A stretch of DNA of 63,603 nucleotides, counting the filler, from Pelomyxa schiedti (Eukaryota > Protista > Evosea): the NCBI GenBank assembly GCA_020536535.1. It is 6 parts of 6 records of this genome, joined end to end, with 100 filler letters (N's around TTAATTAATTAA, not from the genome) between each part and the next. Parts side by side here need not be neighbours in the genome. Positions count along the whole stretch, not along the records: positions 1 to 21,130 come from JAHLWZ010000176.1; 5 more parts are not named here. One strand, given 5' to 3'. The notes below the pieces were generated by a model that saw only the letters and a program-made list of their open reading frames with translations, searched no databases and was not told the DNA's origin. Positions 1 to 63,603 of this stretch are shown here, piece by piece (within the stretch, counting starts at the first letter, position 1; each line of letters opens with the position of its first letter). The translations under genes and the position numbers were made by a program.

Positions 1-2
1 AC

Positions 3-3000
3 TGTCTCCGGGAGAAAATTGGTCTGAAAGGCGAGGTCAGTGTTGTCCAACCAGCCACTTCCCAGCTTCCCCCACAGGAACTGGTCCCAGTGAGCACCCA
101 AGAACACCAACCAACACCTGACGATTTGGCCTTTGTCCTGTTTACCAGTGGGACTTCAGGGCAGCCAAAGGCAATACCAACCAGGCACAGAGCTTGGATT
201 TCCCGAATGATAAAAAGTGCACCATTTGTTTTCATGCTGGACAAAGAAGATCCCACTTCCCCAATTTCGACCCGGCCCCGATCCTCCTCCTGTGGTTGCA
301 TGGCCCATTTGTGCTCTCCCTACTTTGACGTTGCCTTATTCGAGCAGACTTTCCCTCTTGTGTTTGGAATGGATATGGGCATTGTTGGTGAGTGGGTTCC
401 AGATTTGCATGTTTTGGCCAACTTGGCTCCGCAAGCCCATTTGACACACATGACAGCAGTTCCAAGTTTCCTGAAAGCACTCACTTCAAGAGAGGAGTTG
501 TGCGCAATTGTGGCAAAGTCGATGAAATNNNNNNNNNNNNNNNNNNNNNNNNNNNNNNNNNNNNNNNNNNNNNNNNNNNNNNNNNNNNNNNNNNNNNNNN
601 NNNNNNNNNNNNNNNNNNNNNNNNNNNNCATGTTTTGGCCAACTTGGCTCCGCAAGCCCATTTGACACACATGACAGCAGTTCCAAGTTTCCTGAAAGCA
701 CTCACTTCAAGAGAGGAGTTGTGCGCAATTGTGGCAAAGTCGATGAAATGCGTTGCCAGTGGTGGTGAAGCTCTTTCTGTTGAATTCGCAGATAAACTTG
801 CTTCCTCGTTTCCGAATGCATCAATTGTAAATGCTTATGGACCTGCTGAGGCAGCATATGTTTACTCTTGTTTTGAATACCACCCTGAGAATAACAGCTT
901 AATGTCAGATGTCGAAAGGGCCACACGGACAGTTCCGATTGGGAAACCCCTCCCCGGTGACGGCGCTATTATCTTGGATGGTGATACTCACCAACCAGTT
1001 CCGTTTGGGGTTCCTGGTGAACTGTGTATCCTCAGCTCATGTCTTACAAAATGTTACTTGAATGACTCTGCCGAAACAGCAAAGCACTTCATTCAGGCGC
1101 CTCCTGAGGTGTGTGCCATGGTTTCTCATGGAGAAACTCTGCCTCCTTTGTTGAGGGAAGACTCAGTGCTGTACCTCACTGGCGATTATGTGAGGTGGAA
1201 TGATAATTTCGAGCTGGAGTACATTCGGAGAACTTGCCAAAACAAAAATCAAGTCAAAGTGCATGGGATGAGGGTGGAAACTGAGGAAATTGCCTTCTAC
1301 ATCCGAATTTACCACTCTTCAATCTCTGACGTCGTTGTGTGTCTGGGCAACGGCAACTTGATTGCCTACATTGAAAATGCCTCCATTCACAACAGTGAAG
1401 AAGAGAACTCACTGCGCCGAGGGTTGCACGGAAGACTGAAGCAGCAGCTTCCTCGATACATGGTTCCGTACTTTTATGTTATCCTTCCAACATTCCCCCA
1501 CNNNNNNNNNNNNNNNNNNNNNNNNNNNNNNNNNNNNNNNNNNNNNNNNNNNNNNNNNNNNNNNNNNNNNNNNNNNNNNNNNNNNNNNNNNNNNNNNNNN
1601 NCAACATTCCCCCACACAACATCGGGGAAGCTTGACCATAAAGCCTTTCCTCCACCGCTTCCAACCAGAGATCTTCCCCTTGACAGTGACCCACAATCTG
1701 TTGGTGGAGACTCCTTTCTTTCCTCTGAGGCCAAGTTCTTACAAGATGAAGTCGAGCAAGTCCTGGGCTTTTCCATCCTGCCCACACAAGACTTGCGAGG
1801 CTTGATTAACTCACTCGCGTTTTATCGGCTGCAGCAAAGAATTCAAATGAAAACTTCAGTCAACATCTCTGCCCACGACTTTGCTGATTACTACACAATA
1901 GAAAGACTTGGGCAATACTTGCAGAAAATAATTAGCCCTCCGGCTAATTCACCTGTAACTCCACCCACGTCTACTTCCCCTAGCATTTCCCGTCTCACAC
2001 TAAACCGTCTCTCACAAACAAGTGAGTCGCACCATCCAACATACCCAAACAGACCCAGATCCAGGTCGTCTTCTTCCCCTAGCTCGCCACGAAACACTCC
2101 GACACATGGGTCAAAGTTCCCGATCGCCATTATTGGCCTTGCTGTAAAATACCCTGGTGCNNNNNNNNNNNNNNNNNNNNNNNNNNNNNNNNNNNNNNNN
2201 NNNNNNNNNNNNNNNNNNNNNNNNNNNNNNNNNNNNNNNNNNNNNNNNNNNNNNNNNNNNTACTTTTATGTTATCCTTCCAACATTCCCCCACACAACAT
2301 CGGGGAAGCTTGACCATAAAGCCTTTCCTCCACCGCTTCCAACCAGAGATCTTCCCCTTGACAGTGACCCACAATCTGTTGGTGGAGACTCCTTTCTTTC
2401 ATCTGAGGCCAAGATGTTGCAAGATGAAGTGGAACAAGTCCTGGGGTTTTCCATCCTGCCCACACAAGACTTGCGAGGCTTGATTAACTCACTCGCGTTT
2501 TATCGGCTGCAGCAAAGAATTCAAAAGAAAACTTCAGTCAACATCTCTGCCCGCGATTTTTCGGATTACTGCACAATAGAAAGACTTGGGCAACACTTGC
2601 AGAAAGTAATGACCCCTGCTGCAGCTCATTCACCTTCCGGAACTCCAACTGCGGCAACAACTTCGCCTGTTGTTTCCCGTCTCTCACGCAACCGTCTCTC
2701 GGTCAGCAGTGAATCACACCATCCAACGTATGCAAACAGACCAAGATCGAGGTGTTCTTCTTCCCCAAGATCTAGAGACACTCCGACAAATGACTCAAAG
2801 TTCCCGATCGCCATTATTGGCCTTGCTGTAAAATACCCTGGTGCCAATTGCCTTGAGGAGCTTTGGGAGATTGTGGTCAACAAAAGAGATACAATAACTC
2901 GATGGGAGCCATCCATACACAACAGAGTCGGTGCTCGAGGGATCATTGCTGACTTTGACTCCTTTGACTACAACTTCTTCAACGTCACGTATCCCAAGTT

Positions 3001-6000
3001 GTATGATCCTCAGGCAATGCTTTTGAATGAAATCAGTTGGTGCGCGCTCGAAGATTCTGGGTACTGCCCCAGCCTTTTGAGGCAGAGGGACACACGTGTC
3101 GGGTATTACACTGCATGCCCAATATCTTCTTATGCCACCACTCACCTGTTCCCGCTTATCCCGCTTCAGGATATGCCCAACTTAACGCAAAGACCTCTGT
3201 TCATCCTCCAGTATAACGAAGCGTTTATGTCAACAGTGACCGCTGCCTCCACAATGAAGTTCAAGGGCCCGATAATCGCCTGTGATGCCGCCTGTGGAGC
3301 GTCTGCCGCTTGCGTGCATCTTGCTTCGCAATCTCTCCGGGCAGGGGAGTGCGACATGGCGATGGTTTCATCCTCTGTCATGCTGTTCCCGCGAGCGAGA
3401 TACGGATATGAACGTGTGCCTGGGCTCATGTCCACAGATGGGAAGGTTGCTCCTTTTGATGAGTCGGCCTCTGNNNNNNNNNNNNNNNNNNNNNNNNNNN
3501 NNNNNNNNNNNNNNNNNNNNNNNNNNNNNNNNNNNNNNNNNNNNNNNNNNNNNNNNNNNNNNNNNNNNNNNNNGACATGGCGATGGTTTCATCCTCTGTC
3601 ATGCTGTTCCCGCGAGCGAGATACGGATATGAACGTGTGCCTGGGCTCATGTCCACAGATGGGAAGGTTGCTCCTTTTGATGAGTCGGCCTCTGGTTTTG
3701 TTCAGTCGGAAGGTGCCGGTTCTATTCTTTTCAAGCCACTGGATAAAGCTTTGTATGATCACGACCACATTTATGCGGTTCTCAGTGGCATTGGTCAGTG
3801 CTCCGATCCGTCGATCTGTGACAACGTGATGGCACTTCATGTTGACATCCTGAAGGACAGCATCGACCGGTGCCACCAAAGTGCCGGAGTGAAATCGAAA
3901 GACGAAATTGGTTATGTGGAGTGCCACGGCGCAGCCACCGCGGTTGGTGATTTCACGGAAATGGCTTCTCTGTGCCGCGCTTTGTCAGAGCCTGGAAAGT
4001 CGCAGTTCTGTGCAATTGGGTCGATCAAAGCGAATATCGGGCACTCATTTCAGGCAGCAGGAATTGCTGCAATCGCAAAGGTGATTTGCATTCTGAACAA
4101 CAACTACATTCCCGGGCTTGTCAATTTTAACCAGGTTCATGGATCTGTGGCTCCATTATTTGCAGATCCGGCTTGTCCCCTCTTCATCCCAAAAGATGGA
4201 TTTGTTCCATCCTCTCCAATTCAGAGAGCAGCGGTGATATGTTCCGCTCCCAGTGGGTCTTATCACATGCTTTTCGAGAAACCACCGGAGCTTCCCCCCA
4301 CAGAGTTAATGAACGAACGAAAGGATTTCCTGATGTTGTTCAGTGCTCTGACAGAGACGGCCGTGGAAGAATACTCCAAGAGAGTTTTGGGTGCCCTCTC
4401 TTCAAAGGATATAAACAGAGTGCTTCTCACCGAAGCGGAGTACACCCTTCAAGTTGGGAGAGAGAGATTCCAAAAACGCAAAGCGGTTGTTGTTTCCTTA
4501 AAGCGTAACGGAGAGAAGGAGACAATTGACACCGTTTTTACTCCACCGAAATCAAAAACAAACGCATCAGCCCAATCACAGCTGGCCACAGACAACCGCA
4601 AAGAACCTCAGGTTGCATTCCTCTTTTCCGGATTTGGAGGAACACACGTTCATGCCATTCGAGAGCTCTATGCTGCATTTCCCACATTCAGACGCAATTT
4701 TGATCGTTGTTCTGTTGCCATTGCCAAATTGATGGACATCGACCCAAGAACGATGTTACTAACAGAAGAAGGAATGGACTGGAAGTCTCAACTTTTTTCG
4801 GCACTTTTATTCAACAGCCTTCAGGTTTGCATCGCTCTCCAGCTGATTGAGTGGGGTATTAAGCCCACCATGGGAATGATTGCACACAGCCTTGGAGAGT
4901 ACGGAGCAGCAGTTGTTTCCGGGGTCATGACTGTTGAAGAATCCCTTTTCTTGTGCCACAAGCGATTCACTTTGCTCGCAACACTTCCGACTGCCAACGT
5001 TCTCATTGTATCGCTGTACCCAGTTCAAAAGATCAAGGAGATTATTGCATCAATTCCAAATTGCTCAATGGAGATTACCGTTATAAACAGCGAGATGCAT
5101 TGCCTTGTTTGTGGAACCCCTGCCGAAATCACAACTCTCCGGGCAAAGATCCACGAAGATACTGCCACTTCGGGATACTTTCTCAATGATTTCAATTCAA
5201 CTCCCTCACACAGTTCAAAGGCGGGCCCAATTCTGGAAACGTTTGCTGATTCCATTTTAACAAGAGTCAAGATGAACAAACCAACAATGCGGTACGTATC
5301 TTGTTCCTCCTGCAAATGGGTCGACCCCACAGAAGCAATCACCCCGCAGCATTACTGCCATCACTTATCGCATCCCATCCTCTTCCCCACTGGAATGGAA
5401 TGTTTGCTTCAGACTTGGAGTGAACAGGAGGCGCCACCACGCTTGGTTATACTGGAAATTGGGACCTCCCTGGCTTCTCATGTGCCCAACATAATTGGGC
5501 CGCGTAATGCCACTTGCATTTCCGTCATGCTCCACAATAAAAATAACAAACTCAACGCAGCCCAGCAGCTGTTGGCCGCTTGCGCCACTCTCTGGGAACA
5601 GGGGTTGGAGTTAGATTGGGATTCTTACCACGTTGGCACCAGCAACCTGTATAAAGTCAGTCTTCCAACTTACCCATGGGAGAGAAAGCAATGCGAACCA
5701 CCCGCGGAGCCTGTTTCAGCAACGGAAACTCTAGCGGACCAAGATAAGTCATTCCTGCAAATACTGCACTCCAAGAGCGGCAAGGCCGATCAAAGCACCG
5801 ACGAGAACGACGCGGTCAGCGGCACAGCGGAGCTATTTTCCAGCAAAGTTCAAGTTCCCAAGGAACTAGTTGCAGTGGTGATGGAATACTGGACCGCACA
5901 CGCTGTTGTGACTCCGGTGGACATGGAGCAGGACAGCACATTCTTCGCCGGAGGTGCCGCCAGCATGAACGCCATGCAAATGCTTTCCTCGCTCAACAAC

Positions 6001-6231
6001 AAGTACCACATTGTGATCCCGGGCAGGGCATTCTTTGCCGACCCGACATTCGAGCACCTCCTCACACTCATTCACCCACTTGTGAACCCTCCACAACAAC
6101 AAGCGCAAACAGCACCAACTCCAACAGACCATACACAAACTTCATCAAACGAAACCAACAACATTCCTCACACCGAAGGCGTTGTAACTGCAACTGCACC
6201 ATCACCATCAACAAACAACGATAACCTCTGA
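3..6231 (+). CDS. Hybrid NRPS-type I PKS (A-T-KS-AT-ACP), copy 1; 5' end outside the window, broken by four assembly gaps
   Basis: A-domain motifs FTSGTSGQPKA, FDVAL, NAYGPAE, GELCI, YLTGD, QVKVHGMRVE, LPRYMVP, TSGKLD. Carrier motif GLINSL. KS motifs IAIIGLAVKYPGA, DPQ, DAACGAS (Cys), ECHGAAT (His), NIGHS (His). AT motifs FLFSGFGG and AHSLGE, post-AT LPTYPWER. Terminal ACP FFAGGAASM, stop at 6231. No introns seen. Confidence 0.92.
1602..2160 (+). other. Alternative paralog/allele of the carrier-domain and linker segment of the NRPS-PKS, scaffolded between gaps
   Basis: Homologous to about 2280-2843 but with substitutions and indels (KIISPPANSPV vs KVMTPAAAHSPS); bounded by 100-N gaps on both sides. 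Confidence 0.75.
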
Positions 6232-6457
6232 GTGTAGCACCTAAATTCCGAAATTCGTGTTTCCACAAGAAAGAAAGAAAATTCGGTAGGCAATCAAACT
6301 TACCTAAATTTTGTTCGTAGAAGCAAGGTACTTACTGGCCACCGGTTTATGTCGATCGTTTTTCGCCATTAATTAAATACGTAGGTAGGTTAAGGTATAT
6401 AAACCCTAACTCATTAACGGTAACAATTAATAAATTAACACCTAGCACAACACAAAA

Positions 6458-9087
6458 ATGTCAACCACAACTACTAGTAGTAGTGTAACACTTACTGCTC
6501 CGCGGAAATGGTTCAAGGCTATTTGGAGAACCCCACTTGGTCCCGGGGGCACAATATCCCCGCAGCAGGTGGCGCTGGTCAATTGTGTGTCTGACGAATT
6601 GCAGCTGGTGGTATGTGCATATTCTATGTTCATTTTGTTGTTCACACTAGTTAGACAGGGTTGCATGTGGCTGCTTTGAAGGGGGATGTCGATTGGGCTC
6701 ATGCTCTGCTGGCTGCTGGCGCAAATCCAAATGCAAAGGTTGATTATTCTATTCTTTATTGCGCCCAGTATTGTGGCGTGGTTTGTAAGAGCGTTTCACT
6801 GTAGCTGGGGCAACCTGGATCCGATCGTCTAACAGTTACCACCGCCACCGCCACTGCAACTGCAATTGGGTCCCCTGTCAAGTCGGTAAGTTCTCTATTC
6901 TCTATTATCCTTTGTATTGATCCACTTCAGAATTTGGTATGCCTTTTATTTGGTCACACATAATCTAAACCTTGTGTTTATTCTTTGAACTGTTGCTCCA
7001 ACCGGCCTTCGTTTCCATGTAGTTTGTAAGGAATTCCTTTCTTCCTTCATTGGTTTTAATACTGTGAACAGATAGTGTGTATTTTTTTGAGTGATATTTA
7101 TTTCTCACCTACTCTTTCTTGTGCCAATTTCATATCTAGCTGGTGTGTCTCTTTATTTGTTTCTGCATTTTAACTGTATCACAGATTGTATGTCACTTTT
7201 CAATATAATCTTCCTTTTGCTCATTTCTTTTCATGTTGAAGGGCAAACGCCCAATAGTGGTGTGTACGTTCTAATAGCAAGTTTCTTCTGATTTTTCAAA
7301 GCTTGTATGTACACTTGATATGGAAAAAACCTTCTAACCTGCTTTCTGTTCCTTTGGCTTATGATAAACGTAGCCGGTGTGCAGTTTGTCTTTTGGATGT
7401 TTACACTAACTCACACTCAAAAACAATCCTTTCTTTTGATCAAAGGGAGTATGTAATAATCAGTTTATCATATCTTATTCATTTAAACTAGGCTGTATGT
7501 ACATTTAACTGTCTTCTCATTCTTACATTTTGTTGATGTTCCATTTCTTGAACTTCTAGCTTGTATGTAGTTTGATGTGCAATTTACTGAATAACTTTCT
7601 TTAGCCGGTAGTTTCTTTAATCTCCTGCATTTCTTTCTTATTCAAATTGATCAATGTATATTCTTTCCCAGGGTGATGTATGTCCCCCTTTTATTTTCCC
7701 CTTTGAAAATTTAATCTTCCTGTACAGACTCCATTGCATCTTGCCACACTGCAAGGCAACACAGGTGTTGTTATTGTACTCCTTGCCAGTCCCAATGTAG
7801 ATATCTTCATAAAGGTATCGTGTTTGTATACACCTACTGACTTACTCCGCCACAGAATTCTAAAAATCAATCCGCTATGGACCGCACTACCCTTGCGGAC
7901 ATCAAAACCCTGTTTAGGCAGCAGCGCGTACTTCCTAATGTTGGAATTACATTGCCACAGCTGGACGATGCAGTCAGAAATGAAATGGCTGTTTTAACGG
8001 CCGCACAAAGGTATTACCCTGAAGGGGTGTCACCAACCCATGTTCTGTCCGGCAAGGTGGAATCTGGGGTCAACCGAATGGCCCAAATTGCCGGAACAAC
8101 AATCGAAGCTGCCGCGGTTTCTATTGTGATTACTCATGCATCCAATGCCATGAATACACTCAATGCTCAGCGCACCACATACCAAGCTGAAGTACAAAGA
8201 GAGCAAGCTCAGCTCGTTCAATCAACTCAAAACAAACAACAAGCCGAGGTTGCAGTGAAACTCCGCGAAGCCGAACTGATGCAAGCGCAGCAGAACCTTC
8301 AACAAGCATCGCAGGTAGAATCCGCGAACCGGCAGAGTCTAACCACAGCCCAAGGAATCCTCCAAGCAGCAAACAACAGGATCCAGCTAGTCACACAAAC
8401 CAAACAAATCTATGAGCAGAGATACACCCGAGTCACGGCGGTAATCGCCACTCTGCTGGATAAGGTCCGGTCTCGGAACCTCTTCCGCTTGACAGTGGAT
8501 GATGTTTCCGCATTGCTACGTGATGTAGGCCTTGTACATCATGTCAGCCGGTTCCAGACCGCGAGAATTAGTGGCGGCTCACTTTTGTCACTGGATAGGT
8601 CAACCATGACATCACTTGGGGTAATACAGAGGTATGACCAGGACCTTCTGTTGCACTCTCGCAAGATGATACGCCAACGTGGGGAGATACACGCGAAGCC
8701 ATCATCACCAGCATGCTGGAGTGCACAACAGGTGCTTCTTATATTTTATATTACTATCAAAAAAAAAACAATATTTATTATTATAAATGAAATTATAAAA
8801 TAACAATAAAGAGTTAGGTTTTCATCTTACATTTACCACTACAATTTGATAAGGTTCTGTCATGGATGAAGGGAGAGCTGGAATGGAGCCAGGGGGAAAT
8901 TGCTGTGTTCCAGGCAAAGCTGCCCAATGTCGATGGAATTTCGTTGTTGTACCTGGAGCAGGGTGAGATAAATGGACTTTCTACAGAGGCCGGGGGGACC
9001 CTCCCTCAGGGCAGTGTACTATCACTGTGGTCAGCAATACAGCAAGCTGAGGCGCTTGTCTATGATCCCACACAGTACACATCATGA
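6458..9087 (+). CDS. Ankyrin-repeat / coiled-coil / tandem SAM-domain protein, multi-exon
   Basis: Phase-0 exons: 6458-6610; 6655-6738 (TGLHVAALKG...GANPNAK); 6805-6885; the micro-exon train; 7728-7814 (TPLHLATLQG); 7856-8731 (Q/A-rich coiled coil, then SAM-like LTVDDVSALLRDVGL...ISGGSLLSL..LGV); 8854-9087 (second SAM, WSAQQ|VLSWM...VDGISLLYL). All introns GT-AG. Confidence 0.85.
6931..7677 (+). other. Array of 13 predicted micro-exons (ten of 3 nt) separated by 38-86 nt introns
   Basis: Repeated AG|NNN|GT(A/G) units at 6931-36 AATTTG, 7023-25 TTT, 7072-74 ATA, 7140-42 CTG, 7185-87 ATT, 7242-59 (or 7258-63), 7302-04 CTT, 7374-76 CCG, 7446-48 GGA, 7492-94 GCT, 7560-62 CTT, 7605-07 CCG, 7672-77 GGTGAT. 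Donors are mostly GTATGT or GTGTGT. Confidence 0.8.
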
Positions 9088-9134
9088 TAGGTGGTGGTGT
9101 TTATAAGATTTTAGTGTAAATTATTACTAGGCAG

Positions 9135-9652
9135 TTAATTGCCAGTGTGTTTTCGTTCGTTTTCAAAGTGGCCAATGATGCATTTACCAGGAGGGTTTGA
9201 GAGTGTCTTGACCTTGTTCCCCTTCTTCGTGTAAACTGTCACTTTGGCACCAGAGAATTCACCCTCACACACGAGGATGTGACCATCAAGGTATGTGAGG
9301 GAAGCCACTTCTGGTGAATGGATGGTCCACAAGGGACCTTCCCTCAGGTGCTCGAGGTTCATAAGGCTGAAGGATTCCAGGCAGCTGATGACAAACAGGT
9401 TATCACTGACTGGTGCAATGCACGTTGGGTTGATGTGTGGTATCTCCCCTATCTTCTCACCAGTGGTTGTCTCAATGAAGCAAAGGTAACCGGTGTTGCT
9501 GCAACACAGGGGAAGGACAAGTCCTGCAGCAAGGAATGACCCCGGGGAAGTCAATGTGTGCTTTTCCTCTTTGGGCAGTCTCCACGTCATTCTGGTGAAT
9601 GTGGGAGAAGACTCATCAACTGGTTTTGCAATGTTGAAGCGTAGAAGTGTTG
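9135..9652 (-). CDS. Hypothetical beta-strand-rich protein, 5' end lost in a gap; paralog of 16831-17556
   Basis: ORF MTWRLPKEEKHTLTSPGSFLAAG is highly similar at DNA and protein level to 16831-17286. Confidence 0.7.
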
Positions 9653-9752
9653 NNNNNNNNNNNNNNNNNNNNNNNNNNNNNNNNNNNNNNNNNNNNNNNN
9701 NNNNNNNNNNNNNNNNNNNNNNNNNNNNNNNNNNNNNNNNNNNNNNNNNNNN

Positions 9753-10265
9753 AGGATATAAACAGAGTGCTTCTCACCGAAGCGGAGTACACCCTTCAAG
9801 TTGGGAGAGAGAGATTCCAAAAACGCAAAGCGGTTGTTGTTTCCTTAAAGCGTAACGGAGAGAAGGAGACAATCGACACCGTTTTTACTCCACCGAAATC
9901 AAAAACAAACGCATTAACCCAATCACAGCTGGCCACAGACAACAGCAAAGAACCCCAGGTTGCATTCCTCTTTTCCGGATTCGGGGGAACACACGTGCAT
10001 GCCATTCGAGAGCTCTATGCTGCATTTCCCACATTCAGACGCAATTTTGATCGTTGTTCTGTTGCCATTGCCAAATTGATGGACATAGATCCAAGAACGA
10101 TGCTGCAAACGGAAGAAGGAATGGACTGGAAGTCCCAACTTTTCTCCGCACTTTTATTCAACAGCCTTCAGGTTTGTGTTGCTCTCCAGCTGATTGAGTG
10201 GGGGATTAAACCCACCATGGGAATGATTGCACACAGCCTTGGTGAATATGGAGCAGCGGTTGTTT
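9753..10265 (+). CDS. Fragment of an NRPS-PKS paralog (KS-AT linker and AT N-terminus), gap-bounded
   Basis: Near-identical to about 4405-4918 with private variants (NALTQSQL); contains FLFSGFGG and AHSLGE. Confidence 0.8.
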
Positions 10266-10365
10266 NNNNNNNNNNNNNNNNNNNNNNNNNNNNNNNNNNN
10301 NNNNNNNNNNNNNNNNNNNNNNNNNNNNNNNNNNNNNNNNNNNNNNNNNNNNNNNNNNNNNNNNN

Positions 10366-12443
10366 CGGCTTGTCCCCTCTTCATCCCAAAAGATGGATTT
10401 GTTCCATCCTCTCCAATTCAGAGAGCAGCGGTGATATGTTCCGCTCCCAGTGGGTCTTATCACATGCTTTTCGAGAAACCACCGGAACTTCCCCCCACAG
10501 AGTTAATGAATGAACGCAAAGATTTCCTGATGTTGTTCAGTGCTCTGACAGAGACGGCCGTTGAAGAATACTCCAAGAGAGTTTTGGGAACCCTCTCTTC
10601 AAAGGATATAAACAGAGTGCTTCTCACCGAAGCGGAGTACACCCTTCAAGTTGGAAGAGAGAGATTCCAAAAACGCAGAGCAGTTGTTGTTCGCTTAAAG
10701 CGGAACGGGGAGAAGGATACAATTGACAGCGTTTTTGCACCACCGAAATCAAAAACAAACGCATCAGCCCAATCACAGCTGGCCACAGACAACAGCAAAG
10801 AACCTCAGATTGCATTCCTCTTTTCAGGCTTCGGGGGAACACACGTTCATGCCATTCGAGAGCTCTATGCTGCATTTCCCACATTCAGACGCAATTTTGA
10901 TCGTTGCTCTATTTCCATTGCCAAACTGATGGACATAGATCCAAGAACTATGCTGCAAACGGAAGAAGGGATGGACTGGAAGTCCCAACTTTTTTCCGCA
11001 CTTTTATTCAACAGCCTTCAGGTTTGTGTTGCTCTCCAGCTGATTGAGTGGGGGATTAAACCCACCATGGGAATGATTGCACACAGCCTTGGTGAATATG
11101 GAGCAGCGGTTGTTTCCGGGGTCATGACTGTTGAAGAATCCCTTTTCTTGTGCCACAAGCGATTCACTTTGCTCGCAACACTTCCCGCTGCTGCCGTTCT
11201 CTTTGTGTCGCTGTACCCAGTTCAAAAGATCAAGGAGATTATTGCATCAATTCCAAATTGCTCAATGGAGATTACTGTTATCAACAGTGAGATGCATTGC
11301 CTTGTGTGCGGAACTCCTGATGAAATCACAACCCTCCGGGCAAAGATCCATGAAGATACCGCCACTTCGGGATACTTTCTCAATGACTTCAATTCAACTC
11401 CATCACACAGTTCAAGGGCGGGCCCAATTCTGGAAACGTTTGCTGATTCCATTTTAACAAGAGTCAAGATGAACAAACCGACAATACGGTACGTATCTTG
11501 TTCCTCCTGCAAATGGGTAGACTCCACAGAAGCAACCACCCCGCAGCATTACTGCCATCACTTATCGCATCCCATCCTTTTCCCCACTGGAATGGAATGT
11601 TTGCTTCAGACTTGGAGTGAACAAGAGGCGCCACCACGCTTGGTCATCCTGGAAATCGGAACCTCCCTGGCATCTCACGTCACCCAAATCATCGGTCAGC
11701 GGAATGCCACTTGCATTCCGGCCATGCTCCACAATAAAAACAACAAACTCAACGCAGCCCAGCAGCTGTTGGCGGCTGCGGCCACTCTGTGGGAACAGGG
11801 AGCGGAGTTAGACTGGGAATCTTACCACGTTGGCACCAGGAACCTGTATAAAGTCAGCCTTCCAACCTACCCATGGGAGAGGAAGCAATGCGAACCACCC
11901 GCGGAGCCGGGTTCGGCGGCGGAAACCCTAGCGGACCAAGATAAGTCATTCCTGCAAATATTGCACTCCAAGAGCGGCAAGTCCGATCAAAGTTCCGACG
12001 AGAACGACGCGGCCAGCGGCACAGCGGAGCTATTTTCCGGCAAAGCTCAGGTGCCCAAGGAACTAGTTGCAGCGGTGATGGAATACTGGACCGCACACGC
12101 TGTTGTGACTCCGGCGGACATGCGGGAAGACAGCACATTCTTTGCCGGAGGTGCCGCCAGCATGAACGCCATGCAAATGCTTTCCTCGCTCAACAACAAG
12201 TACCACATCGTGATCCCGGGAAGGGTATTCTTTGCGGAACCCACATTCGAGCACCTCCTCACACTCATTCACCCACTTGTTCAACAACAACAACCGCAGC
12301 AACAAGTTCAACAACAGCTGTTGCGGGCGCAACAAACAACACCAACAGACCAATCAAACGAAACCAACAACAGTTCTCACACCGAACGCGTTGCGACTGC
12401 GCCGGCACCGTCATCATCAACAAACAACAACAACAACCTCTGA
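10366..12443 (+). CDS. NRPS-PKS copy 2, 3' part (end of KS, AT, ACP)
   Basis: Paralog of about 4168-6231 with substitutions and a different Q-rich tail; 3' flank differs from copy 1. Confidence 0.9.
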
Positions 12444-12591
12444 GTGTGGCACCACACCAGTGTACCAAATACGCCTAAATTTTTAGTTTTTTTAAAACAC
12501 AACATTCAAGGAAAGCAAACCTTCGTGGCCATGAAGGTTCTTTACATCATAGTTTATTATGTTGGGGTTTGTTCGGAGGTGCCTTTGGCAG

Positions 12592-12934
12592 TTACCCAGC
12601 ACGCAACCTATCGCAAGTTAAGAAGAGGTAAAATTCATCAATTTAAATTGGCGTGGTTTATTCATTTATTCATGATTAATTAAATCGGAGGAGTTAGTTC
12701 ATGATTGTGTGTTTACTACCTCACTACGAGGTGGAGTGTTGACTCCTTCTGGATGTCATAGTCAGCGATGGTGCGTCCGTCCTCGAGCTGCTTTCCCGCG
12801 AATATTATCCTCTGGTCGGCCCACAGGATGCCCAACTTGTTTTGGAGCTGTCTCTTGACCTGCTCTATCGTGTCATTGGCTTCCACGTTCACGTTCACAA
12901 CTTCTCCCTGCAACGTCTTTACGAATAGAAGCAT
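12592..12934 (-). CDS. Divergent 76-aa ubiquitin-like protein ending RLRAG, two exons
   Basis: Exon 1 12934-12720 ([10 protein letters not shown]...[12 protein letters not shown]...KESTLHLVV), GT-AG intron 12719-12608, exon 2 12607-12592 completing R-L-R-A-G-stop. Spliced length is exactly 76 aa. Confidence 0.85.
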
Positions 12935-13002
12935 ACCCCAAATTTTTTTTTTTGTTTTGGTTTTGGGGAACGTGTTGTTGTGAAAGATACCCATTCCTTC
13001 CT

Positions 13003-13106
13003 TCACAACAAGAAGGAGAAATGGGTTCCAAGCATGAATTGAGGGCCGCCACCACCAAAATGCAGGTGCAGCAACTTGGCACCGGTCTCGTTGTCGGTCA
13101 CCAGGA
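13003..13106 (-). CDS. C-terminal fragment of an orphan-family protein (gap-truncated)
   Basis: Reads [33 protein letters not shown], resembling the end of 23641-25365 (VSDERSGAHVITF...PFSFVP*). Confidence 0.55.
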
Positions 13107-13206
13107 NNNNNNNNNNNNNNNNNNNNNNNNNNNNNNNNNNNNNNNNNNNNNNNNNNNNNNNNNNNNNNNNNNNNNNNNNNNNNNNNNNNNNNNNNNNNNN
13201 NNNNNN

Positions 13207-13910
13207 TCCACAATAAAAACAACAAACTCAACGCAGCCCAGCAGCTGTTGGCGGCTGCGGCCACTCTGTGGGAACAGGGAGCGGAGTTAGACTGGGAATC
13301 TTACCACGTTGGCACCAGGAACCTGTACAAAGTCAGCCTCCCAACTTACCCATGGGAGAGAAAGCAATGCGAACCACCCGCGGAGCCGGGTTCAGCAGCG
13401 GAAACCCTAGCGGACCAAGATAAGTCATTCCTGCAGATTCTGCACTCCAAGAGCGGCAAGTCCGATCAAAGTTCCGACGAGAACGACGCGGCCAGCGGCA
13501 CAGCGGAGCTATTTTCCAGCAAAGCTCAAGTTCCCAAGGAACTAGTTGCAGCGGTGATGGAATACTGGACCGCACACGCTGTTGTGACTCCGGCGGACAT
13601 GCGGGAGGACAGCACATTCTTTGCCGGAGGTGCCGCCAGCATGAACGCCATGCAAATGCTTTCCTCGCTCAACAACAAGTACCACATCGTGATCCCGGGC
13701 AGGGCATTCTTTGCCGACCCGACATTCGAGCACCTCCTCACACTCGTTCACCCACTTGTGAACCCTCCGCAAGAACAACCGCGGCAACAAGTTCAACAAC
13801 ACCTACAAGCACAAACAGCACCAAACGAAGCCAACAACAGTCCTCCCCCCGAAGGCGTTGCAATTGCACCGGCACCATCATCATCATCACCAACAAACAA
13901 CAACCTCTGA
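13207..13910 (+). CDS. NRPS-PKS copy 3, 3' part (post-AT linker and ACP)
   Basis: LPTYPWER and FFAGGAASM; third distinct C-terminal tail and third distinct downstream flank. Confidence 0.88.
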
Positions 13911-14094
13911 GTGTGGCACTACACCATTGTACCGAATACGCCGAATTTTATATTAAATTTATTTTGAAAACAAGTGATCGTCAGGATTTCGGTGAAGTGT
14001 CGATAGATGCATAAAATAATCAACAGACCGGAACGCTGTCCTTTTCGTTGTCATCGGTGTTTTTTTATTCAGCCAGATTATGGGTGATAAATGT

Positions 14095-15498
14095 TCAGCA
14101 CAACAAGTCTTGAACGTGGAGGGCGAATGTGGACCTGTTGTGTGGACTGTCCATCTGGAAAACAACCGTGCCTGTTAATGCATCGACGACTTGCACAGCA
14201 GTCTGCCCTGTGGTGGTGCTGCACTTGAGGAACAGTCCACCACCGCTTTCGATTTGGCTGTACTTGATCCCAGTGTGGGTGGCCTGGGCCTCCTCAGATC
14301 GATTGGTGAGGTCATACACCTTGAGCACTGCAAGTGGGTATATCTCGGTATCCATGCGGAGCACACTGACGTGTGTGTCATCCACTACGGAAACAACACT
14401 CCCTAAAGGGAACTCTGTGCTCTCACCCGTCCTGGTGTCTCTTATGAAACGGCCATCGACGATGCACTCTTTCCAGTTGCCTGGGAACACAAGCCTCTTC
14501 ATTCCCTGGCTGCATTCAAGTGATTCCTTGGCGAAAACCACCTGCACAGTCCCAGTCTCAAAGCTTTTCTTCAAGTCGATCTGCATGTAATTCAGCTTGA
14601 AGGAGTGGAAGCCAATTGACAGGACATCGCCCTCCTCGCACCCCGTAGCCTGTGGGCACCTTGTGAACTGGAACACGATTACGTTGTTGAATCCATCCCT
14701 CGGCCTCAGCCTCACGGCCCTCCCGCCGGTGCAGTCCACCCTAGTCTTCCCCTTCGGCCTCATTCCTCCTTGTTGCTCACCCATCCCGCCGGGACTCACC
14801 CCCTCTTCCTCCTCATCCCGAACCACCACCACCTTCCACATCACCAGATTCCCAAGCGAGAACGCCACGACCCACCTCCCGTTTGCAATGATATTCTGGG
14901 GCAAGATGCCACTCACCAGGTCCTGCCCCGTCACCCCCTCAGGCTCCCTCATCTCTCCCACAACCCTGTCCACGCCTCGGTCTCCTCCTCCTCCACCTCC
15001 GGCCTCCTCGCCCTCGCCGCCGCTCCTCCTCCTTGTGCAGCTTTCCGTCGTGTCGACCACACATGGCTTCCCGTGCCAGGGCTTCACCACGGCCGTGGCC
15101 TCGTCGACCCACCCGACCCACGTGACCCTCCACCAGATGCTGCTCGCCACCACGTCGCACGTGGTAAGCGTCGTCGTGACGCCGCCGGTGAAGGACACGC
15201 CGAAGCACACGGGCCTGGCCCGGCTGCCGTCGCGGGAACATGCCGGCTCCATCATGATGTCCTCGAATTTCTCCGGCAGGGGCATGCGGGTGTGGATGGC
15301 GACCATCTTGGCGGTGCATGTGACCCAGCGGCGGCCGATCTCGGCAGACACGAGGGGCCCGGGGAGCCACGACGCGGGGCACGAGGAACGACCACCTGTG
15401 GTGGTTGTTGTGGTGATGGTGGTGGCGGCCACGGCTATGGCAACGAACTGATCTCGCGAATCGAGCACCACGCGTGATGTCGGACGAGATGCTTGCAT
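14095..15498 (-). CDS. Expanded orphan-family protein (N-terminal RxQxxA motif, beta-rich C-terminus)
   Basis: 467-aa intronless ORF; clear paralog of 20045-21130 (CFGVSFTGGVTT, YMQIDLKKSFETG, ESGGGLFLKC). Confidence 0.8.
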   Translation of the reverse strand: MQASRPTSRVVLDSRDQFVAIAVAATTITTTTTTGGRSSCPASWLPGPLVSAEIGRRWVTCTAKMVAIHTRMPLPEKFEDIMMEPACSRDGSRARPVCFGVSFTGGVTTTLTTCDVVASSIWWRVTWVGWVDEATAVVKPWHGKPCVVDTTESCTRRRSGGEGEEAGGGGGGDRGVDRVVGEMREPEGVTGQDLVSGILPQNIIANGRWVVAFSLGNLVMWKVVVVRDEEEEGVSPGGMGEQQGGMRPKGKTRVDCTGGRAVRLRPRDGFNNVIVFQFTRCPQATGCEEGDVLSIGFHSFKLNYMQIDLKKSFETGTVQVVFAKESLECSQGMKRLVFPGNWKECIVDGRFIRDTRTGESTEFPLGSVVSVVDDTHVSVLRMDTEIYPLAVLKVYDLTNRSEEAQATHTGIKYSQIESGGGLFLKCSTTTGQTAVQVVDALTGTVVFQMDSPHNRSTFALHVQDLLC

Positions 15499-15600
15499 TC
15501 GTGGTTGGTTAGAAACGGTTTGATCGGATGTGGGTTACTGTAACTCCATCAGTGATTCGAACCGGCCTTGTGCTAAGGCACCTCTCCAGACCAGCGGCCT

Positions 15601-16809
15601 ATGTTCCGCCGAAGACTCGGGCAACAAGAAACTCCAACGATAGCAGCAGCAGCTATCGCCACACCATCAACTTCGCCTCCAAAAACACCGACGACGGCCA
15701 GATCACAACTGATGGCCCTGCTTTGTGCCCCAGTCGTCGAATCACGAAGGGAAACGGAGGGGGAATCAACTCGCACAGCGGGTGCTGCTGTCCCACAATC
15801 CCTGATGAGGTGGGCACAATCGACGACTGCGTTCAGGGCGTGGGCTGAGGAATGGGTGCTCAGGCCCTGCGACGAGGTTGCGTTCGCACTCCCAATCAAG
15901 GAGCACTACTTGTTCGTGAGTGTGTCGCAAACCCTGGGAATAGTCAGGCACTGTTGGTTCACAACCAGCTCTGAAGTGATTGGCTGTCTGGGACACAACA
16001 GGGTTCTGCTTAAGCCCCGCAACACTTACGCACAATCTTTGATTGCGTACACGATCGCAGAAGTTGGCGACAATGACGGAGAGGCTCCAATCCCAGTTGA
16101 GATTCTGCAGCCACTCGATTGCAATCGCCTGTTTTGCAACCAGAAGTGGATGGCTGGGTTCCTCAACCATGATGAAATTGGTATTTGGAGAGTGTGTGGA
16201 GGTGTTGTAATGGAGCCTGGGCACTGTCTTGATTGGCCTGAGGTGGGGAGGCTTGATTTTCCACCCCTTTGCAATGACATCATCATGTTATTTCAGTTCT
16301 CTCCATGCAGTGAGATTGGTATGGGATGGCGTGTTACTGTATGTGACGTGCCAGCAAGCTTCAACGATGGGGATTTGGTCGCAAAGTCAAAGTTGCTGTG
16401 CAATGAATCTCTCTGCGGTGTTATCCTTGGGCCTGATGGCTATGTGTACACTTTGCACTATGACTTCAATGCAGCATTCTATTTTGTTGTGGATGAGACA
16501 ACCGGCACCAAACTTGTTAGGTTTCCACCACACTCCTGTGCAAAGACGGTTGGCAACAGTAATTTGCTCGTAAGTGATCATCGGCAATTTGCCACCTACC
16601 ACACTGGAAACCTTACCTCAGCACCGACACTTTGTGTTTGTTGCACGTGGGCATCCCCCTCACTCAGCCGCCAGTCGTGCCTCATTGCATCAACCACGTA
16701 CAATGACGTAAGTTCCAGCGAAATCACTTTTGCAGTGTATGATGCAGCCACAGGGTTCCATCACGGTGACTTCAACATTCACTTTGACCCCTCACTTTTT
16801 TTCTCTTGA
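15601..16809 (+). CDS. Expanded orphan-family protein
   Basis: 402-aa ORF; paralog of 18461-19953 (RAWAEEWVLRP, YLFVSVS.TLG, CN.KW, HTGNL, DAATGF). Confidence 0.8.
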   Translation: MFRRRLGQQETPTIAAAAIATPSTSPPKTPTTARSQLMALLCAPVVESRRETEGESTRTAGAAVPQSLMRWAQSTTAFRAWAEEWVLRPCDEVAFALPIKEHYLFVSVSQTLGIVRHCWFTTSSEVIGCLGHNRVLLKPRNTYAQSLIAYTIAEVGDNDGEAPIPVEILQPLDCNRLFCNQKWMAGFLNHDEIGIWRVCGGVVMEPGHCLDWPEVGRLDFPPLCNDIIMLFQFSPCSEIGMGWRVTVCDVPASFNDGDLVAKSKLLCNESLCGVILGPDGYVYTLHYDFNAAFYFVVDETTGTKLVRFPPHSCAKTVGNSNLLVSDHRQFATYHTGNLTSAPTLCVCCTWASPSLSRQSCLIASTTYNDVSSSEITFAVYDAATGFHHGDFNIHFDPSLFFS

Positions 16810-16830
16810 CTACAAAGAAACACAATGTGG

Positions 16831-17556
16831 CTAATCCAAAGGATGGTCTTGTTCGTTTTCAAAGTGGCCAATGATGCATTTTCCAGGAGGGTTTGTGAGT
16901 GTCTTGACCTTGTTCCCCTTCCTCGTGTAAACTGTCACTTTGGCACCAGAGAATTCACCCTCACCCACGAGGATGTGACCATCAACGTATCTCAGGCATG
17001 CCACTTCTGGTGAATAAATCGTCCACAAGGGACCGTCCCCCAAGTGTTCGAGGTTCAGAAGGCTGAAGGATTCCAGGCATCCGAGCACAAAGAGGTTATC
17101 ACTGACTGGTGCAATGCACGTTGGCCTGCTGTGCAGTATCTCGCCTATTTTCTCACCAGTGGTTGTGTCAATGAAGCAAAGGTAACCAGTATTGCTGCAC
17201 CACAGCGGAAGGACCAGCCCGGCAGCAAGGAATGACCCCGGGGAAGTCAACGTGTGCTTTTCCTCATCGGGCAGTTTCCATGTCATTCTGGTGAAGGTTG
17301 GGGACTCACCAACTTGTCCTGAAGTGATGTCGAAGCGTAGAAGTGTTGCTGCATTCTTGCCGAAACAGCAGACCGAGACTTCATTCCCTTCACTTCACAT
17401 CTTGGGTCAGGTCACAGAAAAATATGAGGGATACAGTTACGGAATGTTCTGGTCCACGTATGTCACGCTTCCCCACAATGTTCGGTGATAGTATCCAGGT
17501 GGGATTCCGTTCTCTTGAAGGAGCTCTTTCAAGCTTACTTGGTAATCAATATGCAT
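16831..17556 (-). CDS. Hypothetical protein, one intron near 17440-17393; paralog of 9135-9652
   Basis: MHIDYQV...QNIP|EGNEVSVCCF...MTWKLPDEEKH joined in frame by a GT-AG intron; start codon uncertain. Confidence 0.65.
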
Positions 17557-17697
17557 CTCTTCTGAGCTGGCACATAAGATGCTGTTGTCGAATTGTGACT
17601 GAAAAAGAAGAGGAAACAACTCACACACTATCGGGACTGATCATCACCGATTCTCAGGATCCACCTTGAACAAGTGTCTATTATTAATGGGAAGGGA

Positions 17698-18276
17698 TCA
17701 ATTCTCATGAGGAAAAACGAAAGAGAGATTCAATCTTACGCAACACACACCTGGCCTTTTCACAAGTTCCACAATCCTCCACTCCCCTTTTTCTTCCTCC
17801 TCTTGATAATTGTTGTCGTCGTTCCTCACCCTCGTGACAGCCATGATGTGCGACCTGCCGTCGTTCATTGTATTTTTCACCCAACTCCAAACCATCACAA
17901 CCGATTTCGGCCTCCCAAGGTACTCGTGCGACCAAGGCGAGTGAGCTTCCAGCATCCAAAAGATGTGCCTGGCCACATGTGACCCGCGCATCGCGTCCCT
18001 CATTCCCTGAGGGGTCCTGGCCCCGCACGTGGATCCACAGCTGCACAAAATGGCAAACACCCTCCCCCTGTTGTTGTTGCTGTGCATCAACCACTGGCCA
18101 TTGTGACCGACGCCACCCGCAATTCTCTTGCTGCGCAGGGCACTGGGATCTCTTTGTGGATGGAGGTGTGCAGTTCCTTCTGGAAAGAACGGTGGGCACT
18201 CTGGCGACGGGGGCTTGGCCGGCGGTTGGTCGTGGTCCTGTGTTACGTTTTTCTGCGACGACCCCGTTGATCCCAT
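17698..18276 (-). CDS. Hypothetical protein with possible N-myristoylation signal and the family motif
   Basis: Begins MGSTGS; internal RGRVFAILCSCGSTCGARTP...VARHIFW; 3' end may be spliced. Confidence 0.55.
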   Translation of the reverse strand: MGSTGSSQKNVTQDHDQPPAKPPSPECPPFFPEGTAHLHPQRDPSALRSKRIAGGVGHNGQWLMHSNNNRGRVFAILCSCGSTCGARTPQGMRDAMRGSHVARHIFWMLEAHSPWSHEYLGRPKSVVMVWSWVKNTMNDGRSHIMAVTRVRNDDNNYQEEEEKGEWRIVELVKRPGVCCVRLNLSFVFPHEN

Positions 18277-18460
18277 CACAAAGAGATCTTTTCTTTTATC
18301 AAGAGAGATTAGAGTTGACAACCAACGCGAACCCAATGACGGGTTTATCTATTGTCCCTTGAGATCACTACAATTAAGGGATCCCTTGGAATTCCAGATC
18401 ATCCTGAAGCTCAGGGGTATCACCTTCGTGGAAGGCCAATAATTGTTTGATCAAGTGCCG

Positions 18461-19953
18461 ATGACCACGCCAACGTTGACGGCCAAGTCACAAGCGATGG
18501 CGGTTTGTTGCGCGGCCGTCGTAGCTTTGAGGGGGACAGCAACAACGACAACAAGAAAAAGGGCAGATCCGACGCCAGGAACCCACTTCGAATCAGGTTC
18601 CCACCAACCGCGTAGTCGTGTTGGTGCTGAATGCGCCCCGTCAATGGTTGTGTGGGCACAGTCCCCGTTGTTGGTCAGGGCGTGGGCCGAGGACTGGGTG
18701 CTCAGGCCCGAGAGGGAAGCTGTGTTCGGCCTCCCAATCAGTCCCTCGCAAGGGAGGGACAGTGTGTCCAGCTACCTCTTCGTGAGNNNNNNNNNNNNNN
18801 NNNNNNNNNNNNNNNNNNNNNNNNNNNNNNNNNNNNNNNNNNNNNNNNNNNNNNNNNNNNNNNNNNNNNNNNNNNNNNNNNNNNNNCGTTGTTGGTCAGG
18901 GCGTGGGCCGAGGACTGGGTGCTCAGGCCCGAGAGGGAAGCTGTGTTCGGCCTCCCAATCAGTCCCTCGCAAGGGAGGGACAGTGTGTCCAGCTACCTCT
19001 TCGTGAGTGTGTCGCCCACGCTGGGTGTGGTCGACCACTGCTGGCTGTCATGTGGGCCGATGGAGGGCGTGTGCGGGTGCATTGGCGCGGGCAGGCTGCT
19101 GGCCACCGCGAGGCCGAAGAGGTTTTTCCATACGACGGAGAGAGACCACGTCATCGGGTACGCCAAGTCATGGAACGACGGCGAGGAGGACCCACAAGGG
19201 GGGGGGAGCAACTGCAATCGGCAGCGCTGGGGAAAGATGAGCGTGCTATCTTCGGTGACATGCAACCGAAAGTGGATTGTTGCAACAACCCCCCCGGAAG
19301 AGAGGAATATCAGAATTTGCAAGGTGGTGTGTGGCGTCCCTGTGGAGCCAAATGTGTTTGTGCCGTGCAACTCTGCTGGGGTATTGAACATTTTACTTGC
19401 ATCCTGGAGTGATGACGTCGCGATACTATTGGCTGTGCTTCCAGTGGTGGGTGCCAATGATGACGAAAAGAAAAGGGATTGCGCAATACTCGTTGACTTG
19501 GATGCCAGTTTCAACAGAAAGGAGTTGATTGTCATCTCGGTGATTGAGTGCTGCACCCACCTTCCAACTCCAACAAGAGGAATCACTTGGACTCCCGAGG
19601 GGTCCCTTCGCGTGATGCAATTCAGCTACAATGACATGTCATACTCCCTTGTCGATCCAGCCACAGGCCACACAACGTGGCACTTCGGAGTCACCGAGGA
19701 CGTGTATCCCATCGGCAAGACTCACCTGTTAGTTTGCAAACGGCAGTGCGAGTACTTCCAGGTTTTCCACACCGGAAACCTCGGCACGCCGTCGCTCTGT
19801 GTGCCATGCCACTGGGCACGGCCAAGCTCCAGGTCAGGCCTCATCCTGTCAACAACAGCACACGTCAACAGGGGGGCAGATCTCCCAAGAATAGAGTTCT
19901 CGCTCCACGATGGTGCCACTGGATTTCTCATTGGAATGTTCGCAACTCCCTGA
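18461..19953 (+). CDS. Expanded orphan-family protein (interrupted by a gap with duplicated flanks)
   Basis: Paralog of 15601-16809; about 18667-18786 is repeated after the gap. Confidence 0.8.
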
Positions 19954-20044
19954 AGTACTTTTTTTTTCACAATCCTGTTTCACAACAAAAACCAAATCAC
20001 CAAACCTCAGTATTCTGTGAACCCTGGTGCGGTAACTTATGGTT

Positions 20045-21130
20045 TTAGGAGAGGTCTTGAACATGAAGGGTGAAATTGGCCGCGTCACACCTCTTCATTT
20101 GGAAAACTACAACACCTGTGAATGCATCAACAACTTGCACTGTTGGCATGGTTGTGGTGCACTTCAGGAACAGGCCACCCCCAGATTCAGTCTCCTTGTA
20201 CTTAATCCCACTGTGTATGGCTTGAGCCTCAGAACAGCAAGATGCAGAATTCTCCAAGTTATACACCTCAAAGACTGCAAGTGGAAACACGTTGTGGTCT
20301 AAGCGGACAACACCAACATGGGTGTCGTCCACAGCATAGACAACACTCTCAGGAGGAAATTCCATGTGTTTCTCACCTGTGCTGATGTCTCTTATGAAGC
20401 TACCATCGACGATGCACTCCTTTCCTTGTTGAAGGCCTCCTGGAAACACCAACCTCTTCATTCCATGGCTGCATTCAATGGAGTTCTGGGAAAATATTAC
20501 CTGCAGAGTTCCAGTCTCAAAAGTTTTCTTCAGATCAACCTGCATGTAATCCAGCCTGCCGTTTCTGAACAGCCCAATCGACAGTACATCACCCACCTCG
20601 CTGCCCTTATCCCGTGGGCACCTCGTGAACTGCCACACACCAACATCACTGTAAGCCTTGCCTGGACCCACTCCCACAACCTTCTCGCTTTTATAGTCCA
20701 CCGTAGTCCTCCTCCTTGCTCCGCCAAAGTCATCACCCAGTGGCACCACCTTCCACATGAACAGGCTCCCATATGAGAGTGCCACCACCCACCTCCTGTT
20801 TGCAATCAAGGTTGCTGAAGCGTCGTCCCAGTCCCAACGAATCCCCAGCAGCTGAGACGTCACAACCTCCCCATTTCTCGTTGGAAGCAGCACAGCATGT
20901 GGGTTGGTGTACAGGCTCTTTTCAACTGCAGTGACGTCATCGACCCAGGCCACGCACATGACGGGCCACCCGCCCGGCACGAGGTGGCACGCCACGGGCC
21001 TCGTGGTCACGCCGCCGGTGAAGGACACCCCGAAGCACACCGCGCAGTGGGCCGCGCCCCCTGGCTCGTCGTCGTCCCGGCCGAACTCGGGGAGGCCCCC
21101 GCCGTCGCGGTCGTGGCCGGGCAGCCCGCG
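20045..21130 (-). CDS. Expanded orphan-family protein, 5' truncated at contig end
   Basis: Paralog of 14095-15498. Confidence 0.8.
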   Translation of the reverse strand, partial: RGLPGHDRDGGGLPEFGRDDDEPGGAAHCAVCFGVSFTGGVTTRPVACHLVPGGWPVMCVAWVDDVTAVEKSLYTNPHAVLLPTRNGEVVTSQLLGIRWDWDDASATLIANRRWVVALSYGSLFMWKVVPLGDDFGGARRRTTVDYKSEKVVGVGPGKAYSDVGVWQFTRCPRDKGSEVGDVLSIGLFRNGRLDYMQVDLKKTFETGTLQVIFSQNSIECSHGMKRLVFPGGLQQGKECIVDGSFIRDISTGEKHMEFPPESVVYAVDDTHVGVVRLDHNVFPLAVFEVYNLENSASCCSEAQAIHSGIKYKETESGGGLFLKCTTTMPTVQVVDAFTGVVVFQMKRCDAANFTLHVQDLS

Positions 21131-21230
21131 NNNNNNNNNNNNNNNNNNNNNNNNNNNNNNNNNNNNNNNNNNNNTTAATTAATTAANNNNNNNNNNNNNN
21201 NNNNNNNNNNNNNNNNNNNNNNNNNNNNNN
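21131..21230. other. Artificial contig-join linker (also at 26410-26509, 28080-28179, 29959-30058, 34380-34479)
   Basis: N-run, TTAATTAATTAA (stops in all six frames), N-run; identical at five sites, several of which cut through genes. Confidence 0.97.
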
Positions 21231-21243
21231 CCCTCTATCTCAC

Positions 21244-23454
21244 TCAGTGGAGGAGGAGGCTCTGGATGGCATCAACACAGGATGTCCTGGTGTGTTTGTC
21301 GGGTGCCATCATCCCAACCATCACCTCCTTCATGACGATCCCTTTATTTGTTGTGGATGTGCTTTTTGTTGCTGATTGGCTGGTGGTGTGGAAGAACGCA
21401 AGGGGGTCTGGGAACTTTGCTGCAAGCTTGGTTGGTGTAAACGAGGCCATGTCGCTGTTGAGTGTGCTCCCAATGAACTTGTGCTGCTGAGGCATGAGTG
21501 CATCCCAGAACGTTACTGCAACTGCAAAGGAATCGCACTTGGAGTATGAGAACAGTGTTGGGCCAGTAGCTCTGAGTGTCCTGCTGAGTGCACTCAGCTC
21601 AGGGGGAATCGTCCCTGCGTTCCCCCACAGTTGCATGTCTGACGAGACTACTACCTCGAGGTCAGGCTTGAGGCACCTTGTGGCCTCACCAAAGTCAATC
21701 AGAGACAGTGTTTTTGTCACTGGGTCCACCAACAGGTTGTCTTCTTTGATGTCCCTTTTTAAGTGGCATGTTAAATGGAGAGGTAATGGCATCAACAAAC
21801 CTGTGAATGACCTTGTTGGTTTCAATGTGGTTCACTGCCTTGAGTGCCTGATGGAACAAGTTCACTGTTTCATCCCATCGGGAAGATGAGGAAGAGCGAA
21901 CAAGGAGAGACTGGAGAAAGCTGGAAAGAGGGATTCCACCAAAGGGCATGATGAAGGCCAGTGACTTGTTCAGTGCCATCTCTCGGAAAATTGGTTTGCT
22001 TGCTGGAATCTGTTGAATAAACTCATCAGGAAACCTTGTGTTTGTGTAAGTAACTAGTGTAAGTGGTATTAAAAACTTTCACACCTGGGTATGACCAGAG
22101 CACCAAGGGGATGAATCACGTTTTGGTGTGGAGGGATTGAAGAGAGGATCACACACTCAGCCATGTACTTCTGCCTGAGCCTTGTGTGCCTTGGTGTGCT
22201 CTCCCAGTTGAACAGCACCTTCATCACCATGGTGTTTGTGCTGGTTGAGGTTGCGGCCGTGGTTCCAACAGAAGAAGAAGGCCCATTGGAAAACCTCACC
22301 TTGAATGCAGCAGCACTCGTACCAGTACCAAGGAGCTTTTCCGATGTGAAGTCAGAAACATCAGCTGGAATCAGGGAAATCATTTGCTCAACCTTTCTCT
22401 GAGTGGGAGGTAAATTACCAAATTTTTTTAAAAGGAGGGCAACTTTCTCTTTTTGGATGTCATCAGTGAGTGATTGAACTCGTTCTTGAAGCTTCAGATT
22501 TTCCTCTATCCCTTTTTCCCCAAATTGGTTCATTCACTTAATGGTGTGCGCACATACAATGTGCAACTTGTGCTTTCAAAATCTCATTCTGTGCTTTGAG
22601 GTCACTGGCTTTTTTTTTTGTTTTTTTGTTTGTGGAATCAATCAATCAAATGATGTTAAAAACCTCTTGTATCCCGGCCCTTTGTTTGCTTTATTTTTTC
22701 AAATGTGAGAAGTTTAAAAAGAAGATTCTGTATACCAATGCCAACTTTGCATTCAAGGCACTCACCTCTTCCTCCAGTTGTGCTATTCTACACTTATCCT
22801 AAAACAGTTTTAATTACAGGTGGGTTGTTAGGATTGTCATACTTGATTTTCTACTTCACAGTGGCAATTGATCAGCCACTGCTTGTATTTGTCCTTCCCA
22901 CCCATGAGCTTGTACACCTCAGCTTTACTCTCCTTGTTCATGGTGCCCCCACGCGCCACAATCATCTCTGCCACCTCCAGGTTGGCACTAATCAGAGCTA
23001 TTCCCAGTGGTGTGCTCACTGGAGTCCCATACAGCCCTGCGTTCACATCAGTGCCAGGGTGCTCAAGCAGAAGCCTCGCCAGCACCGCGTTCCCACTGTT
23101 GGCCACCACCCACAGCTCACCCAAGTCGTTTGGCCTGACGCCGTCCACGCCCAGCAGCTCCCTCACAACGTCCTCTCTGCCGTCACGGCACGCCCTGTAC
23201 AGTGCCGTGTTCCCAAGCGCCATCCTGTTGACGTCATCGAACGGGCGGTGAGGTGGCGGCGGTGACGTCAGCAGCAGGCGCGCAACTGCGGCGCTGCCGG
23301 CCTCGTGCAGCAGCGTCGTCTCGCCGTTGTCGTACTCGGCGTTGATGTCGACGTCGGGGTTGCGCGCGAGGATGGTGCGCGTGGCCTCAGCGTCGCCGCG
23401 ACGAACCGCCGACAACAATGTGTCGATCACTTGTGGTGACTTGCTGCTGGACAT
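21244..23454 (-). CDS. Ankyrin-repeat / coiled-coil / protein kinase (PINK1-like motifs), multi-exon
   Basis: Ankyrin motifs GETTLLHEA, GNTALYRAC, STPLGIA; coiled-coil exons near 22800-22450; kinase LGTGTSAAAF, VMKVLFN, HQNV, IHR|DIKEDNLL, DFG, GNAGTIPPE, YSKCDSFA. Confidence 0.82.
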
Positions 23455-23640
23455 GCCGATGATCTTGATTTTTCGACGAATGTCATTCTGGGCTGAAGAA
23501 ACCACACAGCGCCCGGTCTGTTGATTATTGTATTCAGGCCATTTGTTGTACAATCGCGAAAACGAGTTGGTTACTACCCAAAAAAAAGACTGGCCAGTCA
23601 ATTGAGAGACAACAAGAATGCTTTTGTTTCCTGTGTTTCC

Positions 23641-25365
23641 TCAAGGCACAAAGGAGAAAGGTTCTGTGAGGAAGTTGTAGTGGGCCAGGGGCCTGAACAG
23701 CTGAAAGGTGATCACGTGGGCACCAGAGCGCTCGTCACTCACATGCATCTCATCCAGGGATTCACTCATTTGGAACAGAAGGCCACCCTCAACAAACGCT
23801 CTGGCAAAGGTGCATCCAGGGAGCAGGCTCTTTTTTGCTTCTCTATGAGGGAGTGGTGTTGGCTTCTCATCATCCTCATGAGCGGTGTTCATGTTGGTGG
23901 TGACATTCAACACGTCGTAGGAGGCATCTTGGTGCAAACCAAAGATACAGAGGCGTGAATCATCCAACTGTGAACAACTGCCTTCCATGGGCAGAAAATG
24001 TTTGAGAAGTGGTTGCTCTTTGCCAGTTCCCTCCTCGATTGAAAAAATCATTGAGTAGTCTGAATATGGTGCCCAATCCTTCACAATCAGCCTATTGCCG
24101 GTGCTGACGTTGGTGATTCTGCCGAGACAGTCACAGTGATCCATGTGTAACTGTGGAATGGTTGAACTCAACACAATGAGTTTACCTGTGGAAATGGTTT
24201 GCACGAGGTCAATGAGAACGAACTGGAGAAACGAGAGTTGTTGCCCCCTCTCATACAGTTTCAGCAGCATGCAGTTTTCACTGTAGCTTAAAAACTGTGG
24301 AACGACACATCCTGCATTCCTCCTTCTGATGCTGTTGAGTGACACAACAGTTGGCTTCTTGATTGTCACAGCGATGGGGGAGCCTGATGATGCTGCTGCT
24401 GAGGTCACTCGGTTCTTCTTTGGAAGCTCAATGATGAAGAGTTTCCATCCACCTCTTTGTGAATGTACATCACAGGTCACCAGCCATTTGCCTTTTGTGC
24501 ATGCATTCCAAAATGGTCTGCCACGTGGTTTCTTGGTGTCAAATACCAGCGTCTTCTGGCCTGTTTCTAGGTCCTGGATGTAGAAAATTCTGGTCGTCTG
24601 AACCACCAGGAAGTGCTCGTTTGCCCCAAGGATTCTGCTGCTGGGTCGAGTGCGCTTCTCAACCCGCCACTTCATCTCGTGTGTGAGTGTCAGCAGAAGC
24701 GGCGACACGCCAAACGTCATCACCACGCCACGCTCCGCGAAGTTGTTGCCCCACATCACGCAGAAGAACCTCGCGTTCCTCATCAGCCACGCCCACAGCA
24801 CCCTCAGCACCAGCGTCGTGTCGTACGCGACGACGACCCCGTCTCCGCCGCAGCCTGTCATCAGTATCGCCGCCGCCGCCGCCGAGGAGGATCCCATAAC
24901 TGCCGTGACCATCACCATCAGCGTCGCCCTGAGGGGGCAGGCGGCGCCGCAGCGGGGGTGGGTGCCGGCGGCCAGGGCGGCCATCTGCTCCCTCGCGGTC
25001 CACTCCCTCGTCGTCGTGGTCGCCGTCGTGGTCAGCGTGGTCGTCGCCGGGGCGGAGCGGCCGCCCCTCGTGTCTTCTTGGGTCACCGACACCTGCTGTG
25101 TCTCGGTGGAGCGCGACAGGGGTTTCACTGCTACCACCCTGCCCTGTCGTTTGTGCTTCTTGGTTGCCGGCGGTTGACCCACCGACGATGGTGTTGATGG
25201 CGGCGACGACGTCGGCGTTGTTGTTGTTGTTACTGTCGGTGCCGCTGGGTGATGAGCAGAAGGTAACGAGGGGGCGACAGGAAGAGGAGGGAAAAAAGTT
25301 AAGTTGTCGTTTTCGTTGTGCGGCCTTTTGTGTCCGTGACGCACCTCTTGTTGTTGCGTTGCCAT
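23641..25365 (-). CDS. Expanded orphan-family protein
   Basis: 574-aa ORF; AREQMAALAAGTHPRCGAACPLR motif, FGVSP, CTKGKW, VEGGLLF. Confidence 0.8.
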   Translation of the reverse strand: MATQQQEVRHGHKRPHNENDNLTFFPPLPVAPSLPSAHHPAAPTVTTTTTPTSSPPSTPSSVGQPPATKKHKRQGRVVAVKPLSRSTETQQVSVTQEDTRGGRSAPATTTLTTTATTTTREWTAREQMAALAAGTHPRCGAACPLRATLMVMVTAVMGSSSAAAAAILMTGCGGDGVVVAYDTTLVLRVLWAWLMRNARFFCVMWGNNFAERGVVMTFGVSPLLLTLTHEMKWRVEKRTRPSSRILGANEHFLVVQTTRIFYIQDLETGQKTLVFDTKKPRGRPFWNACTKGKWLVTCDVHSQRGGWKLFIIELPKKNRVTSAAASSGSPIAVTIKKPTVVSLNSIRRRNAGCVVPQFLSYSENCMLLKLYERGQQLSFLQFVLIDLVQTISTGKLIVLSSTIPQLHMDHCDCLGRITNVSTGNRLIVKDWAPYSDYSMIFSIEEGTGKEQPLLKHFLPMEGSCSQLDDSRLCIFGLHQDASYDVLNVTTNMNTAHEDDEKPTPLPHREAKKSLLPGCTFARAFVEGGLLFQMSESLDEMHVSDERSGAHVITFQLFRPLAHYNFLTEPFSFVP

Positions 25366-25482
25366 TCGATTTGTGTTTTTCTTCGTTGAAAGGAAGGACT
25401 AAGGAAGCATTACGGACTTCTCCCTGAATTTTCCAATAATGATCAGCGACAGCCTCAACGATGCTGACAAACAAATCGCAAT

Positions 25483-26409
25483 TCAGAGGAACAAAGTTGA
25501 TGGCTGCACGTGACAGTTACACAAGGTCACTCCTGTCATTGTGTCCCTCACAGCCCTGCAGCCTGCTGTGCACGGTAATTCACATACAGTCAAGCCACGC
25601 TGAGGGAGTAGGTGATTTCCAACAAGGTTCCCATCTGCTGGGTCACTGCTGAACAGGTCACGGCATTCAAAGTCCAGCCCCACCATCTGGTCACTTTCCT
25701 TGGTGACAGACCCGCAAGTCCTGTCCTTCAGCTTGGTAACTGTGCCTGTCTTGAGGGTCAGGGAAAAAACAGGTACATAGCCGCCAGCCGTTACTTCCGT
25801 TGTGTATACTACCTTCAGCTTCTGGCCACTCTCATCCATGAACAAGGCTGGCGTGCAGCAAGTCCCCTTTGGCGTTGTGTGACACTGTGGGCCATTCACC
25901 ACAACCAGCGAGGATATCGCAAAGCTCTTCTCCAGGTCAACAGTGAGAAACAAGAACCTGCTGCAGTCATGGTCAAAAAGAGCAATGATGGAGGCCTCAT
26001 TGCCATCCTCAATCAGAGAAGGCTCACTGTGCGAGAACACTACATCCACGCCACTGTGTTGTGGTGGGATTAGGGGATGCAGCGAACAGGACCTGGTATT
26101 GCTGCCGTTGAGGTTGTGCAACTGTGCCACTCTGTGAATGAGAAGCTCACCAGGTTTCCACATCAGGATCCACTTGTGGGTGCCCCAGAACAGCAAGCAC
26201 CCTGAGGTTTCAATGTTGGATCCCACAACATTGCGGGATGTATTCCTCCCATAATGAGCCACATCCACCACCTGCAACAATCGGTCTGGTCCCTCCCAGT
26301 GTGATGTGAGAAACCTGTCGCAGCCAAGCCAGCACATAAAGGAGTGACGTGTGTCCAGCTCGTTGATATCGACGGTGCTGATTATTCCCAGCGTCGAGCC
26401 GATCGACAC
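25483..26409 (-). CDS. Orphan-family-like protein, 5' truncated
   Basis: Open frame of 308 codons; STLGI, THKW, VDLEKSF, VRDTMTG resemble the other family members. Confidence 0.7.
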   Translation of the reverse strand: MSIGSTLGIISTVDINELDTRHSFMCWLGCDRFLTSHWEGPDRLLQVVDVAHYGRNTSRNVVGSNIETSGCLLFWGTHKWILMWKPGELLIHRVAQLHNLNGSNTRSCSLHPLIPPQHSGVDVVFSHSEPSLIEDGNEASIIALFDHDCSRFLFLTVDLEKSFAISSLVVVNGPQCHTTPKGTCCTPALFMDESGQKLKVVYTTEVTAGGYVPVFSLTLKTGTVTKLKDRTCGSVTKESDQMVGLDFECRDLFSSDPADGNLVGNHLLPQRGLTVCELPCTAGCRAVRDTMTGVTLCNCHVQPSTLFL

Positions 26410-26509
26410 NNNNNNNNNNNNNNNNNNNNNNNNNNNNNNNNNNNNNNNNNNNNTTAATTAATTAANNNNNNNNNNNNNNNNNNNNNNNNNNNNNNNNNNN
26501 NNNNNNNNN

Positions 26510-28079
26510 TCTGGAATACCTTCCAGGGTTGTTGTTTCTTTGGGGAATGAGGCAGATCACACCAAACAAGTTTTACATGCATCAGAAGGAGGAGCACATT
26601 TCCCCACCCTTGTCACATGCTCTTTCATTTGCAATCTCTGCTACGTTCAATGAAGTTCTGCAGTTTTGTCAAAAAGTGAACAGAAGAACGAGGAAACAAC
26701 AGCTCATTGACGAGTGGAATGAGCTGATTTCAACAGTGTCAGCAAAAGTAATTTTCACTTCTTCTGTTGCACTAGTGGATCAAAACGGTTTGGTGCCCCC
26801 TCAGGAGCCTTTCATAGTCACACATCACTGCACTGATTCATCAGGACGTTCCTGGTTGTGTACATACTTTTTGGCACTCTGGATGACCTCTTGCTTGCCC
26901 CAGACCCAGTGTGTACAAAGTTTTCTTCTGGGTGAGCTGCAGAAGATAACCAGAGAAACAAAAGAACCACCATCCCCGTTGATGTGTGCGTGCATGACTC
27001 TGCTGGCTTCACTGTATTGGTTTGGACTTGGAGGTGTGCCCAAAGACCCCAACAAGGCGCTATCACTGTGGGAGGGTGCAATAAGCCAAGGGTGCACAGC
27101 TGCAATGTTGGAGCTGGCTGGCCGCTATGAGCTGGGGTTTGGTGGTGTCACCAAAGATGTCCTGAAGGCTGGTTCGTTTTATCAGATGGCTGCTGATTGT
27201 GGTGACCCCAGTGCCACTGGTTGCCTTGGGCTCTGCCTTCAGTACTCTTTGTGTGGTTTCCACAAAGACATGGCCAAAGCTGTTGCACATCACCACCAGG
27301 CCTCTGATGGTGGATGCTACAGGTCAATGCTCCACCTGGGTTTCTGTTATCTCAAAGGTCTTGGTGTTGGTGAAGACCACAAGAAAGCAGCCTCTCTGTT
27401 CCAGAAAGCAGTGGACTGTGGCTACAGCGACCCTGAGCTGTTGCTCTGCCTTGGTTCATGCTATGAGAACGGCCAAGGTGTTGACCAGGACAAAACCAGA
27501 GCGGCATCTCTGTACCAGAAGGCTGCTGATGGCGGTAACCCAAGTGCAATCCACCAGTTGGCTGAGTGTTTCTACAGGGGTGTTGGTGTAGGCCAAGACC
27601 TCAACAAGGCAGCCATTCTGTACCAGCAGGCCCTTGATTTCGGGCACACTGTGTCGGCCTTTGAACTTGGGCAGCTCTACTATGGTGGGAAGGGTGTTGA
27701 CACGGATACTGCAAGAGCAGCAAAGTTGTGGCAGAAGGCTGCTGATTGTGGGCATGCTGTTGCAATGCACAACCTGGCCACCTGTTATGACAGTGGCAGT
27801 GGTGTTGATCAAGACTTCCCCAAGGCTGCGGTTCTCTACCAAAAGGCCCTTGATGCTGGCAGCACTCAGTCTGCCTGTGATCTTGGGTTATGCTACCTCA
27901 ATGGAAAAGGTGTGGACCGAGATCCCACCAAAGCTGTTGTGTTGTTTCAGAGGGCCTCTGATGCTGGGAGCCTCGATGCCATGTACCGCCTGGCTGAGTG
28001 TTACTGGTCTGGAACTGGTGTTGAGAAAGACCTCCACAAGGCTGTCGTTTTGTACCAGAAGGCCGTTGATGCTGGAGAC
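26510..28079 (+). CDS. Sel1-like repeat protein, both ends truncated
   Basis: About ten 36-aa repeats of the form A..LG.CY..G.GV.QD..KA..LYQKA.D.G. Confidence 0.92.
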
Positions 28080-28179
28080 NNNNNNNNNNNNNNNNNNNNN
28101 NNNNNNNNNNNNNNNNNNNNNNNTTAATTAATTAANNNNNNNNNNNNNNNNNNNNNNNNNNNNNNNNNNNNNNNNNNNN

Positions 28180-29958
28180 TTTCATATTCTTCATAGAATG
28201 GGTACTCGTTAATGAGGTCGGCGGCATTACTCTGGGCCTCAGTGAATTCCATCTCTGCATGTGTTGAAATGAAATGATAAAAGAATTTGAGTGAGAGTGT
28301 TTACCGTCCATTCCTTGCATGGTATACCAGTGCAAGAAAGCCTGGGTGGGTTGAGTCTTTCAGGTATCAACAAAGGGGAAAAAAACCTTGCGTTTGAAGA
28401 GAGCAGAGAATTGATTCTCGGTTTGCCGCATTAAACTGGAAACTGCAGTGTTGTTGTCAATAACTGTCACCCCAGACCCAATCCCGGGTGGTGTGAATTT
28501 TGAGAAGATCGGCTTGATGTTATCCGGAATCCATTCAACGAATTGTGCACTGCTTTTGCTCCGGAGCCTGCTGAGTTGGTTCTCCACTTCCATTGCGTGA
28601 AACTCGCCGCGGAAAATGAGAGATGTCGCAATGTGTTTTCCTTGTGTTGATTCGGTGAAAAAGAATAAAATGAGGAGGAGACTGGGAGAAACCGGATCGC
28701 GCATCACAGGAGGCAAAGATGTTCTTCGTGAGTATGTCCTCGTCAAGGGGTGTGGTCTCTGAACAATCTCCCATCGGAGAGACTCCACACAACAGGAAAT
28801 GCATGTGAGGGAAAGGAACCATGTTCACCGCCAACTTCCTGATGTCTTGGTTCAGTTCACCGGGAAATCGGTGAGATGCGGTGATTCCTGACATCACACC
28901 TGACACCTCGATTTTAAATCTGTTACCCATAATGATATTATGCAAGAGATCATTGGGAACACACCAAATGGTTCAAATCTTTGTATGTCGGAGGATGCTT
29001 CAAAGTGGGTGCCGATATCTTCAAAAGGGAATCGTTGTCGAGGCAAAATGTGAGATCGCTGTCCTCATCCAATCGGAACATGGACAAAATGGAGTTGTAT
29101 GGCGCAAGTGGAACATCAGGAACGGGTGAGGGGAACACAGAGAACTAAAATGCAGATTACTTTTAAAAGAAGGGCTGTTGATTGTCTCCAATGCATACAG
29201 TGCAGAACATCCTGTCGGGATACTCCTCTCTAAGGGCCCCGAGTATCAGTGTGCCAAGTCCCGAACCTGTTCCGCCACTGAGGGAGTGTGCCAGTTGAAA
29301 ACCATCCATGCAATCGCATCTCTCACACTCCAACCGGATAGAATCCATGACTTCGTCCAACATTTCTGCACCAGTGACGTAGTGTCCAACAGCCCAGTTG
29401 CTTCCACATCCCTTATTTGTGGCAGCAGCATTAGAAATCAAAGAGAGGGCCAAGACATCAAGCAAAATTTAGTTATTTATTCATATCACCCGTGACGTCA
29501 TTCAAACAAAAACACAAACGAAAACATGCCTGCGGTGAGCAAATTACATTGCTCGGATCCACCAAATTTTCCACACCATCGACAACATCACCGGGCCCGC
29601 AACCAATATCCACAAACACACAACGGGGAACTCGGCGGCCCGTCCCACAAGTCTCTCTCATGTACACTTCAACGCCACCACCACAGCCACCACCGCGATC
29701 CCCATAATCGTGCTGTGCAGCACCTCCCGTCGCAGTAACATCGCCGCGGGTACAGCTTTTCGGTGGAGATGGCGGATTATGGGCGGACGACAGCACGAGG
29801 CCTCCCGTAGAATGGTCAACATTGTGCTCCGCGCACACCTGGCGTCTGTATGTGCAACGAGTCGAAAAAGATGGATTAGTGGCCACATGATACACTTATG
29901 GGTTAGTAGAAGAGGGTGAACGTGGTACACACACGAACGACGCACCAAGCTGGGTGCC
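28180..29958 (-). CDS. Highly divergent beta-tubulin, multi-exon, both ends truncated
   Basis: [87 protein letters not shown]. Confidence 0.88.
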
Positions 29959-31070
29959 NNNNNNNNNNNNNNNNNNNNNNNNNNNNNNNNNNNNNNNNNN
30001 NNTTAATTAATTAANNNNNNNNNNNNNNNNNNNNNNNNNNNNNNNNNNNNNNNNNNNNCGGGTGTGGTGACAGGGAGTGATTGGTGCTCACGACGAAGCA
30101 AGTACCTTCCTCTCTCTCAGACGCACCAAAGAGAGTAGGTACCTGGAGCAAACGGCCTCCTCCCTCGTCCTTTTGTTTTTGTGAACACAACAAATATGTA
30201 CTGTTGGGAGGTCGGTGTGTTATTAAATGTTAAAATTAATATTAATATAAGCTTATTCTTGTGATTTGCGTTCTGTCTGGTGCTCGGGCATATTTTTTTT
30301 CTCCTGTTTCAAGGCATCGCATTTTTTTAGTAAAACGCTCAGCAAGTACAAACAAATAATAATGAACAACAAACAACGAAATGAGAAGCAAAGGGGTGCA
30401 CCACATCAAATTGGCAGGAGCACACAGCCCTGTGACATTTCTCATTGAACCAACGAGACAACAAAGAGCAATCCAGCCGAAACATAGAAATGTGTGAAAC
30501 CACAAAACAACATTAAACGTAAAAATGGGCTAAGCCCATCGGATGGGTATCACTAACACCAGTGCGATGTTTTTTTTTTGATTGACACAGGTGTTGTGTT
30601 CGGTTGAGTGCACTTGATTTTGTAGGGCGTGTGGCTCCGTACGTTGTGGTTGTTCACTCTTCAGCAGAGCACCGGTGCGGCTTTGATGTCGTAGGGGAAT
30701 GATCGACAAACTCGTGTTCAGAGAACAAGACGAAACCCACAATTGTCAAATCGAGAGCGAAATCTTCTCACAAAACCAATCACCGGAGTACATTTTTGGC
30801 GACTTGGGATAAGTTGGGTTCCCCGATAGGGGGGAACGGCGAGAAAAATCCACGCCGATAGTGAAAAAACGTCCACTTTTCATCCCCGTTAGGCTCAACG
30901 GCAACGGTCAAATTATGCATGGGTAGGCAAAGAGATATGGCGGCTGCCAACTGGCAGAACCCACAACAACACAGCCAACGCCCAACAAACCACAACTGGC
31001 AATAAAAAGTGGGTGGCAGCAATACAAACATGTGGATGAAAAAAAGAAATTTTTTTGTGGTGTGGTTGTA

Positions 31071-31170
31071 CACCCACGCCCACGCCCACGCCCACGCCCA
31101 CGCCCACGCCCACGCCCACGCCCACGCCCACGCCCACGCCCACGCCCACGCTCACACTCACGCTCACGCT
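31071..31170. repeat. (CACGCC)n hexanucleotide microsatellite with degenerate ends
   Basis: About 12 perfect units followed by CACGCT/CACACT variants. Confidence 0.95.
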
Positions 31171-31743
31171 CAGCAATCCCATTCTCATGGTGGATCCGTT
31201 CTCTCCATCACCCACCACCTACTTCCCTGGTGAAGCAGACACAGGTTAAAAAAAAATGGTAGCGATACCAAACGCAACAAAACACAGAACCACAACAGCA
31301 AAAAACGAAGATGACCACAGGAATCGCTCGGAGGTGCCGCACCGCACGTCCCATCAGACTTAGGTTTTTCTAGTTTTCTCTGGACAGTCCACGAAGGTCA
31401 GGTCGTACGCAAACCAAGGTTTTTTTTTTTTGTTTGTCTCTGGTTGTTGTGTTGTGTGTTTATGTGGTGGTGCCATTTTATTGGTAAGTGCCACATATTG
31501 ATTCACCGTCTGCTCCGCTCAGTCATCCGCTCTGTCGTCTGCTCCGCTCTGTCATCTGCTCTGCTCCGTCGTCTCGTTTTCCCCCACCCACTGTAAATAA
31601 AAAGAAAACCATTTTTTGTATTCAATATTTTCTCTTTTTTTCGTTTCAGCGTTGTTGGGCAGCCGGTGGTTGTTGCTTGTTGTTGGTTGGTGTTGCCATT
31701 GGCCGTTGTCATACTGTTGTTGTTGTTTTTGTCTGATTAATTA

Positions 31744-32506
31744 TAAGCCAGGCTCAAATCCACCTGACAACACACAAAAAGTAAAAAAGCAATAAGAACA
31801 CTACACAAGGATAACCAACACTACACAAGGATAACCAAAACACTATCATTATCAAATTTTCTTGTTGAAGAATTTTGTTGGCAGACATCTGGTTGGAGAA
31901 GTCAATTCTTCAATTTGACTCCAACCAGATGTCTGCCAACAGTGCGACTGCTGGGAGGTGCTACCAGTGTTAGCCTCTGTGGGCTCGAGAATAAGCCCCA
32001 CAGAGGAAGAAAACGAGTGAGGGTGAAGAGAATAAAGGGTTCTCTTGTTTGTTCTCATCATTGTTGTGTAAAGGGATAAAAAAGGGAGTGTGTAAAATCT
32101 CGCAGAGCGGTTGTGCGATTGGGTTAAAAGGCTGTGATGTTCAAATGGATTCTCGGACAAGTGTGTACTTCCATAAAGTACACGAACTCACTGAGTCGGG
32201 GTGAGAGATCTGATCTTGACTTGCAGATTCGTGATGGTTACTGGAAATGGAGGCCGAGAGTAAATATCACATGGCGGGGCTAGCACAAGCAGCTGCCGTT
32301 GATAATCCTCAAGCCGTTGGCTCGGCTGCGTTGAAAAGTGGTCCCCCCAATACTCTGGACCACGTGGCTGTTGGAACCTTCTAGAACAAGTGTGTCCTTT
32401 TAAGCCAGGCTCAAATCCACCTGACAACACACACAAAGTAAAAGCAACAAGAACACACCAACCCTACACGAGAATAACCAAAACATTATCATTATTAAAT
32501 TCTTGT
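31744..32506. repeat. Diverged direct repeats (31744-31866 and 32401-32506) around a 534-bp spacer
   Basis: Both begin TAAGCCAGGCTCAAATCCACCTGACAACACACA and end TATCATTAT.AAATT..CTTGTT; the first carries an internal 20-bp tandem duplication. Confidence 0.85.
31876..31941. repeat. Perfect 23-bp inverted repeat with 20-nt loop
   Basis: TGTTGGCAGACATCTGGTTGGAG (31876-31898) is the exact reverse complement of 31919-31941. Confidence 0.9.
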
Positions 32507-33184
32507 TACACACAAAAGCACACACAAGTGTGCATGTACAGTGGTTTGCGAAAGTCGTGAAAAAATTCCGAAACAATTTTTGCATCTGGAAAATTGTGTG
32601 TGGTGGAGGTGGTGTGTTGGTCATGTGGAAGTCGTAGGCAACTGGCCAAACAAGGAAAGCTTCGATGCCTTCCACTATTTTTTGCGTTCCCCCCTTTCCA
32701 ACACACCACCCAAAAAAAAATACAACAAAAATCAAAAAAAACAAAAAAATCGTGAGAGGAGATGAGCTGCTACCCCAGGGTAAATAGTGACTGTGCGATT
32801 GCAAACAGGGACTTGAATGGACTGGGCATCACACTACCACCACCACCTCCACTTCTTACACAGCAACAAGTATCACAGCCAGCACAACAGTGGCAAATGC
32901 CAGCACCACACTCAACAGCTACAACCACAACTGTGGTAATCGGACCGTTAACGCTACTCAGACCTCTCGGAGCAGGAAAAAAAAGATGTTTTCCACGAAC
33001 TTGTGATCGGTTTCTCAGCATTGTGGGATCAAAAACTTGTGTGATTAGTGGTGGTGCTGTTGCTGTTTAGCCTCACGTTGACGTAGTCACATCGTTTTTG
33101 GCCTCATTATGCTCATACTGCACAAGACCGTTGAATGTATTGTTTGTTTTTTGGTTTTTTGTTTTACTCGGATTTTTTTTTTTT

Positions 33185-33481
33185 TGGTTTGGTAAAGAGG
33201 AAAAACATCAAAAAAGTGATGATTTCCATGGATATCAAACCACTGGTTAGTTAGGTACATCGATTTTTCGTGTTTTTCTCGATATATTATCACTATTTTA
33301 TTGATTTATGATTTAGATATCGATTGATCGGGAGATGACAACAACAGGCAAATTGACCACATTGGCAGATACGAGTGAAAATATCGAGAAAAACACGAAA
33401 AATCGATGTACCTAACTAACCAGTGGTTTGATATCCATGGAAATCATCACTTTTTTGATGTTTTTCCTCTTTACCAAACCA
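33185..33481. repeat. Perfect 101-bp inverted repeat with 95-nt spacer (foldback)
   Basis: 33185-33285 is the exact reverse complement of 33381-33481. Confidence 0.93.
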
Positions 33482-33922
33482 CTAGTTAGATATTGGCCTG
33501 ACGATTCAAGTTCAGCAGAGGGTGTTGGGTTTGAAAGCCAGTTTCTCAGAAATCTGTCCGTTTTTGGTTGTTGAAACCTTTTTGGGGTTCTCCCTTAGAG
33601 AAGAACGAATCTGTGCCTCTTCAGGAGCACAGCTCCCCACACTTCCAGGACCCTGCAGAGGATGTTACCGCAGCTGTGGCAGTCCTCTGAATGTTCGCCC
33701 ATGCACTGCCAAGACCCCTGAATTAAGGGGAGAACAATCAGTTGCCCGAACAAGAAAAAAAAACACATCTCGTCATCCCGGAGTCGTGACCAAAACAAAC
33801 AACACACAGACGGGGGCCGGTGGCAGAAAGCGTACGGATCACATATGAAGACACACAGAGCAAACTCACGCCTACAGCAGGTTGTCGTCTGCTTTTTATA
33901 AAAAAACCTCTATATTATTCAC

Positions 33923-34011
33923 GTTTTGTTTTGTTTTGTTTTGTTTTGTTTTGTTTTGTTTTGTTTTGTTTTGTTTTGTTTTGTTTTGTTTTGTTTTGTT
34001 TTGTTTTGTTT
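33923..34011. repeat. (GTTTT)n pentanucleotide microsatellite
   Basis: About 17-18 perfect units. Confidence 0.95.
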
Positions 34012-34599
34012 CATTTCGCTCGTTCTTCCTTAGTCTTGTGTTAAACTTACTGTTGTGTTCCATTTCCTCATGGCAACATAGCTGATTCCCTGCGGCACTC
34101 AGTCAGACTTCCGAACCAAGCCAGAGCTACAGGTATCTTCTCTGTTTTTCTTTTTCAAGTTCTCACACTTTATAATCAGGTCGTGTTGCAACTTGTCATC
34201 ACCATGGTAAATCCACCTCCCCCTATCCCTTTGTATTATCACCCAACCATGATACATTGGTACCCAGACCCAGGTTCCAGTGTTGCACACCACAGCCCTT
34301 TCCTGCATTTCCAGCACATTGAACAGTGATGCTGGTAGGTGGCTTCTTTTTTTTCTTTCCCAGGCAGCCCACATATTATNNNNNNNNNNNNNNNNNNNNN
34401 NNNNNNNNNNNNNNNNNNNNNNNTTAATTAATTAANNNNNNNNNNNNNNNNNNNNNNNNNNNNNNNNNNNNNNNNNNNNACATCTCCGTGACCAAAACGA
34501 CTCTGGCTCCCCCAAAAAAAGGCTGACATTCCAAACAGTATTTCGTCTCGTCAGCACTGCTTGTTATATCAAGAACTCACCAACAATAACTGGTTACAG

Positions 34600-35241
34600 G
34601 GGAAACTTACATCATGGTGTTCAACTGGAGAGATGATGGAAAGTCGTGGAGCCATGACATCAAGACCCACTATTCAAGGCACAAGAACATCCAAGTATTT
34701 GGAAAATGGGTGGAGCCAAACTCCGTAGAGATGTATTCCCTGCATTCACTTCTTCAATATGCTAAGCTCCCACCGAACTACGTGGTCCCAGTGGATTGGC
34801 AAGTTGGTCAAAGAAAAACTAGACACAAAAGACAGCGAGATAGTAATACTGACAGCACATGGAAACAGCCGCAAACATGGAGCATGCGTCTACGATGGGT
34901 TGGCATATGGCATAGACCAGCTACTGCCCAATATCGCTTCGTACTTCGAAAAGGCCAGGTTTTTCATTTTTTTGTCCTGCTACGCCATAGCTTCTGCCAC
35001 GTATACACGGAAGATAGAGGCAGCATTGGGCAAGCTGGCAAAGCAAAGGAGGCAGTTAGCAGTCTGTTACTGCTTCTTGTCAAATATGGAACTCAAGAGT
35101 GGGTCCACTTCCCTCTCCCTTCATTTTGTCACTGCCACCCACCGTAACGAGCATCACAGAAACCAACACCAGTTCAGTGACAGTTCTGTAACCATCTTTG
35201 CTCTAGCAACCCAGCCCATGGTACTGGACACCGCTAGTTGA
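34600..35241 (+). CDS. Partial gene with a candidate caspase/CHAT-like (clan CD) His-Cys dyad
   Basis: IVILTAHG (His codon 34858) and FFIFLSC (Cys codon 34978), 40 codons apart, each following a hydrophobic strand. Confidence 0.4.
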
Positions 35242-36975
35242 GTGGAAGGTATGTTTTCTACCCTGACCTGACGGACCACAACAAACCTCTGACTTATCAG
35301 GGAACTTGACGGGGTCTGTCAAGTGCATTTTGGGACTCACTCTGCATTTTTTTTTTTTTTTTTTGCTGTAGCTACTTCAAGGTAGGATTGTTTCCCTCCT
35401 TTCCGCTTCTAATTCGATGATGCAGATATGTGCAAGACTGGGGAATGGGGCTGACATGCAGTCCTTGTGATGTGTGTTTTCGTTTCATTCAGCTCCTGCT
35501 AATTTCACATGCAGGTTGTATGACAACACTACTCCTGGGTATTTATGTTGTACCCTCTGCTTCAAATCTGCAGTATCCTCCTCTCTGACTTACACTCTCA
35601 CCTAACTGCCCCGTTTGAGGGATGGGAATGCTGTTTCTCTACAAGTGGATGCTGCTGGCCATAGGTCCCAGTCTTCGGCATGCTTTGTTAGCATGCCTTC
35701 AGTGGGTATCAGGCAATCCCTTTACTCCAGCAGAAAATCATCCCTCTAGGTTACACCCAGCTGGTTCTTCCGTCACGCAGGTCTGTTCCCCTGGTACATT
35801 TGTAATGTGTTCTAACTCGTTTTGTTACACTAGACATGGGCCCAGACAGGAGATGGACAACAACTGGCATGTTCACCGTCTGAACTACTTCAATCTAATT
35901 TACATTCAGGAACAATGGGACGAGTTCTCCTATTTTTCTCCCCAGTTTTCCACAGTGGATGGTATGCGTTTCTTCTCCCACTTTACTGCATTCTCATATA
36001 GACAAGGTCACACCTTCCATATTGACACCAGTTGCAGGCATGATACCTCGATGAAGCTGGCACAGAAGGCATAGTTCCATTTTCCGATTTATATTTTCCC
36101 GACCACTATGTAGAGGAACCTCTCGTTGTTGGGACTCCCATACATTTGCCCCTCTCGTAGCACTCCTTGACAGAGCACCAGCCAATAGTGGCACCGTGCT
36201 CCCCCTTTGACAGGGGTCAGTAGTTTCCGGCTACATGTCACCAAGCATATCAGGTCTGTTTTCCTCTTTCATTTGTGTACTATCTAACTTACACTACAGG
36301 TAACATTGGTCTACAACGGTTGCAACAACTCTCAGGTCCTCGACATAGGACCAAGCCCTTTTTCTTGGCCCTCTGGGCCACTATTTCAAGAACATTAATG
36401 CCCACGTCTACTGCCTATGCCATTTGTTTGTGTTCTAACTTGCTGCACTAGACATAAACCAGGTCTTTTTTCCTTTCTGCCAAGAACGAAGGCGTACAGC
36501 CTTGGCCTTGGTACAATAGCAGAAAGGAAGCACTGCCGGCATGTTCACTCCATTAACCACTTCAATCTCATTTACATTCAGGAGAACCCCTGCTGCAGGC
36601 TGCCCCTATCAGTTCCGGCACACAACCACAACACAAACAATCACCACATCACCTACTGTGGTAGCTACACCAAGAAACATGCCAGCACCACCCACTGCGC
36701 ACTGTTGCCAGGGACAGTAACGTGCCCGCACCGATTAGATGTAGAGTTCTTTTTTTCCAAATGCTATCCCATTTCTATCTCAGGTGGTGTTGCGGACATT
36801 GCAGACAGAGACAGGGAGCAGAGCTGACAATTTTCCCACATTCAACCTCCAACACATCCGTTTGTGTTTCCTTTTCTCTCCTCACGTTCCAACCGCAAAA
36901 TCACGAACGGGCAATTCCGGTCATTTGCACCGAAGAAACCGCCACAACAATTCTTGATCGTTTCAAAAATCTTCG

Positions 36976-37920
36976 ATGTCAACGGCGTCATCTGCAGGGA
37001 CACAAGGCGAGCCAAGCCTCAAGGGTCGGACATGGAGCAACAATGACCCAAACAAAAATGGTGTTGTTTGCATGAAGTTCTCGGACACAACCGCCCAAGT
37101 TCGATTTTGTGATTCTGGGGAGAGGTTGGAAGGTGCCTCTGAGAAAAACTCTGTTCTGATGTGCAAATACTCGGTGCGTGGGATTGTGCCTGAACTAATG
37201 CAATTATTTGAAAAAAATACTGATATCTAACCACCTGCATATTGCATCTACCAGGTTGAGGACCGTGTTTCTCCAACGAGAATTCATTTTCACTCAGGAT
37301 TTATGCATGGAAAGGGGATCTTCCAGCTTGAAGGTGACAAAATGTTGAGACTCCATATGAGTGATTGGAGCCACCCTGAAGAGGGCTGTCCAGGGGACTT
37401 TGAAGTGCACCCTGAAATGCACTACTTGTTGTTGGAATTACATGCCGAGGCAAGCTGTCCCAAATCACTTCCAAATTATATCATTTCTTCCCAGAGGCAG
37501 ATTTCACTGGATGGTTCATGGGACGACACTGCAGAAGAAGGAAGGGGGTTGATATTCAAAGGGAATAAAGTGTCAGTGCGGGCTTCCCATGGGCCAGACC
37601 CAACAGAACCCATGGAATACATGGTTCGTTGTGTATTTTTGGTTCAAGTCTTAGTACAGTACAGGTGGACAGCACAACCGACCCAATGCAAATTACAATT
37701 GTCTCTCCACAGGGAGAAGCTCCTGGCATCTTCGAGTTATTGGATTCAGACACTCTCAGGATTTGTCTGTGCCGTGTTGGTCCTGGGGAGAGGTGCAGGC
37801 CAAAAGAGTTTCGGGAGGCTGATAACTGCAGCTTATTCACAGTCCGAAAGAGGGCAGAGAATAATGCATGAGATACTGGGCCCGATTATGCAGTCACCAA
37901 CTGTAAAACCCAAAAGTTAG
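36976..37920 (+). CDS. Hypothetical protein (at least two exons; start uncertain, possibly degenerate)
   Basis: ORFs 36976-37230 and 37303-37920 can be joined by a GT-AG intron at about 37174-37254; no recognisable domain. Confidence 0.4.
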
Positions 37921-38385
37921 GAAAACAAAACTTTTCTGTTATGATTTGATTTGGACGATGGCGTCAGTGCTGAAGTGGACAAGTTCCTGAGACAGAAGTC
38001 TTCATAATCAAGCATCTGCAAGGACTCAAAACAACAGGGACTGAGCGGACCGCGCGCGACAAATCCAAAAAACCTTTGTCTGAGTTCAGTTTCTTCTCAA
38101 ATCGAAGGCAAACATAATACAGATTCCTTAATAGATATCCAATATCCTGGAATTGGCCGTGGTGATGGACTCGCCTGTGCACGTCAGGTTCGACGACGAT
38201 GGGGAAGCAGTGGCAACAGTGAAAGATAAAAGCAGCACGNNNNNNNNNNNNNNNNNNNNNNNNNNNNNNNNNNNNNNNNNNNNNNNNNNNNNNNNNNNNN
38301 NNNNNNNNNNNNNNNNNNNNNNNNNNNNNNNNNNNNNNNACAGATTCCTTAATAGATATCCAATATCCTGGAATTGGCCGTGGTG

Positions 38386-41128
38386 ATGGACTCGCCTGTG
38401 CACGTCAGGTTCGACGACGATGGGGAAGCAGTGGCAACAGTGAAAGATAAAAGCAGCACGGCGGCGAAGAGGGAGCGGTTCCCTACGACTCGCTCCTTAC
38501 GCCACCAGAGGCCCGCATCGGTACCCGCGTTGGTCGAGAGCCGCGGGGAAGATGGCTACGGAGAGGAGGAGGGGCACAGGGATTGTGGGATGAAGCGGCC
38601 GAGGCCGCAGGAACCGGATCGCGAAGGCGATGGCGAAACAGGCGGGGAGGCGAACGAAGAAGATGCACCAGAGCAACACTGCGACGCCAGGGGATATTGT
38701 GGGACGGGGACATGGCTACGCTGCGGCGGATCTGTTGGCAGTCCCCGGCCTGGGCTGCGTGATCATCTTAGGCCTGGCCACATTGTGTTCGATGATGACG
38801 CTCGCGGCGACTCGGAAAAGACGGCGGCGGAAAAGATTTGCATTCCAGATTACATGTGGAAACTCGAGGGGTCGGAGGGCGATAATGGGACAGAAAAGCC
38901 GTGCCCGCCAGTGCCAAAGGCATCAAGAACGGCGTCCGCCACAAAAACTCCGGGAAAATCTAGCGACACTGCTGCTGCTTCTTCTTCTTCTTCTCATTGT
39001 GGGATGCCGAGATCTCCGCCAGGCACAGGTGGTTCTTATGGGATGGAATCTTTTCAAAGGTGGCTGCAGGAACCTAACGGGGGAGATCTTTGGAGATTGC
39101 AGGTTGGTTTTTTTGGTGTTTTTTTTTTTTTTCCCTCTTTTGTGTTTGTGTTTTTTTTCAAGGGTGAACTGTATAACTAAGGTTTTTTTCTCACACTAGG
39201 ACTTCAGGGATTTCGTACTTTTATGTGCATCTAGACGCCTCTCTTCCAACTTAAAGGTTACCAATGAGTCTTTTTGCGCTTTTTTTCCCCTCACCAAACA
39301 CACCCCACAAAAAGAACCTGCGCAAGTGGGTACCTCTGCCTCTGGAGAATTTCAGCAAAGTGGTACTCATTTTAATTGATGCCGTGAGTACCAGTACATA
39401 CTCCAAACATGCTGCACTGCTTCCTTTCCTTGGTCCCAAGGAAAGGTTTCTGTCAGTCAGGGCACCAGGTAGGGTTAATGACGTTTTTTAAGGTGCGATA
39501 GGAGGAACCTTACTTTTTTTTTTTGCAGGAACAATCGAGAATCTGCTTCCTTTTTTTGATTACTTCATGTGTTATGAGAGGAGGCCACCTTCCACCCCAA
39601 GCAAGCAGAACACTTCTTGTTCCAGTAAGCCTCTCACTCCAGACATGTGTGCTCTTTCAGACCTACAACTTATTGAAAACTGTTACTGCTTCAACACGTA
39701 TCTGTTTGCGTAATCGACAAGAAACCTAACAAATACGCATGCCCGGCAATAGGGACTACAAAAAAACGGTCCCACTCAAGCCAGGGCAAACATTACCTCC
39801 TGGCCGAAATATGCTTGCTGTTGACTGTGAAATGGTAGTAACCTCACCCAGGTAACCCACTTTACTGGTATTATTCAAAACCTCATTAGTGTTTGACCCG
39901 GTCGGGATCACAGCTGGCTCGAGTCAGCGTTGTTGATGAAAATTACCACACTTTATTAGACACACTTGTTCAGCCGGTGGAACCTGTTATTGACTACCTC
40001 ACACCGTAATGCATAAAGTCACACAAAAGAAAAATCTCAATTAGAGCACATTACGTACAGCATAACTGGAATTACCCAAAGTGAACTTGATAATGCACCA
40101 ACTACTTTTAAGGAGGTGCAGGACACGATTTTGAGAATGGTGCCCTCTGAAACACTGTTAATTGGCCACAGTCTCGAAAACGATCTCAAGGCACTCAAGG
40201 TAGTAAATGCTTTTTTCCTCTGTAAGGTTATTGATGTAAGTTTTTTAAAGATAATTCATACGCGGGTGATCGACACGAGTGTTTTATTTATGAAACCGGG
40301 AACTAAGATCAAGTGCAAACTAGGGGTCCTTGCTTTTCAATACTTTGGATGTAATATCCAGTCTGGTGCACATAATAGTGTCGATGACGCCACTGTGGCC
40401 ATGAAACTTGTTCACTGGAGGTTAGCCCACGGTTCGTATCACTTCCAACTTTACCCCTTTTCATTATTTTATAGGAGAACCTGAAATCAATTCTATTTCT
40501 TTTCTCGGATTTCTAGACTCTCAGGAAGTCCCCTCAGCTTACATTGACTCCGAAAACCCTTCCACATGGTATAACAGAAACGCGTACCGCTGGGTAACTC
40601 GGTTGAGGACAAAGTCTGATACCAAGGTAACCAATTAACTCCACAATTTTTTTTAATTGCATTCCAACTCTAGACAACCGAATCCACTCTTCGTACGCTT
40701 TCTGATGATCACACAAAGTTCATTCTTTCTTATTTGCATGCACACTATTTGGATGAAGGTTTTCTTCTATACAAAAAGCCTAAATGTCTTCTTGCTAACC
40801 AGAAAGAAGGGTCCAGTGAATCCACGAGAAACAGGGCCCTTTCATCATACAACGATAATGTTTCCTCGATTGTTTCTCACATGCCTAAGAACTCTTTAGC
40901 AATTGTCTTAACCACTCCTCCTGATATTGCTTCAATCACCAGGTTTCTCTTTCATCAGTTTTTGTTGGTTTTTTATTTTGTAACCAAGCAATTTCCAACA
41001 GAATGTTCTACGAAAAGAGACATTCAATCAGAAACAACGTATGTTGGACAAGTGAACAAGACACCCAACTATGCAAAACAGTCAGGCAGGCGCGGGACAC
41101 CTTTGCCAGGCTATACTACAATCCCTGA
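38386..41128 (+). CDS. DEDDh RNA exonuclease, REXO1/REXO5/Rnh70 family, multi-exon
   Basis: MLAVDCEM, LARVSVVD, V.P..PVIDYLT, TGIT, LIGHSLENDLKALK, VIDTSVLF, HNSVDDA, and a C-terminal W..EQD..L...V.QAR helix. Confidence 0.9.
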
Positions 41129-41275
41129 CTTGTGGGAGCGACTCATGTATTGTGAGCTTGCTACACAACAATAATTCTGAATTTTACCAAAAAGCGTTGC
41201 CACAACTCTTGTGAGCAAAGAAATGGAGGATAGTTTTTTTTTTTTTTACAAATTTACCCACACAATCAACAATGT

Positions 41276-42287
41276 TCAACAACAACCTTTTTCCCTTGGT
41301 GGGGCTGTGCTTGATTTTCTGCTAGTTCCTGCATTGGCCTCTGTTGGCTTGGCGATGAGTTTAATGGATTGTGTGTGAAGAAGCTCTGGTTTCTTGTTGG
41401 AGAGTATTTTATGGACTGCAGCTTCAAATGCTTCATTTACATTTATCTTATTCATGGCTGATGTCTGAGTGTAAATGAGAGAGGGTGATTTGTTGGGAGG
41501 ATGCCGGGCAAACCTCAAAGAATTCCATATTGAATTCTGTTGCCACTTCTTGTGCAGCTGAGTGTTTAACAGACCGTTTGTTTACAAGATCACTTTTGTT
41601 CCCGACTAGTACTACACAAACATCCTTCGCTGCATGTTGTTCGATATCATACATCCATGAACGTACACCTGGTGAGAGATCAATTCGAGTAAGATTGGCT
41701 CAAGATGTACGCCAGCATTGGTTTTGTTTTGCTCACTTTGGAAAGATTTCTCATCATCAATACTGTAGACAAGGAGAATGCCCATACAATCGCGGTAGCT
41801 ATGAGAGGTGATTATGTCTCCCGTTATTAAAGAAAGGTTATGTACAATGATGTTGTTATAGTTCGAAATCTGCCCAGCACAGAAAAAAAGTATAATTAGT
41901 AAGAACCTACAAGAAAGAGGGAAAACCTCTCTTGACCCGCGGTATCCTGTTAAGTGTGAGGAGTTGACAACTAGGATAATTGGCACACCCATATTTCTAG
42001 AGTATAAGTTTCCTCGTCTATTTCGATGTCCTTTGACTTATAATCCACACTGGCAAAGAAAGTTCTTTTGTAAAAAATAAAAAAATAAAAAAAAAAAGTG
42101 CTTACCCTATAGTTGTGACATAACTAAATGAAAAATCATTATCACAGTACCGCGTAAGTAGAGAAGTTTTCCCAACGGCTAGTGACAGATTCAGGGGGGA
42201 AAAAAAATGTTGCGGGAGTTACTAACCACTGTCACCAATGACGAGCAGTTTAATCTTTGGGTGGTGCACTCTCACAGCATCACTCAT
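41276..42287 (-). CDS. Rab GTPase, Rab8/Sec4-like, many short exons
   Basis: IKLLVIGDS..VGKTSL, YVTTIG, DTAGQE, FRTITT, MGILLVY, IEQHA, VGNKSD, C-terminal CC prenylation motif. Confidence 0.9.
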
Positions 42288-42501
42288 CGTTAATTTTGTT
42301 TGTGTTTATGCTTGTTTGTTCCGGCTTCCTGTTTGGAACTCCTTGTCAGTCTGTCACCTCAGAAATTCCTCAAGGGGGGTCCAGTACATTTAAGAGAACC
42401 TCGAACTCCACCCGTTCATTTCATTTTGACACATTGGCAGGCAGAACCCTGCCTCCGGAACCATGTGTGATGAGGATCTTGGAAGACAGATCTCATCATA
42501 A

Positions 42502-44188
42502 ATGGGGCGCGGTTTCGCGGCGTGCGGTGCGGGTGCCGGTTGCGTGGTTGTGGTTGCAATTTGTTGCGTTTGTGGGAGTGTCTTGGCTACTAGTCAGCTT
42601 CGTGGCGTAGCCCCTAACAGTAGTCCTCCTTTTTTTTTTCCCTGTTTTTTTTCTGGTTTCTGGTGGAATCTGCTTAGAATAGTGTACAAATACAGAGAGG
42701 AGTGTGTATGAGAAGTTTCTGGAAAGTGAGGAATTCACCTGCATGAGTGGTGGAAAGGCAACAACCTTTGCTGCGAGTAGGATAAATGATGACTACTGTG
42801 ACTGCACTGATGATGCATTTGATGAACCTGGTATGTACCTTACTCCGTAACTAAAATCCCTTAAATTCTTTTTGACAGGTACACCGGCTTGTAGTGGAGG
42901 TAAATTTTGGTGCACTAACAAGGGCTTTGTTGGGTCCTACATCTCTTCTGGCTTTGTAGATGATGGATTTTGTGGTAGGTGAGTAGCTTGCCAACAGCTC
43001 TTTGCCCATTATTCGTTAGATTGTTGTGATGGATCGGATGAAAGTGGGGAAGGAATAGAGTGTCCCAATACTTGCTCCCAGGCTGCTTTGGAGGCTGGTG
43101 GTGAAACTTTAAGAAAGTATACTATGATCAAAGATGTTCGTACTTGAGATGTTTGGTTTTTGTACTGATTTTTCTATTGGATTAAACCACAGGCGCTTGC
43201 CATCAAGCAAACTCTAGCAAATGATGGCCTCCAAATTTGGACTGAGAAAAAAAAGACACTTGATGTCGTCAAGTCATTTCCATCTTTCCTTGGAGGTTAA
43301 ACTCACAAGTTACAGAGCACAATCGAAGGCCATTTTGAATCAAGGTATACTCACTGTTCTCCTTCGGTAACTGAGTTTTCTCTCAATTGACTAGGAAATG
43401 AGGACCAGTAGATCTCCTTTCTCCTCCCCCATTCTTGTTTTCACATACTAATAGAGTATCTCCCTCGCTACCAAAAGAAAAGAGGTAGACACATAAACAC
43501 CATCACTCCAGTTATTCAAATTTTCCAGATCAAAAGCAAAGCAAAATTGACAGCTGAAATTCCTGATGAGAACAAGAAACTGGAGATGGAATTGACTTCA
43601 TTCATGCATCTTCACCTAGGTTATTTTTTTCCATCCTTTCCTGCGATTCAGTAAACCAACACCCAGAAAAAATGCCGTGCTTCATCAACCTCTACGGGAA
43701 GTGTCTCTCTTACCAAGCTGAAAGGCAATTCTCACCCCTTTTTCGAGCTTCTACTGAAACCCAATAGCTATGTTTATGATCTTTGCCCCTTCAATAAGGT
43801 AGTGCAACGCTCAAAACAGGATAAAAAGGAACTGTCGCTGGGGTATTATGCTCCGCTGTACAATCCCCGATTCACACACGAAAAAAAACCACAGAAAATG
43901 GGGAAAATGGATCAATTCTAAAACGACTATGCTATTTTCTCAAGGGGAAAAATGCTGGAATGGACCAGAGCGGAGCACCAAGGTACACCAACCCCACTCA
44001 ACACCAACCGCCGAGGTTTAACTTCGACCAAGGTCAACCTTGTGTGCGGAATTGAGCACAATGTTACCAGTACTGAAGAGCCAGGACGCTGTGAATACTC
44101 AATGTCTTTCACTACACCCTGTGCATGCACCAACGAAATGCTGGAGGAAGAAATTGCCTTCCTTCAAGAACTGGGTGTATCTGTATGA
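42502..44188 (+). CDS. PRKCSH: Glucosidase II beta subunit-like (PRKCSH family), many short exons
   Basis: Signal-peptide-like N-terminus, LRGVAP, INDDYCDC...DEPGTPAC, VDDGFC.CCDGSDE, and MRH domain YDLCPF...CWNGPERSTKVNLVCG...EPGRCEY....TPCAC. Confidence 0.88.
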
Positions 44189-44275
44189 CACAGAATTTCT
44201 ACACACCAATTCATACAAAATACAAAAACCCCAATAATGAGAAAGAATGCATTTTTTTCGTTTTGAAGAAAATAA

Positions 44276-47200
44276 TCATGGCTGTTTAGAGTGTTGTTTG
44301 GTGTATTCCCACACAACAATGGAGCCTGTGACGTGAACATTGAGTGACCGCAGAACACCGGACTGTGGTACTTCAACACACCAATCCAAAAGGTGCATGA
44401 GCTCAGTGGGAACTCCATTGTTCTCATTGCCGAGAACCAGCACAGTGTTCTTGGCGAATTTTGCCTTATCCAGCATCACACTGCGGGCGGTTTGCTCCAC
44501 ACCAACTATTGTGTATCCGCGCTCTTGCTTCATGCATTGGAGGTATTCAGCAAGTGAACCGGGCCGCACTTCGTGAATAGGGAGCCATGTTTCGGCAGTT
44601 GCTGATACGTTGGTGAACTCCGGCTGCCGCGTGATATCGATGTTGGAAATGATGAGCTCCTGAACGGAGAAAATCTCGCAAGTGCGGCAGAGTCCCCCGA
44701 GGTTTGGAACTCTGTCCACAAGTGAGGCAACAACAACAAGTCCGCCGCGATGAAGAGTGCTGCGGGAAGGGTTGCGTGTTATTTCGGCGCCTTCAGATAC
44801 CATCCAGGGCATTATCTTCCTCTGCCAATCGGTTACTTCCTCTGTTGGTGGTTGCTGCGGTGATACAGTGAGCCCACCAAGTTGATCGTCATATGACTTT
44901 ATGACTTTCTGCATTTGGGATTCTACAGCCGCGGCAGAAATTGTGCTCTGCATTTGGGGGAGACAGCTGGTGGCAAACAAATGTTCGCAGAGGAATGGGG
45001 ATATAACATCAGTTGAAGAGAACCCAAGTACTATAGCAAAGTCGTGGAGTATTGCATCGGGTGTGAATGGCAACCACTTTCCAAATATCAGCCAAGGAAG
45101 GAGAGATGGTTGTGGCTTGATGTCATCAGTGGAACAGATGCACTTCAGCATTGAGAGGACATCACCTGGCAAGTTGGGGGAAGGTGTTCTCTGCGAAAAC
45201 GACAGTAGTCCTGACTGAACAATAGTCCTTATCATTAGTGGACCCGATATGTGTGGAGTCAGAGATAAAATTAGTTTCATTGCATGCTTCTGAATCAAGT
45301 TCTGGTTGATGTTAAGCAGTACATGCGAGGCAACAGAGACAGCCATTTGGAGTGTACTTGGTCTCCCTCCACTGTGGTCGGAAAGAAGTTGCAAAATTAA
45401 CTCCAACAGACATGACGTGTGTGACGGAGTCTGGTGAAGCTGCCATAGGATAAGGTAGGTGGCAGCGACACTGCGCAAAACTCTTTCGGGGGCCTTGGTC
45501 TCAGTGTTTACACCACCAACTATAACAGAGGTAAGCAAGTCAACAACAGCTGCAGTAATAGCAGGAATTTCCCTGTGAACGTTGGGTGGCCCAAGAATGC
45601 CTGGGAGCAGCACACAAATGGCTTGCCACAATCGATGTCGCTTCCTATCTTGTATTGAGAACATAACTACCCGTTCATTGAGGAATTCTGCAGTTTTAGA
45701 GAGTTGCAGCAAAGAACTAATCACAGCGCATTTAATATGTAACAGGGTATTCCTGGATACAAATGCCAGAGTCGCAGCGCGCACGTAATGATCTCGTTGT
45801 AGCTGGTAGCTCAATTCAGCGTTGTCAATATTAAAATCCCCAGCCCAAATTAGATAGTCCTCAGTTGTTGCTCCTTTTGCCCGAGGAGGGCCGAAAAGCA
45901 AGAGGTTGATAAGGGTGTCCAGATGTGGACCATTCACCACGCCCTTTGCGTCATTTATATTTGCCGGGGTCTCTGCTAATAAATGTTGGTTTTCTATCCA
46001 GAAATCTAAAAGAATTGAAGTTGCTCCATTGAGAACACCAGGCAGCCTATCAGCACACAGTGTGAACAAAGGAATCCACTTTGGAACGCCTTCCCTTGCA
46101 TCGAGTTGTAGTGATACGTTGGAAAAACAAAGTGAAGAAAAGTGTTCAAAGAGGGAAGCGTTATTATTTGATTTGACATGTCTCCAGCAACTGAAGAAAA
46201 GAAATGAAATTACTTCGTTAGTGAGAGAACTTTTTTGTTACGGAGGTAAGAGGAAGAAATACATTTCAAGAGTGGCTCTGAAATTGTCAATTGTAAGAAT
46301 ATGCAACTCATGTGCGCGGGAAAATAGAAAGCGGAAATAAGCAAGAAGCTCAGGAAGTTCCTCTGATGTGCATGCATCCACAAGAGAGATGAGTGAGTCA
46401 TGGCAAACCAGTGCACCACAGTCTTGTTCGTTCAGAGAGGTACATAGCGTTGAGAGAATTTTCCATTTATATTTCCGCACAGATGTACATGTTTTGTTGT
46501 AGTCGAGTGACCCAAAGAATTGCGAATCCTGTGGGGGGCAAACCCGTGGTAGAACTGGAGCTTGCATAACAAAGTTAATGATGGAGGAGGCTATACTGGA
46601 TGATACAATGACTTTTGGCACCACCACCCGAAGTATTTTGAGTGAGAGCAGGTTCATGATTGGGTTTGAATCTTTCGAACCCACAACTCTGTATGGTTGT
46701 TTGTAAAAGAAACATAAAAAATTTAATACCTTTCGACAATCCGGTTTGCCCACTGTTTCCCCAGTTCTGGGTGAAGGTAGATCATTTGCCGAGCACACCG
46801 CACACAGGCCAAGAAGTGCTCAATACAGTGAGGCTCAAGTTTTAGGTAAGATTCGGTTGTCGAAAACACAAGGGCAACAAAACTTGGGGTAATTTGGAGT
46901 AGCACACACTGTGATAAGCACCCTGGTAAAAGGATGGCACCAACCCATCCTCCAAGTAATCCAATGGCACGAATTGACAAAAATGAAGATTCGACAGTAG
47001 TGGAATGGTCACATATAATTCCAAGGATATCTGGGACAACAGGGGAGCTTAGTGCTAATAGTAACCCAATTCCCCATTCGAGATTGTATTCTGCCAGGGT
47101 ATTGCTAATAAAATCATGAATCAAACGCTGTAAGGCCTGCAATGTTATATGACATCTATTCTGCACCCAGAACTGCATCTTTAGCCATAGAGTGCTTGTG

Positions 47201-49176
47201 TGCAGTTTCCACATATTTATTGGTATACAAGCCAGCAGTTCCGCTAAATTGCCTACAGATAGAGTGCCGGAGGTTGTAGAAAAAATGAACTGCAAAACGA
47301 GGCCACATAATTTTTTTGCGAGAATTTGATGAAGTGGAAGAATGTGCCGGCGAATGAGAGCACAGAGAGATTTGGCAACACTGTCGGTCAAATCAATTCT
47401 ACTAGCGCTCTGCACTAAAAAACTAAGCATTGAGTACAATGCTCCAGGAACTAGGTGGTTTGGCACATGAGATGTCCTTTCAGATACTTTCATTGTCTTA
47501 TTTCCAGCAGAAGGGGGGCTGCGTTCAGCCAAGCAATTCAAGAGGTTGTGAAGGAATAATGGCCGATCAATAAAGGTGGTCAAAAAAGAGCTCACAAGTG
47601 AAGAATTGCCTTGTGTCAGATATAAGGAAGCGTTGGATGCAAGCATTCCCAGTGCAGGACCAAGTAAGAAACTCTCAGGAAGTTTCTTAGCAATTGGGTC
47701 CGGGGTTGTCAAAAATGCGGTAATAGCAAAGCGTTGAACTGGCATGTTTTGATGATACAACGCCTTGCACAGTAAAATTTCAGCCCACCGGAAAGGTATA
47801 ACCTCGGAGCATAGGACTGAGGTGAGGTTTGGCCACAGAGGTCTGATAATAGATAAATTTCCGTCATCCAGAGCGTTGAAAACACAGAAAAAATTGTCCC
47901 ATTCCTCTGAAATTGAAGTGCGTTGTACTGGAGACTGCTCAGAGGGAGTTACCTCAGGCACTGGTGAGTTTGTATAAGCACATTTCAGAAGATACAAGGC
48001 CCTTTTTTTTGTAGCACTGAAGGCATCCTGTAATGCTAGTTCTAAGAGGTTCCAGAATTTGTTGCTTTGGCAAATATAGAAACCGGAGGAGTCAACAAAT
48101 AGGTCTGAGGAGATGTAGCAGAGAATGGAAAGTGTGTCACCAACAAGACGAGGGTGGGGGTGATTGCGTGCGTTGGCTGGCCATAACAACGTATCCAATT
48201 GCTCCCACACAATTTTAATTCGCTCTCCTCTCAATTCTCCAACAGATCGTTTAATCAATTCCCTGAGGAGTGTCTGGGTGCACACCAGAGAAGAGACCTC
48301 ATCACCCCCAAGAAGATGGCTTATATGCACCATAATCGCAGGAAAGCACACATTTACCAGAGAGCTACTCTCGTCTGGGGGCAGTGAACTGAGGAGATCT
48401 CTTAGCAGAGTAGAGTATGCCCGGTAGTGAAGGGCAACAGGGCCCTCTGAGTGCCTACAGAAAGGATAACATAACACATCATAAAGAAAATACCCACCTT
48501 AGAGAATCGACACACGTAGAAGAAACGATATGTGCAACAGAAGAAAATCGGTGGCACAGACGTGAAACTTGGTTACACACACTCATCATCACAACCTCAT
48601 TCTCAATACAGGACTTTCGTAGAAGAGCCCAAGCAATTAACTCAATAAATCTTTGGAGGAGCTGTAACTACAGATGTCAATGCAGTAGGAGATACGAACT
48701 GAGTTGCAACACTTTCAGATTGTGATTTGTTCACAATGGAGAACGCAACACTTGAAATCACAATGGAGTTCTCAAGACTTTCGTTCACTATGTTAAACTG
48801 GTCAAATTCATAAATAGAGAGTAAAAAAAAAAAAAAAAACAAGTTAGGAGAGTTTACATAGAATTTTTGTTATCAAATCAGAGTTTCAATTTCAACCAAA
48901 AAAAAAAAGTGACACACCTTTCTCAACCCACCCAGAAGAACACAACAACGACCACAACTGAGATCCCCGCTCGGAAAGTGCAGTTTCCTTCATGCCCAGC
49001 CTTTTTTCGGTGTCGCTGGAAAGGGCTGTAGTCTTTTCTAGAGCCGACAGAGACTCTGACACTGCACAGTCAGCAGAACAATACACTACTCTGAGAGATC
49101 CAACTGAAACCAAGTGTTCCTCTTTTTCGCTCAACGAAGAAACAAGGGCGTTTACACGGTCGCACAGCACCTCCAT
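44276..49176 (-). CDS. TARBP1: tRNA G18 2'-O-methyltransferase TARBP1/Trm3 (helical N-terminus, C-terminal SpoU domain), multi-exon
   Basis: [65 protein letters not shown]; upstream KRALYLLK and RHRLWQ. Confidence 0.9.
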
Positions 49177-49688
49177 TGTTTTCCAGTTTTTGATGACTGA
49201 GAGAGGCGAAATTCCGAACGGTCCATGTCCTTTACTCCGAGTTTCGATACCAAGTACACAGTCACAACAGATAGTTACAACTGCCTCTTACAACCACAAG
49301 GCAAGAGGATTGGAGCAAGGATTGGGAATTCACAAGGGGAAAGTTTCGGGGTCGAGAATATGGTTATCCCGGAAAACCACTGGTCACGCCGATCCCAACG
49401 TGGAAACTTTGGAATGCACAAAAACGCACATTCTGGGTACGGGATCATGGATGTCCATCTTGATCTTTCCTCTTGAGGAAGATACATTGTATCCCCCAAC
49501 CTCCTGCTTTTCACATTGCTTTCCTCAGTTGGGATTCCCAAATCGAAAGGCGAATTATGGCCGCTGGTTGTTTGTTGAAGAATTGAGGGAACAAGAAAAA
49601 GGTGCGCAGTACGGGGGGTTTGCGCCGAAGTAAAAAACTTGTTGAAGTTTACTTGACAAAGAAAAAGATAAACGCTTAACACCCACAC

Positions 49689-51444
49689 ATGACCACACCA
49701 CAAATGCAGCCACCAAGAACACAAAGTCCAACAAACACACCACCCTCCCCGGTGAAGTTCGTGTCTCCGCCGTGCTGGCCACCGCAAAGGAGTCACAGCC
49801 CACCGGGCCTGTGTAAGTCACCGTCAATGGTACGAATATCTTCGCCGCTGTGCCATAGTCACGGTGGCAGTAGTAATAGTAGTAATACATCGCCAAGATC
49901 GCTAGGCAGCAGCTTCAGTCCGCAGTCATCACCAGACATTACCCCCACTTCCCCTCAACTGACTCCTTCTTTTGAACTGAAATCCTCAGGGCAACTGGCA
50001 CCTACATCCTCATCTCCAACCCCCTCAATTCATACTTCACCATCCTCTCCAAAGCTTGTTCCATCTTCCCCCTCTCAATCCTTAACACCGACATTGATGA
50101 GATTACCTTCTCCAATGTTAACGCCTTCACGGTCAGAAGGAATAGAATTAAGTATGCTGTCGCCAAGCACACCGCGTAGCCAGACAACCACCACTGACAT
50201 CGGGTGCACACTAAGCCCCGGGATGCGCCGATCCCAGTCGTATCCACGGAATAGTTCTGCAGTATCCAGTAGTTACATTGCGAAGGCGGTGCGTGACTTT
50301 GTTGATCCGAGATTTGTTATAGAATCTTCAAGGTTAACAGACTTAGTTCATGTATGTGAGTCGCAAATACTGCAAGTTATCTAAAAATGAGTTAGATCGC
50401 ATCTGGAGCATTCGGTAAAGTGTTCTCTGGTAGGCTCGTGGATGAAACGGGAGGAAATTCAATTCCCATTGCTGCAAAGAGGTTACAAATTTCGACAGAC
50501 GAGCACCTGCGGAATTTCCTCCTTGAACTTAAAGTGATGAGCACAGTTAATTCTGACTCCTTCACACATGTATGCGACAACTGTCAGGTGTATTTTCCAA
50601 TAACATATCCCTGCAGTTCTATGGCGTCTGTATTGGTGAACCAAGGAGACCACTTCTTATAATGGAATTATGTCCAAGAGGTTCATTGCTCGATGCACTA
50701 GCAGATCCAAAAACTGTGATAGGGTATGTCCGTCATCTCCCGGAGAATATGTTCCACTCATTACCTAATTAGATGGTCGAATGCCCTCGAGATTCTTAGG
50801 GATATCCTGTCTGGTCTCTCTACGTTGCACTCGTCATCCCCACCTCTCTATCACAGAGACTTGAAGTCCGGGAATTGCTTGTTGACAGCAGAGGGCCGAG
50901 TAAAATTGTGTGATTTTGGGTCGGCGCGGTTCGCAGTTAGAGGTGAGCAAATTTAATCTCAGGATACCACCTCCTAATGTCTGGCATCAGATAACTGTGA
51001 TACATTGAAAAAAGTGAGAGGAAACCTGGCCCATAGTGCACCAGAACTCTACACTTCACAAAGTTTTACTGACAAGTCGGATATGTACTCGTTTGGGATC
51101 ATCATGTGGGAACTGGTGAATAGAGTGGCGAAGGGGAATTGGGAACTGCCATTTGCAGAGTTCAACTACAGTTCTCCATATCAAGTACTGATGCAGGCGG
51201 CAAAGAACAACAGACGGCCCACAATGCCACCCTCTGTTCCGCAACCAATTCAGGACTTCTATCTGAGGTATTCCAAACAATCCAAACTTCACAGATAAAT
51301 ACTAATATTTTGTGGCCCCTCAGGTGCGTAGATCCTCTCCCAGACAACCGGCCGAGCAGCAGTCAAGCACTCACAGAAATCACACAAATGTTGTACAGCT
51401 ATAACGCAAATCCAGTCTCGTGGGACGGCACTACTACATCATAA
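49689..51444 (+). CDS. TKL-group protein kinase with S/P-rich N-terminus, multi-exon
   Basis: IASGAFGKVF, IAAKRL, FLLEL, HRDLKSGNCL, CDFG, APE, DMYSFGIIMWE, P..RP. Confidence 0.9.
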
Positions 51445-51758
51445 CTAGCGCACCATAACATTGTAGATCTCACACCTACACCACCCAGTTTGGTTTTTTT
51501 GTTTGTAAAGTATTATGTGAGTGAGAATAACCACTCGTTGCCAAAAAAAAAAAAAAAAAGAAAAAACCTCGTTGAAAGGCACTTACGGCAGTTCCTGCCC
51601 AGCGCGTCATTTTATCGTCCGTTGCTTTTTCAGAGATCTCAGACGAAAGAAGAAACAGGGGCTTTGTAATATAAAAAAGGCAAATGAAGAGGGCGCCCGT
51701 GCGTGGCAGCGTTCCGGAATCGGCACGAGGTGCCGCGCAGATGCAACTCGAACAAACC

Positions 51759-54432
51759 ATGAGTGATGACAACGATGGGGATCGCTCTGCGTTTGCTCTG
51801 TGGGAATGGGCCTCTGTGGTATTTTTTTTTTTTTTTTTTTTTCTTCCCCTGCCTCTTTTCCTTTTTTTCCCTTTGTAAATGCCGCCATTGCAGGCGCAAC
51901 GTGAGACGCAACAAGCGCTGTTACAATGTGAATGCAGGTCCCCTGGAGAGGCGCCGCTTTTGTCAAAGCTGTGGGCTGCACACACTTCGTGTGGGTCTCC
52001 GGCGGGAAACTTTGTAAATGAGACACACTTCGCGGCAACCTGGTATCTTGCATGCTTGACTCAAGCATCTGATCACCAAGTACACTCCATTTCGTTTATA
52101 GTACAAAGTACAGCCATTTCATTTGTAGTTAATGCAAAGGAAAAAAAAAAAACACAGATGGAGGACTCTAAGGTAATATTGACATAGATTTGAAAAGAAC
52201 TTCTGAGTCTACTTTAGATTCGCAATTACCTAGAAGGCATATGCTCCCTCACTCCACAAACAAGCCCTCATGCAGAGGTACCTCACTCAACCCTTTATGC
52301 AAGTAACAAAAACAAAAAACAAACAGATGGTGCTTCAGGCTCTCACTTCCGTTTTTCTTACATTGCCCTCTGAAGTCGTGACCGCCTCTGCAACACGATT
52401 GCTTACCTTTCTCTTTATGGTTCTCTCCCTCACTGGTGAAGCGGCGCTCAAAAATGCAGCAGTGAAATTCCTCAGTGAATTCTTTGTTGAACTTACCATG
52501 GCTGCCTTCGAGAATGAAAATGAACGCACTGTGATCATGAATAAACTGATAGAACTTTCCCAAGAGAGTTCTCCAGACAATACTCGTTGCCAAGCTTTGA
52601 AGTGCTTGGCCAATGTTGCTACTGTACACTACAACAAGCTAGATCGCTACATGCAGCAACTATTTAATGTCACCAGTAGTGCCATCTCCAAAGGCTCAGA
52701 TGAAGTAGCAATGGATGCCATTGAATTTTGGTCCAGCTTGACTGAAACAGAGATAACTCTCGAGGAAGGAGACCATGAGGAGAGCAGGAAGTACGTTCGT
52801 GGGGCTTTTACGTATATTCTGCCATTACTCTTGGTGTGTCTTATGAAGCAAGATGAAAACAGTGATCCAGACGACTTTTCTGTTGACCATGCAAGTGGCT
52901 GCTGTTTGTCTCTTATTGCTCAATACTTGAAAGATGATGTTGTGACGCCTGTCTTTACCTTCGTTCAAGGTAATATAGGCCATACCAACTGGCACAATGC
53001 GGAAGCCTCTCTCATAGCATTTGGTGCTATCTTGGATGGGCCAAGTCCTTCAGCTTTGAGACCCTTCATCACTAGTTTATACCCTCAGGTGGTAGCGCTA
53101 TTATCCCACTCACACATTGTAGTACAACAATCAGCTGCGTGGACATTGGAAAGAATATTCACACTGCATTACAGTGTTGTAAAGGACAGAGTACAAGCAA
53201 TTATGCCCTTAATATGCACCATGTTGGGCAGCAAGACTAATTCAAACGAGTTCCTGTTCACTCTCGTTTTTGCCTTGGCAGATCAGGACCAGGAAGACGC
53301 CAGCAATGGTCGCTCTTTACTTGATCCCTTTGTGCCGGCCTTGCTTGATCAGTTGTACCGACTTAGTGATAAAGACGGGCGACCTGGTGATTTGGCTGCA
53401 GAGGCACTTTGTCATCTTGCGAAGGACTGTTCTGATAACTGCGTGCCTCGTCTTACTCCTTTGCTTGCTGCATTTGTAGAGAAAATCAAGGCATGTCAAT
53501 CTGGCAGCCCAGCAGCTGCAAAGTCATACGACTTCAAGTTTTCTGTATTGAATTCGTGCATTTCAAGATTGGGAAAGACGGTTATCTGTGGCCCACTGGC
53601 TGACAGCTTGGCCCATTTACTGTTGAATGAACTGCGCAAAGGTCCTGGTGAGGAATGCTTAATGGCAACTAGTAGTCTATGCTCTGTTTTGGAAGACGGA
53701 TTTTCCAGCTATGCAATGGAATTCCTACCCCATACTTTGGGCTTACTGCGTCAGCCTTCTGAAGTTGAGATTTTCAAGTGCGCTTGTGGGGTAATCAGTG
53801 ATATCTCCCGTGCGTTATCTCAAGGAATTGGGACATTTGGTTCCGAGGCTCTAGCAATTGCACTGCAGGTTCTTGGTGATGCTTCTGTTGAACGAACTGC
53901 AAAACCTTGTGTTTTTGACATGATTGGAGACATAATTATGCATTGTAAAGGTCCTGTTCCAGGACTTCCTGCAATCGTGGAAGTTACCTGTCAAGCTGGA
54001 AGTGCAAGGCCAGTGGACACTTCTGACGATGATGAAGTTGACTATTTTTATTCATTGCATGAATCAGTACTGGGAACCTACACAGCGCTCCTACAAGCTA
54101 CGAAACAAATAGACAACCGGTCACTCGTAGCTGCTGTACCGCATATTCTTGGGCTTGTTAGATATCTCCACCAGGATACAACCCGACCGGATACCATTTC
54201 ACAAGCCATTGCCGGCATTATTGGTGACCTAGCACAAAGGGTAAGTGAGCCCCATTTCCACAAATCCTTTTTCTCACCGTTTTCCCCACCGCAGTTTGGA
54301 AGCTCAATCCGGTCCGAGCTGCAATCCGCCAACGCCCTGCAAATCCTGGCTGACCTCGGACGCTCAGCTATGAGTGATACACAGTCAGTGACCTGGGCAA
54401 CAAAGCAAGTCCGAAAGGTTCTTGGCTCTTGA
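51759..54432 (+). CDS. Importin-beta-1-like HEAT-repeat protein; 5' exons uncertain
   Basis: DEVAMDAIEFWSSL, acidic loop KQDENSDPDD...CL, WHNAEASLIAFGAILDGP, SAAWTL, GVISDI; in-frame intron at 54241-54294. Confidence 0.82.
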
Positions 54433-54555
54433 GTTGAATTATCCCCCTTCCCCTTTTCTGGCCCATGATCGGAACACGAAACAATTCACTTGGTTCACAC
54501 CCAACGATACAAACAGCCATTCCCCAAATTTTTCTGTAACCTGAGCCGGCCGGTA

Positions 54556-57500
54556 ATGGACAGCACCAACAATGAGGAGCAGAGCAACTCGCCCAGTGTT
54601 GTGTGCCTGTTCACCGGCGAGGAGGGGTGCGTGAAGGTGATATTCGACGCGCTGGTGGCCAAGGGGGCACGACCCACGCGGGGGGACAAGAAGGACCTCA
54701 CCTACACACTTCGGTCCTCCCGCACTGGGGAGGACCCCCTGCTGGGCCGCCTCGCCTCTCCTCTTGCTTGCACTGGCTCCCCCACCGCCAGCTCCCCCTC
54801 CACCTCGCAGTCTCCCTCCCAGCCCCTTAGCGTGGACCTGCGCCTGAACTGTACGTCGTGGAGGGAGGCTACTGCACTGCAGGAGCAGGGAGTGGGGTTG
54901 GTCGAGGTTATGCAGGGAGGCGGGGGTGTGCGAGGGGGTGGGGGCGGGGGAGGGGGAGGGGGAGCAGGAGGCGCTGGCCCAGTGGTGGTGGTGGTGGTGG
55001 CAATGAAGACGCGCAGGAGTGAGGAGAGCAGCCAGATTCCGCAGAATGTCATGGCTGACCTCTGTGCGATATATGGTAGTGTTAGCAAGTTGGAGGCAAA
55101 CAGGAATTTGTTGCTTCTGGATAGCGGAATTGACTATCTCAAGAAATCGAGGGCAGCAAAGTTTAGTATGGCCTTTAGAGTTGCGTCTGCCTTTTTGTTT
55201 TTTTTTTATTCCCCACACTGACTTTATTCAACCTACTTGAACCACACTTTTTTTTTTTTTTTTTTTGCAGTTGAGTGCCTTTAAATTACTGAATGGGATG
55301 ACGAATGAATGGGAGCCATGTCTCCCAGAGGGACTATTTGCCTCAATACTAGAAATAGCCAAGCTCCCGGGTTATGGTGAATACTCATCTCTGTATGTTA
55401 GTGTACTTACATTCGCACATTTATGTGCCTTAGAACATTTTCTTCCACCTGGAAACGCTCTTGATCTCACTGAGATGGGTCCTGCAGATGTACAGGAGAA
55501 GTTCTTGGAAGTGGTCAGACTAACTTGGCAAGATATTTGGGATGCCAGACTCCCTGAGCCGGTTGCTGCAGTTGCACTTAGAAGATGGGTTCAAGTACAA
55601 AACTGGCCTGCTGTCTCACAGCTCATTCTGTCAAGAGCCGTGAGAGAACAGGACGTTGACCTTTCCAACCTGAATTTGGAGTCTGTTCCAGAACAAATTG
55701 CAGGAATCACTTGCCAAAAGTTGGACCTTCGTGATAACCCAATCGTGAATCTGCCGCCGTGGCTGTTCCAAGCCAACATATGCAATGTTCTACTGGATGA
55801 CCAGAAAATCCCTGGTTTGTTGAGGGGAGAGAGATGGGATATTACCAAACATCGAATGCTCTTTGGAGAGGAACCCACATTTCCAAACCTTCACAAACTT
55901 ATTTTGATTGGGGAACACCCTGCCTTCCAATCAGAGTTCTTGAAGCGTCTTGTGGGAAACTCCAACAGACTCACCCTCAACTTCAAACCCAGAAGCAAGG
56001 AAGCCCCTCTCCCTGTAATTCATATTCAACAACCGTTTACCATGCACAAGAAATCTGGGAACACCTGGATAGCATGGAACTTGGGTATCCAGCTTTCTTC
56101 AGATGCTTCTTCCATTTTCTTTTCGGATCTCATTTCTCTTAAGGATTCGACGAACAAGTTATTGGACATCCATTTTTCCCATGCTTCTTCAGCAGCAAGT
56201 CTGTTTTCATACTATTTTTCTATATAGACAACCTCTACACGGAACGCAGGCTTTACTGCTGGCTTAAAGAAATCGCTAGGTGTCAGAGGCAAGCCAATGT
56301 CCAAGGAAATACCCAAATCATGCTAGTTGCATTTTCTCCTCCAATTGGCTCTCCCAACAATGACGGCGCTCGTCTCCACAAACTACTGTGTGAAGTTCAT
56401 GAGCAAGTTTTGTTGGAGAACCTGACTTTACGTGGACTTTGCATGGTAAGTTTCGATGGGGATCAGGAAATATCATTCGCTAGCACCTACCCCTTCACGG
56501 ATGCCATGAAACACAAATTTATCACAAAGAAACTCATCACTCAAGTAGCTGCATCTCTGGAAGATATTGTGAGCAGAAATGATACCAGTGTTGTTGTACC
56601 TCAACCAGCTTCACCAAGATGGATAAATTTTGCCCAGAGTCTACCACTCAGAGAGAAAAAGATGATAATAACGTGGGCTGAGTTTACAAGATTGGCTGCT
56701 GCCTCAGGGGTGGGGACACTGACGTTACCCCACACAGGGAGCAAAAGAAACTCGCAATTGGACTTCGAGATGTGTTGTGACTATCTTTCGGACACAGGGG
56801 CCATCATTCACTTTGCGAATCGTTACCTCAGGACCTCCACGTCACAACAAACGAGTGACGTATCCCGGTTTGTTGTTATCTGCCCAGATTGGTTCAACAT
56901 ACTCGCGAGATCAATCGCCAGGATAATCCACCCTTATGATTACAGTACCATCTTCACTTTGCGAACTGCAATCTTGCGGAGTGACGCCACTGAGAAATCA
57001 CGAAAACAGCATGAGTATTCCAATGTGATGGCGGAATCCGCTTCTCATTTATTAAAGTTATACGGCTCCTCTTGGATTGACTCTCTTCTGGAGGAACTTG
57101 ACGCACTGTTGATGTGTGGCAGAGTCCCACACCTCTCATTTTCACTTCTGTCTTATACTATAGATAGTCCGAGGCTGAGTCTCTGGGGAATTGACAAGGA
57201 TGGAATCAGGATAGTAAATGGGAGGTTGATTGATTATGGGTTACATAATGATGGATTGTGCAGACAACTGGTGAACATGGTGCGGCATATACCTGGTGTG
57301 GATCTAGAGTTCTTTTGGCAATCTGGGCTGTGGGTATCCCGGAAATCAGAAGGAATAACACAGGACTTACTTGTAACATGCGCCCCATCTCCCATGGAGA
57401 TTGTGATGAGGACAACCAAGGGAAAGAGTGATCCCTGGGGTATGAACTTAAGTGGATATGTAATCATGTGGCTAAATCGATTTTTTCGAAGCAACAATCT

Positions 57501-58777
57501 CTCGGCTCGGGCCATATCCTTTTTATGCCCCTGCTGTGGATCCAGTAACAAGGGCAGCCAGTCCCAGAATAGCCACCAATTCCAGGCAGGTGCAGTTCTC
57601 TCAGCTGGACTGTCGGGCACAGCATCCCTCCATTGCCCAATCGGATTGGGCTGTCAAGTGGAGCTGGCAGATATTGCTCCAGAACTCTCTCTTCTTACAT
57701 CTGACACAGCTCCGATCAATTTCGCTACAAATAAACACAGCAGAACGGGCACTGAAAACTATCAGTTGATTGCCGAAGGGAAAGTAATGTCCCAGACAGT
57801 AGCAGAACAGGTGATGCCAGTGATCTCTGTCTTGAAGGATATCCCTAAGCATGACAATGTTGTCAACTATACTGGGGCCCGCTTTTGCAATGGAGGGAAC
57901 TTGGTGGCACTCACTGAACCGTTTCCTCTCACAATTCCCCCACACCTTACGGACTGCATCATGCCAATCAAGCAAGAATGCACACCCCTGAACCTGAGGG
58001 ATCTGCTGAGACATTCCGTTGAGGGAGGAGTGTCATTTCTTGATCAGGTGTTGCCAATGCCCTTGAGGGAGAATATTCTGAGGGATGTGGCAAAGGGCCT
58101 GAATCACCTCCACACTCAACACCCTCCTCTCGTCCATGGCGACCTCCTCCTCGAAAACGGTATGCTGTCATCCCAACACATAATTCTAACAATCATGCAG
58201 GAAATGTTGTAATCTCATCGCTTGATGTCTCCGGACCTGGTCCTTGGGCAAAGGTAAAAAGTTTCTTCATAAATCAACCAACACAAACAAGATTGCTCAT
58301 TTGGGTCAGCTGTCACAGAGTGATGCGAAACAACGGAACAATAACAACTTCTTTCCGGGCCCGGAGCCTCGTGGTTATCCTAAAGCGGATGTATGGAACT
58401 TTGGTATGCTCCTCTCTACTCCTTCAATGCACTTATCTACTAATTTTTCAATCATTGCAGGAAGTCTGGTCCACCAGGTGGTCGATCCACTCGCTTCACT
58501 CGTTGAACTGGAGTTTCCCCTCCCTCCCATTGTAGTAGCAACAGCTTTATCAACAGCAACAGCAGTGAACCAAAGCACCAGAATCAAGGTGGATAGGGCA
58601 GCTGTCTACAGCACCACTGTGGCAAGGGGACAGTTCACTCCAATATTCAACACGTCTGGAGGAATTCCAGAGTGGGCAAAGCAGGTGATCACATGCTGTT
58701 GGGAAGTGGATACTCCAAAAAGACCTTCAATGCGGAGGCTCCTCTATGCCTGGGACCTATGCTCCAACACTCACTAA
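54556..58777 (+). CDS. Roco-like protein (LRR - degenerate ROC - COR - Cys motif - pseudokinase), multi-exon
   Basis: LRR VDLSNLNLESVP/LDLRDNPI; ROC remnants KLILIGE and WNLG; COR YLSDTGAIIHF, VVICPDWF, FWQSG; CPCC...CP, LADIAPEL; kinase HDNVV, DVAKGLNHLH..PPLVHGDL, ADVWNFG, CW...RP. Confidence 0.75.
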
Positions 58778-60763
58778 AACCATCCTCTTAATTAGGCCCG
58801 TAATAGTTGCTTGGAGTTAAATATCACTCAGAATATATTCACCACATAAGAAGAGTACGTGCACGGTGGAATTCGACAGACACAGCCCTCAGAACTGGAA
58901 ATACCACAAGCAGAAGAGTTTCGCAAAAATGGTATAGCTGAATGCAAGAGAGAAAGGAGAGCTGGCAGGGAGTAGTTTTCCTTAGAAAGCTCCGAGTCTC
59001 AAATGAAAAGGAAGGCCAGCTTTTTTCACTGATTATCTTGTGTCTCAACACCCTCAGAAATCGTTCTGACAAAGATTAAGGACAGTGAAAAAATCAGGGG
59101 TTATCAAACTGATGGATCCCGTCATAAAGTCCAACTCCTCTCGTTGTAGTAGTTGTTGATTATCAGCTACAACAACATCAAGACTCGTTGTTCTTGTTCT
59201 GGTCTGTCACCCATGTTGCCGTGAGGTGTTGCACTTGTAAGAGTGGGAGGCACAAAGAGGGGTGTGCTGCCATGAGAAGCATAGTCCAAAGGTGTTACAT
59301 AATAGAAACCTCGGCTCCTTTTTGACCTGTTGCTCTGTTAGATGCGCAAAGAATTGGCAAAACCAGTACTAGGTGCTCGTCCACGGACTCTGGCATTACT
59401 AATGTGTTCTGCCTTACATCTCCAGCCATGTCAAAAAGCGTAACCAGCGGGTCAAAAATAACATAGTTCATTGCAGTTCACACACCCCCTTCCAGACCTG
59501 GGTTTGTTGCTCTTATTTGCTGTGGTTCATTTAGCAGTAGTATGCATATATTCGTCCTATTATTGACTATTGTTACAGAGATTTACAGGGGAGTGACACA
59601 ATACCAGCCAGCACTTGGCAGAAAACCACCCACAATAGAGACAGAGCAATCTGCTAAGAGCTCAGGCACCTCCCACGCATCTATGGGAGCATCTAATAGG
59701 GTGCTCTTACATTCTGCTCATCATGGTGGCATTTAACCATACTTTCCAGAAAGGTCAATCTAGGCGTTATTAGCCATTTGACAACAAACGTAAGTGGACA
59801 TTTATCACTCTTGGTTTCGCAGATCTAAGCAGAAGCAGAGCACGAGTTACTGAGTGCCTCGGTGCAAGTCAGGGAAGTGTCCGGAAAGTAAGGGCTAGGG
59901 GCTTGTTGCAGCCAGGAGATGTAGTGGATGCTTTCACAATGTGAGAAGATGCAAAGCAAATAAATCTATTTGGTGGAACTCACTTGAGATGTGCGAAAGG
60001 CCACGGGATAAGGTGATTTCAGTACGGACTGAATAGTTTGGAATGGCACTGAGTGAAGCTTGGCCGGACAACCTTCCTCGGTTGTGGGAGAGAAATTACT
60101 GATGACAGAAACTGCCAACTCTCTGCCTGTCTCTCCAAGAAGCACGAGCCTCGGCTCCCTGTAAAATCAACGTCGGGTGGTCGAAAAAAAAAAAAGATTG
60201 CGAAGTGGAAGCCGGGGGAGGGGCGCCAGCGCACCTGTTCGTTGATTTGTGCCTGCTCACCAGTGTCACAACCAACAAACAACCAAGCGTGATACGAACC
60301 AATCACGTTGCTCTTGATGATAGCGAATCGGACGGGCGAAGAACCGCAGAACACGCAGGCTTCATGATGTCCCCGTAGCCACCCATCACTTTCTTAACTG
60401 CGAACCATCAGAGAAACAAACCAAATATAAAACACAAGAAAATAAAATAGACAACAAACAACAACTTAAAAAACCAACAACAGCGAAGCTACGACACCGA
60501 GGCGCCACCGAGATATAGAGCAAACACGACAAATGCAACCAAGGCGTTTGCCTAGACCTCCAGGATTGGATGGTGCGGTGAGGCGCGTGTTTGGTGCTCC
60601 TGAAACAACGACCGCTGAAGGGCTCAGTCACATTTTGCACGGCTATAAAATGTGAGCTAGGTTGTTTTTTTGAATTTTTTTTGTATTCATTCCATGCTTT
60701 GTTTTGTATACTGTATTTTTCTTGTCTGACGCAATATTTTTCTTTTGAAAAAGAAGTGAAATA

Positions 60764-61895
60764 ATGAGGTTCACACGAAGCCCTGTGGGGACCCCTATTT
60801 TCCTAGTCACGTTTTCATCTGTTGAAGAAGCTAAGAGGGCAACGAATGACAAATATAAAAACCACAAACCAGATGACATCTGGGTGCTTTACCCATACTA
60901 CGAGATTGAACTGGATGGCTCTGGCGTTCCACAAAAGCTTTTCCAACGCCCGAGGAAGAGTGTAAAGCTGGAGGAAACACCAAAGGACAAGGCTACAGGG
61001 AAACCAAAGAAACGGGAGGATAAAAAGCTCTTCTGCATAATGGGCCTACCGGGAGAGGCTGTGGATGTAACTCACTGGGATCAGACAAAAGAAAAGCTTG
61101 AAGCCCACTTCAAGGCTGAGGAGTGAGTTTCCCTTCCTTCACCCATTGGCATCAATAACATTAGCACACATAGAGCTCTTCTGGTAAACGGAAACGTTTA
61201 CGTGGTGAATCCGAAGCGTGAAGGGATTGCATCAGGGAAGCCTTCCACCACAGAGGATGGGACAATGCTCCGCTGTGAACGCATCGGGCATTGGTACACC
61301 CACGTGGAACGCCTTACTATCCCGTATGCGTACTGATATGATCATTCTCGCATTTCCCTCACGTATGGATAGGGTGCAGGCTAGTGAAACTAATGACGCT
61401 CAAGAAAGTGCGGCATCGACAACGGTGCCTTCTTCTACGGCTACATCCACAACAGTGCCTTCTTCTACGGCTACGTCCACAACAGGGCCTTCTTCTACGG
61501 CTACATCCGCAACAGTGCCTTCTTGTACAGCTGCTACTTCTGGTACGGATGCGACTTCACGAACTTCGCGAAAGGCAAAGGCAAAGGTGAAGACGAAGGC
61601 GAAGGTGATGGTGAAGGTGATGGTGAAGGTGAAGGGGGCAAAGGCAATCTCACATCAGACTAGAAACACACCTGATGGTGATGATTATGAGGATGAGGAT
61701 GAGGATGAGGATGAGGATGAGGATGAGGAGGAGGAGGAGCATGTGAACCATCCGGCAACAAAGAGGGCACGAAGCAACGAGCCAGTTAAGTGTGGATGTC
61801 CAACTTCAAGGTGCGCCACAAGGCAGTGTGCGTGCCGGCGGGCGAGCCGTGCGTGTGGCCAGCAATGCAGGTGCCGAAAGTGCCTCAACCCATGA
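60764..61895 (+). CDS. Three-exon protein with low-complexity middle and C-terminal 9-Cys CXC (tesmin/TSO1-like) domain
   Basis: In-frame GT-AG joins (AEE|ALLVNG...LTIP|VQASE); ends CGCPTSRCATRQCACRRASRACGQQCRCRKCLNP. Confidence 0.7.
61416..61535 (+). repeat. Coding 30-bp minisatellite, 4 copies (STTVPSSTAT)
   Basis: Units start at 61416, 61446, 61476 and 61506. Confidence 0.9.
61689..61739 (+). repeat. (GAGGAT)n/(GAG)n coding repeat (acidic tract)
   Basis: Encodes EDEDEDEDEDEDEEEEE. Confidence 0.9.
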
Positions 61896-62466
61896 GATCA
61901 TCGAAGACAACGCAACACCCACCAGCAAAAAATATAAAACAGGTCCCGTTGTTTCGGTAAAAATGATCTCGACAAGTGATCATTTTTTGGCACGGGGTTA
62001 GCAGTTACGCGGGTTGGCATGTCGCACCCACTGTGGATGCAGCTGATGTTGTTTTTCATGCTGGTGGTTCTTATCGATGCATTGGCGCGGTTTGGTTTGT
62101 TTCCTCAGGGAATGTGTAGGATAATACAAAAAAATGGCTGGCAATCAAAGCTCCATGGGGGTTGGAATCAAATCGAAATGGCAAGCAACTGCCACTTTCC
62201 TTTTGGCTTGCTTATTATTGGTAGTGTTTCATTACCCACCATAATATGTCATATTTAATGCCTAAGAAGAGCAAACCTGATCCATCACACAAACAATGTA
62301 TTGAGTTTATACGTGTTGCGTACGACTGGGGGACTCTCTCTCAGTTCAATCATCTGGCACAACTACGCATCTAAAGTTACATCTGGAGAACTGTGAACCT
62401 TTCTTAGCGTAACCTACAGGTTCCAAAAGAGTTTTACTTATCTCATACAAAAAAAGGTGCCAAAAT

Positions 62467-63330
62467 GAGGATACATAAACCCAAAGAAACCAATCCCAAA
62501 GATCCTGAACTTCACCTTGAACAATTTTCTTATAACTCGCTCAAGGTATTCTTACTCAACAAGAGGATCCAGGAACTCGAAGCAGCACATTTTGTAATTG
62601 CCGTATTGACGAGCCTGCAACATTTTAGTGGGTCCTATTGAAATAATGCACAACCAATTTCATTTACCATACAGGGCCACAGTCCGCGAGGTGGAACACT
62701 GACAAGACCCTTATATGGTCCATTGTTTACATGGACTCCACTGCAAAACTTTTTGGATCAGATGAATCAGCCACAGGTGGCTTCAAGCCTAAGCAGATAG
62801 TTCACCTCCTACACTACCCCAATATATTAGCGCCAACGACTGAAAAGTGCATCCCCAAAAGCATCACCAGGCCAAGATGCCACCAGTCCTACTGCAAATG
62901 CACCACTTTCCAAAAGGGTCAGAGCCTGCCGCAACTTCTGTGACATCCTCACACAATGGTCACAATGCTCAGGAGCAACTGCATTCAATCATCGCCATGA
63001 ACAAGGCAGCCCAAGAGAGAGAGAGAGTTTGTGTATTAAACATTAAAGCAGACAATCTGGAGACACAGTCAAGTGTGGCTTGAAGTAAGAATTGCAGCAG
63101 CAAAGGAGGAACCAGCAGAGCTGAACCGACGCGTTGCCGAACTTAGAGAGAAATATGCGCGGCAACAAAGTGTTGTAAAATGTACTGCGGACAAGAAGAT
63201 ATTGCGAGTCCCGCTGGCAAGCTGATAGTCTCTCAAAGCAACTCACCGAAACTGCCTCGAAGTTGGCTGTTGTGTGAAGACCACCACACTGGCCGTGCCA
63301 TAAAAGCTGTAAGTGTAAGTGAGCCCTTCT
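62467..63330 (+). pseudogene. Possible degenerate or heavily spliced gene remnant
   Basis: Short protein-like frames (Cys-rich RCHQSYCKC, coiled-coil-like ELNRRVAELREK) with splice-like signals but interrupting stops. Confidence 0.25.
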
Positions 63331-63603
63331 TTCTTTTCTGCTTCTCACAACATGCCAGTTGGTACTTCCGAGTCTGTGCTTATGATAGTTGGCCACCACA
63401 CCAACTTAAAAAAAGGTCCGTATTTGGTCTATTTTTGGAATTGTCCCATTATTCGGACCACCCGGCCGGCGGGAGGTTTTTTAGGAACCCCGAAACCTTG
63501 ACTGTACGTACCATGATGTGCAGAGAATGAAAGAAGCACTGATAAAAAAGAAAAAAGAAACAAAAAACAAGAGAAGAAAGAAATTTGGAGGGACGAAGAA
63601 GGA

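Follow-up and report, generated by a model that had tools for sequence, protein, structure and literature searches.

Codon-sized exons and variable binding surfaces in described systems

Single-codon exons very seldom occur in long uninterrupted runs, and a literature search gave one close precedent, the nank (NACHT-ANK) NLRs of Tuber melanosporum (Iotti et al. 2012). Published summaries describe these genes as an expanded family with tens of 3-bp exons that are alternatively spliced (PMC4986451, PMC9815663, PMC10197012, PMC3689799, PMC13449251). The locus described here lies in the window, which is the whole 63,603-nt stretch of Pelomyxa schiedti DNA that was analysed; among the top search results, no paper connected micro-exons with Pelomyxa or Archamoebae. 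As far as the summaries of Tuber go, the likeness is in an expanded ankyrin family, tens of codon-sized exons, and a presumed recognition domain. Ten such exons are RNA-supported in the window gene (Pelo_2107), with up to 23 per gene and ~190 in total predicted. The Pelomyxa family is not a member of the nank family, as it is without NACHT or another NLR nucleotide-binding domain; a domain search found no NACHT domain in Pelo_2107, Pelo_6819, or the downstream exons read from the paralogs. Its proteins carry SAM/U-box or kinase tails behind an N-terminal module of two repeats, and the lineage is Amoebozoa, not Ascomycota. Whereas skipping is reported in the Tuber summaries, the Pelomyxa RNA path (depth 4.2) includes all units and shows intron retention only. 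Unit duplication and fast codon change come from Pelomyxa, and the same summaries are silent on how the Tuber arrays originated. Because the amoeba genes are without NACHT, this unannotated family is probably a second, independent case, a convergent form of something rare but already described. That ankyrin proteins of two supergroups have such exons suggests that the lineages converged on coding one residue per exon as a means of varying a binding surface.

The original prediction took the micro-exon gene (MEG) proteins of schistosomes as precedent, but the Tuber family is closer. MEGs share runs of small symmetric exons and fast protein evolution, and they differ in being secreted, with signal peptides, and in consisting mostly of micro-exons (PMC4350168). 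In Pelo_2107, the train makes up 60 of 1575 coding bases and lies inside a folded domain; a hydropathy scan, which is not a signal-peptide predictor, showed no hydrophobic N-terminus (top 19-residue hydropathy 1.5). The Pelomyxa family is not a MEG family. Designed ankyrin repeat proteins (DARPins) have the same cap-repeat-repeat-cap fold, and their variable positions are in the beta-turn loops and the following helices (PMC10484509). They are engineered, whereas the Pelomyxa loop is natural, encoded exon by exon, and a putative binder. The same difference applies to LoopDARPins (attributed to Schilling, 2014), which are reportedly a design with a long randomised central loop. The LRR-ROCO and NB-ARC-TPR genes of Ectocarpus (Zambounis 2012, as summarised in PMC10197012 and PMC13449251) are candidate receptors that are diversified as exon-sized units are rearranged. 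The unit there is a whole repeat, whereas the unit in Pelomyxa is one residue.

The micro-exon train of Pelo_2107

The train lies in Pelo_2107 (KAH3766022.1) on contig C176, a gene with an ankyrin module, a coiled coil, and two SAM domains. Its 19 exons, joined by script, gave a single open frame of 524 residues in the order cap, ankyrin 1, 47-residue insert, ankyrin 2, cap, coiled coil, SAM, and SAM-like domain. All exons are on the + strand. The first coding exon (6458-6610, 51 codons) encodes the N-terminal ankyrin cap; its frame is open from the ATG as far as a GTATGT donor, and the start agrees with the public model. The exon of ankyrin repeat 1 (6655-6738, 84 nt, phase 0) lies outside the RNA contigs and matches Pfam Ank at E 9e-6 over profile positions 5-31 of 33. 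The exon of ankyrin repeat 2 (7728-7814, 87 nt) starts with TPLH, matches Pfam Ank at E 1e-4 over positions 4-30, and is covered by RNA over 7728-7767. Both matches are above the Pfam cut-off and the T-x-L-H motif is present, so the product was classed as an ankyrin repeat protein. The long exon at 7856-8731 encodes the C-terminal cap, the coiled coil, and the first SAM domain (Pfam SAM_1 and SAM_2), with RNA contigs over 7890-8300. The last exon (8854-9087), read by translation, contains the stop and ends as in the public model; it has no Pfam match by itself, and the assignment of a second SAM-like domain is from homology to paralogs with two SAM matches. A word-based protein search with the long exon returned no match, and the full protein probably exceeded the length limit of that search; a search with the ankyrin region returned generic ankyrin proteins only.

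The 47-residue insert consists of 27 residues from an 81-nt exon and 20 from the train. The 81-nt Thr/Ala-rich exon (6805-6885) starts the loop and has no counterpart in the paralogs examined. Its donor at 6886 was used in RNA of two runs (X2 and X3), its acceptor at 6804 is a prediction, and one RNA contig starts at 6783, within the intron before it. An alternative acceptor at 6768 was rejected, as it brings an in-frame stop or requires introns of 20-24 nt.

The original prediction placed 13 micro-exons, ten of them of a single codon, between this exon and ankyrin repeat 2. All 13 were found at the predicted positions with canonical AG/GT ends, in phase 0 and with lengths in multiples of three, and 10 of the 13 are 3 nt long. 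The first is a 6-nt exon (N-L, 6931-6936) joined in RNA from 6885 to 6931 in three contigs from two runs. It is followed by single codons for F (7023-7025), I (7072-7074), L (7140-7142), and I (7185-7187), the last of which corresponds to the fixed first unit of the paralogs. The sixth unit had been left ambiguous between GKRPIV and WC. The 18-nt GKRPIV exon (7242-7259) aligned directly in RNA, which rules out WC, and it corresponds to a 9-nt G-x-x unit in the paralogs. Single codons for L (7302-7304), P (7374-7376), G (7446-7448), A (7492-7494), L (7560-7562), and P (7605-7607) come next, and the train ends with a 6-nt exon (G-D, 7672-7677) that is the conserved last unit of the family and also stands before T-x-L-H at 12 further sites. 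The introns, 42-86 nt long, are of the ordinary short GT-AG type. The lower end of the 38-86 nt spacing given earlier belonged to the WC parse. At ~6971, where a decayed 14th unit was suspected, an AG is lacking and the RNA does not include the unit.

The motif HAG-NNN-GTRYG was counted in 6886-7727 and in 5000 dinucleotide shuffles. It occurred 8 times, against a shuffled mean of 0.05 and maximum of 2, and 0 times on the opposite strand; when exon lengths of 1-9 were tested, clear enrichment was found at 3 and 6 only.

Four runs from one study, which also produced the genome, contain the stretch: three are single-cell RNA and one is unlabelled. In run X2, contig 3 (189 nt, depth 4.2) extends from 6862-6885 to 7728-7767 and carries all 13 units in genomic order between the flanking exons, as predicted for a micro-exon array. 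Its layout is 6862-6885, 18 letters, 7242-7259, 9 letters, 7492-7562, 9 letters, and 7728-7767, and the 36 letters without a direct placement are the predicted units in order, except for TTG instead of CTG at 7140-7142 (both Leu). Since X2 contigs depart from the DNA at a few further sites, this is most simply read as a synonymous allele difference; it may also be RNA editing. Contig 3 retains intron 7495-7559, which puts it out of frame and leaves the A-L joint unspliced. For the A exon, the acceptor was therefore seen in use and the donor was not; for the L exon at 7560-7562, the donor was seen in use and the acceptor was not. With this frameshifting intron retained, a complete in-frame mRNA was not seen. 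Two more contigs (X2 and X3) have 6886-6930 spliced out and the next intron kept. The RNA confirms that the train of the window gene is spliced, and the train is a compact test of how the spliceosome handles ten or more consecutive 3-nt exons.

That the train is an artefact, with splice-like motifs arising by chance in a single AT-rich intron or through an assembly error, is scarcely credible. The assembly does come from amplified single cells, with duplicated and gapped pieces nearby, and the public model has most of the stretch as one intron. The RNA letters, however, equal the predicted units in order, which refutes an artefact for the window gene; the dinucleotide shuffle test is also against it, the unlabelled run (probably the DNA source) has the stretch in one unchanged contig, and the layout is repeated in 20 modules. 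In the public model, intron 6886-6930 is treated as exon and 6936 is spliced straight to 7728, so that the train is missing; the models examined for Pelo_6819, Pelo_4154, and Pelo_16958 likewise miss the trains of the family.

Combinatorial skipping of the units would give many loop variants per gene and per cell, i.e., a receptor repertoire made by splicing, and is compatible with genomic diversification of the loop. It is considered possible but doubtful. Every unit is in phase 0 and a multiple of three, and skipping is reported in the summaries for the Tuber nank genes (PMC4986451, PMC9815663), but the lone spliced path here is unbranched, with 13/13 units included and only introns retained. 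No unit-skipping path was found in the RNA contigs, which, being assembled, lose rare variants and give one path at depth 4.2. If that path is one molecule and skipping is independent between units, the upper 95% bound on average skipping is ~20% per unit. This is far from the equally likely patterns implied by the earlier figure of 2^13 splice patterns.

In organisms whose introns are short, it is the intron and not the exon that is recognised in splicing, so that tiny exons are feasible and retention is the common failure. RNA with retention only fits such intron definition. The short canonical introns of the train are probably removed singly in this way, with inclusion of the units as the default and retention as the usual failure. 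Skipping could add diversity, above all in young trains, and would be unnecessary.

Paralogs and growth of the trains

A second ankyrin gene with a train was found on contig C1120 by its tandem 3-nt exon pattern, and two further patterns led to many more. The genome scan for similar arrays and paralogs gave at least 20 ankyrin modules with a train in the same loop. The family set comprised 20 modules, of which three are partial and one is decaying; the paralog trains are motif predictions, and RNA support is for the window gene only. The units were parsed automatically with loose acceptor criteria, since a trained acceptor profile proved too strict, and the parse contains a few nested-AG errors. 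In the 20 loops (20.7 kb), HAG-n-GTRYG occurred 175 times at n = 3, 20 times at 6, and 9 times at 9, at most 5 times at every other length up to 12, and at most 6 times on the antisense strand. About 190 single-codon exons were predicted, from 1 (C396 and C753) to 23 (C1120) per module. Their residues are mainly G (36), I (33), Y (19), L (18), and F (15), with ~10 each of S, D, and N, and the 23-codon train is rich in Tyr, Gly, Asn, Ile, and Ser. The main subfamily is built on a fixed frame that runs I, 9-nt G-x-x unit, variable run, G-(I/T)-E, G-D, and then T-x-L-H; the window gene keeps three of its elements (I, the G-K unit, and G-D).

Genome-wide, tandem 3-nt patterns were found at ankyrin trains and otherwise at GT microsatellites, a few chance matches, and unread loci. 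The triple-unit pattern was confined to ankyrin trains and one unread locus; trains are therefore not widespread among Pelomyxa genes. The G-D or tandem-unit patterns match ~20 additional loci, some of which may be chance or assembly duplicates, and family size is estimated at 30-40 modules. Coiled-coil, SAM, SAM, and in some cases U-box tails were found on C176, C328, C530, and C1120, and coiled-coil and protein-kinase tails on C361, C417, and C753. A search for transcript-derived fragments of the paralogs returned two genome models only. In a metagenome scan for a G-D exon followed by T-x-L-H, 11 matches were obtained and 0 had a train. Separately, ENA metagenome ERZ27237193 contains a related ankyrin-coil-SAM-SAM-U-box gene of an unknown eukaryote. 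In this single case, one candidate 3-nt exon (CAT, 142-144 of 1-330) occupies the position of the trains, right before a T-A-L-H exon, with duplicated intron sequence flanking it on both sides.

Several other loci were noted during the scan. A tandem 3-nt exon pattern at C601:49959-50119 (+ strand) may be a further train. C2488:167-290 is a truncated 91% copy of the first ankyrin exon of the window gene, with small deletions and without a train. C753 and C1242 have near-identical ankyrin-kinase loci with two predicted loop units only and are probably alleles or an assembly duplicate.

The ankyrin exons of Pelo_2107 leave out the ends of the Pfam Ank profile, and from the positions covered (5-31 and 4-30), the train takes the place of the beta-hairpin that links the repeats. 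Fold prediction was run on the public model of Pelo_4154, a paralog of 134 residues with a short loop (mean pLDDT 76). The predicted structure matches two-repeat DARPins with a TM of ~0.74 and has the junction in the central loop. With loops of 1 to 23 single codons among the paralogs, the ankyrin fold probably tolerates changes in loop length, a point also in favour of skipping.

Within-train intron identity is 92-93% in C161 and C219, ~73% in C1120, C418, and C530, and 62% in the window train (56% when shuffled). The high values mean that the repeating unit is an intron plus a codon, and the low value means that the window train is old; in line with this age, Tandem Repeats Finder found no array in it. 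As judged from these identities in the assembly, the young trains have been shown to grow by tandem duplication of intron-plus-codon units, and they reveal how single-codon arrays arise. Phase-0 symmetry by itself is no argument for skipping, because such duplication needs it equally.

For a nearest-neighbour test, young units were paired on half of the flanking sites and scored on the held-out half. Neighbours differed at 32-52% of codon positions 1-2, 6-17% of position 3, and 7-14% of held-out flanks, with 0 synonymous and 14-22 non-synonymous codon changes; these codon-versus-flank figures are indicative and not formal tests, as the units share ancestry and are hence non-independent. Tandem paralogs on C328 differ at 4/168 sites in ankyrin exons, 36/840 in introns, and 4/8 single-codon exons (P ~0.01), and two of the four codon changes bring the neighbouring acceptor sequence along, as unit swapping predicts. 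The gene at C530:196-199 kb has a decaying copy at C530:204577-206900 with frameshifts and ~ten units lost. At an intron distance like that of C328, this copy has 0/20 codon differences; it is a weak control, with ~1 change expected, and fits selection better than targeted mutation. Within the limits of these indicative statistics, the comparisons show the unit codons changing faster than the flanking introns, and genomic diversification of the loop is supported.

These figures also bear on whether tandem duplication spread short introns neutrally or selfishly through a surface loop that tolerates them and has no recognition role. In favour are the clear origin of the units by tandem duplication, the 7.43 introns per gene of this intron-rich genome (PMC8887013), and the tolerance of hairpin loops for insertions. 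Such spread is nonetheless improbable: the trains occur only in a single loop of a single module, the first two codon positions diverge several-fold faster than the flanks while synonymous changes number 0, and stops are few (one among ~190 units, ~8 expected from base composition). At C219 (~12200, minus strand), an 18-unit single-codon train has one TGA among CGA and GGA siblings. Either the gene is a pseudogene, or the assembly is wrong here, or the unit has to be skipped; skipping would be favoured if the gene is functional, but not under the first two readings.

Proposed role of the loop, and other genes in the window

The best explanation, held with moderate confidence, is that the family loop is written one residue per exon, is diversified by unit recombination and selection, and forms a variable ligand-binding finger. 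On this reading, the proteins of the Pelomyxa family are cytosolic, Pelo_2107 is among the old members, and the central beta-hairpin loop of their small ankyrin module (two repeats between two caps) is encoded in this form. Each unit would add three coding bases in phase 0, so that unequal crossing-over or conversion between near-identical introns could insert, delete, or swap single residues without a frameshift, and new loop sequences would be favoured by selection. The finger would be coupled to SAM/U-box (ubiquitination) or kinase outputs. Of the earlier idea of a receptor with a splice-diversified binding loop, the diversified loop is strongly supported by the gene family, and diversification by skipping is possible but doubtful, given that all units were included and introns only were retained. 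The window train itself, old and rich in L, I, P, and G, may now be a fixed linker.

An immune role of the loop is a guess by analogy. Its most plausible targets would be microbes or their proteins in the cytosol, which a cytosolic binder could hand to a ubiquitin ligase or kinase; behind the guess stand the domain architecture, the likeness to Tuber, and the bacteria and methanogen that P. schiedti houses as endosymbionts in its cytosol (PMC10579272). The family is a hidden candidate recognition system in such an amoeba. It is conceivable, though on present evidence unlikely, that young members such as that of C1120 are both genomically reshuffled and combinatorially spliced. Each amoeba would then possess a repertoire of loop-DARPin sensors of natural origin, connected to ubiquitin ligases and kinases, for anticipatory recognition in the cytosol, and this system would have evolved independently of that of the truffle.

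Other genes were noted in the window. Several intronless reading frames of 330-470 residues lie at 14095-21040 on both strands, in two or more related copies; two of them were scanned, with 0 Pfam matches. At 12719-13264 (minus strand), a ubiquitin-like domain (Pfam E 5e-22) adjoins an assembly gap. At 90-6231 (+ strand), with more copies at 9647-13910, adenylation, ketosynthase, acyltransferase, and carrier domains stand in a row. This is an NRPS/PKS hybrid gene in an anaerobic amoeba, present as several near-identical pieces split by 100-N gaps.
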